A stretch of DNA of 63,725 nucleotides, counting the filler, from Sluysia triapertura (taxonomy: Eukaryota): assembly GCA_046118255.1 (NCBI GenBank). It is 4 parts of 4 records of this genome, joined end to end, with 100 filler letters (N's around TTAATTAATTAA, not from the genome) between each part and the next. Parts side by side here need not be neighbours in the genome. Positions count along the whole stretch, not along the records: positions 18,831 to 31,400 come from JBJNIA010097773.1; 3 more parts are not named here. The stretch is one strand, 5' to 3'. Below, piece after piece: positions 1 through 63,725 of the stretch. Position 1 is the stretch's first letter; every line of letters begins with the position of its first letter. Both the position numbers and the translations under genes were made by a program. The notes beneath the pieces are model-generated. The model was given only the letters and a program-made list of their open reading frames with translations, did not search any database and was not told where the DNA came from.

Positions 1-565
1 TCTCTAATATGCAGCTTTACCGGCAAACTAAGTTTGACATGTTCTATTATTGTTTTATTTTGTTTGTTTTTGTATATCAGATTATTTTAAAATTAAGATA
101 CATTTTACAAAAAAAATATTATTTAATTATCAAAATTGCGTAATACAAAAAAAATAAAATTATAGCTTCTGAAAAATATGAAACTTATTGTGCTTCATTT
201 GAAATTCAATTAAATGTAAAAACAATATAATTTTATGAATTTTACTAATTTAAAAAGACAATCATATTGTAAAGTAAATTTTGCTTTATTATTATAAAAG
301 ATTTTATGTTATTATTTTATTAAATCGTTTTAAAATGGTTTATAATTCAAATTTCACTAAATATTTTGTTTTAATATATTATGTTAACGCGATTATAGTT
401 AAAAAATTTAAAAAACAAGTTTATTTCTAAAAATGGTATATAGTTTTGAAACACAATGTATATTATTAAATTACAAACTCTATGTAATAAAAATATTTAT
501 ATAACTTTTTTATTTGATCGATACTGAAACTTAATTTAAAGTTAATTTTATTAAACACTATTTTA

Positions 566-1088
566 ATGATCAAATTAAATTCGTTTCTTAAATTAAAATT
601 TATTTATGTTTTTATTTCATTATTCTTATGCATTTTATTTACATTTCTATTGAAAAGTAAGTATGACAATGGAATAGCATCAATTTTCGCATTATTTACA
701 AGTAATTTTTATTGCTTTTAAATTTATTATTTAGCAATTCCAATTATTTTAACTTTAACTCTACTAGTACAGTATATTAAAGAAGTATTTAAAATTCGAC
801 CTTATTATATTAAGTATCACATTAGAACTGCTGCATTTTTTATTTTTATTGGTTCACTTGCTCTTGTAATTTCAATTGTTTTGCCAATATATCATAAAAA
901 TAGTAAGCATAAAATTATTAATTTTTGAATTTTTAACAGAATCTCAATACGCAAAAAAGCTTGCAATTTGTATAATATTTACAATTTTGTTTGTAAAGTG
1001 GTCGATTTTATACCTGATGATTTCGAAGAAATTTATGAAAAAATACGCCAAAGTTTACACTCTACCTAAATATACGAATTTAAAATAA
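566..1088 (+). CDS. SLC48A1: HRG-1/SLC48A1-like 4-TM heme transporter, 3 exons (566-701, 735-902, 940-1088), 150 aa
   Basis: Removing two GT-AG introns (702-734, 33 nt; 903-939, 37 nt; both phase 1) gives an uninterrupted 453-nt ORF: MIKLNSFLKLKFIYVFISLFLCILFTFLLKSKYDNGIASIFALFTTIPIILTLTLLVQYIKE...IYHKNKSQYAKKLAICIIFTILFVKWSILYLMISKKFMKKY.... It has four hydrophobic segments. Size and the motifs Y..IS, LVQYIKE (cf. HVMYMQD) and FVKWSILYLMISKKF (cf. SFKWAFLLSLYAHRY) resemble the HRG family. Confidence 0.75.
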
Positions 1089-1529
1089 TTTTTCGGAAGA
1101 TTTAGTTTATGACCGAGGATTTTGATTGATTAAATGTTTCATACTTTATTACAAGATTTAATTGCTTTGATTTTATTGGATTACAAATTAAATAAAAAAT
1201 AGTCTTATTTATTCTTAAATCTGAAGTTAATATTACTCAAGCTTATTAGAATTAATTAAATAACTGTTTGAAGTTGTGCTTACTATCAGCAGAAATATGC
1301 ATTCTGCATTAAAGGTCTCCGTTATAATTTAATTATCACAAGTATGCATCATTTTTTCATATTATAATTTACAATGTATTTTGCTTGATCAAATGCAAAA
1401 GTTTAAGTTATTAATTTTACTTCTTTAAATAGCAAGTGAGGTGAATTTTCTGTTAATATGAGACCATTCATGTTTTAATGACATTTTGCCCTTTCAACGA
1501 AAATGAATTATTTTCATTGATTAAACTGA

Positions 1530-1570
1530 TTAACCCTTTGGTGTCGGCAACGCATGTGTACGTTGTCATG
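1530..1570 (+). mobile_element. possible piggyBac-type left terminus
   Basis: TTAA|CCCTTT followed by an imperfect subterminal palindrome CAACGCATGTGTACGTTG. The only candidate right end is the imperfect AAAGGGCTTAA near 2891. Confidence 0.3.
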
Positions 1571-2000
1571 AATTTCTGAATGTTGAGATAATAAATATTT
1601 GCTAATTGAAAGTTTTAATTTAAAATTAAATCTGTGTTGATAAATTAATTCTTTCACTTTACATATTTTTAATACGATTAAGCGTTGATAAGTTATAAGT
1701 TCTATGACGTTTCGATTATTTTATTATAATGAACAACTAAGCAAAAAGTTTTACCATAAATTTTATTAACATGAACAAAAAATTTAAAATTTAAATTTTG
1801 TCTTTTACAATATTTTTCCGAGTATGTTTCTTATGCCGTCTTCTAAGGATACTAAAGAAAATAGAAGAATATAATAGATCAGAAATAATAAAAATGAAAT
1901 TAATAACATCAAAAAATGAATTACTTTTAAGTAATGTTCATAGATACGGTAATCAGCAACTACCACCGAGCGAAAAATCAACGAAGCGTTGGTAGTAAGA

Positions 2001-3393
2001 TTACTTCTGAACAGAACTGTTCGAGGTCACGAGGACTTGCCGTCGTGGATTGAGCTGAATTAAAGAATCAATTAATAGATTACACTTGATTAACTGTACT
2101 TGACTTGGCAATAACGCTTTAACATTGAATGGCTGTTGCGCTTGATTTGGTGGTTCCGAATTATTGTTTCTATTTGATCGTTTCCAAAATTCAATTCGCC
2201 ATTTCACAAAAAATCTATTAAAGCGTATGCAACTTGAATCTTTTCTTCCTTGCTAAAACTTCATTCCAACGTCTAGTTAATTCTTTATTTAACTTCTTTG
2301 GACATAATACTGAATAAGGAATGAGAATATTAACCGAACCTGTTGTCATTCTTTTGAATATACGACAATTAATTTTAGCAGTTACTATCATGTTTTCAAC
2401 AACTAGGTATGCCATTTTGGCTAACATTAAAGCTAAATTGGATTTCTCGTTCTGTGAATAAGCTTGAACTAATTGTAATCTTGAGGTATTAACTAAACAG
2501 CATGTTTGATTATTGTCCGATAACATATATATCGAATCACGATAACGTCAAATATAATTGTAATTATTGTCTAAACTTAATGTTTGCATGAGTATTGATG
2601 GTGAAACCACACGTATTTCGATACATTTATTTATACTAGCTAGCAATAATAGAGGATGATATATGGTTCGTGACTGTGAATGAAACCATTTGAAAATTCC
2701 ATCATTCAATACACTAATATTTTTATCTATACATTCAACAAGTTCATCGATTTGGATGCTAGGAAAATCTGACATTTGGAGTACCAAAGGTTCCTGGCTT
2801 TTACTGACATTACTTAAAATTTGGTTACTTGGTGTTGAAAGGTAAACAAAAAAAATATTCTGTTTACGTTTCGATAAAAACTAAATCGTGAAAGGGCTTA
2901 ATACATTCAGGTGCACCACGAATTAGAAACTCAACATGAATTTTTTATTTTAGTTTCTCTTTATTCCAATGACAAATAAAAAAGGAATTCACACTAATTG
3001 TTTTTTGTTACCTTTACTATCTTTAGTCGTTGATTGTGGTAGTACATTGTTATTTAGTTGGTGATTATTTGTTTCTGAATGAGATATCTTGCGAGATGTA
3101 TTAAGCGATAATACTCGGATATTGTTACAAAAATTCGAAATACTCTTTACATTATCAATGATGGAATTAACTCTATGATCATTCATTCGTTATATAAATA
3201 TTTTGTTTTCACAAAGGACAAGAAGCAATCCAAAATCATGTATAACTGCCTTTTGAAGACTAGTTATGTTAATAAAATCTTTTAACACGCAAGAAAAATC
3301 TGAGACAACTTTCGTCTCGTAATTTTTTGGTAGCGACGAAAAAATATTATTTACGTTATATGAAATAGGATACACAAATATTGGTCCCAACAA
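2001..3393 (-). pseudogene. chain of broken ORFs, unidentified decayed coding sequence
   Basis: Five collinear minus-strand ORFs in DNA of higher GC than the flanks, separated by stops or frameshifts. No family recognised. Confidence 0.25.
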
Positions 3394-3699
3394 TTAATTT
3401 GTCTTTATATGCAGCAATACATTAATAAGTATATGGCTATTCCACTCGTATGGCAATAAAATTTGTAGAGCAGTTCATGATTCATTTTGTACAGATTTTC
3501 AATTTTTTAAGTATAATTACTATTAACTATTGATTATATTAAAATCACAAGATAGATTATTCTAAATTTGACGTTATTTCTCTATCTTTTTTAACGTATA
3601 AATTTGCACGCTTAATTGCTGTCTGCTAATTCTTAATATAGACTACTACTAATGGTTAGTCAACAACACTATTCTGATGTTTAATGTGCAACCATGATT

Positions 3700-4610
3700 G
3701 GTTGTTCAACCAAAAAGTAAGACAAAATAGTAATGTTAATTCTGGTTGGACAACCAATGGAAGCACATAGTAATTACGATAACAAACTGTCAGAGGATGA
3801 CAGTAACTACTTTTGATACTACTTTGTTTAATTTACTGTCAACCACTGGCAGTTATTAGAATATATTTAAAATTAATGAGTACAGTAACAAAAAATGGCG
3901 ATATTAGTACTAATAAAAGTGGTCCTAATAATAATGATAATAACAACAATAATAATCAAAATCGATTGTTAAAATAAAAAAAGCACAAATCTTCTTTATT
4001 TCTATATACATAATCTTTCTGTTATTTTTTTGATTTCTTACACATTTGAAGCTCTTAAAATGGTTGAATATTAAAGAATTGTGATCTTGATGTGTTTTGG
4101 ATTACTTTTACGGCGTATGTTGTACTTCTACAGTTATGAAATTGTGAATAATATATTTTTGTTATAGTCTATTGTACGTTAATGATTTTGAATGAAAAGG
4201 TTATTTTAATGTTATAAGATAATGAATGACATGTTTTAAATGAATTTTTAAATGTGATATGATAGTTTCACTGAAGATACAGTTTGGATGTTGAAGATTT
4301 ATGAGCCTAAGTGTTTTGATATATAAAAAAATGATTTTAATGGATCTGAAAGAAATAAAATATGAGGTTTGGATGACAAATAGTTAAAGTGTTGTGGAAT
4401 GTGATTTTATGTAAAGTATGTTGGATTAAATTTGTAGTGTTACGAATTAATTTTTTAAGTAAAGCTTTGATGATTTTCGCTATTGACTGTGAATTTGGTA
4501 TATTGTAATTTTGTGTTCTGGGGTATTGATAGTTGTGACATGTTTTGAATAGTGATTTTTGTTATGTATTATCATAATAGAATTTCAAATTATTGGGTTG
4601 GCCAGTAAAA
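3700..4610 (-). repeat. diverged interspersed repeat (family B terminal module plus strand-skewed body)
   Basis: TCTGGTTGGACA at ~3741 matches CTCTGGTTGGACAG at ~59567. The G/T-skewed body resembles 59850-60600 and the reverse complement of ~51200-51430. Confidence 0.45.
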
Positions 4611-6044
4611 ATATGTTCGCATTTTATTTTCATTTAGATGTCACTTTTTCATTATTTCAAATATAAAAATGTTTTACTGTTTTTCCCTCCTGAAACTTCA
4701 TTTTCAATTATATATTCACCATTTTATTCACAAAATGAATAGCCAATTTCAAGTGTTTTGTCAATAATCAATATAAAATCAATTGTGATTGTGTATATTT
4801 CTAAAAATAAAATCAATTGTGTATATTGTTTGTAAATTATGCATATAAAACCAATATAAATTGTGCGTATACTTAATGTAAATAAGATATAATTATGTAA
4901 GAAGTAATTGTAAATGTAATAATTATTTGTAAATAAAATAATAATTTGAAAATAAAATAATTTATGTAATAATAATTTAAAAAACATTTTATTTTACTGT
5001 AAATATTTTAATTTTAAAAAAAAAGTTTTATAAAATTATTATTAATCAGTTATAATTATAAAATTATTTACAAACGGATATTATATTTTTATAAATAATA
5101 TAAAAATATTCCCTTTAATATTTTTATATTATTTATAAAAATATTCCCTTTAGTTATCCCAAGATTTAAGTCATTTAAAATTTCTGTAAATTAAATTACG
5201 GCACCGCTTGCTGTCATTAGTTTATTTTTGGTATTATTAGTGTCATTAGCATTAATTCTACATTATGATTTTGTAATATACGGAATTTGGTGAGAAATAA
5301 CAAGGTTATATGCCTATGATAAAAACAATTGGCTTCAGAACATAAAAGGCCAAATCAAAACATTAAAACATCATATCAAGAGACCACGCCATCGGCAACT
5401 GATAAATGTATTTCTGGTGATGTCAGAGATATTTGCGAAGATGATAAAGATGCTAAAGTTGATTGGTATGCAACAATGTTTGAAGGTCGTACAGTTTTGG
5501 ATACACCAAATCCAACCACTAGCGGTTCGGTATTAGTCATTTACCTCCAAAGACGACTCTAGAAGTTCAAGGGAAAGCAGCAAGGTAACTCGTAATAAAG
5601 TAGTTATAGAAGAATTTTGCAAGTGATAAAGATACCATTTATAATCTCGCAACTTCTATATTTTCCATAATGTTTGTAAAGTTTTAATTCGCTGTTTTTA
5701 TTTGGGTAAATTGTTCTTACTGATTTATTTTATTGGATAAAATTAAATTTAAAATTAAAAATTAAGTATAATTCGGCAAATATACTTGTAAATAAATTAA
5801 CTTGTAAATATATTTTGCAATAATGTTTTTTATTTCATAAAATTAAAATTGTTGAAGTACAGAATCTTGTAAATAAACTAAATCATTAAATAAAATAATA
5901 TTACAAAAATAATAATATCTTTATTATTATTATTTTTATACTATTTACTTTTTAGTATGAACGATTAATTAAAATCTTAAAATGTAATAAAATGAAAAAA
6001 TCAATATATAATAATTAGCTTTATATAATAAAACATTTATAAAA

Positions 6045-7354
6045 ATGCCTGTAGTTAGATTTGGTATTTGTGCAATGGATAAAAAGGTAAAGTCACGTCC
6101 AATGCATGAAATATTGTATCGATTAAGAAATTTTAATACAATTAAAATTATCATTTTTTCTGAAAGTTTAATATTGAATGAACCAGTTGAATATTGGCCA
6201 ATATGTGATACATTATTAAGTTTTTATTCCACTGGATTTCCTTTGGATAAATCTATATCGTACGCTCGTTTAAGAAGACCATTTTTAATTAATGATGTTG
6301 AAATGCAATATCTTTTACAAAGTCGAATTTTAATTTATAAAAAATTACAAGAAGCAAATATAAGAATACCAAATTATTTGTTTATGGATCGCTCAGATCC
6401 TTCAAAATTGCCAAAATTTGAAGAAACGGATGATTCGATTATGGTTATTAATTATTAAAAATTCAAAAATATGATTTCACAAAAGTATTATTAAAGCTTA
6501 TATAATTTAACATGAAGCGTTACTGTTATTTTTGTAGAATTTTTGGAGAATTTACTTTCTAAATTTCAGATTATTGTTTTGTTTCATTTTTAGTTAAATT
6601 TTACTTAAGATTAAGATATAAATATTTTGTGATTTTAGGTAACTACTTTCAACTGCAGTCTGGATTTTTGTATTTAAATTTTATAATAAAAATAAACGGA
6701 ACAATTTGACAGTGTATTTTATTTTGATTGTTTATTAATTGTGGTTTTTAATTCCAGCGATTAAACTTAAACTTAGTATAATATTACGTATTATTTTTGA
6801 ATTAATTTGCGAAGTTTCTTTATTTTAAATTTTTAGACTGAACTGTGTCAATGAATTTTCTAAAATCTAAAATATTGAAATAATTTACATTTATTTTTTA
6901 TCGAAAATGCAAAATGTAGTAGAACTTCCAATAAGTCGACGAATTACGAAAAATATGTTATAATATAAAAAATCACACTTGCTGTAAGTTTATTTTGATT
7001 TTTTAATGAACATGTAAGTTGTTATTGCCTTCATATTTAAATAATTACTACTTTAGTTATAATTACGAAATATAATTTATGTATTTAAAAACAGTTATTA
7101 TGCATTAAGTTATTCTGTATTTGGTTTTTTAGATAAATGATGAAATCATGACAAAACCATTTGTGGAGAAACCCGTTGATGCTGAAAATCACAATATTTT
7201 CATTTATTTTCCAGTAGATGCTGGTGGTGGAAGGCAAGAATTATTTCGAAAAGTAGGAAACAAAAGTAGTAGATATGTAAAAATAAGTAAAGTGAGGAGA
7301 GAAGGATCATATATTTATGAAAAATTTCTAATGACAGATGGAACCGATATTAAA
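6045..7354 (+). CDS. PPIP5K: VIP1/PPIP5K inositol hexakisphosphate/diphosphoinositol-pentakisphosphate kinase, 5' part only (exons 6045-6443, 7133-7354)
   Basis: Motifs [53 protein letters not shown] and [17 protein letters not shown]. An in-frame GT-AG intron (6444-7132) joins DDSIM|INDEIMTKP. There is a donor GT at 7355 but no downstream exon was found. Confidence 0.93.
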
Positions 7355-10097
7355 GTTTGTTTTTGTTTAAAATATTGCAAAATAGCTTTTAAATATTGAT
7401 ATAGGAAAACAAATAGCTTTTAAAAAGCAATTAGGTTTAAAAAGCAATTATCACATAAATTGTGTTATTGAAACAATGGAAATTATTTAATTTTCTTAAT
7501 ATGATCTCTATTAAATTAGTTTCGTCTTAAAGTATTTGAAAAAATTAATATTGATAAACATGCAGTTAAAAAGATAATTTGAAACTTCTTAAAGTTTAAA
7601 TAAACATGCCACATACATTGCAATTTTAAATCAAATACTATCAATAATAGTTGACATAATTTCTCAAAAATGTGGGTAACTTGAAGAAAATCCATGAAAG
7701 AATTCAAATGCAGTTTTTAAACAGTGATTAATATTTTTACAAAACTTTCAATTTCATCTTAGGGAAAAGTCAAATACAATACAGATAAAAGTATGCATAA
7801 TATTATATATTAAGAGCTTATTAAATAATTTCCGAAATTAAGAGGTAATATCAAAATGAGAATTAACGGCATTAATATTGCCAAATATCACATATAATTA
7901 TAACAATTTCTTGATTAAATGCAAATCAAATAATCAAATATAAAAATTACAAAAGTATCTACTAAAAATTGATCATAGTTTGCATAGTTATGATTAAATC
8001 GTCATCAATATAACACGCAGAAGTACATTTAAAAACATTTAAAAAAGCACTTAAGGAGGTCATACAAGTTACGAAATGTCTCTAAGCGCCAAAAAACAAA
8101 CAAAATATAAAAATCATTAAAAAATAATAATAATTTTTATTAATTAAGATTCTACTAAATTTAATATTGTAAAATAAACACAACCAGTTAAAACGACAAA
8201 GTTAAAGTACAGATAAATATTTAAATATAAAAATTCTAATACATAATTTATTTTAGTCAAATTTATTTTAATTAATTTTTCCATCGCAAATTTATTTTAA
8301 TTAACTTTAAAAGATTTTTCCATCGTCTCGCCAAGTTAGTTTTATTTCGATTATTTTATTTTAATTATTTTATTATTTATTTTATTTAATTATTTTATTG
8401 AACAATATTTTATTATGATAAAAAATTATTAATTTTAATATTCTATAAAGAGTTAATTTGTGTAATATTTTGTTGTATAAATTATTGTCAAAAAATTAAT
8501 CTGTATAAATTATTATAATTATTTAATTTATTTGTTTTCTATATCTAATTTAATTGTTTTTCTTTGACCTTGACATAAACTACTATAAATACAGTAAGCT
8601 TTTCATAACTTCACACACAATTTTTAAAAATTTTTCAATTCGAAGTTGCGATTTAAAAGTCTAAGCTCTTTTCTTATTCGGCAGTGTTTACAATTTCAAG
8701 AATTAACTCGCCTAGTTTGATCCAAATCATATCATTTGAGAAAATTCAATTCCAATTACTCATTATATTGCATATTAACGTTAGTTTTTGTTCGTAGGAA
8801 TTTTTTTAGCAATATTTAAAATTGCATTTGTAAAATTGTAACTTAAATTATAATTAAACTAATTGTGTTATCCTTTATTGATAACAATGTAAATTTCTTA
8901 TTTCTTAAAAAATTTTACATTAAAGATTATCAACATAATAATCTTTGTAAATTTTATTATCACCCTATATAATTGTTATTTATACGTTTTTTGTCTTTAA
9001 TATAAATTCATTTTGTTAATCAAAGTATTTATTTATTAAACTAATCAATCCTAATAAAATCTTTAAAATTTGATAAGGGTTCATTTAGTCTGAACCCGAG
9101 TAAAATATTTTGACAATTAACGGTTTGTATATTCAAACCGAAGAAAAATCCATATCATTATAGGTTTTTTAAAATCTTATTAAAATCGATTATAAATTTC
9201 ACTGCCCCTAAATTACTACTCGTGTTATTATTAAATTATTAATTTGATATTTTAGCTTGTCATTACTTATATTTTGTGAAATAATAATCTTTATATTAAA
9301 TTGATAGAATTTTTTGATTTTAAAATTACGTAATTCAAGCCTTGATTATTATAGAACATTGATATTAATTTCTTGAAACATTTTTGCCAAGGAATCCTTG
9401 TGACCTCCATTTTACTATTTAAGAAAATCCAACGATTGGCCATTTAGTTTGTAAGTCCAATACGTTGGTGAACTCACTAGCTTTAAATTTTATTCGCATA
9501 AGCATATAATTCTTGCAATATATATGTTATTGTTGCTATCTGACGTTACACAGGTGAAAGAAATACAATGCTCTTCATTTTTCTCACTGGCATATATATT
9601 ATCAGAAACTACTTGGATATTTACACCACCGTTAACTCCTATTTGAATTAACAAATTTAGATCATAATATTCAATTTAAAACAATTGAAGACTTAATGAA
9701 AAGTGTACTATATGATCAAAAAAATGGAAGAAGCTAGAAGGTATGTATTATTTTCTCAGGTTAAAGATAGAATACTTACGGAAATAGTTGAGACTTCTCT
9801 GGTTAAAAACACAAATAGACCTGATTTTGAAAGATTGTTATCTGAAATTCTTTTGAAAAAGCAGCTAAAAATGTTATGAAACAAATATGGGGAAAATTCC
9901 TAATTTTTAGATAAGCAATATCAGGTCTTATGGGAGTTTATTATATTATAATAATTATTAAAACATTATTTCAGCAATTAATATCCACTTACGAATTATA
10001 TAAAGTTAATGGATTAGGCTGGAAATTATTCTTAGGCTTAATACCATGTTTAGTGAGGCCGTTGGTATCTAAGCATTTTCATGATAGAATAATATAG

Positions 10098-10760
10098 TTG
10101 GAACAAGATAGAACAAATTTTAAAGTATATTCAACTACTACTGAAGATGGAGAAATAGATAACAAGATTAACCAACAAACAAAACATCAAGAAAAGGTAT
10201 ATAAATCACTATTCCCAAAAATAGATAAAGAACAAATACCAATTTATAATCAAGAAACTACTATAGTTACATATATAGAAGAAAATTCGGAAAATTTAAA
10301 TTCAAAAATCGTACATAATGATGCTACTGCTCCTTTTGTTAGAATGCTACATACTACAGATGGATTGGCTGCAAATCCAACAATTTCAATTCAAGTAAAT
10401 AATAAATGGAAATTGGCCTTAATTGATACTGGCTCGTCAACTACTCTTTTAGATTACTCAGAACTTAAACCTTACCAAATACGAAATATCGAACAAACGA
10501 ATATGAAAATTATTGTGATGTCTGGAAATACTATCACACCAGTTGGAATTTTAAATTGTAATATAACTATAGGAAAACAGAAAATTACTCAAAACGTATT
10601 GGTTGCAAAAAATTTACCTTATCCATGCATTGTAGGAATGAATACATTGTCTCAGTTAAAAGATATAGTTTTTTTCGTTATTATTGTATTTCTTGAAATG
10701 TTTCTTTTCCATTTTCAGATTTCTATGTTTTTCTTGAAAATATTAGAGCTCTTGAGGTAG
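10098..10760 (+). mobile_element. LTR retrotransposon (Ty3/gypsy-like) aspartic protease remnant
   Basis: LALIDTGSSTTLL active-site motif and C-terminal PYPCIVGMNTL. No RT follows. A decayed gag-like stretch lies upstream (~9540-10090). Confidence 0.85.
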
Positions 10761-10819
10761 TTTTACTCATGTAAAGAAATTATTTAAAATTATAATTATC
10801 TATAAATTATGTATTATTT

Positions 10820-10850
<31 letters not shown>

Positions 10851-10915
10851 TAACAATAAAACTAATTGTAATAGTTGTAATAGTTGTAATAGTTGCAATA
10901 TTTGCAATAGTTGTA
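10820..10915 (+). repeat. (AAT)n microsatellite followed by a short (TTGTAATAG)n minisatellite
   Basis: Directly visible tandem repeats. Confidence 0.85.
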
Positions 10916-11429
10916 AGAGTTTAAGTAAATCTTTATATCTCTTAAATGTTGCAAGAATTTATGTATTTTCAGATATAATGTGGTATTTTTACTAGACTGT
11001 TCGATTTAAAAGATAGTAGCTATTGTCATTAATCCAGAATTACTGGTAAATCTATTGTATTATTTATAAAATGTAAAACTTTTTCAAAACTTAAATATAG
11101 GCTAATTATGTAATTGCGCGAATTTGCAGTTCATAAAAGTAGATGAACAATCTTATGGAATAAAGATATCGATTATTATAAGTCTTTCTTGACAGCATGC
11201 GTCGAAAAGTTGTGACAGTTAAATTAATAGTCAGAAGTTTGAAAATCATAACTAGTTTTAAAAATAAAATTTGCCATAAATATTAAATATTTAAAATTTT
11301 TATTTTAGATGTGGTTTTATTTTATATTTCGTAATTTTTAAATTATAAAATATTGTGTTTCTATAGGATTTTGAATGTTATCAGAATCATACATGTGAAA
11401 AGAATGTACTTTAATGATTGATAATTGTC

Positions 11430-12300
11430 AGGATCTTAATATTTTTCTGACAATTACGTCTAATAGGATTTTTTTGTTTTTGCTATCTTTTAAGATAACT
11501 TTGAAATTGGTATGAGTGACACTGTTTATAAAATGTTGATGTTGAGTGAATCCATTTACACGGAAGTTTATCTTTTGAATGCTTTTGTGTACTATTGAAT
11601 ATATGCTTCTCATTGATTGTTCAGTTTATTATAAAAGGATTCAATATAGACCTAATTGAATGATGATTTTTTTATCAATGTCTCGATAAATGTTAAAATG
11701 TTAAATGTGGTTAGTGTGATATTTACAAGGTTTCGCTCGAGAAATGATTAAAGCAGAATTATCGATTCCGAACATGTTTTCTTAAAACTAATATCTAGGT
11801 TAACATCACTATTATCGAGAATATTTATGGAGGATGCAAGAATTGTTATGACAATATACATATTTAATTGAGTTACTAACGCATATTTTTAAACCTTACA
11901 TCCATAAAATAACATAGAAAGCTTTGTTTATCTTACAATTAAATCTTAACATTTATTTCAAATTTATTTATCTATATATTTCAATAAAGTTTTTTTTACT
12001 GTTCTTTCATTAATTTTAATTTTATACATTACACAATGACGCGTTTCGAAATTATTTTCATGAGGATGAACTTCCTTAGAAAAAATAACAAAAAAAACAT
12101 AAGGATTATGGAGATAATAAAGGTAAGAATAAGAACCAACAATCATTGTGCATATCAGATTTTCTATTTCATGGTTTTTAACATCAATATCATTTGATAG
12201 CTTTGTTCTGTTACTTGGTTTACATTCCTTAATTTTTGATATCAGAGGTTATTAAGTATCTTGTAGCATACTTTTACTTTGGTATTGTCTATTTCGTGAT
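11430..12300 (-). mobile_element. decayed Penelope-like retroelement RT
   Basis: The minus strand gives FYGCKV*K (cf. FYGLPKIHK, ~11900), FY...MRS (cf. FYxQxxGxxMGS, ~11620) and HFINSVTHTNFKVILKDSKNKKILLDVIV (cf. NSxHPNIKFTxExxxNxLxFLDV), in the expected order. Confidence 0.6.
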
Positions 12301-12399
12301 TTTTAACATCACGCGCGTGAATAAGTTTTATGTAGTTAAGTAAAACTTTAGCAGCCATCTAAATTTTATTTTACTCTTTATTTTATTTAAACTTTTATT

Positions 12400-13420
12400 G
12401 GCTGTTTTACTGTGGCTGAACTGCACAAGTTTGACTCGTATTTTTTTGGAGGCGTAGCAGGCAATGATGGTACAGTTTGCTGCTGTAAGAAAAGAATGTA
12501 TCTGTGCTTTTTATAACTTTAAGGGGAAAACGGTTACGGCAGCTTCACTCTCAACCAGAAAATTCAATTTATATTTGAAGTCAAATCAGGTGGATACATG
12601 TTTCGGTCTTGCTGCTGTGACCGTTGGCGTATTTATTTTTTTGCTATTGATTTAAAGGTTTTATAGTGTATACAACATCTTTTAGGTGATTTTTGAGACT
12701 GCAAGGTTTTTTAGGTTAGTTGAATTTTTGGGAATCTGCACCCAAGAACAGGGCATTTTGCTTGTTGCAGGAACTTGGGTAGTAACAGATTCCATTGAAT
12801 TGTTTAGTATTTGTGATTTATCGTTTGGATAAGGACGATGCCGTAGAATTCGTTGGTGAAAGAGGTCTTAGCGGTGAATTATTTCTTGATTTAGAAGTGA
12901 CCATTCGTGTTAGTTGTTTTCTTAAAGCTTCTGTACCTAATAGAGCACTTTGAATTTCATGTCGGATTCTGTTCATTGTTGGTGACACTTTTCATTGCGT
13001 TAAAAGATTGAGGGTAGTTTATATGCCATTGTAAGATAATTTTAACAGCAAGTGGGCCAAATCGTCAATTTTATCGATTTGGCTTTCAGCGAGAATAGCC
13101 TTTACCAGAGGGATCGTGGCATCGAAAAATAGTCTTCAGAAGGTCATGATTCTCGTCGGTATCGCATCCGAAAGGTTCCAGGTTTACCATTATCATAGAA
13201 ATTCTGAAGGCGATAAGGAGCCTAATGACTGTGCTTTAAAGTAGTCATGAGAAACGTTTTGTGCATTGGAGTGGTAGTGAGGTCATCATAGGCTCTTTTT
13301 GAAGCAAGGCACGTCTGAATTTTGGTGCTTGGTTTGCTTAATAGTGATTGAGGAAGCATTGCCAAACTATGAATTGTAGTTTTTGAAAGAAAAACCTTTT
13401 TATTTGTGACCGCCGAAATG
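12400..13420 (-). mobile_element. decayed Ty3/gypsy gag-protease (CsRn1/Kabuki-like)
   Basis: The minus strand, across frameshifts, gives SLGSLSPSE (cf. LGDRKPSE), PLVKAILAESQIDKIDDLAHL, a decayed CHCC-type motif near 12750, FLVESEAAVTVFP (cf. FLVDTGAEVSVLP) and FLTAANCTIIACY. A PBS-like CATTTCGGCGGTCAC lies at ~13410-13424. Confidence 0.7.
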
Positions 13421-16080
13421 TATTGACAATTTATATTGGTTTGGTTAATACTATTATTATTTCTATTGTCTAATTGGGTTGTGTTGGCCCTAATGGTATA
13501 TTTATGTTGGGGTCATTCCTTGCATATTTGAGCGAATGATTTACTAGTGTTAAACATGTAATTGTTTGTAACTTGGGATTTGATTTTATTTTGTTGTGAA
13601 GTCTGTATAATGCAGTAATTGGACCTTTTTTACTTTCCTTATTTTTAAATGTCACACGTGGTACAAAACTTATAACTTAAAATTATATTGTTTTTATGAG
13701 TGTGTTGTCCTTCTATAGCATTTACTCAAAATTTTAAATTAATTCATTATAATAAAAAATGAATTAAACAAAATTGAAATTCTTTTAACACATTTAACGT
13801 CACTAATTTCTCTTTTCTCTTTCTTGCTCTTATTTATATAATTTAATCTCAACGCATAACTTTCTTCAATAAACATTTTAAAGAATTTTAAAAGATATTA
13901 ATTATAAAGAAAAGAAGGTGTCAATAACTTTATGAGTCTTTTAAATCTTTTTGTTTTTATTTTCATTATTATTAATACTAGTAATTTTATTGTATTTATT
14001 TTATTTCTAATTATTATTACTTATATTATTATGATTATCATTTTATTATTATTATCGAATTCAAAATTTTAATTTCATGTCTGTCATTAGTTGAGAGTTT
14101 TAATTGTAAACTATAATTCACCTTATTAACTGTTAACTATTGACAGTTTTTGTTGGTTCAAAGATATGTAATTTGAGGTAGCAACGAGACCATTTTAATT
14201 GGACAACCAATCAGTGTTGAACAACTACAAATTATGAACTCAATATATCATAGTTAATTGATGAATAAATGTGCTTGTTGGTTTGTGCAATTATAATGAA
14301 CAATTAAAAGATTAAAAATGGATACAATTTTTAGTAAATCACAAAAAATATTTTTGAATTAAAAAACTATTTGCTGATATAAATTTTGTAATTGGCAAAT
14401 AAATATAAAAATGACTTTTCGTAAATTGTCGTTCAATAAATGTACATTTGATTAAAATTTAGTAGCACGAAACAATTATTAGTTATTATGGAGTTAAAAA
14501 GACAGTTAAAAATATCAATATTGAAAATATAAAACGTAGAATTTGTTGCTGATAAAAAATTTAATAAACGTACCTTTCCTAACAAATAACAATCACTATA
14601 CGTAAAATGTACGTTCTTAAAAAACAATGAAAAGTGTCAGTTTTCCAGATTTAAATAAGCATTCAGATTTTTTAATCATTTGAGTCCGGCGAAGCGCTAT
14701 CGCGCTTCACTTGTCGTACGCCAAAATACGGCGCGGTAGTGCTTTTATTGTTTTGCATCGATAATGCGAAGATGCTGCTGTTGATTAGTATACTTTTCGC
14801 ATATATTGAAAGCAGTTATAGAGATATCAGTAGCAGTTTTATTTTTTATTTTTTTTGATCAAAATTCATTGTTACATAACAATTAGTGTTTAACAATTTT
14901 CATTGTTTCCCCCCAAAATACTACGCGTTTCATCCCGGATTTTAACCGCACTCAAACGGTTAATGTCTACTAAAATCATACGAGATGATTATGATGAAAC
15001 TAAGTTCAATGATTTTTTAAATAATCAGAGTAATAAAAAGATAACCCATTTCATGAGTTTACAACATATTTCAAATGAATTTTCATCTGTCAAAGATCCA
15101 TTTAATAAATTTGTCTCAAAAACATTTAAATGTGAATATGGGAATACATTTTTATTTTCAGTGGTGAAATTATAAAATTTTATTGAAGATTCGAAGTTTA
15201 CACAAATTATATTTAAAATTTTATAGAAATTATTAATATTAAAATAATCATAACTTAGTAAACATTTATTAAAAACATAAAATTTTCTTTTATTGTTACT
15301 TGAACATGCTATGCTTCGTCCTTCATAAAATCCTATTAATAAAATTAAAAAATTATTAAAATCAAGATTAAGTGTTACAAGATCTTTAAAAAACATGATT
15401 TACTTTATTAATGTCTTTGTAGAGATTAAGAAATAATCCAGACGAATTTTCTTCCTATTGATCATAAAAAGAACACGACAATTTTTCTTCATATATTCCA
15501 GGGATCAGCACTATCTTTTCAATCCATGTTCACACGGTCAAAGATCTGCATATTTGACACATTTACCTGACGATGTGGATTCATACGGACAAATTGCTCA
15601 TTTTAGAAAATTTAAATTTTTGTATGTAAAAATGTTTAAGACGATAGGAATCCCAAACTCGAATTAAGAATGTTTGGAGAATCATTGTAATTATTCACAT
15701 TATACTCGATAAGGTTTGTAAATGATCCAAATTCATTATGATTCATGTAGAATGATTTGATTGTATAAATTAATATTAAAATTAATATTTTTATTATTTC
15801 AATCTCAATATTTGACGAATCATATCCAAAGTTAAGAGTAAGAAAAAAAGTAATATTTTAACTAAATCAAATCTAAGCCAATATGTGATCTGATTTAAAC
15901 AAAATAAAAAACATAAAAATACTTTATTAGATTAATCGAATCTAAGACATTGGAAAGTAATCAATAAAATTTTTGTGTTCTTAATCATCTACAATGATGT
16001 CATTCAAGCTCTGAGTTCACCTAAAATTCCGATATGTGAACCAAATATTTTGATTTTTATTACATTCTTTTAAATTCTAA

Positions 16081-16240
16081 AGGTCCAACCCTTTACGATT
16101 ATATTACATCATAATCAATACATAAGCGAAACCTGATCTTAAGCGCATATCGTAACATTTCAAGAAATACACTTATCACTTCTCATATCTCCATTATCAA
16201 ACATTAACTTTTAAAATAGTAAAATTATAAAAGTTTTAAA
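16081..16240 (+). repeat. interspersed repeat, inverted partner at 22345-22530
   Basis: GGTCCAACCCTTTACGATTATATTACATCAT...TAAAATAGTAAAATTATAAAA aligns with the reverse complement of 22345-22530. Confidence 0.6.
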
Positions 16241-18136
16241 TAACTCTAAATTATCGCTTCCACTTAATAACACTATTAAATTTTAACTTTAAATAAAACT
16301 TTATAATTACGATGGTCGTCATTATTACCGTTATCATTATCGGCACCATTAGTTCGATAACGATCTCAGAGATTATCGAGACTGAATGTTAAAGTTACGT
16401 TTTAATCCTTTAAAACATTTTAATACTTCTTAATTTAATTATAATATAATATTTGGATGTTGGTCTTTTTGGTAAACGTTGAGAAAATGATGAGAAAAAC
16501 TTACTGAGCCAGTAATAAAACTATTAGAGAACTTGCTAGGGAAAAATAAGTAATTTACATAGAATATTTTTCGTATCAAATCGTTGGAAAAAAATATTGT
16601 ATTTAATAAAGAATTATTAAAAAACTAAAGTATTTAAATTGTCAGAATTAATAAAATAATTTGAAAATTATTAAAGATGTATTTTTAGGTCTGTTTTAAT
16701 AAAAAAAAGTTTATCTAAAAATTTTTAAATGTTAAGGATTTTGATATTTAAATATTTTGTCTTCGGAGAAAATTTTAAAATGAAAGATTATTCATGCTTA
16801 ATATAAAAAACTGGTCTAGTTTTACAGATTGATTCAATTTTATGCTGTAATGATAATGAATACGATTTTTATCAAACTATCTATGAAAAGATACAAAATC
16901 TGTCGAAATGGATGATCAAGCAAATGTGACTTTTGTGGATTTACCAATATTAAAACGATTTACTGGATAAAGCGTATGTTTTAGAGGAATTTCAAATGGT
17001 TTAATTGGTTTCTAACTTCATATCGAACTACAAGTCAAAATATTTGATCTAAAATTTTCTGAATTAATTGAAGATAAATGATTGTATTATAAAAGAGAAA
17101 TATTTAATAATCTTAAGACAGAAACAAGTCAATCAATTTTTTTTGATTTATTAAAAGCAATTGTTAAATAAAACATTAGATAGGCGAATTTATAATTATT
17201 GTAATAAAATCTTCAGCACATATGATATCAATTTGGTTCCTTATAGAACTGAAACAAAATATTCATTTTGTAATTTGACTTCATTAAATTGTTCAGAAAG
17301 TTTCATTTTAAATATTTCTAGCCTGTTGAGATTGCTATACTCTTGTTAAATTCAAAATCCCTAAATCATGAATTAGAATATTGATATAAAATAAGCAATA
17401 AATTCTTTGCTTATAATTTAGTACAAATGGTCACACTTACTTTAGATTTTAATACATTTTATACTACATTAACTCATATTATACTAACTTTTGGATTGTC
17501 GATAAAAATTATACAAATTAAGTCTTTATTTAAACTTGTGTTCTTTTTTATAAGATCATTTCATAAATATTCTTTCTGACTAATCTATTTCTGTAGTAGT
17601 TTATACTGTCTAAATAACCAATTTCTTGTACGCTATTTAATTACAATACAATATTATTTTAGTGATATATTTTTCGCTGCGTTATTTTTTTCTTATTGTG
17701 CACTTATATTCACCTTGCTAGCTAATATTTGCTTGTGTCTACTAGTATTCATTACTGCCGATGTTTAATTCGAAATATTCGTTAGAGGCCAATTAAGTGA
17801 TATATTATTACCTTCACGTTTATCTATTAGTTTTCTTTTAGCACATCACTTATGCTGTTCATTAAGATTTCTCTGAGTTATTTTATTAGTTGTATGATGG
17901 ATATTATTTTTAACAATATTTCGATGTTTATTATTGAAAATATTAGTGTTTTTTTTATAATTTTATATAGTATTTTAAAGTATTAGCTAAACTGTAGTGT
18001 TCTTACATAAGTAAAACTATTCTTTATTAATTAATTGATATGATTACCGTGAATTTAAGTAAACTTTGAAATAAAAATGTGCTATAATTAAATAATATCA
18101 ATCTAGTTTGGTGTTGAATTTGGTTTGTGCAATTTA

Positions 18137-18724
18137 CTATTGAAGAGCAGTGGGTGATTTGATATTCTTTAATTTATAATTAACAACTTGCCATTTTTTT
18201 CTTTCATAAATATTAAGAACATTTAAACGAAAATAATTAATAAGGTTATACATTAACAAAAAGGGCTTAATGCCCGAATTAACAACTAATATAAACTTTA
18301 AGAAAACATAATTGACACAATATATTAATTTATATAACAAACATAATAACAATAATAAGTTAATCAACGACGGATAAAATATTTGGCTAAAAAAAATTGG
18401 ACTCCTTTGTCGAACTCTGGACAATTCATTATAAATATTGTCTGATTCATATACACAACTTGTGTCGATATCTTCAATATCAAAACCTGTTTGAAGATAA
18501 AGACTTTCCTTTTCTTTTAATAACACAATAAATGTTACATTATCTTTGTCTAAATTCAATTTAGATAAATTTATAATGAGATGTCCGATTTTCAAATTTT
18601 TCTTATCGGAAATAAAACAATGTAAGCTATCAGTTAGTTTATATGTATCATCGTAATGACGTAATGAATTTAAAAAATGAAATGATAACTTTTCTTTATC
18701 AGTATAATTTAATTTATGGCACAA
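18137..18724 (-). other. 195-aa ORF truncated by a gap, unidentified
   Basis: Long ORF for this AT content, beginning next to the assembly linker. No motif recognised. Confidence 0.25.
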
Positions 18725-18730
18725 GTTTGT

Positions 18731-18830
18731 NNNNNNNNNNNNNNNNNNNNNNNNNNNNNNNNNNNNNNNNNNNNTTAATTAATTAANNNNNNNNNNNNNN
18801 NNNNNNNNNNNNNNNNNNNNNNNNNNNNNN
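18731..18830. other. artificial contig linker N44-TTAATTAATTAA-N44
   Basis: 100-nt spacer with stop codons in all six frames; repeated identically three times in the window. Confidence 0.97.
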
Positions 18831-19220
18831 AGTTAATTAAGATTTTTAATTAATTAATCTATTTTTAGACTTAATCTTATTCTACGTTTAAAGGTTTTAT
18901 TGAGGTTCTAAAGGTTTTTAGTAATTTATAAGGCATTCAGGAGGCTCTAGTTGTTTTCACCTTCATCTCTCTGATTCCTTTTACTACTTCTTCATGTTAA
19001 TTATTACTATGTTAAACTTATCTTTATTATTTTGATCAAATATTTTATTTCTCAATTATTTTAAAGATTTTATACACTTTATAAGGTTACTAAAATATCT
19101 CAAATGCTTATCGATATTTCAAGAATATCGATAACTCCGCATTCAAAAGTTATTCATAAAAACGTACTTTTTCTTAATTAAGTTAATTACGATTTTTAAT
19201 TAATTAATCTATTTTTAGAA
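18831..19220. repeat. repeat family A copy 1 (probable gypsy 3' UTR/LTR-associated sequence)
   Basis: AGTTAATTAAGATTTTTAATTAATTAATCTATTTTTAGACTTAAT...GGCATTCAGGAGGCT is nearly identical to 31507 onward. The start motif recurs at ~19172-19220. Confidence 0.85.
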
Positions 19221-20000
19221 TAATCGATAATTTGTTATTTTTGTAATAATTAAAAATATATTGAGATTTCTGGTTAATTTAATTGAACTTTCTGAATAAA
19301 GGCACAACAGATTATAGCATTAAGGTATTAACCTTAATGTTAACGATTGTGATTTTAACAATGATTTATAACTAGCGTATGCTAGCTTACAGTTATTAAA
19401 ATTTAATTCTGGTATTGTACCTTTGTTTAACAAAGAGAAACCTTAAAATAAATTTACGATGTAATCTCGATCGTTAAATTTCTTAATGTTACTGGATTGC
19501 TCGTGATATATTGTCAATTATCGGGTGAATTTTATAAGCAAATCTATAAAATTTTACAGAAATTTATCATGTAAATTCTATTTACAGAATTTATTATCTA
19601 TTATGTAAATTTGATATTATTTTATTATTACTTTTAAAATACCATTCAATCTAAAATTACTTTACGAACCTTATCTAAGATATTAAGTGTCTTTCAAAAA
19701 ATTATTGTGTTCAGTAAATCGAACTTTATTACTTATAGTGACATTTTTTGGATCTTCACTTTTAATTTATATCATTATATTATTCGTTTCTTTTCCTTTT
19801 CATAAAACTTATGTTTGAAAATATCAATTTTTTTACCATTAAACTTTTTAATCACAATTTTTGTATTGATTTTTCATCTAATGATTTTAACATATCATTT
19901 TGTTTAAATACTCATGTTTTATCCTTTTTAAATTTAAATTAAGAAATTTTTAATTGGTTTTAATTAGAGTGAATTTCATTTAAGCATTTGTAAAATATTA

Positions 20001-20938
20001 ATGAGCTATAAAAGTGGATATCAGTGGCAAGTTGATTATGATCAGGAATGGCGATCAATTGATAATGCCAATTACGAAAATTTAATAGAGAATATAGACA
20101 ATGAGAGACAACGTAAAATTGTTAGAAAACCTGTTAATTTGAGACTTGGCATGGTATTTATATTACTTTCTTTTTGATTTCCTATAGATGAGATTTGTTT
20201 TGTTATTTATTGATATGTCGGAATCTATGAAAATTATTGATATGAAGCCCACGAGATTAGATCTTATTGTAAATAATGCAATAGAATTTATTGAGCAGTT
20301 TTTTGATCAAAATCCAATTAGTCAGTTAGGAATTTTAGTGGTAAAAAATGGAACGATTTCCTGTTTAACGCAAATGAGTGGTTAGTTTGTAATATTAGTT
20401 AAAATTGATTATATTGGTAGATATATTTTATGTAGTTAAATTCTTTAAACTTTCATTTGAGATAATTGTGAATTATCCATGGTTGGTCGAAAGTCATGTT
20501 ACTCCTACCAATACTAACAACTTTGAAGGAAAAGTAATATTAAATACACGTATATTGTTCAAAACAGTTTATGATCCCATCGCAATATTGGTATTTTCAA
20601 AGTAACTGGTTTTATTGCACAGTTTCAATGCTCTTACATGAATATAAATGCTTATGTGCCTACACATTTTTAAGCAACTATCTAAAAATTGATTCATATT
20701 AGGACAAATAGTAGTGAAAATAAAAATAATGTAGAGGTGTAACAAGACTTTGGATTACCCTGTATTTTGATGTTTAAGTAAAGTATTAGTACTATAAATG
20801 AGAAAATTAATTATTTTTGATGCAATTTTTAGGAAATCCGAAAATACATTTAGATTGTTTACATTCGTTATCATCTTACGAACTTGGTGGAGATTTTTCT
20901 TTAGAAAATATATTGGTATACTCAGAACAAAGACTTAA
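20001..20938 (+). CDS. GTF2H2: TFIIH p44 subunit (Ssl1/GTF2H2), 5' part only (exons 20001-20153, 20188-20380, 20833-20938)
   Basis: Spliced protein MSYKSGYQWQVDYDQEW...LRLGM|MRFVLLFIDMSESMKIIDMKPTRL...FFDQNPISQLGIL...QMSG|NPKIHL...GDFSLEN...RLK. Introns are 34 nt and 452 nt, both GT-AG. There is a donor GT at 20939 but later exons were not found. Confidence 0.93.
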
Positions 20939-22344
20939 GTACGTTTATTTTTCTAAGAGATAAAATCATAACTTAATACTATATTTTGTTGCATATAAAA
21001 CGCATTTTACTCCATTTTTACGTATAAGCACAATGGGTATTGTGCATTAATATAATTTTTATATAAATTCTCAATCCAATGTAATTATAATTTATAACAC
21101 CAATACTGAAAACCAGAACGTGTATTATTTACGGATATTAATAAATATAATAAAAGTATTTTAAGTTATTCGTCTTGTTTCTAGTTAATTTTCTTCCATT
21201 ACTATATTACTATAGTTCGATAAGTTTGTCAATGTATATTTTTTAAGTTTGTTTTTCCATAAGAATTTTACGTGGGTGTGATTGCCGTCAGTGTTTTAAT
21301 TACTAATGTCACTGGGCAAGAGTTTCCATTTTCGCCAAATAGATTATTAACTTTATTGGGTGACCGTTTATTCAGCAGTATTTTTGTAATTTAAGTATTT
21401 CAGTTTCATAGACAGTCTTGAATTGTATACGATAATTTATGTAAACTTCTAACACACATACACTGATAGAATTCTTAAGCGATTTCATATCATCAATAAG
21501 GTGATCGTAACTCAATATCGTAAATAACCAAAGTAAAATCCTTACATTTATGAATATATTGTCTGGGTTTGAAGCATTGAATTGTAGGTATGTAATTAAT
21601 TCTAGCATTGTCTTTTTTTATAAAATATTTAAGAAAAGTTTTAATCTATTTACGACTCGAATAACTTAATTTTAATATTAAAAAATGATTTTCTGACATC
21701 ACGTGTTTAAAAAGACCTGTTTCATTCATTTTGTGTTTAAATACGTAAAACTATCGTATTTAAACACTTTAAACACTTAAAATCATCAACTGCAGTCTTT
21801 TCTTCCTGATCTAGTTTATGAACTACTATACTTTTAAATTTGAATTTTTAAATTTTATGATGAATTGATACAAAAATTAATCCTTTATATAACAGGTACG
21901 GAGATAAATAACAATATTTAAATTTTACTAATTAAAACAAATAATTTTATAAATATAACCAAAAAAATTTTAAATAGTTCAAATGTGACAGGTTTAAAAT
22001 ATACCTATAAATTATTGCTATGATATTAAGATTGAGTCTCAAAATAAATTTAAAATATACATAAAGACCTACCTTCGAAATAACAAAATAAACATTTCCA
22101 TTACTAAATCTTATTTTGAAAGTAAAGACTTGTTTATAATGATTCGAAGTTTAATAAATATTTCATCGTGGATTCACTTTGGTTGTATTCTAAAATTTCG
22201 CCAAAGTTTTTCATTAAAATTACGTTTGAAATACTATATATATGAATAAAATATGAAGATAATAGTAAGGCGATAACGATAATATAATGACAATCGCGAT
22301 TATTCTGTTGAAAGAAATCTAATGTTAATATATTAAAGTAATGG

Positions 22345-22530
22345 TTTAAATTTTAAAATTTTTATAATTTTACTATTTTAGAAATGGAAGTTTGGTAATG
22401 AGAGTATAGGAATTGATGTGGTGTTTTGTAATGGTATATGTGGAGTACGTTATGATATCTGTTTAAGATGAAGTTTTTGTATGTGCTTGTGGGGTAAATG
22501 ATATAATAAAATCGTAAATAGTTGAACCAC
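22345..22530 (-). repeat. interspersed repeat, inverted partner of 16081-16240
   Basis: Reverse-complement similarity, aligned by eye. Confidence 0.6.
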
Positions 22531-23465
22531 CGCAATATTATCTTTTCATTAAAATTCATGGAAAAACACCGCAAACGTCACATAATTTAAATTTGCGAAT
22601 CGAAATTTCCAGAGATTTCAATTTTGCGACTAACATGTTACTTAATTTCAAACAATTACGATCAGATTGTGTAAACATCAACCAATTATTCATCACACTC
22701 TTCTCAGCCTTGAAATAAACGAAAATATAATTAAACAAATAACTATTTGCAAATTAAAACTGTACATAACTTCAGAATCATTTCCTTATATTTCTTCTAT
22801 ACATATTAGATACTAAACGCCGAAAATAAGAGGAAAACATCTTACTATTTACAGATTCACATAATGATGGAACACCGTTGGTTTAAAATGGGCTCGGAAA
22901 AAATTAGAAACTTTAATTTCCTATATGTAGGATAATTTATGCGATATTATTATTGATGCATTTGACCACGAACTATATTTGGAAGATAACGATAATGAAG
23001 ATTATTTATCAACTCTAATCACGTGGAACTTTACCAATTCATTTAAACTGCCATTATTTAACCTTTACACAATCTACTTAAAAAGTCTAACTACAGTTCT
23101 GTGGTGTTCCAGTTATTTTCATTATCACCCACACTCACAAATTTACATAAATTTCATCTACAAACATATTCTGTACCTCTTATCACATCCAATATCTCAA
23201 AACCTAGAATAAAATCATTAATATACAAATGGTAACATTTAATTGTATTAATATCGAGATTGTTCTTGAAATCATCGTCTCCATCATTCTCATCAACATC
23301 AATACGAATAACATAAAATATTGAGTTTTACATTTTATAGCTTTAAAAAAATTAATATTAAAAAGTAATTAATTCAGTACAATTTTCAATTTGTTAATTT
23401 TATATCTTAATAAAAAATAGTTAAATAAAAAATGAAAAATAGTTAATATAATGAAATTAGAAATA

Positions 23466-24130
23466 CAGTAAACTCCCGATTATCCGTGGATAATATTTAG
23501 AAAATGCAAAAAGGAACAGAAATAAAGAATCTTCCTGTTTACTACAATCAAAAAGGAGCTTGGATGGACAGAAGGACCTTTGATCATTGGTTTAAAAATA
23601 AATGGATCCCAGAAATTTTTTTTGAAAAAGTAAAGGTGTGGTTCCTCACGAACACTGATGTCATCAAAGAATTTATTGAAATATTTTTTTGTAAAATTTT
23701 TACCAAATGAATATGTCAACCAGGAAATATAACTGTACATCCACCTCAATAAATAAATAAATTTTTATAACCTAAAATAACATCTTTAATTCATCCTATG
23801 GATCTCTTTAATGAAACGCCATTATCTCAATGATCTCCTTAGAAGCTTTTGCAGCGAGAATGACGATTTAATGAATTTATGGAAAAAAAGACAATGCTGG
23901 ATGCAATATATGGAGCTATTAAATCTTGGAACAAAATTAAGCCAATAACACCAGTTCGATCGTTGTTGAAAATTTTGTAATGTTTCGGACTCTATTGAAC
24001 CTGAGATATGTAAAATTTCAGATGTTATTATGTGATGTTATTAGGCTTTGAAAATATTGGCCAAAATATTGAGAAATTGATGGAATTTGATTCATCTGAT
24101 CCAGGATTCCAGATACAGAGTTACACGGAT
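23466..24130 (+). mobile_element. internally deleted Tigger/pogo DNA transposon (DDE_1 remnant)
   Basis: TA|CAGTAAACTCCCGATTATCCG terminus, then LPVYYNQKGAWMDRRTFDHWF and PKITSLIHPMD (cf. PNxTSLIQPMD), with frameshifts. Confidence 0.85.
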
Positions 24131-24158
24131 ATTATTTAGTCATTTTAGTGATTTTAAT

Positions 24159-25930
24159 TTATACTTCTGTATTATAGTTGTAAAAATCAAAGTATTTTGA
24201 TCTATAGACTCTTTGCGATGCGTTAGCCATTGAGAATAAAGTTAATAGGGTAAGTGTTATATTTCGTTTTATGTTATTTGTTCTTATGATTCTATTACAT
24301 GCGAATATAAAGTAAATGGTGGCAAAAATTAGAAGTGCTATTATGAAAATATTCTTCGTATCCAATTTGTTTTTATTAAGGTCATATAATGTATTGTTAC
24401 TTGTTTTATTAGTAATATTACGTATTCTGCTTGTTTCCTTTGAAATTTCTTTATTTCTACATTTGAACGTTTCTTGGAAATTTCTTATTAAAAACTTGTT
24501 ACTGTTATGCATAGCAAAGGTTATTATCGCAGTATAATAAATTGAATTTTCACAATAATGAATATTATTAATTGTAGGTGTTCTCCTCATTGATAGTAGT
24601 TTAAAGTAGGTGCAGTATTGATCTCATTTATAATTTGGGATACATTTCTATTATCAATCTCAATTGTCCAATATCAATTAAAACTATTTGTTAAGTTTGA
24701 TGAATAAGGTATTACCATCGTTACTAATTGGATAAACAATAATGTGAAAGTTATTATATAGAGAAATTTATTATTCTGGATCCATCATATAAACATTTAC
24801 TACTGCTGCTACTACTATTACCATTAAATATTTCTACACGAAATGTATTCAACTGAGAAGTTTATAAAACTTTATTGTCCCACCAATCAAGATTTTCCCA
24901 ATATGGAGTTGGCGTTTGTGGTCTTAGTGAATTTAATGGAGAAGTTTGATAATTTTATTATGGTGGTAATGGTGGTATTGCTCTTATTATTGGAGGCAAA
25001 ACTAGTTGTGGTAATACTCAGTGTGCACCTAATCCTAATCTTCCACGTATTACGTCCATACCTATTATAACTTCGCATTGGCATCTATCCCATGCTAATA
25101 TTGTTACGAATAAGTCTACGTCTAAGATTGTTAATTGACATTGTAACGTTCCATTAAACATGATATTTGAACCGTCTACTGTAAATAATCGTATGCCAGC
25201 TTGTTGTAATATACTAATTTATGGTGCATTTAATATATAACAAATCTTACCCAATTTTGATTGAATTTAATACTTTGTACTATATGATTTTATATCTGAA
25301 AGGAAGATGTTATCATATTTATTGAACTCGTTGATTTATCTGAAAATGGTCTAGGTGGTTTGGCCCTATCTTTTATTTTTGGTTCGACTTTTAAAATACT
25401 TTTATTCACCTTTCTATTTCTTAAACTATATTCTTCTTTTGGTGCTATTTTGCAACTATTTATGTGTACTACAAATGTTTCAGCATTTATATCATTCGGT
25501 TTCTTAATATATAAATTGGTATACGTTGTTTTCATCACCTCATAAATGGTTTATGTACTTTTGAAGAATATCATGGTTTCGCTATAGGATAAAATTATGT
25601 TCATTTTAAGTTTATGTTTATCATAAGCATCTTTATAACTCTCTTGAGAATATTTTATTTGTAATCCAACTCGTTTCCAATATTCTTAAAGATTTTCTCG
25701 CATTATTGTAACGTTTTCGGGTGTTTCTAAATAATTATAAGTAGGTCGAATCCGATCTAAATCTACTGGCATATTCGAATGTCTTTCATACATTAGATAA
25801 AATTAAGTAAAGTTTGTAGCATGATGGACTGAACTTCTATATTCAAAAAGACATATAAAGGTGCCAATCTTTTTACCTTTAGTCAAAATAAGATTGTAAC
25901 ATGTTTATTAAAGTTCTATTGATATTTTTA
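24159..25930 (-). mobile_element. decayed Ty3/gypsy pol 3' end: integrase, retropepsin-like segment and env-like membrane region
   Basis: CLFEYRSSVHHATNFT*FYLMYERHSNMPVDL (integrase), FVVHINSCK (end of GPY/F module), IRLFTVDGSNIMFNGTLQCQLTI...CEVIIGMDVI (retropepsin C-half), a Pro-rich linker, then hydrophobic segments IFIIALLIFATIYFIFAC and ITLTLLTLFSMANA. Confidence 0.75.
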
Positions 25931-27439
25931 AAATATTAAAATACATTTTTAAAATATTAAATCTTTTTATTAATTGCATCACTAGTAAAGTTTGTTCCTT
26001 GGTCAGTTAATAACTTTCTTGGTGTTCCGTATCTATATGTTATCTTTTCTACTAATATTTGTGCTACTGTTTCAGCTTTCTGGGTTAGCTTCAGGTACTG
26101 GATATTATAGCCATAAGGTTTTTATTTTGATTAATTTAGTTAAATTTGAAATGAGGTTCGGAGTTGATTTAGAAACTAGGGGTAAGTTATATTTTATTAA
26201 GATTTTATGAACAAGTTACGAATCATTGTGACAGTTAAAAACAAATAAAATCGACATATATTGAACGCTTATAAAATATATTGTTATAAAAATAACTAAT
26301 ACTAATAAAAATTTTGGTCAGACTTGGTATATCTTCGAAACCATGACTTGAAACTGTACGTTGGAAGGGATGTCGTCCATACTCACAAAATACCAAAGAA
26401 AAACCTATAGTAAAATCAATTAAATAAATCAAGACTCTTATAACTCGCTTCTAAGCCGTTTCATTGCTTCGTGATAGATCACTAAAAAATAAAAAAATAT
26501 TCGTGTTTTAGCTTTAGTTTAAATGAACTATGAACTATTTGTACTTGAAAACAAAGACCAATTTGAAAACCAAAATCAGCTAATAATAAAATAACAGCTA
26601 ATCTTAGTTCAAAACGATTTTACACATTTAAAAATTTGATATAAAAACTTGAACCGTTTAAATCAAGACTCAAAATGATGCGAACTAATATAATTACATC
26701 ATAACAATCTGTATCATGTTTTAGAACACACATGGATAATTTGCTTTCGATATTATCCATTTTAATCACATGTAGATCTTATAGTCTATAAACTTTATTT
26801 TAGATAGGATCTTTGTTGCACTACGTATAACAGTAATAACAGTTTCTTCAGAAAATCCTAATCTTTCTTAACGTAGCGTAACAATAAACAGATCCCCTTT
26901 AACTTCAATTTTAATTCATCTAGAGTAACATCATCAGTTAATATCCTACGTAGGTCTAGCTTTTGATTCAGAGCAGGTACATATACTTCTGTATCTAGTA
27001 ATTCATCTAAAGCTCAAATGGTCGAATCCGCTGGCAAATTTCGATTAAATCTATCTTCATGATATACTGTAGTAAATTCAAAATAATTTATGACGACTTC
27101 ACGTTCACATATAGTAGCAGTCATTGCATTAAATAATCCAGAATGTCAAAAATGTCTAACAAAGTAATTAAAGTTATATTACTAAAATGATTTTTAAAAT
27201 AATTCTTTTAAGGCAAAAATAACACTTTTTGTACTATTTGTCTAAATTCTGGATTAAACAGCAAAATAAGTAATAAAAATAGTGACATCTCGGTGATAAA
27301 ATAAACAAACTGTGATAGAGAAATTAAAATTCGACCTGACACTGTCAGCTTATGATACTAGCTGCACCACATTATATTTTCATCATTTTAAAAACGTTTT
27401 ATAATTAAATTAACTTCATCAGCTAATAATAAATAATTT

Positions 27440-27790
27440 TGCTGCTTCGGTTAGAGCAATCAAACTTGTTCTGATACCATTTATTGATGTTAAAAAATCA
27501 CATTTCTTAAGACCTATTACCTTTTCTAGTTCAGCATGTTATTTGAGATATCATTATATGCGAGTTCGATCGTATTCTTTTTGACGATTGTATTCTTTTT
27601 TAATAGCTTTGTACAACAATAGAATAACTATACATAGTAGGTTGAGACAAAAGGTCCTACTTCGATTTATACAAATAGGCTTAATAGACTAAAATTAATA
27701 AAGTTACCGACTAAAAATAATTGATTTAAAAGCAGTTATTAAATTAGGTACAAACAAAAAATGAAATATGCTGATACCTCATCTCATCAC
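27440..27790 (+). mobile_element. Ty3/gypsy RNase H remnant
   Basis: AASVRAIKLVLIPFIDVKKSHFLRPITFSS (cf. DASxxAIGAVLxQ...RPIAFFS) and KYADTSS (cf. ADALSR) downstream. Confidence 0.55.
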
Positions 27791-29564
27791 ATATTTTTTT
27801 TGTTAACGCATGAAGATTTAACACATGTTTAGTAACTTTTTTCTGATATTTAATACCATAGAGGACTTTTCCCGATATTGCATCATCTAATCGACGACAA
27901 TGTCTTTTTATGTTCATGCGTACACTTCGTCTTTAGATCCAACTTAGTACAATTCAAAAAATAGACTATAAAATATTGAAACAAGGTATAACCATTTCAT
28001 TTGTTCTGTAAAAAAACAGTCCATTGATTCCTTAACTCATTTAAAAGATTTAATTCGTTTGGTATAATTTTTTTGTTTTATTTAATTCAAAATCTTCTTC
28101 CACAACATCAGCCTCATTGAGTAACATATCAGCTGTTTTATCATCAAATTTTATTCTTTTGTTATTGTCTTTCACGATCATATTCTATTTAGAAATAGCT
28201 CTATACAACTACAGGTTAACTGTTTTACTATACGTTGTTTATAGGATTAAACATATAAAAAGCATAAAAGATATTTCCTAATAGACCATAGACACTATTA
28301 AAATTTTTTGCGTGCTGCTAAAGTGGACGAAAAAGGCGATATCGACAAAAATACCTGATACATTTATAATAGATTAATATAATTTGTAGATTACGGTGAT
28401 TCTATTATCTGAATTTATAGCTTAAATGAAATGTGAAGTTGTAAGGTGGATGAAATGCATTTAAGTGAGATTGAAGCGAGTTGTTTGTATTTGTGTTTGT
28501 GTTTGGATTACATTTCGTAAAAAATGAGGTTTACAGCTGTGACACCACAAAGATCTCAAAGGTTATTAATCTAAACGTACACTCACAAGATAAAAAAAGT
28601 TTACAACAATCTAATTAAAAGATTCTTAACGATTTCTATCAGTAATTTAAGTGTATATTTCAACCAATTAAAATTTCGTTAGACTTAAATAAACTAAACT
28701 AACGATGATTTCGCAACAAAAACCTTGTGCACAAAATATCTTCATAAATATAAGTCAGCAAAATGTCCTTGGAAATATGATATCTTCTTAAACAAAGTTT
28801 CCTCATGAATAAAATTTGAATTCAATTTGTGTTGTTATTGTTGTTGTAAATTCGTGTTTATACAGTTTTTCTTTACAGAATATATTTTCTTTTAAAACCA
28901 AATTAATTTATCGATATAAAATAATTTTAAGATTAAACATTTAATTAGTAACATTAATATTATTTGTTCCTTATAAATCAATTAAATGTAATATAAATAC
29001 ACACATAGAGTCTATAAATATAAGATAAATAAGTATGCGCGATTATGCACACTGACATATATTGATGTGCATGCTCGTGCACAATGAGCAAAATTATATT
29101 TCCTTGATGTATTAAACTCTGCCTTTATAAATGCATACTAAAAATGAAAGGGTTAGTGCAATTACACTTAGAATAGTTTATTCATTATGCAGCATAATTT
29201 AAGAATATTTATCGCTGGACTTTTGTTTCAAAATACTAAGATAAATCCAGCATGTTTCTGAAACTTAAATTTAGACTAAATAATTACCTTTAAAGAATCT
29301 TAACAAAAGTTCTATCATTTGTTCTAGTTTATCCTTTCTCTTAAAATATTATACCTAACAATATTGTATAATAATTAAATTAATTTAGTTATATTAGCAA
29401 GTATTTTCTAATGTTTTTTATTTGATTTATAAAATATGATTTTGATTTATAATTTAAAATATGTTTGATTAAAAAATTTAATGTATATTTTACGTAGTGA
29501 TAAATAAATGTAAATAAAATATTTTGAAAATATAAATTAAAGTAAGAATTAGTAATTAAATTAC

Positions 29565-30734
29565 TTGAAATTCATCAAGTAAATTGATATAAATTGATAC
29601 ATTTGATAAAGTAGTAGATATCCAATATGTATCCCAATTATCATCATTTATAAAACCGAGAGGGTAAGAGTTAAGACTAATTCGAGATATTTTGTTGTTG
29701 TCTGAAATAAATATTTGAATTTTATTGAAAAAATATATATCAATTATGAAAACAAAAGTACCATAATACTAACTTTTATCTAAACATTCGTTATAATTTG
29801 AAGGATTAATCATTGTGTAGGTATCTGGACAACGACAATTGGTAAGAGTATGAAGTACTGGAAGAGTTCCTGTTGCTGCTTCAGTAATTTCTCTAATATA
29901 AGTAATTATATTTTAAACATTATTACCTTTCAGAAATAATAATTGGTAGCCACAATATATTTTGATATTTTCCACTGAAACTGTCACTTCCAACAATTAT
30001 AGTGTAATTTTTGATAGACTTTGTAATATTTGTGATTGCGAAACTTATATGTTTTGATACTGATATCGACTGAGATCGAGTATATATTTCAAGTGAGCTA
30101 CCTAGCATCTGAATTTAAATTTATTAATTATTATCATATTTATACGTGTTCATAGTTATAAAAACCGTTTATAAAAATATCTATGCTCAAATATTCATGG
30201 ATATTATGCTTATAAACAACATAGATATGATGGCCGTTGGGCGTTTATTATGTTTATATTAATTAACATGTCATATATTAAACTTTGAACACAAAAGTTA
30301 ACATAAAGATTAATCACACGTTTGGTAAAATTCAACAACTGTTGTAATCCACGAGAGTAGTTAATAAAAACATAAATCCATACGTACAATCCGTCAGAAC
30401 TGCATACACACCTTGCAAGGAAAAATACCTTCTGTACTACTACAGAATTCATAATTGAAAATTTGAGTTAACATGATTGAATTTATGGAAAACCACACAA
30501 ATATTTCCTTATCAGTGACCACATTGAAATTATAAAACCGGGCAAGTTTACTGACTCATTTATAGATACCGAAATTCTAGTAGAATGAGAAAAATCAACT
30601 AATATTTTGTGATTTTCATCCCACAAGCTTTTAAATTTAAAGTGATAAACAGGAGACAGTTGGACTCTATAAAACCTACTAACATTACGTAGAACATTTT
30701 CATTTAACATGAATTTGTAATAATTAAAAAACAT
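29565..30734 (-). CDS. USH2A: usherin (USH2A)-like N-terminal LamG-like/laminin-N region, partial (well-supported exons 30108-29927, 29892-29774, 29701-29565; upstream exon boundaries uncertain)
   Basis: Spliced over 34-nt and 72-nt GT-AG introns: IIVGSDSFSGKYQNILWLPIIISER EITEAATGTLPVLHTLTNCRCPDTYTMINPSNYNECLDKNNNKISRISLNSYPLGFINDDNWDTYWISTTLSNVSIYINLLDEFQ. This matches usherin FVGRMQDF...TNREILEV..GDL..LH..SHCRCP...RVSRLN...HPLSFVNDND..TSWVS. GFIISMW upstream resembles SFTLAVW. Confidence 0.82.
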
Positions 30735-31151
30735 GTTTGTTACCTCAGGTGGTATCGATAAAATATAAAAAACAGCTAATTAAAAATAAGTAAAATAAAA
30801 AACTAGCTGCGGACCAAACGGGAGTACTGTAGAAAGTGAAAATGAAAAATGAACACTAACATAAACAAGCACAGTCTAATATATGGTAGCTGTGAAAGAA
30901 GAAATTATTTGGTCTACATGATGGCCTACATGATCACAAAAATTCACATATTAAATCATATGATTATAATTACTTATGAAATGAAACCAGTCATGTAATG
31001 GAAATAGAGGAAGGAAAAATACTAAAGAATAAATTTTACCTTTAACGAACATTAACGAAGTTTTTATTTTTCTCGAATATTTTATTTTCATTTTTTACTT
31101 AAATGACTTACTAGAATTGCAAAAAAAATCTTAGTGAATCTAATTTTTAAA

Positions 31152-31328
31152 NNNNNNNNNNNNNNNNNNNNNNNNNNNNNNNNNNNNNNNNNNNNNNNNN
31201 NNNNNNNNNNNNNNNNNNNNNNNNNNNNNNNNNNNNNNNNNNNNNNNNNNNNNNNNNNNNNNNNNNNNNNNNNNNNNNNNNNNNNNNNNNNNNNNNNNNN
31301 NNNNNNNNNNNNNNNNNNNNNNNNNNNN
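31152..31328. other. assembly gap
   Basis: Run of N. Confidence 0.99.
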
Positions 31329-31400
31329 AAACAAATTCATTTCAAATTTAGATTAATCTTCATTTCCAATTTATATTAATTCCTATATAATAATTCGTTT

Positions 31401-31500
31401 NNNNNNNNNNNNNNNNNNNNNNNNNNNNNNNNNNNNNNNNNNNNTTAATTAATTAANNNNNNNNNNNNNNNNNNNNNNNNNNNNNNNNNNNNNNNNNNNN
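31401..31500. other. artificial contig linker
   Basis: N44-TTAATTAATTAA-N44. Confidence 0.97.
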
Positions 31501-32015
31501 TAATTAAGTTAATTAAGATTTTTAATTAATTAATCTATTTTTAGACTTAATATTATTCTATGTTTAAAGGTTTTATTAAGACTCTAAAGTCATTCAGCAC
31601 TTATTTTAAGGCATTCAGGAGGCTGTAGATGTTTTCACCTTCACCTCCTTCTACTTCTTTTCTACTTCTTTATGTTAATTATTACTAGCTTAAACTTATC
31701 TTTATTATTTTGAACAAAAATTTTATTTCTGAAGCATTTTTAATGATTTTATACACTTTATAAGGTTACTAAATGACTTTAAATACTTATCAATATTCCA
31801 AGAATTCTTAAAGATTACTAAGGTCTTAAATGATCTAAAGGTTCTAAAGTTCAAAGGTACCTTAATGCTTCTAAATGTTTTTCAAGTCCATCTCAAGCTT
31901 CCACAAGGTCTCAAACCCTTATATAGGTCTTTGGAACCTTAATATATTCTTTAGCTGTTAAAATCATTATAAATATTTTCTTTTTCATGATTCTTATTTC
32001 ACAATATTTATAATG
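31501..32015. repeat. repeat family A copy 2
   Basis: Near-identical to 18831-19130 and collinear with 38430-38920 (e.g. AGGTCTTTGGAAC). Confidence 0.85.
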
Positions 32016-32069
32016 TTCAACCCATCACTTGCATAAGTTCTTCCTTGATTTTATAATTCTAAATGTTTC

Positions 32070-33919
32070 TTACTCATCTCCTGATCTATAGTTGGGCAAT
32101 CCCAACATTATTATATAACATGGTTTTCTCTTAAAATCGCTTGTTTTTACATGAGAACTATCATTTGAATTTATCACATAGTTCGGTTTCTCATTTCTAT
32201 TGTCATTGTCATTAATATTATCTCTAACTTTACTTTTATCATTGTCATTATCCATCAGTTTTTTCATGAGAAGAATTATCTAAATCAATATTATCAATAA
32301 CAATCTCACACGGAATCAAATTATCAAAGGACGAACTCTGAGCCATAAAAGTAATAGAAGCCTTCAATGCTTCATCACAAATTCCAATGGGGCAATCGTA
32401 ATTATTTAAAAATTTATAGGGTACCAAATTTATGTCGTGAAAGTATAATCTAATATCTATCATAATCTCCTCGACCTTCCATTTTAGCATTCATTAAATC
32501 ATTAATGTTTAGGGTATTTTTATCCTTTCTAGTTTGCGATACTTTTCTTGCTTTAATCTTATACGGGCTGTCGTCTTTACTTAATAGAACTAAATTAGAT
32601 TTAATGTTGTGGCCATTTCATCTATTAAAATATGAATCGAATAAATAAATAAATTTTTATCAATACTTGTTGCACTTGAGGTACTGTGATTTAAATCTAA
32701 GTAAAATCCCTTAATTTCTTCATTTTTAGTTGACTTTGGTGTATTTAATTTCTTCTTTTCATTGACAAGCACAGTTATTGGTTTCGGTTCACTTTTATTT
32801 TCTAAACCTAATTATTCACTTATATTTGAATCTCCACCTTCACGTATATTAGAATTTATTTCGGAATTTTGACTTGGTTTAGAATTTGTATTAGTCATAC
32901 AGTTATATTTTGACTTGTTTTAGAATCCGTTTTAGACTTGTTTCCAGACTGATTTAGGTAGTATTATTCGAATCATTTTCTTCAGCGGTCATCGAATCCG
33001 TATCGGTATTTGATCTTGAAATCTAATTCTTTATTGTCATATATTTCTATTTGTTTTTATCATTTATTACAGGCATAATTTTCTATATCTCTAACTCCTT
33101 ATCTTTCAACTCTTTTAAAGTATTTAAGATAACACTCGTACATGTAATTTACAAATGCTTCATATTCGTCCTTTTACCTATCTTCCTTTTCATAATCATC
33201 GTCACCATCTAAATTTATTCTAGAAAATTCATTAATAAATCCATCTTTACTATAATGTTTTTCAGTGCATTTCATCGCTCTTCTATAAATTTCTTCTTCA
33301 TAATCATAATCTATGTATGCTCTTTCGTTGTAATTATTGTAACCATTTTGCATTTTATTAAGATTATAATTTATTTGTCCATTATTTTTATTCTTACCGT
33401 CGATGAACTCATCCCTCTCCAAAATCTTGCTTTTTAGTGAGATTTTGGTTGAAATTGTCTGATCTTACCTTCTTACAATTACCACAATGATTGCAGATTA
33501 CATTACCTTTTATGTTTGTTTGAGTCTTATAGTTACCGTTATTATTCAACTTAAGAGGACTCTTATTCCCAATTTTATTATTACTATTTTGTCTAACAAA
33601 ATTTTGGGCAACATAATTTGGCAAACTCAGTACAGGTCTTTGCTAGTAATTTTTTGGACGAGCAATTATTTTCTTTAATTTCTTGATAGTTTTTTTCTCT
33701 ATAATTAGATTTGTTTCCATTATAGTTAGAATTATTTTTAATGTCAGAACTGTAATTCTTCTTTTCAAATCTTGGGGAGTAAATTTTCTTAAGAAAAGGT
33801 CTAATCTTAAAACTATCTTCATCATCACTTATATAACTTATTTTATGTCGCTCTTCAGATAGAGATTTCTCTAACCCTCTTGTCATAATAATGAAAACAC
33901 GAGTTGAGCTACAATACAT
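32070..33919 (-). mobile_element. decayed gag-like region of an LTR element
   Basis: Chain of frameshifted Asn/Lys-rich ORFs with a partial zinc knuckle (VICNHCG), lying directly upstream (minus strand) of repeat A. Confidence 0.5.
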
Positions 33920-34431
33920 GACTTAAAAAGTATAGTAGACGTGTCTGTGGCTATGGAAACGAGAATAGATCATGGTAATGTTTCCTTCACGTGCTCGTTT
34001 GTCAAATGCTTCGAAAAATAGTATGCTACACAATTTTTTTTCTACAATATAGGAGGTTTACTGTATTAGCTGTTCTAATTTTAATCGTAAATTTTAATGC
34101 AATAAATTAACATCATTAAATTCGAAATATGTGTACCTTTATTATTCTGTCTAAGGTATTTTAAATTATTCTTAAATATTCAACAATTAATTAATATTTT
34201 TAATTAAACTGAATTCTATATGTACAATAATAATTCAATATAATTATTTGATATAATTCAAAATTGATATATCAGAAATCAAAAGACAAGTCGTAGACAG
34301 TGAGAAATCAGTACTGATAAAAATTAAAACAGAGATGTTGGTAGGTTATGAAGTAGTTATATTTAACGAAATAAACTTACCAAGATAAATTAATTATAGC
34401 ATCACAAGATAACAACTGTATTTTAAGTTTT

Positions 34432-34712
34432 GAGATTTAAATATGTAAGAAATGTTAAAGAATATAAGAAAAGTTCATGTTTCAAAGAATTTAAGGAATT
34501 TATGCAATTTTAATAATAATAATAGTGTTATTATTATTATTACCATTTTTATTACTGTTATCATTTTATTTTCTTAATTAATTTAGTAACTACCACTACC
34601 AGTGGTGACTGCATTAATTTACATTTACAGTCATTGTCACCACTGATAGTGGTTTGCTTATCAATCAATTTCTTGTTAATGATTATTACTGGCTGTCCAA
34701 TCCAGACGCAAC
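34432..34712 (+). repeat. repeat family B module with twin ACCACTnnnAGTGGT palindromes
   Basis: Closely matches the reverse complement of 59562-59852 over ~280 nt. Confidence 0.9.
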
Positions 34713-34889
34713 AGCAAATCTAGAGTAGACAATTTAATTTTTATAATTTTATGACAATAAAAAGAAAAAAAGTTAGTATAATAGTACTCTCAAATTTTTA
34801 CGACAAAATTAAAAATGACTAAACATTTTACAAAAATTATCATTTAGAATTGAATTGGAAATTAAAAACTTTTTTGTTTAATTGTAATC

Positions 34890-36240
34890 AAATGATACCA
34901 GGTTTAAACATCTTCAGCAACAATTAAATATTAAAATTGATAAAAAGTACAACAATGAAGCTGATCCAATTGCTTCACCGTTAACTAGAGACCTTCACGA
35001 TCATGTAACAAAATTTATGAATTTAAATTATGTTAGAAATTATATCTAATCATATAAAGATGTCGAAGTATTAATACGACAATTAGAAGAATCTGATCTA
35101 AGTTTGAGAAGTAGTACAAAATCTAATAATGATCTTGATTTGCGATGTTTACAAATTATTCATGCGATACTACATAATCGAAAAATACAATTACCGACAC
35201 ATTTGTAAAATCGTATAATAGATAATAAATTACAAGAAATATTTAAAGCTATCGATCAAGTACAGCTTAGTTCGAATATGTTAGAAGTATTTAAAAGGTT
35301 CTCAAATACAGATGATTAATCCTATTGATTCCGTTAGAAAGGAAGTTATCATATTAAAATCATTTATGTCAATTAATGGAAATTCCACACTACGATCTAA
35401 TATGTTGCAATTTTTCCTGAACTCGAAAGAAGAAGTCTTTTTCTATGTAATTACACATCAACTTCAAGATGCATTTGATGATTTGAAAGATAAAAAATTA
35501 AGTTTTGCCAATAATGAAAGTTTTGTAACAAAAAAAACTACTACATGCATCAAAATCTAAGTCTTGCCGAGCAAAGAATGAATGTTGTCCGATTTGTTAT
35601 CCATCTCGAAGGAAATATGAAGCGAAGAATACAAATGAATAAATTCAGAATCGTTGTCCAATCACATTGATCAAAATCATGTTAATGAAGAAAACTATGA
35701 ATTGGAAGTTATTGTAGATAAAAATAATCAATAGGATCGTTTGGAAGGTAATGTTAAAAATGAAAATCCAAAAAATGATGCCAAGAAAGAAAATATCATT
35801 AAGCCAGTATCCATTACTAAAACAGATCCACAACAACAAGTTAATTTAATACTTCAAGTGTTATCTAGAATATGTATGAGACAATTTCATGAACTACAAA
35901 ATTATTTACGCCGTCAATCTGATAATATTGCTGCCGTAGATGTTGTCAGTTTATATATTCAAAAGAGAATCAATCTAACATCGATCAAAGAAGCCATCTC
36001 GGCAACCAAAGAAACTTAACTGTTGTTTATCGTACTAAAGTAATAGATTTTTCGAATTTTGTATTAAGAAATGAGGAGTTGCGTAAATCAGAGAGAGAAA
36101 TAAGCTATTACAGTTATATTTATCAACAAGTCGAATTATTATATTACCGATTGAAGAAGGTGGAAACGAAGCATCAGAACTAGCCGATGAAATCAAAACA
36201 ATAATCGATATCACTGTTATGCTCGATGAATGCGAAGTAA
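34890..36240 (+). pseudogene. IP3 receptor/ryanodine receptor-like fragment (RIH-associated region), disrupted
   Basis: LILQVLSRICMRQFHELQNYLRRQSDNIAAVDVVS resembles the IP3R/RyR motif LQLLCExHNxxxQNYLRxQxxNxxxxNxV. Upstream DLDLRCLQIIHAILHN...AIDQVQ. Several in-frame TAA codons and frameshifts. Confidence 0.65.
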
Positions 36241-36548
36241 TCAATTTTTATTCTTTCATATTAACTTGTGGTTTTATTTAGAAAGCGAATCATGGTTTTT
36301 ATCAGAAGGGATCATTAAGACTAAAATAATTAATAATTTTTTAAATAGATTATCGTGTAATTTTGAGTTTTTTATTATTAATTATATCTACTAAAGTTTG
36401 AGATACCATAAAAACTTTAAAATTAAGAAATTAATGAAATTAACAATTTTTTTAATAATTGTGAATTAAAATTCTTTATAAAATTAATTTTTAAATTCAA
36501 CCTTTCAAATAACGTTAAACCACTTTAAATTTTATGTTAATCATTTCA

Positions 36549-37010
36549 AAAATCATTATCATTGAGATCATAATGTTTTTATAGAATAACTATTTTAAAT
36601 TAAGATTACATGAGGTAATATAAAATCAAAATTTAGTAATAAATAAAAATCATTTTAAATTAAGATTGTAAAGACAACACGAAATCAAAATTATAAACTT
36701 TAAACTCTACTACGACAGCTGATTAAATAAATAAAATCATTCTAAATTAAGATTTTATAGAAATAATGTGAAATTAAATTTTAAAATATGATTTAAAATA
36801 TTCCGTAAAGAAAATAATATCATGTTAAATTAAGATTTCATAAAAAAATGAAATTAAAATGTATAAACATTATGATCAATCAAAATTATTTTAAAATTAG
36901 ATTCTGTGAATAATATGAAAATATTATTTATTAATTGACATAATTCAAAATTAAAATCATTTTAGTTTTCACCATATTATTCATAAAATAAAATCATTAA
37001 AATAAGAATT
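36549..37010 (+). repeat. degenerate minisatellite with core AAAATCATTTTAAATTAAGATT
   Basis: Core copies at about 36591, 36646, 36733, 36818, 36882 and 36990, with variable spacing. Confidence 0.7.
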
Positions 37011-38397
37011 AGAAATTACAACAATTTAAGCAAAATAACAAAATCATAGTTTTCATATTATAAGAATACTTTAATTTTAACATTATTAAATATTAATAAT
37101 ATTGTTTATTGAATATAATATAATTTTTATTACTGACTATTAATATGAACGATTACAATTATTGATTTTTGTTACTTTGATTTTATCATTATTGAATGTA
37201 ACTTATTAGTTTTATAAGCCAAAAGATAAATATAAAGAGACTAGAAAAATATAAATAACACAACAATATTTTAAACATTAACAATCTCATTGTGTTTGTA
37301 AACTTCAACAAACATTGTGGTTATTTTTCGAGTTTATTTGCCGATTATATTAAAGTTACTTTTCAAGATATTTTGCTGATTATATTGTTGAGTCTTTCAA
37401 ATTATTAATTACGTTAAATCGATATCAATTTAATTATCTACAAAAAAGAATTAATTATTTACGTACCAACTATATCAAATATAAATTACCAATACTTTTC
37501 TTACTTATTAATAATAATTATTCTCCCCAAAACTACTTTTTTTTGAAAAGAAAATCAAATCACTAACAACAACAAAATAATTTACTGATTAACCAAAAAT
37601 AAATTACAAATGCGTATTATTATAAATCTCTATTAAGCAGTACTAAAAATGATTAATAATTATAAAATCTAAACTATTATAGTAAAATATTCCTTATTAA
37701 TATTTAAAAATTTATTTTATAGGTCAATAAAATTAATTAAAATTTATATTTGATTAATAAAATAAAATGTTCCCAAAAACATGGATCTTCTTTTCGGGAT
37801 CAGCTGAGAATTATACCTCCTTTTTACGTGTGTGAGTAAAAATGCCTAAGTGTTCTAATTTATACTTTTATGTCATTCAATCATTTCTACATTCGCAATA
37901 AGGAATTACTCTTACACAAATCACCAAAGATTAAACCGACTAAAACGATTTTGACACTTACATGATAAGACCTGTCAAAAAACGAAACAATTCAATTAAC
38001 ATTCAACTCTCACTTTTTTTCTTCTACTCTACTCGATCTATGTTTTCATAAAAATATACAATTATTAAAATAACAATTATTAATGAATTTAACTTTAGTT
38101 TTTACGTTTTAATTAATTTTCAATTCCTCACATTCACTTTCTTATTGGAAAATGTTTAAGGTTCTCATTCCCAAACGAACCATTTCTCAAACATTTTGAC
38201 TTCATTTATGGATTCTCCTATTTCATAGAAATCACTCAATACGCAACTCATCTTCTCTTCATCATTTTAAATTAAAAATTAATTAAATTTCGAGTTTGCT
38301 CAATGTAGAGGCTTTCTTCGCATGAACTCAGTCAGGCCTCATCTTCATCGAAAGATCTCTTTAAAACACATGCATGAACAATTACAGTTTTAACATA

Positions 38398-38920
38398 GCA
38401 TTCAAAAATTTTTACACAAGCGTAATTTTCCTTAATTAAGTTGTTAATTAATTAATTATTTTAACTTATTTTATTCTAAGTTTAAAGGTTTTAATATGGT
38501 TATAAAACTATTAAACACTTTATAAGGTACTCAGGAATCTCTAGATGCTTTCAACTGCACCACTCTGATTCTTTTTCCACTTTTTAATTTCAATTATCAA
38601 TGCATTAAATTTGTCTTCAACATCATTAACCATAATTTTAATCTTTGAACATTTCAAAGGTTCCAAACTTTTTTCAAGGTTATTCGAGGGTGTCAAAAGT
38701 TTATTAAGATCTTAAATGTTTTCAAAGATTCCGAAAGATCAACAAGATCTAAAACGATCCCAAAGTTCAGAAATTCAAAGGTATCTTTCCAAACCTTACT
38801 TAAGTCTTCACAAGGATTTCAATACCATACAAAGGTCTTTGGAACTCCAAGGTATTCTTCGGTTTTGAAATAATTATAAACATTTTACTATTCATTATTC
38901 TTACTCTGAGAATGTTTAAC
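38398..38920. repeat. repeat family A copy 3 (diverged)
   Basis: GCATTCAAAA...CTTAATTAAGTT...AAGGTACTCAGGAATCTCTAGATG...GGTCTTTGGAAC is collinear with copies 1 and 2. Confidence 0.8.
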
Positions 38921-38959
38921 TATGTTTACGTTGTCATATTTTAACTATTTTTATATCAT

Positions 38960-39560
38960 TTTTCTTATATATTTTAAATTTGATAAAACTAACTGGACCT
39001 TACATCCACATTTATTAAAATAAATATATTAATACTTTTTAAATTTAATAATGCTTGTTGCAGATTAATGTCTTGTATCCTAATTCATAAAACATTAAAT
39101 ATAATAAGATTAAATTCTATCATAATAAGTTACATTTGACTTATTAATCGTTTCATAGATTTTTAATATTTTAAGTAAAATTCATAATATTGTTAAATGA
39201 ATTCATATCACGTGATTATGTTATAATTTCAAAATTTCAACTAGGAATACTTTCATTATAAGAAATTATATTGCAAGTCATTTTAAACTCATATTTTTCC
39301 CGATCCTTTTAATTCGGATCACGGATAAATTAACTTAAATTATATAGTTTTAAATTCGCTAAACTTACTACACTAATTGACTTTGTTTTTCGGTTTTTTA
39401 AACGGATTTTAAAAGTCATCATTTTTGTTAAGTCACATTTAAAGGAGACTGAAAGTAAATTCATCTATGTATTAACCTCGCTTTAAAGCGGAAAATAAAT
39501 CAATCATACACATTTTTAACCTGACCGTAAAAGCGTTAATTGAATTGAATTATAATTAAC
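38960..39560 (-). mobile_element. weak gypsy integrase/GPY-F remnant upstream of repeat A
   Basis: The minus strand gives WM*GPV (cf. KWxGPY) near 39000 and NAFTVRL (cf. NGLTERF) near 39530. Confidence 0.35.
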
Positions 39561-41803
39561 ACTAAATATTAGCTAATTAGCATTCTAGCAATTATAGATC
39601 AATAAGTTAAATTTAAGAAATTGACCTCCAAAATTTTACCTGAAGATAAACTTTCCAAAATTCTACTAACTAGCCATTTCTTGTAAGTTTAAGATCGTAG
39701 GCAAACTCATAACGTTTCAAATCTTTTTCATCTTTTCAATACTAATAAATTCTATAGTAATTATTTTATACTACGAATTTAATTTAATTCAATAATTTTA
39801 TATTCGTTTGTAATTAGTTTTTTTGAATCTTTTATTATTCATTTTAATTTTATAACAATAGAATAGAAATGCTAATAGATGAAGGTACAAAGAAAATAAG
39901 TATTCTTAAAATCAATTTAACTAACAAAGTATATCACAAAACTGGCAAAAACATAAAAGTAATTGCATCATTCTACATTGACAGATCACATCACACAGCA
40001 GCCAAGCGAATAATAAGAGTAAGATTTGTAATTAGTTTCCTTATAAGAAACACTTTAACATTTTTATTTAATGTTTTAATTTTTAACAATATTCTGAATT
40101 TGAGTTACAGTCAATCCATTTTTTTAAGTCTAACAATAGTAAGTAAGTACTTTGTCGATATAACTTAAAACATATTTGTTTTGTTTGTATGCTTCGTAAC
40201 ATAATTAAACACGTTGATTCATATAATTATTAAACATAATTTTTAATTCTCTTCCATGCTTCGAAATTCTCAAAGGTTAACAACTCATAGTGATAATATA
40301 TATTTCAGGAACTGGAAATTAGTCTTTAAAACTTCTATGAAGTTGTTTTTCTGTTGAAAGTGTTACTACAGACAATGGTAAATCATACCTTTAAAAATAT
40401 TTTAATTATAATAATTACAGCTACATCTTTTCGTTTAAAATTTCAAAATTTTAAAAAAAAGTTACTTTTTAATTTCTACTTATTTGAAAATGAATAAAAA
40501 AAACAGTATTTATAAAACATATATTTAAGCAAGTAACAAGAAATAAATATTATTAATTTTAATCATCTTTGAGGATGTTGTCGTTCTAAATTAAAAATAT
40601 ATAATTCAAATTTCATAGCATTGGACAATACATTGAAATTAGTAATTCATACCAAATATTATTTAATAATAATGGTTTTTAAAATTGAAATATAAATTAA
40701 ACGAAATTTAGCCACAATAGAAAAAATTTAATATAAAGTTGCCAATTTTTAGAAATTCATATTAACAAAAAATAATTTTAAAATAGAAATTTAAGAATTT
40801 GAAATTACTGAAACGTAACTAATTGCAATACAATACTGTGATGATTCAAAACCCTCATTCATTATTACCATTAAACCAACAAATCTACTTAAAGCTACTT
40901 CTCTCATTAACTTCTTATCAATATCATTAATTTTTATTTCATTACATTATTTTATTATCGTTATTATCATTAACTTTATTGTTAATATTATCGTCATTAT
41001 TATTACTACTATTACTAACAGTATTATTGCTATTATTACCATTTACTTACATTATTATTAACAATAAAATAAAAATAAATTAAAATAACAAAATTAAAAA
41101 TAAAAATTATCTTTTGATAAATTTTTTTAATTATTAGTAGCAGTTTAACTACTAATTAATATCATCCTCATCGTATCTATCCACGTACACAAACTCACTA
41201 CGTTTTGCATATTCTCTATCATCACATATTCCGTTATAGGATAACCAATTTTTTGTTTTCAAACGAGCATTTTTGCATTAATTATTTGAGATCACTAATA
41301 TTCACCAAGCTATTAATTAACGTTATTAATATTTAAACTCAGTAATTCTTTTTTAAAATTTTAATATAGTTTACAAATCATTAACCAACATGCGTCATCC
41401 ATTTCGCATTGATACAATACCATCAGCCCAAGTTTTGAGTGACCAAAATAAGGATTAGCCTATTTTTCGCCAACGTATAACATTAACATTCCTTTATTTG
41501 ACAACATTGAGTTTTCTAATAATTTCATTTGTTTCGATTTACATTTTTCACTAAATGGTTATTAAGTTATCTTAAATGGTGGTGCAATAAGTCTTTTTTA
41601 ACGAACCCCTTCTCGTCACAATGACTGGTTACTAATTAAATATAACCTAATAAATATTACTAATGTTACTAATTAAATATTACCAATATAACCTAATTTA
41701 TATCCCAAACCTAAAGTTAAAAATACGCTGTGGTTATTGTTGTGCTACTAAATATATCGTATTAGATTTAACTTGTAATAGTCAGTCTTATATTATATTA
41801 GAC

Positions 41804-41828
41804 ATTATTATCATTATTATCATTATTA

Positions 41829-41881
<53 letters not shown>
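41804..41881 (+). repeat. (ATT)n microsatellite
   Basis: Directly visible; it produces the poly-Ile ORF artefact. Confidence 0.97.
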
Positions 41882-42779
41882 GTATTAAATCATCATTGAT
41901 AAAACAGTTACCATTAATGGAAAAATTATTTTAAGATTAAAAATAATTAATAAGACAAAATAATACAAAGTAAACTATCACTGTTCTTATAAAATAATTA
42001 AATTAACCACAAAAAGTAATAACAATACAACTAGAATAATATTGTGGTTTTAATAATAAAATAATAAAACAAGGAGACTATCGAAGCAAAAAAGTATAAA
42101 TAGACTTCACAGTTTATTGAAACGTTTATCAAAGAAGCTTATCGACGTTTATTCCTCCGCAATTTATCCAAGTAGGTTATTCAAGTTTATCGAAGTTCCA
42201 CACAGGTATTAAAGTATCATTTAAGAAAATATATTTGATTAATACTTTTTCAACTAACTTTAACATTAATTTTGATTGTTTGATTAATTGGAAGAACATA
42301 TAAATTAACAATCCTTAAACAAAACTATAACAAATTTTTATAAGTTGATAGTTACGTGTGGTATTAGTGTTGCTATTTTATTCATACTTTTATAAACTCA
42401 ATTTTATTATAATTATTTCTATCGACAAACTTTTGTATTGAATAAATAAAGTACCAATTAAGTTATCGATTACGAGTTGAATCGAACTTTAATCTTATCA
42501 AACTAGAAAGCACTTCCATCTCTTACACCAGAGACGACTTAACAGTAACCTCCAGTTATTATAAGTGTTAGAAAACAATAATGAAAAGCTCAAGTGCAGT
42601 ACTCTAAAAACAGATAATAATAATAATCAAAGATAAATTCCAGTTTGGGCTTTAGTACACGTAAATTTATAAGTAAAACCATTCATGATTACTATTACTA
42701 TTATTATTATTATTAAAATTGTAATACACTTAAAAATTTTTTTTCGAAACTTCATACAATGCGCAAATTCCTTACATTT

Positions 42780-43764
42780 TCTTCAACCTTTCATCTGAGT
42801 TTAGAAAATATTTTAAAATGATTTTAAAAGTAGAATTGTTGAGTTATTTACCATTATTAATAAATCATTTTGTAACTTTATTTCATATATTTAAGAAAGA
42901 AAAACAATGTTTCTTAACAATTATGAACAAAAGTTTGCTGCACATTTACCATCGTATAAGTTATCAGTTACTCCTTATTCTCGTGGCAGTCTATCACCAG
43001 TTATTCGATGTCAATGAGATTCTAATATAGGTTGACTAATTTATTTTAAACAATAAAAATGATATTAGTTTATAATAATGAAAAATCGGTTGGATATCTT
43101 AAATTAGAAATAACTTAAACTAAAACTTTAACACAGTTTTTCTTGATGTAAGGAACCATCTAGTTTACTATTGTACATTAAATATTAGTAACTCTTAAAC
43201 GACATGCTTATCAAACACAAGTTTGCTTTTACAATATGTATAGGTAATAAACATTATCCTTTTTATTACTGTAAAACAAAAGATATCAACACAATAAAAC
43301 AATTAATTATTTTAAATAAAATAGTTTAAATTAAAAAAAATAAAATTTAATGATTGTAGAACAGCTGCATAATTTAATATTAATTTTCAAATAAAATATT
43401 AGCAGCTGATGAGTAAAATCAAATAAAAACACCTGAAAAAATTGAAAATATAAAATTCAAAGAGACACACAACAATAGAGTAAATTTCTGGTCTTGATCC
43501 AATTCAAAAAAGAATTTTTTCGAGTATTGAAGAAATATGTTTAATAGTAGGATAATATTTTGTCGTAAAAGGACATATTGTTTATCTATTTGAGATCATT
43601 TGATCCAGAGATTTTCATTCATTATTCGGTTTTTGTAAGTTTATTTCTATTAAGTTTAAGCTTCCATAAGGAAGTAATAAAATCTCACTTAAAATCCTCA
43701 ATTATTTATGCTAGCTTAAGTTAGTAATTAAATGTAGCAAGACATGTCCTAAAAACCCTTCTAC

Positions 43765-43810
<46 letters not shown>

Positions 43811-44210
43811 GTTGTTGTTGTTGTTGTTGTATACCATTTTACTAATCTATTTCTTGTGAATATAATTTATAGACTTTGTTATTTCATTAATTCTGAAGTT
43901 AGTTAATAACATAAATAAAAGTAAACCTTGAATATTAATAACTAGAAACGCAAGTTACAATGCAATAGCTACTAAAATTGGTCGGATGCATTATAAAGGA
44001 ATAATAACAGGAAAAGTTTAAGAAATCATTAAAGATTCGAACTCAGACTAAAATTAATTAAAAATTGCGATACAATAAATACAATATAGAATCATATGCG
44101 ATACGTTGATAAACAATTGACAAAAAATCAGTAATATTTGAATATCCAACAGATACGTTGCTGAATTGTCAGTTTACATCGTAGACTGTGGTCGAAACCT
44201 TTATATTCAT
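42780..44210 (+). mobile_element. possible heavily decayed Penelope-like 3' region
   Basis: TPYSRGS (cf. LPYIxG), EKFKKSLKI (cf. GIY-YIG C-terminal KRxxxESxxI), then a hammerhead-like CTGA...stem...CGAAAC at 44161-44198. Confidence 0.3.
43767..43830 (+). repeat. compound (TTA)n(TTG)n microsatellite
   Basis: Directly visible. Confidence 0.97.
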
Positions 44211-45240
44211 TTTCTAAGTTTAAGAAAGACTTGCATCACTTAAAGATATCATTGAGAGAAAAATGGTATATAAATTTTTTTAAATCTCATTTACATATAT
44301 TCTTCCGGTGCTACAGTCTGGCCTGTAACTTTTTCAACTTGTTAATTAAATGTGACGAATTCCAATTTATGTTTCTTGCAATTTTATTTAATAAATTTGT
44401 TCATTTGTGTAAATAGTATCTGATACCAGACTTCTCCAGATAAAATTTAAAGTACTTTTATCTAAAGCATATTTTATCAAAAATAAATAACGTATAGTAA
44501 ATTATAAATAATTATAATGTACATATATTAAAAATGAAAATTTTCTTTCTTATTTTATCATTTAGTATGTATAACTTTTATATTATTACAAATTGATGCT
44601 AAACTTATGACAATTAGTGAATCTTAATTTTCATGCAAAAAAACCTAAAATACTGCATAAGTTTATATGAATTAGTGTTGAAAACCGAATAAAAACGAAT
44701 ACAATATTGATTTACATAGAACTCTCTAAACCTATTTTGTCATAAAAACCTAGCTTGAAAATAATTCAATTTTCAATTGTTCCTGAAAAAAATTAATTTG
44801 ACACTACAATAGAAAATTAAAAACATTTAATTTACGATACTAAGCTAGAGATACACCAACAAAAATAAAACAAATTTTAATACTAAATCATGCATTTTAA
44901 TCGTTATTAAATTTATTTGCAGCATGCAAGTTGCTTTTATTACGTTAGTTTTAATTACTTACGATTATCCTTATTCACATACTTAATCCAGCTTAACCAC
45001 ACATTCAAAAAATTTGTATTTAGTTTTATTCAATGACTCAAGCTAAATACATCACTAAAAACTATTCATCATTAATAAAAACTTCTTCAAATTATCTTGA
45101 GAACTTTTCGATTCAAAAATCTTATCTGTACATATTAATATGAGAAGTAAAAACTACTTCAGAATTTACAGTAATAAAATGCAAAATCTGTGCATAAAAA
45201 TTACAAAGTATGGACATACTTTAAAAATAGAAAAATTTAT

Positions 45241-46433
45241 TTACAATTTATCTATAATCTGCGTATGTAATTTAAATAGATAAATAACTTACCACTTGCC
45301 AAATATTAAGCACATTATCTTCTGAGACTGAAGCTAATGTCCAACTTTTATCATATGACCAACCTATATCGCTTATTGCATCATTATGTCCTAAGTGAGC
45401 TAAGATAGCTTCTGGGCAAGTATTTTCTTCTTCAACTACTGATAGAACATCGTCACCTATTCTTGAAATATCCCATAACGTAGCTTTATTACTTAGACCT
45501 GCTACTGCAAAAATCGTTTCGTTATTTGGTGCCCATTCAATTCTATATACAGGAAAATCAATGGGGAAAACATGCAACTCCCTGTCCATCCTTCTTTCAT
45601 CCCATAATCGTACAAATTCATCTGACCCACCAGTTAACATCAAATTGTGTGCAACAGAATGCCAAACCACAGAATTTACATCACTAGAATGAGCTTTACT
45701 TTTAAATATTAATGGCTTTTTTTTTCTTATATCCCATAGGCATAAATTTCCATCATCACTAACACTAGCAAAGTTATTTGCAAAATTTGGCTTCCACGAA
45801 ACATCTTCTACTTTATCAGAATGTCCCGTAAAAGTGGAAACTGGATTAGAACTATCAGTTGATCTATTTATATCCCACATGTTAATAGTTTTATCGAATG
45901 CAGCTGTGAGTAAATGGCCTTCTTTTACTGTATTCCATGAAATACCATATCCTTCTTCCGAATGACCAATTAAAGTCAAAATTAATCCATCTTTTCCATA
46001 TATATATGAATTTGCATCTGATGATCTAGTGCCAATTAAATCATGATTTTGAGGCATGAATCTAGCCCGATTAACGTCACCACTATGAAATTTTGAATAC
46101 GTTTCATGAATAGTAGCACGTACAGGAAAACCAATTTCAAAATCACACCTTTCCGGAATTTTATTTTGAATTTTTACACTACTTATAATTAACTTGTTTT
46201 CACCGTCCTCGGCATGCGTACCCAGCAATAAAGTTAAAGTTTCTACATCATCAGATCTAAATTATTTCAATACAAAATTAAATAAAAACTAACAATGTTA
46301 TGCCTGGAACCCATTGACAGGTTAAACTTGGCCATTTTAAGGTTTCATAATCTAGCATATTATATATAAATATTGAATTTAACTCCCAACAATCTTGACC
46401 CTCATTTTCATCATTAACACATAAATGAGACAT
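45241..46433 (-). CDS. RBBP4: RBBP4/RBBP7 (MSI1/p55/CAF-1 subunit C)-like WD40 histone-binding protein; exons 46433-46294, 46256-45293, probable last exon 45258-45241
   Basis: LKWPSLTCQW, LLLGTH, HSGDVNRARFMPQN, GHSEEGYGISW, VEDVSW and WTLASVSEDNVLNIWQ. A 37-nt intron (46257-46293) keeps frame. A GTAAGT donor at 45292 with a 34-nt intron gives IIDKL*; this last exon is uncertain. Confidence 0.9.
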
Positions 46434-46690
46434 TAAATACAATATTTTTTAATATAAATTATTCATAATTTATAATACACCTATTATATCACTTATTATA
46501 TGTTATTACTTATTTATATAATATTATATTATATGCAAATATTGTTTTATATTTCTATATATTATAGTGAGAAATATTTATTCAAACAACTTCTTTATTT
46601 CGATAATCCTGTCGTATATATTCTAGTTTTTTATTTGAAGAATGTATTAGCACAAATAATTTTTGTTCTACTTTCTATTTCTCATTATAT

Positions 46691-46790
46691 NNNNNNNNNN
46701 NNNNNNNNNNNNNNNNNNNNNNNNNNNNNNNNNNTTAATTAATTAANNNNNNNNNNNNNNNNNNNNNNNNNNNNNNNNNNNNNNNNNNNN
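46691..46790. other. artificial contig linker
   Basis: N44-TTAATTAATTAA-N44. Confidence 0.97.
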
Positions 46791-46799
46791 TTATATTAT

Positions 46800-47010
46800 T
46801 TTTATAGAATCTCATTTTAAAATGACTATTTATTTTATTTTAATCTAAAACTAATTGTTATTTGTTGCTAAATTTTGAATTTATATTAACTCTATTAAAT
46901 CTCATTTTAAATTGATATAAAGCATTTTAATCTCAATGATAATGATTTTAATTTTACTTTGAAATAATTTTATTTTAAATAAATTTAAATTAAATCAATT
47001 TTAGATTTTC
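46800..47010 (-). repeat. inverted copy of the 36549-37010 minisatellite
   Basis: ATCTCAATGATAATGATTTT is the reverse complement of AAAATCATTATCATTGAGAT (36549). AATCTCATTTTAAA cores are also present. Confidence 0.65.
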
Positions 47011-48235
47011 TTAAAATTTATGAATATTGTTACAATAATAATAATAATAACGATAAGGATAATTATATGTATTAATAACATATGCACTAATAACAGCAGA
47101 CAATCTGGAGCAGATGATTCGGCTTATCTAATTATTATTAACGATTTTTTCTGTTTGCCCGGAACAAAAATAAGGAACGCAGGGAATATTGATTGAGCAT
47201 ATTTTTGGCTTTTGAATTTTGTTCTGAAGCTTTTATGTTACCTAGTAACTAAAACTTTGCTTGTAACTCACACTTTTATAAAACAAGAATCCTGTAAATA
47301 ATATTTCTTTATCCGAAACAACTATTTGTGAATTTCCATATTGAGAAATTCAATTTTCTAATAATATTTACAATATTATTAAACTACTTAATTTAATTGA
47401 TCATAACACGTAGAATTAACTATTGACGAGATGTACAAAGATAAGAATCTTCTCTAGTTTCATAGATTCAGACTTTTCAATCAATTATTGAACATTGTTT
47501 ATTTTATCCTGCGTTGAAACTAAGACATGACACATTTAGCCATTTTTTAAAGGTGACATGGTACTGTGAAATAACAATTTAACTATGGAATAATTTTCCT
47601 AAGTCAAATGAGATCACATTTTTTATCAAAGTGTTCATTACTTAATTTTGAATGAAGATATTTACAACTTTTATGAGTATGCTGCAATTGTTTAATATGC
47701 TTTATCAATCACAAACAATTTTTTAATGCATTTACGTTTTGTTATGTACATATAATTACAACTTATACGTGATTGCAATTATAAATTTCTCAATTACTTT
47801 ATTAACATATTTTTATTAATGCAAGAATTAGCTATTGATTTTTCTTGATACAAAAAGTGCACTTTATCAAGATTTTGAGTTAAGAGAAACCATGTTAACT
47901 GGACACTTATATATCGTCCTTACTCAAGAACAGAGCCTGATAATGCTCTTACAAGATTTGATTTATTATCACATGTTTTATCTGTTTTCTCATGATAGAA
48001 GACTGAGGATTCTACCAAGACTTCTATTTCCATTGTTAAATCTTAGCTATCAATTTTGATTAATATGATCATGTTCAATTTGGCCTATTCTTTCGTAATT
48101 CCAGTTGTTTTGATGTTTTTCTAATAATGCTTTAATGCAGCCAAAATTTCTCTATTTGCTATTTAAGTTTTAGATCTTAACAATAATATGAATTTTTAAT
48201 GAATTTTTTTCCTTTACTAACAAAATTTATATTTA

Positions 48236-48670
48236 CCGTATTTTCCGGTCTATAAGCCGCACCCAAAAACGTAAAAAGGGTCATAATTTAGGGGGTGCGG
48301 CTTATACGTTGATGTTTAAAATTCTCAAAATTTCCTGACTCTAATAAATAAAAAATGTTATTTTTAATGCAAAGTCCTATTTTAATAAACTACCTTGTCA
48401 TTGGGTGATATATTTGTTTAAATATTTTAAATTTCTAATAATTAATTATAATACTTTGAGTTTATTTTACGATACAATACGTTATGTGAATTTACGTTTT
48501 AATAAATTAATTCAATTTTTATTCGCTATGAAACGATCTTCATACACCACAGAGTGGAAATTAAAATTAATTGAATTGAAATGGTAATGGGAAAGCCACA
48601 ACAGAATTCAGTGTCGATGAATGAATGATTAGAAGATGGAGAAAGCAAGAGGATGAACTAAGACAGACCA
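48236..48670 (+). mobile_element. pogo/POGK-type DNA transposon 5' end with Brinker-like DNA-binding domain remnant
   Basis: TA|CCGTATTTTCCGGTCTATAAGCCGCACC terminus, with internal inverted GGTGCGGCTTATA. From 48528: MKRSSYTTEWKLKLIE / NGNGKATTEFSVDE*MIRRWRKQ. Confidence 0.85.
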
Positions 48671-51537
48671 AATTGTGATGGATTCTTATTTGACCTCCAA
48701 ACTCTTGCACTTACTTTTCACTGACGTCAACGAGTTGGCCCTTAATTGTATAAGACGAATATCGTAAGAGCTTCACATATTATATAAGAAAAGCATTATT
48801 ACATTTAATTAAAACCCAAAATGATATTATAATATGTATTTCTTATTGTTATTTAGTTTGTTACCCTTTCGTCGATTATTATTTGCGTTAATATTGTTCG
48901 AAATTTATTATGAAAAGTTTATTCTTAAAAATACTAATGCGTTACATTTAAATCTAAGTTTTTTAATTTCATATTTATTACTTAGAATTATACTCAAATT
49001 TATACATCTAATTCAAACTCTCTTTTTATCTTAAAGAATAAATCCAATTAACTTCACTCTAAATTTTATTTATTACAAAAACAATTTAAATAAATTTGAC
49101 AATAAATTAATTAATGATTTACAAAATTTATTTCTAAAAACAAAGTGATATTATGCAAACGTGGATTTGATGCTTCGAATTTACAAATACAAATACTACA
49201 ATCAACAAAGATTTACATCAGTCTATTTTCGCTTGCAATTTAAAATCCAAATTATTCGTAGTTACAATCCGCAACTGTCATAAATCAACAAATATATAAA
49301 TTTTAATCAATTTTTACAAATCTTGCAAAAATTCCCCAACTATCAAACTTAATGACACAATTTATCATATTCAGTTCTGTTTGACAATGAAAAGCCACCT
49401 TTTTCATTTTCCTTCCCTAAATTTACTAGCCAATAATTTTATAAATAATAATAATAAATCGAGCACAGTAAAAACATATAAATACGCTAAAATACATCAA
49501 GAAGAAACTAATTGAAAGATTAAATTTGAGAAAGCGTCAAGATTAACTTTTGTAAAAATTTACAATTATATACTTTTGTGTTTTCCTAAGTATTTTTCTT
49601 GTTACATCTTATTGTGATAAAAACATTATTAATATTAATTAATATAAATCAATTGTTTAAGCATATAATTGTAGAGTAATTTCTGAAGAATATTCATAAA
49701 TAACATTAATTTACAAAATCCTTCAGAAAAACCCAAGCTCAGTTATAAGACTTTGATTATAGGCAAACTTACTATTATAAGTTTTTATTACTTATTGTAA
49801 GATAGTTTCTCTGTTACAAAACAGCCAAAATATAGTGTGCTTATAGAATAATATATTATAAATAATTGATTTTTAATTTTGTTAAAAATAATGTATGACT
49901 CAGTAATTTAAAATGTAATTAAAACTAAGTTGAAAAATAAAATTAAATTATATTTAATTATATGAGATTAATTATAATTACAAAAATTCTATCAATAAAT
50001 TCTTATAATAATTAAGTTAGATTATTTATTATATGTATAATTATATTTTGTTATATTTACATTTATTAAACAATGATTACTGTCTTAACTTCAAAAATAA
50101 ATAGCATTTTTATTATCTGATTTTAGTTTACTTTTGTGTGAGATAAGTTTTGTCTTGAAATTTTTATTTATTTGGAAAATATATTAAATCAGTTCATGAA
50201 TTTTGTCAGTGTTTGAACTTAACGAATTTTAATTGGATATAAAAATATTAATCCAAAATAATATTTAAATTATGGAATTTAATAGTTGAAGTGAATGTTT
50301 ACATTTTTAAATTTAATAATTTAATGACACAAAGACTGCAGCACTTTACGAGAAATCCATATGTAGCTTCCGTACAATAATGTATACCCAATTTTGTAGC
50401 GATAAAGATTAAATTGTTTAAGAATTAAAAGACAGTCCGAAGAAATCGTCATCTCCTTAAACAGCATTCGTCGTGATCATACAAACCTATTTATACAAGA
50501 AAAAGTTAATATCCTTTGATTTGTACGACCATTCCGAGGATGACGTCCTTTTTCCTAATGATGGAAACCTAATGCTATGGCTAATTGTTACAGTGTATTA
50601 CTAAATAATTGTGGTGGCCAGCACCATTATGCAAAATTTAAACACTTCACAACAGAACCACAAACAACTAAATAACTCAAAATATTAAATATTCATAACT
50701 TTAAAATCTTTTCAATCAAAAAATTCAAAGTTATCAAAATGAAATTTCTATAAAAACAATTTTTAACTTATTGCAACTTTACCATAATTCTCTTAATTCT
50801 CCATTATAACTCTTCTCACACATTTTTCCGTTACTACTACCGCTTATATAAAGAAGTAAATAAGAAAAGAAACTAAAATTGTAATGCGAGAACATGAAGC
50901 ATCACCAGTGGATTATAATCTTTAGCATACAAAGTGGTAAAGTACAAAATTCTGCAACTCAATATCAAGATGACAAAGTAGAACAAAATAAAAGTCCTGA
51001 TTTACGTGCCGTTGCAAATCAATGTATCAATAGACCAATATTACCTATTAAACTAACGGATCTACGACCAACTTTGAATCCATTATCTGTGAAACCTGAA
51101 GCTATTACGAGTAAAACTGCAATTGATAGATGAGACAAGTTCGATCGGAATAGTGATTATAATCAAAAGATACCCTTCATCTAAAGTTTAAATAATTATT
51201 TTACATAAAATATCACATTTATTAACATTTTATATTTTACTTTTTCACAATCCACTAAAACCGTTTTACATTTTAAAACATTTTAATTCACAATTTCCAT
51301 CTCAAATTTACATTTCAAAACTAATCCAAAACATTTCACGTTCACAATCCTCCAACACTCAATCATCAACATCAGTGAAAAACATTAAAATCATATCATA
51401 CAATCAATTTAGAACATCGCGGTCAAAGTAACATTTCTTTAACATCTTTAATTATGCACTATTGTATTTAAGCATTCTCTTATCACCTCTTCCACATTTT
51501 TTATATTATCGTACATTATACAAGCAATCTGTGTGTA

Positions 51538-51800
51538 TTGAAAGTATTCCCCAATTATAATACCTTAAAGTGTGATACGATATGCCAAACTGACCATTAT
51601 AACTCAGAACAAAAGATTCATGAACGGGTAAAATCTAATGCTACTTCACTCAAACAGAAATGCATGGGACAATATCCATCTCAACTTGATGCATTTGGAT
51701 TGGGTATAAAATACGGCGCATCGTGTCCGTATTACCACATCTACCAAATAAATTGAAATGAACCAGAAATTGATCAACACAAACAAAGAATATACAACCT
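51538..51800 (+). mobile_element. retroviral-type integrase core remnant
   Basis: GQYPSQL..FGLGIKYGASCPYY...IN (cf. GxQFxS...LGIKxxxxxPYHPQxNG). Confidence 0.4.
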
Positions 51801-53349
51801 ATTAACGTCATTACATTCTAGTCATTGTTGTATCAAATTCAAACACATCGGTTTTCAAGATACTATTCAGTTGGAGGACAACAATCATCATCTAATCAGG
51901 AAAACTTTTCTTAAAGTAATTGTAATTTACTTTATTGATCATAATAACTTTATATATATTTTTTACATTTTTTACATCTACAACAGAACAGTTCAACAAC
52001 TTATGGAAAGATGAATAATAAAAAATTTAACTTACAAATTTCTATGTTAATTGTCACAAAATTTAAATCTCACAATTTGAATGATAAAAATTCATGCTTT
52101 CGTTTTATCTTTATTACAAACGATAATTTACTAAAAAAATTTCAGATATAAAGCTAACAAAATATGTTTTTAATAAACTAATGGAGTTGTATAAATTACC
52201 TCACACTCGACCTTTTAAATCATTAATTGACTATACGAATTTAACCGAAACAACATCAAATATAATAACCCCAAAAAGATGAGAACTTTAGTCAATTTGA
52301 GAATCAGAAAAGAAGTCATTAAAGAACACGAAATGAAACAAAGAGTAAAAAAGTGTGTTATCAGAATCTAGATAATGAATTATAAAGTATTTGAAAAATC
52401 CTATAAACCATGTCTAAATCATTAACAGTCTCCTATATTTAGTTTAATAAATAATCCTGAGATGATACACATTTTTCAATATCACCGAAAGAAGTTGTTA
52501 GTTAAAAGATATTTCAAAAATGAATTTTAAAGAAACTGTTTTGAATTCTGTGGTATAAATTATTAGATACACACCTTCAGGACTAAACAGGTATAACCAA
52601 AAATTTGTTATAAATAATGTCAATTATGAAATGATACAGTTTGTAATGAATGAGGGAAAATGTTTAACACATGAATAAAGCGTATTGTTGAAAACCATGG
52701 CTCAGCAGGAAAATTATATGATTTCAATATGATATGTAATGTAATATGGTGTGATATTTTGATATTTCGCGTAAAATTGAATTACGAATGAATTGGTACA
52801 TAGGAATCTTCACTAGAATGGTTATTAATGCACTTCACAATTAATTTAACAGGAAAATTATAATAAAAATTAACTATTTCGTGATATTATTAAGATATCC
52901 CTACGTACTTAAACATAAACGTTATCCATATGTTAATACATGTAAAATTTTCTTTATGTTCGACATTTTAGTTTTTGATGTTAAAGACAGTTAAATCACT
53001 CATAAAATGTACGTTTTATTGAAAAAATATTCATGTCAACAAATCAAACTTATTTAGAAGTAAATCTTGATGATAATAATAATATTGAATAATAATTTCA
53101 GCAACCACAAAATGTATAATAATTATAATAATCACAATATTAATAATTTATAGTAATAATTTTAATAATAATAAAATAAAGAACGGCAACGTAGAATGTT
53201 GCCCGTACATTTTGATGTATATATGCACTACTAAAATTAGTAGTGTTACCACAAGTTTGAAATTATATTTTTGACACAAAAATATTTTTTTGGCAAATTA
53301 AATTTTAATAATATCTTGTTACAAATTCTGAAGACATGTTTAATATAAA

Positions 53350-53870
53350 CCAGATGAATTATAAGGCACATAAAGTTATTGAGAATAAAGACAATGTGTA
53401 TGAAGTTATTCCGACGAAAATAGTATGACTTATGTAGAACTAATGAATGATAGAATGCATAAAGTATTTATGAATGGATATAACATGTTTCACGTAAAAC
53501 CGCTAAACAATAACGTATATAAAGTTATTATGAATAAAGATAAAGTGTATGAAGTTGATATTAATAAAGATATGACTTATTTAGAACATGTGAATTAACC
53601 ATGCTTAAAGATCATATTACTTTTACAGAACAGTTGAACGATGAAATATATGATGTAATTACGAACCAAGACGATATTGTTTATGTGAGACTGGTTAAAG
53701 ATAAAGTATATAAATTAACAATGAACATAGATATGATTACTTATGCAGATCCAAGGAACGATAAAGTGTGCGAGGTGATGTCTAATGAAAATATGAATTT
53801 AGATTACAAGTTCCTGGTTGAAAAGATATATAATGTAATAACGAATAAAGATCATTGTGAAGAAGATTTT
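53350..53870 (+). repeat. coding-like tandem repeat, ~60-nt/20-aa unit (ORF 53601-54068)
   Basis: EQLNDEIYDVITNQDDIVYV / RLVKDKVYKLTMNIDMITYA / DPRNDKVCEVMSNENMNLDY / KFLVEKIYNVITNKDH. Further broken units lie upstream. Confidence 0.65.
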
Positions 53871-54380
53871 ATATACTTTAATATTTGTTTTTATGTTTTA
53901 TGTGAGTTTTTTATGATACTGGACTTAATCACTAAAGGACTAGCACATAGATTTACAGCGTCAATAAAAGAATGTAAAATTGGAGGTATATATATTGTCG
54001 GTCCTACATGTTTCTTAATTCTAAACACTTATTACAATTGTATTTTCCTAATAAAGATTTTATTATGACTTTTAATATAATAATAAGAATAATTATTTAT
54101 TAAAACACAAAAAGTTAAATCAAATATTGTTTTATTCAAAAAATTGTTCAACTCAAAAATGCTAATGATTATAAAATGTTAAATCAAATACAAACTTCAG
54201 TATCATTTTATGCAAAAAATTGTCATATTTAATAATCAAGTGTGCTTATAAAGTGTTAAATTACATACACAGAATTATATATTATAATATTAAATTTAAT
54301 CACAAAATATCACACGAAATATTATATAGAAATTAAATGTTCGTTTAACGTCTGTATTACTATCGTTAGACTTCATAAAA

Positions 54381-54452
54381 TGGACTGACCGGGGATCGAA
54401 CCTGGGACCTCTCGCTGCACAGTTCCATGTTCTACCACTCAGCTATCAGTCC
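54381..54452 (-). pseudogene. tRNA-like element (tRNA pseudogene or SINE head, Ala-like 3' half)
   Basis: GGACTGATAGCTGAGTGGTAGAACATGGAACTGTGCAGCGAGAGGTCCCAGGTTCGATCCCCGGTCAGTCCA+TTTT. It has a 7-bp acceptor stem, A box, B box and T-tract, but the D stem is mismatched and the anticodon stem is unpaired. Confidence 0.8.
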
Positions 54453-55179
54453 CGTCTAACAATTTTAGATTTATTATAGGCCTGTATCCCAACACTGATA
54501 AATATTTAATAATATTAATTTATAATTATTAAATTATTATTGAATTTAAGTGTAATTTATGTTATTAATTAAATTTACCTTAACTAAGTAAAAAAACTAA
54601 CGATTAGTTTAGTATTATAAAATATCTAATTGATCCCAACGAGACTCAGATTAAAACTCAGTATAATCAGAAAGTAATCAATGAATTCAAAATAAAATAT
54701 GACTTCTGGAACAATTAGTAAATTTTAAAAAACAAAATGCTCTTCCAAATATCAACTTTATGTTTTTTCGTAATTTTAATTCTGATATTTTAAACGAGAT
54801 CTCATTTTTTAAATAGGTTTTTCTTACCAAGTATTATTGTAAACAATGAATTAATAATAATAATATTTGTTAAACAATAATGGTTTTGTTTTAATAGTAT
54901 TAATGTTTTAAATAATAATTCTATAATATTTTGATAATTTTATATTTTGATTTAATATTTTTTAAACAACAACAATAATAATAATAATTTTGTTTTTTTA
55001 TAATATTTCAATTTAATTTAATAAAGAAATTGATATTAATTTCAATTTAATTTAATTATTATTTATTACACAATTTAATTTAATAATTATTTATTGCATG
55101 AAAATACCTCTATATATGATATATAGAGTTACTACACATAATATATAGAGTTATATAAATATAGTTATAGTTTAAAAAA

Positions 55180-55263
55180 ATGTGGTGTGGGTTTGTTTGG
55201 GGGCGCTAAGTTATATTTATTCTGAAAAGGGGGCGGTATGACCGAAAAGTTTGGGAATCACTG
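55180..55263 (+). mobile_element. hAT (Charlie/Buster-type) right terminus
   Basis: AAGGGGGCGGTATGACCGAAAAGTTTGGGAATCACTG is the reverse complement of a CAGTGxTTCCCAAAC-type TIR. Confidence 0.65.
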
Positions 55264-58108
55264 TATTACATGAACACACATCATATTACTCATGTAAAAC
55301 CCATAAGCGATAAAGCGTATAGAGTTGTTACGAAGGCAAGAGACATATAATGCAAATATGGATACAGATCATAAGTCCCTGTTTGAAAAGTTAATTAGTA
55401 AACTTGATGTAAAAGCAGTCGAGGCTATATATTATGCAGCTCTTATGATTTTTGAACTAGAACAAGACAACAGCTTCGAAGTAAGATTCTTTCCCTTATT
55501 ACTGAATTTTTCTATTCCATCGAATTCTTTCTCCCATATTGTTATGTGTTTAATAAATTAATAGGAACGTCTTATTTTTTTTCAATCAAAATCATTATAT
55601 CTTTTGTAATCACTAATGATGTTAAATTTTGTCTTAATAAATTTAATATTAATAAGCGTACATAATAATATTATCTTTAAAATAATAACAGAAAATAATG
55701 AACATCACGGAACCTATGTATTTAAGATTATGATTACATTGTAAAAATAATGGCCAATTTAGTCTAATCCTTAACATGTAATAAAGAATCTTAAAATGTT
55801 TTAGTAAAAATTTGTAGTATTAATATACAAATCTACTAATATTAAAAACGTAAATGGAAGCAATGGTAATATACGCCAATAGTAATATTCGATGTACTAA
55901 GTTGAATACTAAATTATGCCCAGTATTTTGTTATGTTTTGTTTCAATTTTGATTTCTTGACAATAAATTAAATTAAAAAATAAAATATTTGTATTCTTAT
56001 TTGTTGAATAATCCAATAAATATAAAATATTACTCAAAGCAAATGCATTACTAAAAGTATTAATATGTGATGAGTTTATTATTATTAATAAAGAATAACC
56101 TACGATTATAAATAATTTAAATTTATTATTAAGTTTTTCTCTGATCGAAGCATTACGCAATTAAGGGCTTGTTCACAGGATTTTTTATAAAAGAATCTTA
56201 AAGAAAAAGTACGAGTTCAACGTATAATATTAACGTGTGAATCTCAAAGAGATTTCTGAATGCTATTTTGTGCCATAGTCAATTAGAATTGAGTCAAGAC
56301 TGTTATAAAACTTTTTTTTTCGTTTATACGAATTTAAGTCTTTTTTAATACAGGTCGTGAAAAATATCATTTTAAAAACCTATTTAAAACGATTCTGAAA
56401 AATCAAATAACGACTGAGTTTTGAAGTTAAGGCTACATAATTTAAGTAATATCCTAAAATTTTAATTACATATTATATTGTACGAAACCAATCGTCAACA
56501 TTCATAATACGTGATTATTTAATTAAGTTTGTTTTCATTTTTAATAATAATTTCTCTATAAATAAAGACAAAACTGATTTTATATTTTTTTCGGCCAATA
56601 AAGTTTTGCTTACACAAAAAAAATTAAGATATATTTAAATAAAATTATTTAGACACAAATACATAAATGTCCACAATACGTTAGTTTAGTTTAAACTTCT
56701 ATCTACTCAAGTGCTCAGGTTTATGAATTTGAATTTTGATAATAAAAATCGAATGGATCAAATACATTAATACATTCAAGTTTCACATCAATTACAAGTC
56801 AATATTCATCATACAAATTACTTAAATTATTTAAAATGTAATCACTTTCATCAAAATATGACGGACTTTTGTACCGTGGTTAGACAACTTTAAACACATT
56901 ATTAAGTAAGAGTATTAATTGAATTTCGTGGCGAATTACCTCAGCAATATCGGCGATACTACTAACTCAAATGACTTGTTGGATCTATATCTCTGGGTTA
57001 TTTCAAAAATTATGACTTTGTCAAAGTTTTAATTTTATTTTTCACATTTTTTGTAGTAATTTTGATGTTCGTTGAATTTTTTGTTTTGTTTCTATTTTTG
57101 GATATGTGAATTTTAAAGTTAATTGGTTAAAAATTTATAGAATTTAGATGTATGCATAAAACATCAAACCTTTTCTGATAGCATTATTTATTGCTCTTTC
57201 GAACAAATCTAATTAATTTGTGTATATTTTGACAAACAAAACCACTAAATATAATTTTATAAATTGTCAATTAGAGTTTTTATTGTAAAGCAAAAACAAA
57301 ATCAGAAATATATCACAATTTTATTAAATTGATGATATAATAAGATTAAAAATGTATATTTAAAAAATAATGAATTTTTAATGACAAAATCCATATGTTA
57401 TATTAGCATCATTTTGGTAATACGAAATTCTACAAAATTACTATTGATTATTAATCAATTATTTATAATTAATACAATTATATATCATGAATTAATTGTT
57501 TCTGTTGCAAGCTAATAATATTGTTAGAAATATAAAAAATGATTTTAACTTTGTAAACATATATCTTGGATAAATTAAAGTTAGTAAGAATGCAGATTCA
57601 TTTGTGACTGCGAAGAAAGTTAATGATTTTAGTAAGCATTTTTAAACAATTTCATTTATTTATAGACTATATTATTTCATCGAGAAGCTATTTACAAAAA
57701 ACCGATAATAGTACAAATTAGTTAACTGAAATAATTTCAATGCTATGGTTTTTCTAACACTTAACCTACGCAAAATAAAAATTCAGCAAGGTGGGCGTTC
57801 CTGTAACTATATTTTAGCAAATCTTAATTTAAAATTACATAAGTCTCTCTTTTACTTCTACAATTTAGCTTATATCCATTTCTTTAATAATTATTCTTAG
57901 AGGTGTCGTGGTTTTATTTGTATACTTAAGTTTTGAAACGCAAAACAAATTATAAACAAGTTATAAATACATGAAAATTTATTCAAAACACATTTAGTAT
58001 TTATTTTCTTTAATCCTGTATGTGCCTTCCCTCAGTTCTTACGTTCCACCATCTAACTAAAAATCACAGATTATAATATTATTATTAAAAGGATAAGAAT
58101 TAATTACT

Positions 58109-59286
58109 TTAATTAATTTCATTAATATACGAAATGTTATTGCTCCAATTTAGATTTAATACTCCAAGACTACTAAGGATGTTTTCAACTCTGGAGAAAT
58201 GATCGGCATACTGTCTAAATTCAGTATTTGGAGTTGATAATTGGGTATATGCAACCGATCCCATACTTAACACAAGTTCGAATAGACAGATTGCCTTTTT
58301 GATAACTTCATCAGAATTTGGTACGTTTATAGCATTTGTAGCAAATGTGCATTTCTCTGATCGAAAGTCGTCTTGGAATTCATAAGGATATAAACCGTCA
58401 GCAGGATTTTTGATATTTTCTTCGCTTGCTAATGTATTATTATTCTGTAAAATAGCTTGTTGATCATTCGCATAGTTTGGTGGTGAGAATTCTACAGCAT
58501 AATCTTTAATATCGGCCATAACGTTAATTAGAACTGCGCATTGTGTTTGTATATCTTGAGAAAAATTGTCATCATCATCGCTAATCATAATAGATTCCAT
58601 TTTCATTGATATATCGTCGATATTAGGAACTTCTAATGAATTGACAGTGACATTGTTGAATTTAAGTCGGCTAATTGTAATGCATGTATTTACTTTTATA
58701 GTAATATTTTATCTGACTTTTAATGTAATTCTTTGGATGACTTTAACAATGCGTGAAATATTTTACTAATTTCAAGATCTCTTAGGAATAAACCTTTAGT
58801 ATAAAAGCGACTTTAAAATTTCATATTATATTTTATTGATTGAATATAATAATTTAAGGTTGATTCATGGAAAAAGTGTATAAACCAAATTCTAATGTAA
58901 TCGATCTTTGTAACGAGATTGTTGACATGGAGCTGATATTCAACACAATCCTTCGCACTTCTTTCTTTTATAGATATCCAAAGTTTATGATCAGAACTGC
59001 ATTTGGGTATAATAAATATACATCTAATAAATAAATATCTAATAAATATAATAGATATACACATGAGTTGTTGATGTAAGAGTACTGCTTCGATGGTAGG
59101 AGTTTCCATACAATGATCGTGATTAAAATAAACATCTCTAGTAATTTCGTTGCTATCAGTATCTATCGTTTCGTATTGATAGAGGTCAGAATCATGATGA
59201 CAATTATTTGTAATATTTTCTCTTTGACTGAGTAATTTTAATTCTTCAAGTTTTAAACTTTTGATTTTCTGCTTTACTTCATTCAT
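58109..59286 (-). CDS. hypothetical protein (spliced or disrupted), unidentified
   Basis: Two long collinear ORFs (178 and 165 aa) with protein-like composition. A candidate ~39-nt GT-AG intron lies near 59025-59062. The junction between the ORFs is unresolved. Confidence 0.4.
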
Positions 59287-59561
59287 TATTGACGAGATGA
59301 TAAAATAAAATTCATAAAGATTAACCGAGCAATAATTACGAAAAATCAATTTACATACAATGTAGCAGAATTTATGAAAAGTTAAGTAAAATAAAGTATT
59401 ATTAAACGTTTTTTTTTAAAATTCTCAATTTTATTTTTAAAAATCTTTTTAAGTTTTCAAATAACAAATAATTTCTTGTGTGAGTTTTTGTACTAATAAA
59501 ATTATTTTGAGTATCTGTGTCTGGATAATAATGATAAAATAATGATGAAAATAATGATAAA

Positions 59562-59852
59562 GTTTGCTCTGGTTGGACAGCCAGTAATAATCATTGTTCA
59601 TGAATTGATTGATAGATGAACCACTATCAGTGGTGACAGTGACTGTAAATGTAAATTAATGCAGTTACCACTGGTAGTGGTAGTTACTAAATTAATTGAT
59701 AAAATAAATTATTGTGAATAAAAGTAATAAAAATGATAATAATAATACAATGTTATTATTATTTATAACAATTAATTGCATAAGTTTCTTAAATTCTTTA
59801 CAACATTAACTTTTCTTATACTCTTTTGTTTATTCTCAACATATTTAAATCT
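59562..59852 (-). repeat. repeat family B module (inverted copy of 34432-34712)
   Basis: CTCTGGTTGGACAGCCAGTAATAATCATT...ACCACTATCAGTGGTGACAGTGACTGTAAATGTAAATTAATGCAGTTACCACTGGTAGTGGTAGTTACTAAATTAATT. Confidence 0.9.
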
Positions 59853-62543
59853 ACTAAAAAAAGTTAAATGTCTTTAATGATGTAGGAACTTACGATTTAA
59901 GATTTTAAATGATATAAATATTTTAGGTGGATTTTAATTATACATTGATGTCATGAATGAAATAATATTTAGATGTTAGTAGATCGTTGGTTAAAATGTG
60001 TTGAAAGAGAGTAGTTTCGATGAAGAAAAGAAGATAAATTATTGTTTAGCTTTTGGTATGTTCGTGAGGTGACTATACAATGTTAAAAATATGAATTATT
60101 TTTTTGATGTTTAAGTAATATTGTCTTTCTGTGCTGTTGGAAATTAAATGATAACATGCCATGAATTTAGAATGTTTGAATTAATTTGAAGATGTCTGAT
60201 AGTTTATTTCGAATGTGGTTGTAGTTGGATTGTTATAACATGACGAATAAAATATTTTTGATGAATTTTTACTATAATTTGATGGTTTTGAATGACGTTA
60301 TGGTTTGTATTTTATGAGATTGTAGATTTAAAATGTTTTGAAGAATGGAAGTTGATTTTGGTGGATCTGGAAAGAAACGGTTTTGACGAATTCTGAAAGG
60401 TTGTTGCGTGGTGTTGAAAAGAATATGATTTTAGTTATTTTTGTATTAAATTGTGAATTTAAAAAATGCGAATTGTAGATTTTGGGGGTGAGTGTTATAT
60501 TGATATAGGATTGTGTAAAAAATGTTTTTAATGAATTTTTGAAAATATATATTATATTTAAAATAAAATTTTTAATAAAATTTGTTAAAAGTAATAGGTT
60601 AGCCACCATAAGAGGATCTTACTCTATCTATCGTTTTTAATTTTGAATTCAAAAATGCTTTTATCCTAGATTCAATAAATAAATGAAGCAACTAAAATTC
60701 AACAAAATTTCTATTATAGAAATGTAAATTTACAATGAACTTATATAATAGAGTTAGAATTCAAGAATAAAATAAATTTAAAATTGAAACTAAAATCTAT
60801 TGAGGTTTTTAATATTTTGATAATAATAAATTTTAAAATTGAGTTTACCCCTCAATAAATCGGGGAATTAAAATAAATTAGAGTTTACGTGGATTTTATG
60901 AAATTAATTTTGAAAATTAATATCGACCTAACAAAAAATAACTTAGAAAATGCATGAACATTTAAGGTAATCAAAATCGTGTCAGACTGAGCATAGCGAA
61001 ATAGTATGATAAGAAATTCTCCAACTAAAATTGACGTCGGTATCTAAAATCTACCAATGAATGATCAAAATTTTTGTGATTGAAAACTGTGAAACAAGAT
61101 TGAATGTAAAATCAAAATCGAAGCGGAATTATGGTGTTTTTATTTTAAAAACAAAAATGAAGACTGAATTTTTGTGTGCCCTTATGATTAACTGTGGCTA
61201 TTTATATATAACCGACTGACAATCATAGAAGAGAAGGATTCTAGAATGCTATTTTTTAGAAAATTAGATTTTTAAATGACTTTAGCGCGGTATAGTGAAA
61301 TTTTAAATAAATTTAGAGGGTTGGGATGGCAACCTAATATAATATATATTAAAAATTATTAAAAATAAAATAAGCTAACTTTAACAAAAGGATTATAATT
61401 GATTATATATACAATTGAAGTTGATATTAAACTTTTAATTGATTTACTAAATAAATAATATTTAACTATATTATAAATTAGAAAATCTTTGTACAAATTA
61501 ATGGAAAAATGAATGCCAGTTTTTAATCAAACTGCAATGTTTGGGTTTAGCTACAATCCATGACTTAAAACGTTCAGTAGGAGTATCAGTAGCTGTGGAA
61601 AAACTCAACTCTACTTTATGAAATTAATTGTGTGTGTACTCTTAAACTTATTTTACTTAAATGGTAAAAATTAAATTCATTTATATATGCTTGTATGCTA
61701 GATTTAAGTTATCTTACTAAGGTCTATTTACAGGTTTTAGAAGCAAATATAATATTCCTTAGTAATTAATAAGTTGCCACCATTATGATTCAACTTTAAC
61801 AAAATTAACAGAATTAATGTTTGAAAAATTAAAAGTGTAATAACGAGAAATAAAAAGAGAAATATAGGATCAAAAGCATATAGATAATAAACATTATCGA
61901 AGTCAAATTGAAAGTATAGTATGATTAGCCTTTCGACTATTTGAATTTTTCTATTAAAATGCATTAAACTGTTAATTGTTTTTTCTTAAATCAAGCATCT
62001 AATGTTATCTTTTCTGCAAATTTCTTGGCTGTTCATGTTCAAATTATTTTAATAACCTTAACTTCTAACATTACTGTCTATTTCATTATTATGCTACACT
62101 ATTACGTATTTTTTATGCAAATTCTTAGTTTCTTATGTCTTGAATTCTTAAATGTTTTCACTCGTTTACAAAACCAACATTCAACACAATTATGAAGATC
62201 TATCAATGAAAATGAATAAAATTCACAAATATATTAGAATAATAAAAAAAGGCAGAAAATACAAATGTTAAAATTAAGACGTTTTTCGGATATTTAATTT
62301 TATTTTACAATTTTATTTACAATTTTCAAAAATTGTAGTTGTAATCAAAATTAGAACTGAGAATTAATGACTATCCTTGTAATTCAGCTGAATCTAATTT
62401 TTATAAGAACCAAGCACAATCAACTATAATTCTCGAATTTTCCAGAAGATTTCATATAATTATTTTTTCAAAATTTTGTTTTCATTTTTTATAATTTTAA
62501 AGGATTATGATAGTACCTTAACAATTTTATACTGATTTATTAA

Positions 62544-62753
62544 CCACTTGACAGTTCTGTCCGAACTGTAATCGGGCGTGAGGTTTTCCCCCGCTCGTTC
62601 GGGCAAGTTTTGTTTTAACTTGTAGATAGTGATTTGCTACTTACTGAGTAAATTTATTGTAATTAATTAATTGTATTAATAAATGTGATTAAATAAAAAG
62701 AAAAGTGACAATTTTTTTAGCTCTTTACTCAAAGAAATCCGACTGTTAAGTGG
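62544..62753. mobile_element. 210-bp MITE, piggyBac-type
   Basis: TTAA|CCACTTGACAGT ... ACTGTTAAGTGG|TTGG: a 12-bp TIR with one mismatch, TTAA on the left and a degenerate site on the right. Confidence 0.65.
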
Positions 62754-63725
62754 TTGGATAAGTAAACTTAATGAATTATCAACTAACGATACAAGATAAT
62801 TTTACACAAAAACAATTATCGATCTAATATGTAGCGACTAGTAATATCCATGCTGGTACGATAGTTTGAAAAATGCTGTTAATTCCGATTAATATAAGTT
62901 CATCAATTTCTTGAAACATGCTTTTAAAACGCATTTGTTAAGACTGATTATTGAGTTTTTAATGTATAAACAATGTTCTATAGATAATTTATTATTGTCA
63001 GTATATTATATTATTATTGAAGCAGGATTTCCATAGATTTATAGAAATATAACTCATTCTAAACGAAGACTTTCGATCATCCATAAACTATTTTACAATT
63101 TTGTTTCCGTTTCGACGTGGAATTTAATATTGTCATATTTCAGAAACTCTCGAAACACACTAATTCTCATAAAAATTGATAATTTTTATAATAAATCATA
63201 AGTAACATCTCTTCTCATTAATTAATTGGAATTTTAAATTTATATATTGTTACAATAAAGAAAACCCTTTAGTATAATTTTAATTGATACAAATTTATAA
63301 ATTTATTTTTTTATAATATTTACATTAATAGATTTATTTTTGTGTTTAAAATATTATTTTATTAATAGAAATTTGGTTTTATTATTTATTTATTAGATCC
63401 TAACTAATATTCATTTTTATTCTGTAATGATGGTAGTAAAAAAATATACTATAGAGAAGCAAATTTTCAGATGTAATTTCAACAATATCTTAAAGAAGAA
63501 CACGATGTTTCTTTGGTTCATAAATTATTGAAGGAGGTAATAGTCTTATTAAATCACTTAGATTATTCTTTGAAAGAGGGGTTTCAGTAGTTCTAATTAA
63601 TAACCCTGGAATATGCTACAATCTAATATAAAAAATTTTAAAAATTTTAAAAATTACAATTAATAATTAATCAAGCAGCAAGATTAATTCTCCAAGTTGG
63701 AAGAAGATCTCATATAACACCCTAT

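Follow-up and report, generated by a model that had tools for sequence, protein, structure and literature searches.

A second retropepsin and signal-led membrane units behind the integrase of a dead Ty3/gypsy copy in Sluysia triapertura

Described elements closest to the locus

Ty3/gypsy errantiviruses of the GAG-ENV-POL, HSV/gB type have been reported from Platyhelminthes, Nematoda and Bryozoa (Chary and Hayashi, PMC13524379, who also cite Sacco et al. 2022 for gB-type elements of this layout), and carry a gB-like fusogen between gag and pol, as do relatives of the element described here. By eye, the gB of two of these relatives (P0017 and P0020) resembles the Smed_errantivirus rows in supplementary file 2 of that paper, a likeness to Schmidtea elements which suggests that the host is probably a flatworm. 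The portions of PMC13524379 available to us name one protease and no membrane protein after the integrase, whereas our relatives have both an extra protease and a post-integrase membrane cassette; a word search found ‘protease’ once in the main text, and ‘protease’, ‘fibronectin’ and ‘ankyrin’ nowhere in seven supplements, while the deposited sequences and figures may hold parts that are not described in words. The giant planarian gypsy elements Burro / GYPSM1 have env in frame between gag and pol as well (Arkhipova and Yushenova, PMC6431247), and share with relatives P0010, P0057 and L002 the organization as one huge polyprotein with add-on modules including ankyrin repeats. Compared by description, the Burro ORF1 spans about 4,900-5,100 aa versus up to 3,426 aa in our relatives, the accessible part of PMC6431247 leaves a second protease, FN3 domains and a post-integrase membrane cassette unmentioned, and BIR, BCL2 and MATH domains were found in 0 of 26 proteins scanned here.

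Belpaoviruses with a phlebovirus-like env, e.g. Atlas virus (PMC9094657), resemble the locus in that the glycoprotein region follows the integrase, but the relatives described below show no phlebovirus or BEL/Pao matches, and the first membrane unit of the locus is short and Cys-poor. Small exchangeable membrane-protein cargo after pol is likewise carried by LTR elements of bdelloid rotifers with their diverse ORF3s (PMC5408684); there, as far as the portion at hand describes it, ORF3 is separate, whereas here the cargo is joined to pol in the same frame and in many cases follows an additional protease. For Kuafuorterviruses the passages at our disposal (PMC11673190) describe an ordinary pol and mention no extra protease, and those on Troyka (PMC12440569) and in PMC13238120 contained nothing leading to a post-integrase protease or cassette. 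An earlier note, made from the sequence of this locus alone, had proposed an undescribed architecture. The env between gag and pol is already published; a post-integrase protease combined with a membrane cassette is apparently undescribed, since no description was found in the literature searched, with Sacco 2022, Grohme 2018 and Repbase as sources that may bear on its novelty.

The element in the window

The window, i.e. the whole stretch of DNA that was analysed (63,725 nucleotides), has a GC content of 25% and contains fragmented host genes. On its minus strand an element reads, in order, integrase, retropepsin, Pro/Ser linker, signal-like stretch, ectodomain, transmembrane (TM) helix, basic loop and a weak second signal (Table 1), so that all parts claimed in the earlier note are found, in the claimed order, in sequence and translation. 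Its membership in Ty3/gypsy (Metaviridae) is indicated by a gypsy-type integrase core and C-terminal region; the order protease, RT, RNase H, integrase is present in relatives, and the window copy is truncated on its 5' side near 26120, inside the integrase. All ten relatives used in tblastn cover 26118-25350 at 33-47% identity, and a single frame (25868-25236), interrupted by four stops, comprises the integrase C-terminus, the linker and the first protease half. Upstream of the copy, tblastn with relatives and Pfam gave no match to RT, RNase H or gB. That the copy is dead and ends at a Tigger remnant, as had been claimed, is borne out by in-frame stops, frame changes and the DDE_1 match adjoining on the plus strand, the end of the remnant at about 24135 being a by-eye extension from the translation beyond the Pfam match. 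Flanking direct repeats that might represent LTRs are absent among those listed for the window, where the copy is truncated, and from the eight of 23 loci examined in this respect, which are truncated as well.

Table 1. Features of the element, its boundary and a related fragment in the window
Feature	Positions	Strand	Evidence and remarks
Integrase core, second half	25819..26121	-	Pfam rve E 6e-4, below the curated cut-off; frame changes inside; 5' end of truncated copy
Integrase C-terminal region, with in-frame stops	25410..25868	-	phmmer best E 4e-27 (1.84 billion proteins)
Linker and N-terminal half of post-integrase retropepsin	25236..25409	-	Frame shared with integrase C-terminus
Break where the catalytic motif is expected	25233..25236	-	Frame change; D[TS]G unreadable in window copy
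Post-integrase retropepsin, second half	25045..25221	-	Profile E 9e-9
Linker, Pro-rich then Ser-rich, with in-frame stops	24790..25017	-	Sequence; 24840-24939 deep in other copies
Signal-like hydrophobic stretch 1, frame differing from linker	24710..24766	-	Hydropathy 2.37; 24740-24789 deeply covered
Ectodomain-like unit 1 (~119 residues, 2 Cys, 5 sequons)	24354..24709	-	One stop and one frame change
Predicted transmembrane helix	24297..24353	-	Hydropathy 2.54
Basic loop and weak second signal-like stretch ending A-x-A	24219..24296	-	Sequence, hydropathy
Start of likely second membrane unit, cut after ~20 codons	24159..24218	-	24190-24239 deeply covered by other copies
Tigger/pogo transposase remnant bounding the element	23498..24135	+	Pfam DDE_1 E 7e-6 at 23498-23944
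Separate related fragment: gB-like C-terminal part, TM helix, DTG retropepsin	9491..10673	+	tblastn P0020 E 3e-74

Pfam by itself matches the second protease half weakly (RVP_2, E 0.11). Against a profile built from 12 retropepsin domains (11 of relatives, one at window position 10098), this half scores E 9e-9 in a search of 642 chunks from a six-frame translation of the window; leaving aside the profile's own domain at 10 kb, the best remaining chunk reaches E 1.2. The N-terminal half matches weakly (E 1e-4 alone, E 0.33 against the whole window). An X read-through of the window is colinear from the integrase through the protease with P0008 (E 1e-40), P0010 (E 3e-38) and P0017 (E 2e-23). Sequence comparison over the second half hence firmly assigns the segment to the retropepsins (A2-type aspartic proteases). 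The earlier note had found no catalytic DTG in it; indeed, D[TS]G is not readable in the window copy and a frame change occupies its place, which looks like a lesion of this copy because one other contig has 37 additional letters at the break. Among the 40 of 77 differences between copies that are listed, nine of the ten in the second protease half affect third codon positions (p 0.0004), a bias not seen in the other four segments; of the ten in-frame stops, four coincide with a listed difference.

The other copies are contigs of run X1, which is possibly the window's own source, and are thus not independent. They deeply cover the integrase, the protease, parts of the linker, signal 1 and the start of unit 2, whereas most of 24240-24739 has a summed depth of 14-600 compared with 8,000-44,000 in several flanking bins, depth not being equal to copy number. 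Five bins within this stretch reach 180-600 and exceed the single-copy depth of 14-20, from which we infer that parts of the unit 1 region are present in some other copies; since one contig connects 24212 with 24762, omitting 549 letters and having unknown ones in that place, unit 1 may be missing from some copies or be replaced in them. The earlier note had named absence of the hydrophobic region from other copies as what would speak against its reading, and this is what is seen in part: ectodomain, TM helix and loop are mostly thin, and the flanks are deep. No intact copy of the window family was seen, and the ORF from the protease to signal 1 and the upstream gB are known from relatives alone.

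As to the membrane tail, no dinucleotide shuffle out of 2000 matched the length of the 154-codon ORF at 24623-24162, and 14 of 2000 contained a TM helix with a hydropathy of at least 2.5, for a region picked post hoc in both cases. The claimed junction of TM helix, loop and signal is present by sequence and hydropathy, with the second signal being weak (best 12-residue hydropathy 1.94). The claimed N-x-S/T sites are there too, but carry little weight: the 12 other ORFs of at least 100 codons have 0-6. No homolog of the unit 1 ectodomain was found with Pfam, word-indexed protein search, an FN3-like profile or the tails of relatives: its best score against the FN3-like unit profile is -0.2 bits, below the best shuffles, its best match to the tails of 23 relatives has E 0.08, and word-indexed searches with the tail ORF and the protease-linker piece gave no match, which is weak evidence. 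AlphaFold modeling of the 154-residue ORF alone yielded a pLDDT of 56. The starts of units 1 and 2 show no mutual similarity (2281 of 5000 shuffles are equally good), and the Cys-bridged FN3-like unit of ~90 residues seen in relatives is absent from unit 1, unit 2 being too short to judge. What unit 1 has in common with the tails of relatives is thus their layout and not their residues. The cassette of the window family appears to consist of at least two tandem units, the first of which is rare or fast-evolving.

Elsewhere in the window, host gene pieces encode a PPIP5K N-terminal domain (6015-7399, plus strand), an RyR/IP3R-associated domain (35285-36019, plus strand) and a WD40 protein in an ORF of 329 codons (45272-46261, minus strand). 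A dispersed repeat family occupies 18787-19126, 31455-31805 and 38444-38719, two copies being about 88% alike and the third more distant, and stop-free frames of 166-200 codons with no Pfam match above cut-off lie at 58109-59415 (minus strand) and 53568-54068 (plus strand).

Protease, cassette and fusogen in the relatives

The integrase C-terminus retrieved 49 matches from 1.84 billion proteins, and further searches enlarged the set by 8 proteins and 23 loci; neither viral_contigs nor a first metagenome scan contained a relative. An integrase tree that left out 25 of 57 short matches places the window in a clade of 16 rows (support 95/88) with three proteins that have gB upstream and also bear an extra protease; a larger quick tree, which left out those matches and five long branches, has a 28-row clade with SH-aLRT 97 and 26 distinct relatives. 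The branch leading to the window row is long (0.9), and in the larger quick tree this row falls into none of the starred small clades. Phylogeny of pol, i.e. of integrase only, thus puts the window with elements having gB upstream, in trees from which the published GAG-ENV-POL elements are absent.

Ten of the 26 distinct relatives have a post-integrase protease, 13 have none and three end at the integrase. In these ten, out of 23 that are informative, a retropepsin with intact D[TS]G lies directly after the integrase in the same ORF. Together with the colinear alignment, this argues that the extra protease is part of the element, and the claim that it belongs there, rather than to a separate insertion, stands. 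The earlier note had asked whether integrase, second protease and membrane part form one ORF in intact copies; in the relatives they do, and this ORF is unbroken. The catalytic Asp follows the integrase end motif at a spacing of 51-66 residues in the eight relatives measured, and in the window 75 codons separate that motif from the break. Retropepsin domains number one to four per relative, at variable positions. A tree of 27 protease domains sets the clade's RT-adjacent proteases apart from accessory ones (unstarred, 82/85) and joins one post-integrase copy to additional upstream copies with support of 100/95, which is why accessory proteases appear to be mobile modules. Nine of the 13 informative relatives without a post-integrase protease have a membrane tail, so that this protease is evidently not required for release. 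In L001, L002 and P0057, ankyrin repeats and an Asp-less protease-like domain lie between the post-integrase protease and the membrane cassette.

A terminal series of signal, ectodomain, TM helix and short tail is found in 19 distinct ORFs, of which 17 belong to the clade and the others are P0052 and L014. An FN3-like, Cys-containing unit of ~90 residues occurs in one to three copies in 13 of these 19 tails (ten training proteins and three loci), and leave-out profiles recover it in all ten training proteins. For one such unit AlphaFold predicts an all-beta sandwich (pLDDT 79.7) with FN3 domains as top structural matches (Foldseek E 4e-4); a match to FN3 obtained with VIA (Z 8.7; rmsd 3.8, 98 aligned) is just above the tool's chance range, and a profile search of solved sequences is weak (best neogenin, E 0.016) and returns nearly all FN3 proteins. 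The viral structure library yielded no match at E 0.001 or better, and the ESM Atlas none that was usable for the ectodomain of P0058. A class I PDZ-type C-terminal motif ends 10 of the 19 tails, compared with 38 of 1045 internal positions, the tails being related and not independent; none of five ORFs without a full tail ends in this way. The FN3-TM module also occurs upstream of pol in L010 and P0062. Two sisters, L005 (1-4773, plus strand) and P0024, share a small ectodomain that is Cys-rich and not of the FN3 kind, with a PPxY motif in the tail, and the post-integrase protease is present in L005 and absent from P0024. Tandem repeats of 64 and 89 bases lie in the long non-coding region after the ORF in L003 (5849-6680) and L001 (8767-8944).

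A gB-like fusogen lies upstream of pol in six members of the window's integrase clade, namely those reaching far enough upstream (P0017, P0020, P0059 and P0060 by Pfam; L007 and L010 by phmmer), and three of the six also have the post-integrase protease. The 3426-aa ORF of L010 (2-10279, plus strand) comprises gB, two proteases, signal-FN3-TM, protease, RT, RNase H, integrase and a second FN3-TM. Within the window, a separate fragment (Table 1) is 40-55% identical to P0020 and matches Pfam Monjiviricetes_fusion (E 6e-15) and gag-asp_proteas (E 5e-7); it comes from a related element, which may belong to the same family. The gypsy polyproteins P0020 (HBK71150.1), L022 and L023 are filed under bacterial metagenome-assembled genomes, which likely reflects animal DNA in the bins.

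Possible processing and function

We suggest, with a probability of roughly 60%, that the locus is the dead, 5'-truncated remnant of one member of a multi-copy Ty3/gypsy family whose coding region continues past the integrase into a second retropepsin and signal-led membrane units, that the lineage is likely of the flatworm GAG-ENV-POL type and its tail hence likely an accessory surface protein and not a fusogen, and that the extra protease would help to detach pol from its membrane anchor. The intact polyprotein would then comprise Gag, signal, gB, TM, protease(s), RT, RNase H, integrase, protease, signal, ectodomain, TM and tail. Signal peptidase would cut at the internal signals to yield gB and one or more small type I glycoproteins, leaving pol tied to the membrane at both ends, and optional accessory retropepsins beside the anchors would cut it free. 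The cassette, which in relatives mostly has the FN3-like unit, a Thr-rich stalk and the PDZ-type C-terminus, might serve in attachment or steer budding to cell contacts. The lineage is likely enveloped, as the earlier note had also proposed; of that proposal the extra protease is upheld by its sharing one ORF with the integrase in relatives, but the tail as env fusogen is not, because the relatives' tail is a small, mostly FN3-like type I membrane cassette and gB sits upstream of pol. It is tempting to go further and to speculate, though tentatively and with odds well below even, that entry involves two glycoproteins from one polyprotein, a gB fusogen before pol and a fast-swapped attachment protein after the integrase (FN3-like, helical or tandem orphan, with PDZ-binding tails), with accessory retropepsins helping.

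The extra retropepsins might instead be mobile, optional modules that pair with a second protease domain within their own chain or cut host proteins, and do not release pol. Domain counts of one to four at shifting positions, an Asp-less tandem copy in two proteins, the movement of accessory copies between upstream and post-integrase positions, the gain and loss of ankyrin and C2H2 modules in the same region, and the four changes which the label needs on the integrase tree all fit such a role, but the first post-integrase copy keeps a narrow distance from the integrase and D[TS]G is retained in ten of ten relatives having it, so that we consider this explanation rather unlikely.

Belpaoviruses with phlebovirus-like env have an internal signal junction, and the earlier note had drawn an analogy to them. 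Accordingly, the tail might represent a Gn/Gc-like pair of envelope glycoproteins with the fusogen lost behind the second signal, as would agree with the TM-loop-signal junction and with a stretch behind the second signal that is common to many copies and cut off after ~20 codons. The phlebovirus glycoprotein is several hundred residues long and Cys-rich, far from a unit 1 of only ~119 residues with two Cys; Pfam finds no BEL/Pao or phlebovirus glycoprotein family in the window pieces or in any of the 26 proteins scanned, and clade members already have gB upstream. The analogy is thus not supported, and the pair itself is highly improbable. We regard it as highly improbable that ectodomain and TM helix arose by chance or through foreign DNA inserted in this copy, the family properly consisting of integrase, protease and a single signal-led unit: the thin coverage, the contig that skips the stretch and the missing homologs of unit 1 would be explained, but neither a frame and a TM helix beyond those of shuffled sequences nor five bins above single-copy depth would be expected.

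To our knowledge, descriptions of Ty3/gypsy elements mention a single protease and no more than one envelope protein. In the clade identified here, one polyprotein contains as many as four retropepsin domains together with a second membrane protein that is exchangeable. The window copy itself is dead, and its value is that of a pointer to this clade. If the two-glycoprotein entry were true, a retroelement would share out tasks much as herpesviruses or paramyxoviruses do among their glycoproteins. Should the cassette function in attachment or in targeting to sites of cell contact, the cell-to-cell spread of enveloped retroelements in flatworm-like hosts would become testable, and so would the processing of a polyprotein that crosses the membrane several times.
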